From Candidatus Woesearchaeota archaeon (GTDB lineage Archaea; Nanobdellota; Nanobdellia; Woesearchaeales; UBA10216): 10,713 bases of DNA. Under the pieces are notes generated by a model. That model searched no databases and was not told the DNA's origin. It saw only the letters and a list, made by a program, of their open reading frames with translations. Below are positions 1 through 10,713 of the stretch, piece after piece. The position numbers were made by a program, and so were the translations under genes. Position 1 is the first letter of the stretch, and the number at the start of each line of letters is the position of its first letter. The stretch covers positions 1-10,713 of the forward strand of contig JACPBX010000027.1 of assembly GCA_016180085.1 (NCBI GenBank), given 5' to 3'.

Positions 1-373
1 CAAGGAAGGCAGCACAGTTACCGTCATAAGCTGGGGCTCAATGCTGCAGCAGGCTAAGCTTGCACTAGCCCACACTGATGTTGATGTTGAGCTCATTGAC
101 CTAAGAACGCTTAAGCCGCTCGACTCTGATGCCATCATTGCTTCGGTGAAGAAGACCGGCCGCTGCGTCATAGTTCAGGAGGCTCCACGAACCGGCGGCC
201 TGGCTTCGGAAATCATTGCGCTGATTAATGAGCAGGCGCTGCTTAACCTCAAAGCTCCAGTTGCCAGGGTTGCCGGCTTTGACACAAATTTCCCGCTTTC
301 CAGGCTTGAGGACCACTATCTTCCGAGCACGGAAAGGATTATAAGCGCGATTGAGGCAACAGCGAAGTATTAA
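1..373 (+). CDS. pdhB: Pyruvate/2-oxoacid dehydrogenase E1 beta subunit, C-terminal part (5'-truncated by window)
   Basis: The frame is open from base 2 (KEGSTVTVISWGSM...). It has transketolase-C motifs ELIDLRTLKPLD, VKKTGRCVIVQEA and APVARVAGFD. TAA at 371-373. It lies directly upstream of E2. Confidence 0.93.
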   Translation, partial: KEGSTVTVISWGSMLQQAKLALAHTDVDVELIDLRTLKPLDSDAIIASVKKTGRCVIVQEAPRTGGLASEIIALINEQALLNLKAPVARVAGFDTNFPLSRLEDHYLPSTERIISAIEATAKY

Positions 374-386
374 GACTGTGAGAAAA

Positions 387-1682
387 ATGGCTTACGAATT
401 CAAATTTCCGGACGTGGGGCAGGGCATAACCGAAGGTGAGGTTGTCAAGTGGCACGTCAGGGAAGGCGATGCTGTTAAAGAGGACCAGGTTCTTGTTGAG
501 ATCGAGACCGACAAGGCGGTTGTTGAGGTGCCCAGCCCGAAGAGCGGCTTTGTCCTGAAGCGCCACGGCAGCAGCGAGGGCCAGAAGATAAATGTTGGTG
601 ATGTCATCGTTGTTATTGGGCAGAAGGGCGAAAGGTATGTGCCCGGCAAGGCAGCTGACGTGACAGCGGCAACAGCTGAGAAAGCGCTTAAAACAGCTGA
701 GAAGAAGGATGCTGGGGCGGTTGTTGGCTCCCTGCCGGGTTCCATGGCTGATATTGAGAAAGGAATCTTTGCTATGCCTGCAGTCAGAAGGCTGGCTGCC
801 GAGTTAAAGGTCGACTTGTCAAAGGTTAAAGGCACAGGCCCAAGCGGCAGGGTTACTGAAGACGACGTGAGAAAGGTAGCGGGAGTTCCAGTAGCAGCTG
901 CAGCAACAGCAGAGAAAGCCGCGGCTAAAGGAGAGAAAGCTGGTGAAGAGCCTCAAATGAAAGTCACAAAAAAATATGACCTCTGGGGATTTGTCCGGAG
1001 AGAGCCGTTCAAGGGCGTCAGGAAGGCAACTGCCGAAAAAATGGCTCTTTCAGCATCCAAGACTGCTGCGGTAACCAACTTTGATGAGGCGGACATAACC
1101 GTCCTGGCAGAGTTAAGGGAAAAAGAAAAAGCAGCGGCGGAGAAAAAAGGGATCAAGCTGACCTTTCTTTCCTTTGTGATAAAGGCAGTTTTCGAAGCTC
1201 TGAAAAAGCCCGAACATAGCATTGTCAACAGCAGCCTTGACGAGGCAAATCAGGAAATTGTCATCAAGGACTATTATAACATTGGATTTGCAGTCGCAAC
1301 AGAAGCCGGCCTGGTAGTTCCGGTCATTAAAAGGGTTGAGCAAAAGACGGTCCTGGCAATTGCCAAGGAAGTCGGCGGGCTTGCTGAGAAAGCCCGAAGC
1401 CGCATGCTGGACCTGGCTGACATGATGGGAGGAACATTCACAATCAGCAACATCGGCTCAATCGGAGGAACTTTCTTCACTCCAATTATCAACTACCCTG
1501 AAGCGGCAATTCTCGGCATTGGCAAGATTGTCGAGAAGCCCGTTGTCAGGAACGGCAAAATCGTTGTCAGGAAAATAATGCCGCTGTCGCTGACTTACGA
1601 CCACCGCCTTATCGATGGGGCTCAGGCCGCGGCTTTTCTTAATACTCTGATAGGCTTCCTGGAAAATCCTGAACGGTTGTAA
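387..1682 (+). CDS. pdhC: Dihydrolipoamide acyltransferase (E2) of 2-oxoacid dehydrogenase complex
   Basis: One lipoyl domain (ETDKA, Lys codon 513-515), a peripheral subunit-binding domain (PAVRRLA...VKGTGPSGRVTEDDV) and the catalytic DHRLIDG motif. Start moved to ATG 387 (MAYEFKFPD), which has an SD-like GTGAG at 378-382. The track start at 351 overlaps pdhB. Confidence 0.95.
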   Translation: MAYEFKFPDVGQGITEGEVVKWHVREGDAVKEDQVLVEIETDKAVVEVPSPKSGFVLKRHGSSEGQKINVGDVIVVIGQKGERYVPGKAADVTAATAEKALKTAEKKDAGAVVGSLPGSMADIEKGIFAMPAVRRLAAELKVDLSKVKGTGPSGRVTEDDVRKVAGVPVAAAATAEKAAAKGEKAGEEPQMKVTKKYDLWGFVRREPFKGVRKATAEKMALSASKTAAVTNFDEADITVLAELREKEKAAAEKKGIKLTFLSFVIKAVFEALKKPEHSIVNSSLDEANQEIVIKDYYNIGFAVATEAGLVVPVIKRVEQKTVLAIAKEVGGLAEKARSRMLDLADMMGGTFTISNIGSIGGTFFTPIINYPEAAILGIGKIVEKPVVRNGKIVVRKIMPLSLTYDHRLIDGAQAAAFLNTLIGFLENPERL

Positions 1683-1702
1683 AGAAATTCTGTGATTCAG
1701 CT

Positions 1703-1939
1703 TTAACGTTTTTTCTTCAGAGCCATTTCAGCTCTATCAAGCGTCTTGTCGTAGGTTTTCATCAGCCTTAGCCCCAGCCAGATGATCAGGGTAACGCCTG
1801 CGCCCACAAAAAAGGGCTCTACATTAGAGGAGCTGTTTTTGGAAGTGCTTCTAGTTAAAAACGCAACTACGGTGGCTATAATAAAGACTGCTATCCAAAC
1901 CTTGCCCTTATTGGCGGCTATCATTGATTGAAAAGCCAT
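1703..1939 (-). CDS. Small membrane protein (two predicted TM helices, basic C-terminus), function unknown
   Basis: 78-aa ORF with two hydrophobic segments (VWIAVFIIATVVAFL; FFVGAGVTLIIWLGL). TATA-like TTTAAAAG on the minus strand at 1963-1970, 24-31 nt upstream of the ATG. Confidence 0.7.
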   Translation of the reverse strand: MAFQSMIAANKGKVWIAVFIIATVVAFLTRSTSKNSSSNVEPFFVGAGVTLIIWLGLRLMKTYDKTLDRAEMALKKKR

Positions 1940-2010
1940 TCAACTATCCACCATCATATGCCCTTTTAAATCTTTGCCATCGCCGAATCCTTTGAAAATA
2001 AAATAAAGAA

Positions 2011-2137
2011 ATCGGGCTCCGAAACTGGTAGACGAACCTGAAAGTTGCTGCGAAACCTTCCGGGTTCAAGCACAAGTCGAGCTGCGCTCGACTGTGCACA
2101 GTCGCAAGCTTGCGACTTGTGTCCCGGGCCCGGCGCA
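2011..2137 (+). pseudogene. tRNA-like element / tRNA relic with an insertion in the T-loop
   Basis: D-loop-like GAAACTGGTAGACG (2021-2034). T-arm CCGGG-TTCAAG[51 bp]T-CCCGG (2060-2127). TCGGGC (2012-2017) pairs with GCCCGG (2128-2133), and the element ends in GCA. It is 76 nt once the insert is removed. No canonical anticodon arm could be folded. Confidence 0.45.
2071..2121. repeat. 51-bp nested palindromic (double-hairpin) element
   Basis: Terminal inverted repeats CACAAGTCG (2071-2079) / CGACTTGTG (2113-2121). Internal hairpin AGTCGAGC-TGC-GCTCGACT (2075-2093). Perfect palindromes CGACTGTGCACAGTCG (2089-2104) and AGTCGCAAGCTTGCGACT (2100-2117). Confidence 0.9.
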
Positions 2138-2152
2138 CATAGCGTTTTCATT

Positions 2153-2905
2153 TCATCTCAAAAAATTCCACTCATCGGAACCATAGCGCTCTTTCGCCAA
2201 TTTTTCGGCGGCAGCTTTTTCTTCAGCTGTTATCGTGCCGAATTCAAACTCTTTCCCGCTTGTAAAGCCAGCAACCAGTGCGTCCTTCAGCTGTTGCTCT
2301 GTTACCTGCGGATTTATGTCCGTTACCGAGGTCACCCGCTGCTTGACATCCTCAATGAACTTGTCGGAAATCTTTTCCTTGGGCACCTTCAGCAGCGAGA
2401 ACATTGTTGCAACATCCAGCTTGTATAATATGGTGCCGTGCTGCAGCAAAATCCCGTTTCGTCTGGTTTGGGCGTTTCCCGAAATTTTCTTGCCAGCAGC
2501 GATTATGTCGTTTATGGGCTTGAACTCTGCAGGTATCCCTATTCTTCCAAGCGCATCAGCAATCCAGCCGCAGATTACATGGTAAGATTCGGTTATTCCT
2601 TTTGGAAACAAGGATTCCGGTGCAATCACGCTGTAGGTTATTTCGCCGTTGCCGTCATGGTAAACAGCTCCCCCGCCGGTCCTTCTCCTCACAAAGTCAA
2701 TACCCGTTTTTTTGCAGAGCGCTACATCAACTTCATCAGTCAGGCTTTGAAAGTAGCCAACAGAAACTGCGCTTGGCTTCCACTTATAGAACCTTATTGT
2801 CGGCAAAGCTTTCTTTGCCTTCACCGCGTCGCTTATGGCTTCGTCAAGGGCCATGTTCACCGAAGCACTGTTCGCTGTTAAGTCCAATACTCTCCAATTT
2901 GTCAT
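2153..2905 (-). CDS. lplA: Lipoate-protein ligase A, catalytic subunit (BPL_LplA_LipB fold)
   Basis: NMALDEA, VRRRTGGGAVYHD, KKISGNAQ and LQHGTILY motifs. At 250 aa it lacks the C-terminal domain. SD-like GAGGT lies upstream on the minus strand (~2915-2919). Confidence 0.92.
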   Translation of the reverse strand: MTNWRVLDLTANSASVNMALDEAISDAVKAKKALPTIRFYKWKPSAVSVGYFQSLTDEVDVALCKKTGIDFVRRRTGGGAVYHDGNGEITYSVIAPESLFPKGITESYHVICGWIADALGRIGIPAEFKPINDIIAAGKKISGNAQTRRNGILLQHGTILYKLDVATMFSLLKVPKEKISDKFIEDVKQRVTSVTDINPQVTEQQLKDALVAGFTSGKEFEFGTITAEEKAAAEKLAKERYGSDEWNFLR

Positions 2906-2946
2906 AAGAGTTTAACCTCGTGAAAATAATTGGCAACAGCAAATCA

Positions 2947-3270
2947 TTACTGTTGTAGCTGCTGTGGTGCTGAGCTTGCGCTGCTCAATGCGGTTTTGAA
3001 TGTTTTTGCTATGTACTCGGGTGTTACCCCAACAAGCTCCGCCCCTTCTTCCTCAACAAGCCTGCTAAGCGCAGCCGCAATGGATTCTTCGCTGTCTTTC
3101 TGGTCAAGATTTACTAGAAGCTGCTCTATACTCTCAACAAACTCTTCCGGGTGTATGAAGAAATCGCCTTGCATCTGGACGTCCTCTATCAGCCCGTCTT
3201 CAGGATTGAAGTCTACCTTTATCCTTACCAGCTTTCCCCCAGGCACTTTTTCAGTATGAACGCCTTGCAT
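2947..3270 (-). CDS. lplB: Lipoate-protein ligase accessory subunit (stand-alone C-terminal domain, LplB-like)
   Basis: KVPGGKL(V)R and GDFFIHPEE motifs typical of the LplA C-terminal domain. It lies directly upstream of lplA on the same strand. Confidence 0.85.
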   Translation of the reverse strand: MQGVHTEKVPGGKLVRIKVDFNPEDGLIEDVQMQGDFFIHPEEFVESIEQLLVNLDQKDSEESIAAALSRLVEEEGAELVGVTPEYIAKTFKTALSSASSAPQQLQQ

Positions 3271-3293
3271 CGCGTCAGTGGCTGCCTCAGGGC

Positions 3294-3333
3294 TTTTTAT
3301 ATTTTGCTGATTTTCTTCCGAAAGCTTGATAAA
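3294..3333. promoter_or_regulatory. Divergent TATA-like promoters for lplB (minus, 3294-3301) and aroB (plus, 3326-3333)
   Basis: TATAAAAA on the minus strand 24-31 nt upstream of ATG 3270. TTGATAAA 25-32 nt upstream of ATG 3358. Both spacings fit leaderless archaeal transcripts. Confidence 0.5.
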
Positions 3334-3357
3334 TTTTGTTCAATTCCCTTTTTGTCC

Positions 3358-4458
3358 ATGGCGGTAATACGAGTAAATATCAGGCGTAAGCCTATAAAAT
3401 ATGAAATTCGCATAGGCGAGGGTATTCTCCCGGGACAGGACTTCGCCCGCTTCGGGAAACGGTTTGTGACTATTGTTGATTCCTCGCTTGAAAACCATCC
3501 TAACACGATAGCCCTTATGCACCGCCTGGAGAAGGAGCAGAAACTGGCGAATTTGCCGATTTACCTTCCAGGTGGCGAATCCCTGAAGACGCCAGAGCAA
3601 GCGACAGAGCTGGGCAGGTTTCTGGCACGGGAAAAAATCGGAAAGATGGATCACCGCCTAATCGTAGTTGGAGGCGGGTCACTTGGCGATCTTGTAGGAT
3701 ATGTTGCCTCATTTTATGACCGCAGCCTCGGGTTCATCTATGTTGCTACAACCCTCCTTGCGATGCTTGATGCGGCAATAGGCGGCAAAAATGCAGTTAA
3801 CATTCCCGAGGGCAAGAATCTTTTTGGGAGAATCCACCAGCCCCTGTTGGTCGTGAATGATGTTTCATGGCTGAAAACCCTTCCGGGCTATCACATCAGT
3901 AATGGTCTTGCCGAAGCTGCAAAAATGGGTGTGACCCTCGACGAAGGCTTGTTTGACCTCGTCACAGGCCCTCACTCCCTGAACAGCGAATTTTACATGA
4001 CCGTCATTGAGCGGTCTGGCAGGCTGAAAGTCCCGATTGTTGAAGTGGATGAACTGGATTCCGGCCCAAGAAACATCTTCAATTACGGCCATACTGTTGG
4101 TCCGCCTATCGAGGCCGCAACGGATTACAAGGTGCATCACGGCCCTGCCGATTCCGTTGGAATGGCTGTAGAGGGTTATCTTGCGGCCAAGCTGGGCTTT
4201 TTCCCGTGGGAGGCTCTGATGAGGCAGAACAGCGGACTGGCGGCGTTGGGGCTTCCTGTGAGGCTGCGGGATGTATACAACGGAACAGCGGAAAGGCTTA
4301 TTGACTTCATGCTGGTTGATAAGAAGACCAGGGACGGGAAACCTTATTTCGTGCATCCGGTGGCGATAGGCAAAGTTTACAGGCGGGGCAGCCAGGTGGC
4401 ATTTCCTGTTGAAATCCCCGTCATTCACGAATGCCTCACCGACCTTCTCGCGCAGTAG
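3358..4458 (+). CDS. aroB: 3-dehydroquinate synthase family (sugar-phosphate cyclase) protein
   Basis: GGGSLGD, TTLLAMLDAAIGGKN, GKNL, AEAAK, R..FNYGHT, HHG and DKK motifs. From ATG 3358 it is 366 aa, which is typical length. The track start at 3151 overlaps lplB. Confidence 0.85.
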   Translation: MAVIRVNIRRKPIKYEIRIGEGILPGQDFARFGKRFVTIVDSSLENHPNTIALMHRLEKEQKLANLPIYLPGGESLKTPEQATELGRFLAREKIGKMDHRLIVVGGGSLGDLVGYVASFYDRSLGFIYVATTLLAMLDAAIGGKNAVNIPEGKNLFGRIHQPLLVVNDVSWLKTLPGYHISNGLAEAAKMGVTLDEGLFDLVTGPHSLNSEFYMTVIERSGRLKVPIVEVDELDSGPRNIFNYGHTVGPPIEAATDYKVHHGPADSVGMAVEGYLAAKLGFFPWEALMRQNSGLAALGLPVRLRDVYNGTAERLIDFMLVDKKTRDGKPYFVHPVAIGKVYRRGSQVAFPVEIPVIHECLTDLLAQ

Positions 4459-4478
4459 AGCATCCGGTTTAGGCAAGA

Positions 4479-4486
4479 TTTAAAAG
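4479..4486 (+). promoter_or_regulatory. TATA box for tRNA-Glu
   Basis: TTTAAAAG preceded by purine-rich GGCAAGA. Implies a transcription start near 4510. Confidence 0.5.
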
Positions 4487-4509
4487 CAGTCAATCAAAAC
4501 TTTCTTGAT

Positions 4510-4534
4510 TGACCTTCTTTTTTAAAGAAGGTCA
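4510..4534. repeat. 11-bp perfect inverted repeat immediately 5' of tRNA-Glu
   Basis: TGACCTTCTTT (4510-4520) - TTT - AAAGAAGGTCA (4524-4534). Confidence 0.9.
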
Positions 4535-4535
4535 T

Positions 4536-4662
4536 GCCCCTGTAGTCTAGACCGGTCAAGGATGTGGGCCTCTCGTGACCCTTTTGCGCGGCAAAAGGTT
4601 CAATCCAAAAACGCGAGGGTTAGGGAACGCCCGAGACCCGGGTTCAAATCCCGGCGGGGGCA
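4536..4662 (+). tRNA. tRNA-Glu(CTC) with a 52-nt intron at canonical 37/38 (4576-4627); CCA not encoded
   Basis: Acceptor GCCCCTG/CGGGGGC + A73. D-stem GTCT/GGAT. Anticodon stem TGGGC/GCCCG, anticodon CTC at 4572-4574. T-arm CCGGG-TTCAAAT-CCCGG. BHB motif: CTCT (4570-4573) pairs with AGGG (4622-4625), with 3-nt bulges CGT and AAC, and the intron stem GACCCT/AGGGTT. Confidence 0.95.
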
Positions 4663-4680
4663 TCCTTTTATTTTTATTAC
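4663..4680 (+). terminator. Oligo-T terminator of tRNA-Glu
   Basis: TCCTTTTATTTTTATT directly after the discriminator base. Confidence 0.55.
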
Positions 4681-4743
4681 TTATTGGTAACTACAAACTG
4701 AAAAGGTTTATTTTGATCGGGATGCTGGAATTCCATACAAATT

Positions 4744-6114
4744 CTATTTTAAGTTCCGGATAGCATTTACTCTTTCTTGAGAAGTGTTATTTGAATCGAA
4801 GACGCTAAATAGTTGTATTATCGAAGAATCAGATTTTTCCAGCTCAGTCACGTTTTTGACCAAAGTCAATTTAAGTTGACCTGTTATTCTTATAAAATCT
4901 CCAACATTAAACGGCACATCTTTCGGGACTTCCGCAAACAAGTTTATGCCACAGTCAATCAAAACTCCAGTTGAGTCATTTCGTTTATATTCAGAAGAAA
5001 TTGATATTATTTTTCCGATAGCTGTGTAAGTGGCATATTCCCCTTTTGTTGATTTTGATGCAACTGAAAGTTTCCTGACCGGCTTCGTTAACTTATCCGC
5101 TTTTGGCGGATAGCAAGTAAGTTCAAATAAGGCCTGAATTGTATTGCCCTTTTTTATCTGTTCAAATTGGCTGTTGTCGCGCATAAATCCTTTTAGCTCA
5201 ACAACATTTTTTCCCACGTTTCTTTTTTTAAGATAACCTAAATCATCGAACCTAAACTGTTCAGGTTTTTGCCCCGAAAAGCTTGCTTTTAGCCCCAAAG
5301 GCTTACCTTGAAGGTTCTTAAGGCTTAAGTGAATAATTCCGCTCATTCGTTCCTTTTTATCTGAATCCTTGCCGTGATATTTGAGTAGCCATTTTGTTAT
5401 AGTCGCATTATGAAATGGTTTTGCATTTAAATCAAAATAACCTTCACGAAAATAGTGATTATCTGATGGATAATAATAGTTGTTGTTATAATCGATATAT
5501 TGTCTGGCAGTTTCGTATACGAAGCCCCTCTTCACAGAAGAAACACGATTTGATAAAATTTCAGTTTCCTGCTTAATGTTTTCCAAGACTAATATGAAAT
5601 TGATATAGAAAGATTTTTTTCCGTTATATTTGCGGACGTCTTTTTTAACGAGCACTTTTTTAGTCGATGCCGTAATTTGCATTCCCAGGTCAACGTAGAA
5701 TCTGCCTTCTTGTTCTATGTAATCTTCAACTTTTAGTGCGCCGCTTTTGTTATCAACAGTGAACACAATGCCTGCCTCAGTTTGAATATATGCCTTTGGC
5801 ACAATTTTATCTTTAACAGCATTGTAAACCCCTGGTTTGTTCAAAGTAGATGTGAGCACTTCACGCTCAGAAGCCGTGATCGCAACTACCTCACCGATCA
5901 GCTGGTATTTCAGTCCACCAAGCTTCTTAATCTGTTTCATTTTTTCATTAGTTTTTTTAAAATCAGAATCTGCAGCAAAATGTAAACTGTATTGACTTGT
6001 TTTTAGCAAATATTTTACTATTTTTGGGATAGAATTTGATTTTCTTACTTCATAAGGAAGGTTGTCACGCCAGCTAGTATCATCATACATCGCTTTTAAG
6101 TTCAAGCCAACCAT
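4744..6114 (-). CDS. Hypothetical AT-rich protein, 456 aa, with two degenerate beta-rich (OB-fold-like) repeats
   Basis: Long uninterrupted ORF. TATA TTTAAATA on the minus strand at 6137-6144, 23-30 nt upstream of the ATG. Composition is visibly lower-GC than the flanking genes. Confidence 0.85.
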   Translation of the reverse strand: MVGLNLKAMYDDTSWRDNLPYEVRKSNSIPKIVKYLLKTSQYSLHFAADSDFKKTNEKMKQIKKLGGLKYQLIGEVVAITASEREVLTSTLNKPGVYNAVKDKIVPKAYIQTEAGIVFTVDNKSGALKVEDYIEQEGRFYVDLGMQITASTKKVLVKKDVRKYNGKKSFYINFILVLENIKQETEILSNRVSSVKRGFVYETARQYIDYNNNYYYPSDNHYFREGYFDLNAKPFHNATITKWLLKYHGKDSDKKERMSGIIHLSLKNLQGKPLGLKASFSGQKPEQFRFDDLGYLKKRNVGKNVVELKGFMRDNSQFEQIKKGNTIQALFELTCYPPKADKLTKPVRKLSVASKSTKGEYATYTAIGKIISISSEYKRNDSTGVLIDCGINLFAEVPKDVPFNVGDFIRITGQLKLTLVKNVTELEKSDSSIIQLFSVFDSNNTSQERVNAIRNLK

Positions 6115-6289
6115 AGCTTAAATTAGCCAATAATCATATTTAAATTATGTGTTTGGGTGAGATATTGCTATCCTGTGGAGTGGCGAAATGCGGAGTATTT
6201 TAATGGCTGAAGGGTTTCATTTTTTTCAGAAGATTAATCAGATGGGCTTTTCGTAAGTAAATGCCCAGAATATGTACAAAATAGTATTG

Positions 6290-6304
6290 TTCCCGCCCGG
6301 GGCA
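6290..6304 (+). repeat. Degenerate copy of tRNA 3' end (possible attR remnant)
   Basis: TCCCGCCCGGGGCA (6291-6304) vs tRNA-Glu TCCCGGCGGGGGCA (4649-4662) is 12/14 identical. Both are followed by a T-run. Confidence 0.4.
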
Positions 6305-6359
6305 CTTTTCTTTTGCATTTGCAATCAACTTTTTATAGCAGCAGCATCACCGTTGCCGC

Positions 6360-7226
6360 ATGTCAAAATTTGTAGTCCTGTCGCATTTCCAGGCTGCTGA
6401 AATAGCCGGGGCAATCCTTGATAATAAGGATAAGATTCGCATTTCAACCGATTTGGGCCTTACGGCATCAACAGTGGCAATTGACCATAGGCTGCAATTG
6501 GTTGTTTTCTCTGCAGATGAAAAGCTGTCGTTTGATGAGGTATCGCGAATCGCTGCAACAGAGAATGTCTGTTTCGTTGTTGAGAAGGGCAAGCAGGCGG
6601 CAACGAAAATCCAGCTGTTTTCAGCGGAGACGAACCGCTTTTACAAGCTTCTCCCAACAAAGGATGCGCCTACTGCCGAAATTTCGGGAATAAGGATGCA
6701 TCGCGTTCAGGAGCGCAGCCCTTGGCAGGACACTGAGGACAAGATTGGCTGTGTTGAGCCGCTAAGCGGCAGGATTCTTGACACCTGCTGCGGGCTTGGC
6801 TATACTGCAATTGCGGCTGCAGCCAGCAGGAACGTTGAGCGCGTTTACACGTTCGAAAGGGACAGGAACATGATTCTTCTTGCGGATTATAACCCGTGGT
6901 CACAGCCGCTTTTTTCTTACGTAAAGATTAAGCTCGCTGTTGATGACATTTTTTCAGCAATAAGGTATTTCGACAACGGCTTTTTCAGCGCGATAATCCA
7001 CGACCCCCCGAGGCTGCAGCTTTCTCCTGAGCTTTACTCGCTCGAATTTTACCGGCAGCTGCACCGGGTTTTGAAAAAAGGCGGGAAGGTGTATCATTAC
7101 ACCGGCAGCCCCGGTGAGAAGCGGGGCATCAACATTGCAAGAGGCGTGGTTAAGCGGCTGAAGGAAGCTGGTTTTGCCAGCGTTGTTGAAAAGAAGGAAG
7201 TGCTGGGCGTTGTTGCGGTAAAGTGA
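6360..7226 (+). CDS. Class I SAM-dependent methyltransferase, archaeal COG2521-like
   Basis: Motif I LDTCCGLGYTA, plus PTAEISGIRMH, NPWS, IIHDPPR, ELYSLEFY and HYTGSPG, which match my recollection of this family. TATA TTTTTATA at 6330-6337, 23-30 nt upstream of the ATG. Confidence 0.85.
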   Translation: MSKFVVLSHFQAAEIAGAILDNKDKIRISTDLGLTASTVAIDHRLQLVVFSADEKLSFDEVSRIAATENVCFVVEKGKQAATKIQLFSAETNRFYKLLPTKDAPTAEISGIRMHRVQERSPWQDTEDKIGCVEPLSGRILDTCCGLGYTAIAAAASRNVERVYTFERDRNMILLADYNPWSQPLFSYVKIKLAVDDIFSAIRYFDNGFFSAIIHDPPRLQLSPELYSLEFYRQLHRVLKKGGKVYHYTGSPGEKRGINIARGVVKRLKEAGFASVVEKKEVLGVVAVK

Positions 7227-7242
7227 TTTTGTAAACAGAAAA

Positions 7243-7251
7243 TTTTATAAA
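7243..7251 (+). promoter_or_regulatory. TATA box upstream of small ORF / glycosyltransferase unit
   Basis: TTTTATAAA preceded by purine-rich ACAGAAAA. Confidence 0.55.
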
Positions 7252-7300
7252 GCTCGCCTGGCCGTTTGAAAACTCAGAGAGGTTGGTTGAGGGCTTAGTC

Positions 7301-7399
7301 ATGAATCGTCATGTCGTGATTTTTCTCACATTTTTATGGACGGGTTTGCTTTTCCTTTTGTACTTTTTCAACTATTTCAGGCTGTTGAGGCCGTTGTAG
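7301..7399 (+). CDS. Putative 32-aa single-TM protein (MNRHVVIFLTFLWTGLLFLLYFFNYFRLLRPL)
   Basis: ATG 7301 to TAG 7397-7399. SD-like GAGG upstream. Lies between a TATA box and the glycosyltransferase gene, and has one strongly hydrophobic helix. Confidence 0.5.
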   Translation: MNRHVVIFLTFLWTGLLFLLYFFNYFRLLRPL

Positions 7400-7412
7400 G
7401 GGTTGGTGCTTG

Positions 7413-9314
7413 ATGTTGCAGCTGCTGTCGCATTTTGTTTACCTGGCGTTTGTGGCTTTGGGTGTTTTTGCTGTTGGCAACGCCTTAAGGGGCCTCATTT
7501 ACAAGCCGGAATCGAGGCTGGAGGCATTCCTTGCTGGCAGCGGCATGGGCTTTGTTGCCTTGTCTGCGGCTCTTTTTTTTCTGGGCATTCTTAAGCTCTT
7601 TGTCGCGCCTGTTTTCCTTACGCTGCATTTAATCCTGCTGGCATTTCTTGTGGCCCAGGCAAAGCAATTAGTCAACTTGCTCATTCCTGATTTGAGTTGG
7701 CTGAAAGGCTCGTCGTTGTTTGTCCGTTTTGCTTTTCTGGTTTTTGCTGTTATTGCGGTCCTCAATTTTACTGTGGCTTCTTCCCCTCCAGTGAGCGCTG
7801 ATGCTCTGCTTTACCACCTGGCCATACCGAAAATCTACCTCTCCGAAGGCGGCATTGTGCACATTCCCTGGCTGCAGGTGATTTCTGAAATGCCAATGTC
7901 CATAGACCTTTTGTACATGTATGGCATGTCGCTTCTCGATGGGAAGCTAAGCCAGCTTATAGGGGCATACATGTCCTTCCTCTCCTCGCTAGTGGTTTTC
8001 CTGCTTGCAAGGCGGCTGACACTTTCCAACCAGGCAGGGATTGTTGCGGCTGCGCTATTCCTGACTTTGCCAATAATTTCGGTTTTCAACGTAAGGTCGT
8101 ACGTTGACATCCCAATTGCCTTTTTTGCCTTGCTGGCAATAAGCTTTTTTCTGGACTGGATTGAAAGGCTTGAATTGCGCTACGCTGTCCTGGTTGGCAT
8201 CTTCCTCGGGATGACTCTGGCCGGAAAAACGATAAGCCTGGTTGTTCTGGCTGCGATACTGGCTTGTGTTGCGGTTCTGCTTTTCAGGTTCCCATTTGTT
8301 TCAAAGAAAAAGATTCTCATGCAGCTGCTTGTTGCAGGTGCCATATGCGCGGCAATTTTTCTGCCTTGGATTGTTAAGAGCTATGTGCACACAGGGGATC
8401 CGCTGCACCCTTACCTCTACAGCCACTTTGGCGGGAGGTACTGGAATGATGACCTGGACAGGATAGTGCTTGAAGAGACTTACAGGGCGAAAGGCATTGG
8501 CTTCTCGCCTTTTTCGCTTGTGCGGTTTCCGTTTGAGATTACAGTTAACCCGGGCAGGTTTGCCGATACAGCTGGCATAACCCCTGTTTTTCTCGGTTTT
8601 CTCCCGCTGCTTTTTCTAATAACGATTAAGCGCAGGGCCGGGGCCCTTCTCCTGCTCGCTTTGCTGCTGGTTCTGCTTTATTTCCTCTTAGCCCAATACA
8701 CAAGATACATGGTTCCGCTCTGGGGGATTATGAGCGTTGTTACAGCTTACATTGCGCACAATATGAAAGGGGAAAGGCTGGTGCAGGCAGGGCTGTATCT
8801 TTTCATAATGCTGGCGCTTGCTGCTAACGGGATTTTTTGGATGGGCGCTAATGCGGACAGTTTGCCTGTTGCAATCGGGCTCGAATCAGAGTCTGATTAC
8901 TTGAAGGCCAACGTGCCAACCTATGCAGCAACCCAGCACTTGTCCGGAATTGACAAGGATGCTGTTGTCTGCTGGTACGGCAGCGGCAGGGGCTACTGGA
9001 GCTCCAATCCTTACGTGTGGTGCAATCCTTTCCTGCAGGCATATGTAAACTTCTTCAATATATCGGTACCTTCTGACCTGGCAGGCAGGCTTGCGTCGTT
9101 AAACGTCTCATATGTCCTGTTCGAGAATGAAATGCGTGAGCCCATACTCTATGGTGACAGGCTGCACCTGCGCTGGCTGTATTCGCAAAGAACCGTTGAT
9201 TTCCATATGAGAAGCAACGAGCTTCTTTTTGCGTACCTTGGCAACCACTCACAGAAGGTCTACGAAGACAAGTCGGTTGAGCTTTATAAAATAACGCCCG
9301 TAGCGGTAAGCTGA
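7413..9314 (+). CDS. Multi-pass membrane glycosyltransferase, GT-C fold (ArnT/PMT/GT39-like)
   Basis: ~633 aa with many hydrophobic helices. SADALLYHL acidic loop motif after the early TMs, YVD motif, RY motif in a late loop, and a soluble C-terminal domain. Start is ATG 7413 (or TTG 7410), with GGTG upstream. Confidence 0.75.
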   Translation: MLQLLSHFVYLAFVALGVFAVGNALRGLIYKPESRLEAFLAGSGMGFVALSAALFFLGILKLFVAPVFLTLHLILLAFLVAQAKQLVNLLIPDLSWLKGSSLFVRFAFLVFAVIAVLNFTVASSPPVSADALLYHLAIPKIYLSEGGIVHIPWLQVISEMPMSIDLLYMYGMSLLDGKLSQLIGAYMSFLSSLVVFLLARRLTLSNQAGIVAAALFLTLPIISVFNVRSYVDIPIAFFALLAISFFLDWIERLELRYAVLVGIFLGMTLAGKTISLVVLAAILACVAVLLFRFPFVSKKKILMQLLVAGAICAAIFLPWIVKSYVHTGDPLHPYLYSHFGGRYWNDDLDRIVLEETYRAKGIGFSPFSLVRFPFEITVNPGRFADTAGITPVFLGFLPLLFLITIKRRAGALLLLALLLVLLYFLLAQYTRYMVPLWGIMSVVTAYIAHNMKGERLVQAGLYLFIMLALAANGIFWMGANADSLPVAIGLESESDYLKANVPTYAATQHLSGIDKDAVVCWYGSGRGYWSSNPYVWCNPFLQAYVNFFNISVPSDLAGRLASLNVSYVLFENEMREPILYGDRLHLRWLYSQRTVDFHMRSNELLFAYLGNHSQKVYEDKSVELYKITPVAVS

Positions 9315-9340
9315 TGCGGTTATATGTCATAGATCTGATC

Positions 9341-9368
9341 TGAGGGTTAACTTTATAAATCACCCTCA
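9341..9368 (+). promoter_or_regulatory. eL41 promoter: TATA (9352-9359) enclosed by a 7-bp inverted repeat
   Basis: TGAGGGT (9341-9347) ... TTTATAAA ... ACCCTCA (9362-9368). Confidence 0.55.
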
Positions 9369-9397
9369 AATTTCCGTGTTTGTTGTGTGATTACTGA

Positions 9398-9514
9398 ATG
9401 AAGCGTTCATCCCGTCGTTGGAAAAAGAAAAGGCAGATGCGCTGGAAGTGGCAGCGCAAAAGGATAAAGCGCCTTAAGAGGATAAGGAAGCGCAGGTCTG
9501 CGAGATACGTTTAA
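9398..9514 (+). CDS. rpl41e: Ribosomal protein eL41 (L41e; also called eS32), 38 aa
   Basis: MKRSSRRWKKKRQMRWKWQRKRIKRLKRIRKRRSARYV. It contains the MRWKW-x-x-KR-I-x-RLKR-x-R core of eL41 with the archaeal N-terminal WKKK extension. It is below the ORF-track length cutoff. Confidence 0.92.
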   Translation: MKRSSRRWKKKRQMRWKWQRKRIKRLKRIRKRRSARYV

Positions 9515-9552
9515 GCCGATTTTGGCTTTCCCACTGCCTGTGGCTGTTTTCA

Positions 9553-10173
9553 TCACCACGAATTAGACGCGTTTAGGCCCTTCTGGCAGACTAATTCGTA
9601 ATTCTTCCGCTGGCGTGAGCCTTGAGCGAGGCCGTCTGGTCGAAGGTAGGGTTCGACTCGCCTGTGCCTTAGATAGTTAAAAGCCGCCATATTTAAATGG
9701 GCCATCAGGCTGAACGCCTCCCATAGGCGGGGCATAGGACGGGTATATCCCTGTTCAGGGATTTTTGCCAGCGCATCCTGTAGGGGCAACCCAGTCTCAT
9801 GGATGGCTCGCCTAGCTGCCATTATTCGTTCATAATACCGCACATCAAGCAGCTTGCTGCTATTAGGCTCTGCGCGGAAGAAGGATTCGGTGTCCTCTGC
9901 GGTTACAGCCAGCATGGCCAAAGTGTAGAAATCGTTAAATTCTAGTCCCGCTTTGCCGGAACGAATTTCATGTTCGGCCAGGGCTGCTACGGCCGCGAAG
10001 AATTTTTGCGTGAATGTTTCCGGATAAGGCCACAGCATCCATCCTCTCCATCTTAGACCCTCGTGCCCATTCTGCATGCCGTGGAGAGACAACTGGACGG
10101 GCTTGCCTGGCCCTGGCGCCAAGGCTTGGCTTAAGCGGCTGCCAAGGCGCTGCTCAAGATTCAACGGCTGCAT
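9553..10173 (-). CDS. Hypothetical protein, 206 aa
   Basis: Open ORF with host-like composition. TATA TATAAAAG on the minus strand at 10196-10203, 23-30 nt upstream of the ATG. No family recognised. Confidence 0.7.
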   Translation of the reverse strand: MQPLNLEQRLGSRLSQALAPGPGKPVQLSLHGMQNGHEGLRWRGWMLWPYPETFTQKFFAAVAALAEHEIRSGKAGLEFNDFYTLAMLAVTAEDTESFFRAEPNSSKLLDVRYYERIMAARRAIHETGLPLQDALAKIPEQGYTRPMPRLWEAFSLMAHLNMAAFNYLRHRRVEPYLRPDGLAQGSRQRKNYELVCQKGLNASNSW

Positions 10174-10243
10174 GGCCTGCGGAAGTCCGGTTTATCTTTT
10201 ATATTTAACTCTTGTCGCCTGTCATCAGGTTTCCGATTCCCGT

Positions 10244-10258
10244 CGAAACCTTTAAATA
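10244..10258 (+). promoter_or_regulatory. rRNA promoter (BRE + TATA)
   Basis: CGAAACC-TTTAAATA, a close match to the archaeal BRE/TATA consensus. Predicted start ~10280. Confidence 0.75.
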
Positions 10259-10279
10259 TAACCCCCTGTTTTATCGCCT

Positions 10280-10616
10280 TCCCATCACGGAAACAGCTGT
10301 GATTGGCTATCACCACCGCTGTGGACCGTTCAATCATGATCCACGGTTTCTGTCCCTTACCGAAACGAGTAAGGGTTACGAGTGTCACGTGTATGTCACG
10401 TTTTTTGGCTGGATGAGTGCTTTACATAGCCATGTTAAGCATGATTGAGGCAGAGTGCACAGAATTAACAACAGCGACGCATCAATGATGCGATGACTTG
10501 TGATATATGTGCAACCCAAAAATTTCTTTAGGTGAAAAGCGATAGTGCGACCAAACCAAGTATTCCCGACAGGATAGATTGCGAAGATGCATACGATAAG
10601 CTGCATCGGCAAAACA
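10280..10616 (+). other. 5' external transcribed spacer of 16S rRNA
   Basis: Lies between the promoter and the 16S 5' end. Contains several hairpins (10284-10303, 10320-10345, 10354-10375, 10478-10492, 10586-10607). Confidence 0.65.
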
Positions 10617-10713
10617 ATTTCCGTTTATCCTGCGGACGAGCGCAGCTATCTGGATCCGACTAAGCCATGCAAGTTTTCCGAGAGGAAGCAGACGGCTCAG
10701 TAACGCGTCGATA
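10617..10713 (+). rRNA. rrs: 16S rRNA, 5' end (truncated by window)
   Basis: ATTTCCGTTTATCCTGCGGA...GCTATC...CCGACTAAGCCATGCAAGT...GACGGCTCAGTAACGCGTCGATA aligns with the archaeal 16S 5' consensus (helix 1 through helix 7). Confidence 0.95.

Follow-up and report, generated by a model that had tools for sequence, protein, structure and literature searches.

A tRNA-shaped element beside an archaeal lipoate-protein ligase gene as a probable deletion remnant of a tRNA/partner cassette

Gene context and tRNA-like geometry

The window (the entire stretch of 10,713 nt analyzed here) constitutes contig C30 of a 998,598-bp, 45-contig and 82.8%-complete archaeal genome (G000), the host being a groundwater DPANN archaeon of ≈1 Mb whose DNA is present in groundwater metagenomes. 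Comparisons involved nine congeneric genomes (G001 to G009), giving ten genomes of the genus together with G000. The element under study (2011-2137) is located between a gene for 2-oxoacid dehydrogenase E2 (acyltransferase; 351-1682) and a gene for lipoate-protein ligase (LplA; 2153-2905, minus strand; Pfam PF21948, 2.4e-54). A small ORF of 78 aa without a Pfam match (1703-1939, minus strand) follows E2; a TATA-like box at 1961-1971 is placed 22 nt from the ATG (1939) of this ORF, corresponding to the spacing of a leaderless mRNA, and the ORF is absent from the equivalent position, between E2 and the tRNA cassette described below, in G008. The element is immediately preceded by an A-rich run on the plus strand (1993-2010), being a T-run on the minus strand, which may serve as an oligo-T terminator for minus-strand transcripts. 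Considering that the LplA stop codon (2153-2155) is only 15 nt away, the minus strand of the element lies between this stop codon and the T-run.

Removal of 2071-2121 restores a perfect T arm, as had been pointed out in a first-pass annotation of this DNA, with 2060-2064 (CCGGG) and 2123-2127 (CCCGG) forming a 5-bp stem as read from the sequence, and with 2065-2070 and 2122 together constituting the 7-nt loop TTCAAGT. This excision is exact and leaves no duplication of the flanks. The other tRNA-like traits listed in that annotation were recovered as well: a D-loop-like stretch (2020-2033) within a D region of the tRNA-Leu type, an acceptor-like stem of 6 bp (2012-2017 with 2128-2133, including one T-G pair), and a length of 76 nt for the joined form (2011-2137 minus the insert). 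A2011 and C2134, which correspond to positions 1 and 72, are left unpaired in the acceptor-like stem, and a G (2135) occupies the discriminator position, followed by the first trailer bases. A regular anticodon arm (5-bp stem with a 7-nt loop) is absent from its expected place, again in agreement with the annotation, and 2034-2059 contains only a 3-bp mini-hairpin (2035-2046) and the 3' strand of a variable arm. The sequence CTGAAAG (2038-2044) was ruled out as an anticodon loop with a GAA anticodon, as only two of the five stem pairs form.

Membership of the tRNA class was taken to require either a call by ARAGORN or an RF00005 score that reaches the gathering score (29 bits), and the element has neither. 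ARAGORN made no tRNA call on the window or on the joined 76-nt form; Rfam gave no match at gathering score for the element when the window was searched, and nothing tRNA-like at E≤10 over 1900-2250. The expectation that gene callers would miss the element was thus borne out both with and without the insert. A naturally insert-free copy of the element in G007 likewise has no tRNA score, compared with 52.1 bits for the intact tRNA that G009 has at this locus and 47.8 bits for that of G008. In its minimum-energy fold, the joined form has 2034-2039 paired with 2062-2067, whereby the T arm, which is perfect only after removal of 2071-2121, is lost; the folding energy is ordinary for the base composition (z = -0.9 against shuffles), and a cloverleaf-like pairing is 10 kcal/mol worse than the minimum-energy fold. 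When the ARAGORN threshold was lowered to 80%, a 'tRNA-Thr' on the minus strand and a 'tRNA-Phe' with an invented intron appeared, both of which were rejected as threshold artefacts, and an sR58 match of Rfam close to the element (2158-2179, 11.7 bits) was taken as chance.

In the rest of the window, Rfam identified only a tRNA-Glu gene with a canonical intron (4536-4662) and the start of an archaeal SSU rRNA (10617). The tRNA-Glu(CUC) gene, which scores 46 bits in Rfam and was missed by ARAGORN, contains an intron of ≈53 nt that centres on a TGACCC..GGGTCA-type hairpin with an A-rich tail after it. A second copy of this hairpin type is present directly before the gene (4510-4534), and the hairpin-plus-tail unit also occurs in several other tRNA introns and flanks of G000. 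Across the whole of this 83%-complete genome, the Rfam tRNA model retrieved only 15 tRNAs, missing the tRNA-Glu of the window, the tRNA(CAG) on C14 and the tRNA(UAA) on C13, and finding only weakly (36.1 bits) the tRNA(GAG) on C36, which also carries a T-loop intron. Because of such misses, the tRNA counts of this lineage are badly underestimated.

Parent cassette and loss of its central part

When the region 1940-2152 was searched against 40 relatives, the element split into two independent repeat classes, the 5' part (2000-2046) recurring at one to three places per genome and the insert at many places. Each of the three components (5' part, 3' part and insert) has homologues of its own in related genomes, so that the resemblance to a tRNA reflects descent and is more than chance.

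The 5' part, which will be referred to as the upstream element (UE; 2011-2047), is a diverged 5' part of a class II tRNA. Its pattern is present in eight of the ten genomes of the genus (one to three copies each) and in 0 of 15 genomes of other genera of the family. The additional copies in G000, on C13 and C14, are located 206-252 bp upstream of intact tRNAs. The corresponding cassette has a length of ≈400 bp and consists, in this order, of the A-rich run (the same run immediately precedes the 5' end of the UE in 10 of 11 intact cassettes), the UE, a TATA-like box, a spacer and a class II tRNA gene. The UE measures 43-50 nt, with a mini-hairpin of 3-4 bp replacing the anticodon arm, and differs from the 5' part of the tRNA at positions 1-2, in the acceptor 5' strand, and at positions 9-10. 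The TATA-like box, described as strong, is situated 19-24 nt beyond the UE; the spacer of 190-250 nt is poorly conserved, and the tRNA starts 193-252 nt after the UE. This tRNA is complete, with a long variable arm, G73 and a UAA, CAG, CAA or, once, GAA anticodon, and its D arm is 96-100% identical to that of E. coli tRNA-Leu genes over 22-25 nt. The GAA (phenylalanine) anticodon belongs to the cassette tRNA adjoining LplA in G001:C116, the long variable arm and G73 of which are retained, and the UE of that cassette has changed in step with the unusual D loop of its own tRNA.

In the 11 cassettes, the 3' end of the UE consists of 10-14 nt identical to the variable arm of its own tRNA, and in 10 of these the best alignment of the UE is with that same tRNA. 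The cassette consequently holds a direct repeat, the two copies being ≈300 bp apart. A scenario in which the UE is a resident 5' half displaced by an integrating element is not favoured, since all UEs share derived differences and yet track their own partner. A giant bulge-helix-bulge (BHB) splice joining the UE to the 3' part of the tRNA in intact cassettes was also considered, and no motif was seen by eye.

The homology to tRNA within the UE stops exactly 19-24 nt before the TATA-like box, conservation continues beyond the far side of this box as expected for a BRE, and the minus-strand T-run follows the opposite end of the UE. In view of these three features, the boundaries of the UE fit those of a small gene on the opposite strand, which would extend from the TATA/BRE side to the oligo-T run. 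The putative minus-strand UE RNA would be complementary to the D region and the variable arm of its own tRNA.

The E2-LplA gene pair also brackets the locus in G007:C15, G008:C4 and G009:C18. In G008 and G009 a UE, a spacer and an intact tRNA(UAA) are present between these two genes, and in G005:C19 and G001:C116 a UE, a spacer and a tRNA adjoin LplA; a cassette next to LplA is absent in G003, G004 and G002. The fused form, in which the UE runs straight into the variable-arm repeat, the T arm and the acceptor 3' strand, occurs in G000 (the window) and in G007.

The two repeat copies of G008 are 303 bp apart, and a deletion between them yields exactly the sequence of the window. The deletion junction corresponds to the variable-arm repeat (2048-2060), a sequence of which intact cassettes contain two copies of 10-14 nt. 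It is followed on the plus strand by what was once tRNA sequence, namely the 5' strand of the T stem (2060-2064) and positions 54-59 of the T loop (2065-2070), the T-loop letters being identical to those of the intact orthologous tRNA of G008. Beyond the insert, the plus-strand segment 2122-2137, comprising T-loop position 60 (2122), the T-stem 3' strand (2123-2127) and the acceptor 3' strand (2128-2134), aligns with the 3' ends of intact cassette tRNAs, all of which end in GGCGCA or GGCGCC. The TATA-like box, the spacer and tRNA positions 1 to ≈45 are missing, and only the UE and the 3' third of the tRNA are retained. Judged by this sequence organization, the element is a remnant of a tRNA/partner cassette and not an intact instance of it. 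The earlier suggestion of 'a decayed tRNA hit by a small element' consequently applies to the 3' third, a real tRNA remnant, and to the insert, a copy of a dispersed repeat, but not to the 5' two-thirds, which belong to a separate conserved element (the UE).

The age of the deletion can be approached by means of a contig from metagenome run X5, which matches 2000-2061, continues with 288 extra bases and then matches 2049-2638 without a gap. The 13 bases in which the two matches overlap represent the repeat. Over 2049-2638 the contig is 88% identical to the window, the corresponding value being at most 82% for any species representative and 80% for G007. This evidence consists of a single contig of 1,072 nt at a depth of 5.5, of which the 288 inner bases are known by length alone. 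Given that these extra bases are situated between matches overlapping at the repeat, the contig is interpreted as an undeleted cassette, with a double hairpin already in its T loop. With a relative closer than G007 apparently keeping the undeleted cassette, the deletion in G000 would be recent, and that in G007 is probably a second, independent event between the same repeats, a step that is well supported but not proven.

The fused elements of G000 and G007 have a common junction and differ at 5 of 72 alignable positions (≈93% identical) and by one 4-nt gap, compared with only 45-51% identity at four-fold degenerate sites in the genes on either side. A single, ancient deletion would imply, given this conservation, that purifying selection acts on the fused RNA; with a closer relative still undeleted, the conservation can be inherited from constrained parts of the parent cassette. 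The LplA tree is a star, and G000 and G007 may form a clade. A scan of metagenomes for the fusion junction produced two matches, both considered chance and located in high-G+C coding DNA. Over 2010-2070, the samples containing the G000 genome (runs X1 and X2) also include contigs with the G007-type fused element, with the 4-nt gap at 2030, an empty T loop and hairpins after the 3' end, so that two species with fused remnants share an aquifer.

The double-hairpin repeat in the T loop

The 51-bp insert, located between T-loop positions 59 and 60, is composed of two hairpins (2071-2096 and 2097-2121) with a folding energy of -26.9 kcal/mol (z = -4.7 against shuffles). Under a strict pattern, double hairpins of this type occupy at least 14 loci in G000, with 30 single-hairpin arms retrieved under a looser pattern, and copies are present in all nine congeners. 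The outer arms of the repeat are conserved, and its inner stems and loops vary between copies with pairing being kept. Copies follow genes, adjoin tRNA genes or reside within the canonical intron of a tRNA-Gly on C7, and they repeatedly occupy the loops of other hairpins, other double hairpins included; in G007:C20 and G001:C70, double hairpins in the loops of double hairpins generate nested palindromes that are two to three deep. Such nesting suggests that hairpin loops are the preferred target of the repeat. It thus has the properties of a repetitive double-hairpin element, with dispersed pairs in multiple copies and presence or absence at orthologous sites without target duplication.

Orthologous T loops illustrate this presence/absence. 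At the locus of the window, the T loop is empty in G008, G009 and G007 and filled in the X5 relative, from which it follows that insertion preceded deletion. In G001:C117, the 59/60 site is filled by a double hairpin, the tRNA(CAA) concerned being intact apart from one mismatched pair in the anticodon stem. The decayed tRNA of G005:C74 also has a double hairpin at this site, the first hairpin of which is identical to 2071-2096 at all 26 positions (26/26), and the orthologous T loop in G004:C59 is empty where those of G001:C117 and G005:C74 are filled. The decayed tRNA of G005:C74 (locus position 1444-1640) is related to the tRNA(GAG) of G000:C36, is located at the same locus as the intact cassettes of G001:C117 and G004:C59, and is directly followed at its 3' end by a second double hairpin.

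The T-loop site itself is an established position of archaeal tRNA introns, and in the archaeal intron motif the splice sites are located in two 3-nt bulges on either side of a 4-bp central helix (PMC4090602). The statement of the first-pass annotation that some archaea possess T-loop introns holds within this genus as well, true introns being present at 59/60 in sister tRNAs, and G000 encodes a splicing endonuclease on C40. In five short 59/60 introns that were scanned (those of G000:C14, with 27 nt, G000:C36, G004:C64, G005:C19 and G001:C116), the top BHB match restores the 7-nt loop. In these, the T stem acts as the outer helix (4/4 pairs), two to four of the four central-helix pairs form, and loop positions 54-57 pair with four intron bases located two bases before the 3' splice site. 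The same scan of three double-hairpin inserts (those of the window, G001:C117 and G005:C74) identified no loop-restoring motif, in line with the earlier observation that the insert closes as a flush helix lacking a BHB with 3-nt bulges. Based on its sequence and distribution, the insert is most likely a copy of the dispersed repeat and not a classical archaeal intron.

Origin of the element and comparison with known systems

The most probable reading is that a tRNA/partner cassette, the T loop of which already contained a double-hairpin repeat, recently underwent a deletion and left the element as its remnant. A 51-bp member of the repeat would first have inserted at the 59/60 site of the T loop. 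Slippage during replication, or recombination, between the variable-arm repeats would then have removed ≈300 bp, comprising the spacer along with the promoter-like boxes in it and the first ≈45 positions of the tRNA, anticodon arm included, and would have joined the UE to the variable-arm 3' strand, the T arm and the acceptor 3' strand. The remnant appears tRNA-like since the altered acceptor strand of the UE still pairs with the 3' strand of the tRNA. Both partners of the cassette seem to be disabled in the window, the tRNA lacking an anticodon and the partner gene a promoter. What results most likely does not function as a tRNA, and at most it is carried along as a passenger at the 3' end of transcripts of the lipoate ligase gene.

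A function related to the insert is conceivable but doubtful: since cassette tRNAs that are otherwise intact (those of G001:C117 and of the X5 relative) contain a double hairpin at 59/60, its presence there may be compatible with tRNA function, the double hairpin being either removed without a BHB or retained as an extra arm at the T-loop position that best tolerates insertions. One strand of the fused remnant might likewise still act as an RNA. If the insert were compatible with function, mobile hairpin DNA would be on its way to a novel type of tRNA intron or expansion.

As regards the minus strand, it is unlikely that the remnant specifies an extended antisense RNA which would be complementary to those paralogous long-arm tRNAs that remain, over their D region, variable arm, T arm and acceptor 3' strand, being derived from the 3' end of the lipoate ligase transcript in G000 or from a nearby TATA-like box in G007. 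The position of the element between the LplA stop codon and the first T-run is consistent with such a transcript, as are the conserved TATA/BRE side and the T-run of intact cassettes, which fit minus-strand transcription of the UE. The minus strand moreover folds stably (-61.9 kcal/mol, z = -4.6), and the 3' part of the element is identical at 25 of 29 positions to that of the tRNA(UAA) on C13. However, the cassette's own minus-strand promoter has been deleted, the UE part reaches only 13.6 against the remaining G000 tRNAs where intact UEs reach 18-23 against their partners, and the 4-nt deletion of G007 falls within the D-matching stretch.

The fused plus-strand RNA could alternatively be tRNA-like and functional despite its lack of an anticodon, with processing at the acceptor-like stem and a non-decoding role, e.g. 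that of a decoy which engages a synthetase or modification enzyme. Integrity of both the acceptor-like stem and the T arm in G000 and G007, along with the conservation of the element far above that of neutral sites, speaks for such an RNA. Nevertheless, we consider it quite improbable, and the tRNA-mimic ncRNA proposed in the first-pass annotation is not supported: neither a covariance model nor ARAGORN gives a score, and this holds for the G007 copy that lacks the insert as well; the fold of minimum energy differs from a cloverleaf and disrupts the T arm, positions A1 and C72 are unpaired, and no promoter of its own is evident, the sole upstream TATA-like box (1961-1971) being placed for the leaderless minus-strand ORF. 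In addition, the closer relative with an undeleted cassette allows the conservation to originate from the parent parts. Finally, a real and heavily interrupted tRNA, with the 51 bp as a 59/60 intron and the anticodon residing in a further intron or in trans, would agree with a known archaeal intron position (PMC4090602) that sister tRNAs use, with the encoded splicing endonuclease and with the many G000 tRNAs hidden from Rfam by introns (only 15 being found), but is very improbable indeed, as the insert boundaries have no BHB, nothing in 2034-2059 could form an anticodon arm, the 5' strand has the A1 and T2 of the UE and not the G1 and C2 of the tRNA, and G008, G009 and the X5 relative have the missing part in cis at their orthologous sites, which argues for a deletion rather than a split tRNA.

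The element, as a deletion remnant, is a fossil, yet an informative one. A built-in direct repeat makes the tRNA-plus-partner cassettes of this genus prone to a clean self-deletion of ≈300 bp, leaving tRNA-shaped chimeras which gene callers miss and which may be mistaken for new ncRNAs. The presence of a dispersed repeat at the exact T-loop position of true introns, also in intact-looking genes, bears on the origin of non-canonical tRNA introns, and genes with a double hairpin in the T loop provide concrete candidate substrates for the splicing endonuclease or another activity.

Among bacterial repeats, REP/REPIN doublets are mobilised by RAYT (Y1) transposases and consist of pairs of imperfect palindromes, foldable as one long hairpin, which occur in tens of copies mostly after genes. 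The repeat of the window similarly consists of paired imperfect palindromes, can also fold as one long hairpin, and is dispersed in tens of copies, mostly after genes. It differs in that no conserved tetranucleotide is seen beside the foot of its hairpins, and in that a Y1 transposase (PF01797) was not found in G000, the absence of which is not proven in a genome that is 82.8% complete.

With the archaeal 59/60 BHB introns (PMC4090602), the insert shares the point of insertion and an exact removal that restores the 7-nt T loop. Unlike these introns, it has neither the 4-bp central helix (between positions 54-57 and its own 3' end) nor the 3-nt bulges, and it is a copy of a repeat which mostly resides outside tRNA genes and which, in the window, sits in a gene devoid of an anticodon.

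Mitochondrial DNA of Allomyces contains double-hairpin elements (Paquin, Laforest and Lang 2000) which, as far as they and other repetitive hairpin-forming elements are discussed in PMC2800124, are likewise short, G+C-rich and multi-copy, consist of two adjacent hairpins and lack a flanking duplication. According to the same discussion, they are present or absent between close relatives and occur both in intergenic regions and inside RNA genes, as does the repeat of the window. The host differs, being an archaeal chromosome and not an organelle, and the sequences are unrelated. Set against the Allomyces elements as outlined in that source, the archaeal repeat is characterized by conserved outer arms with inner stems that vary while pairing is kept, and by copies that nest preferentially in hairpin loops, tRNA T loops included.
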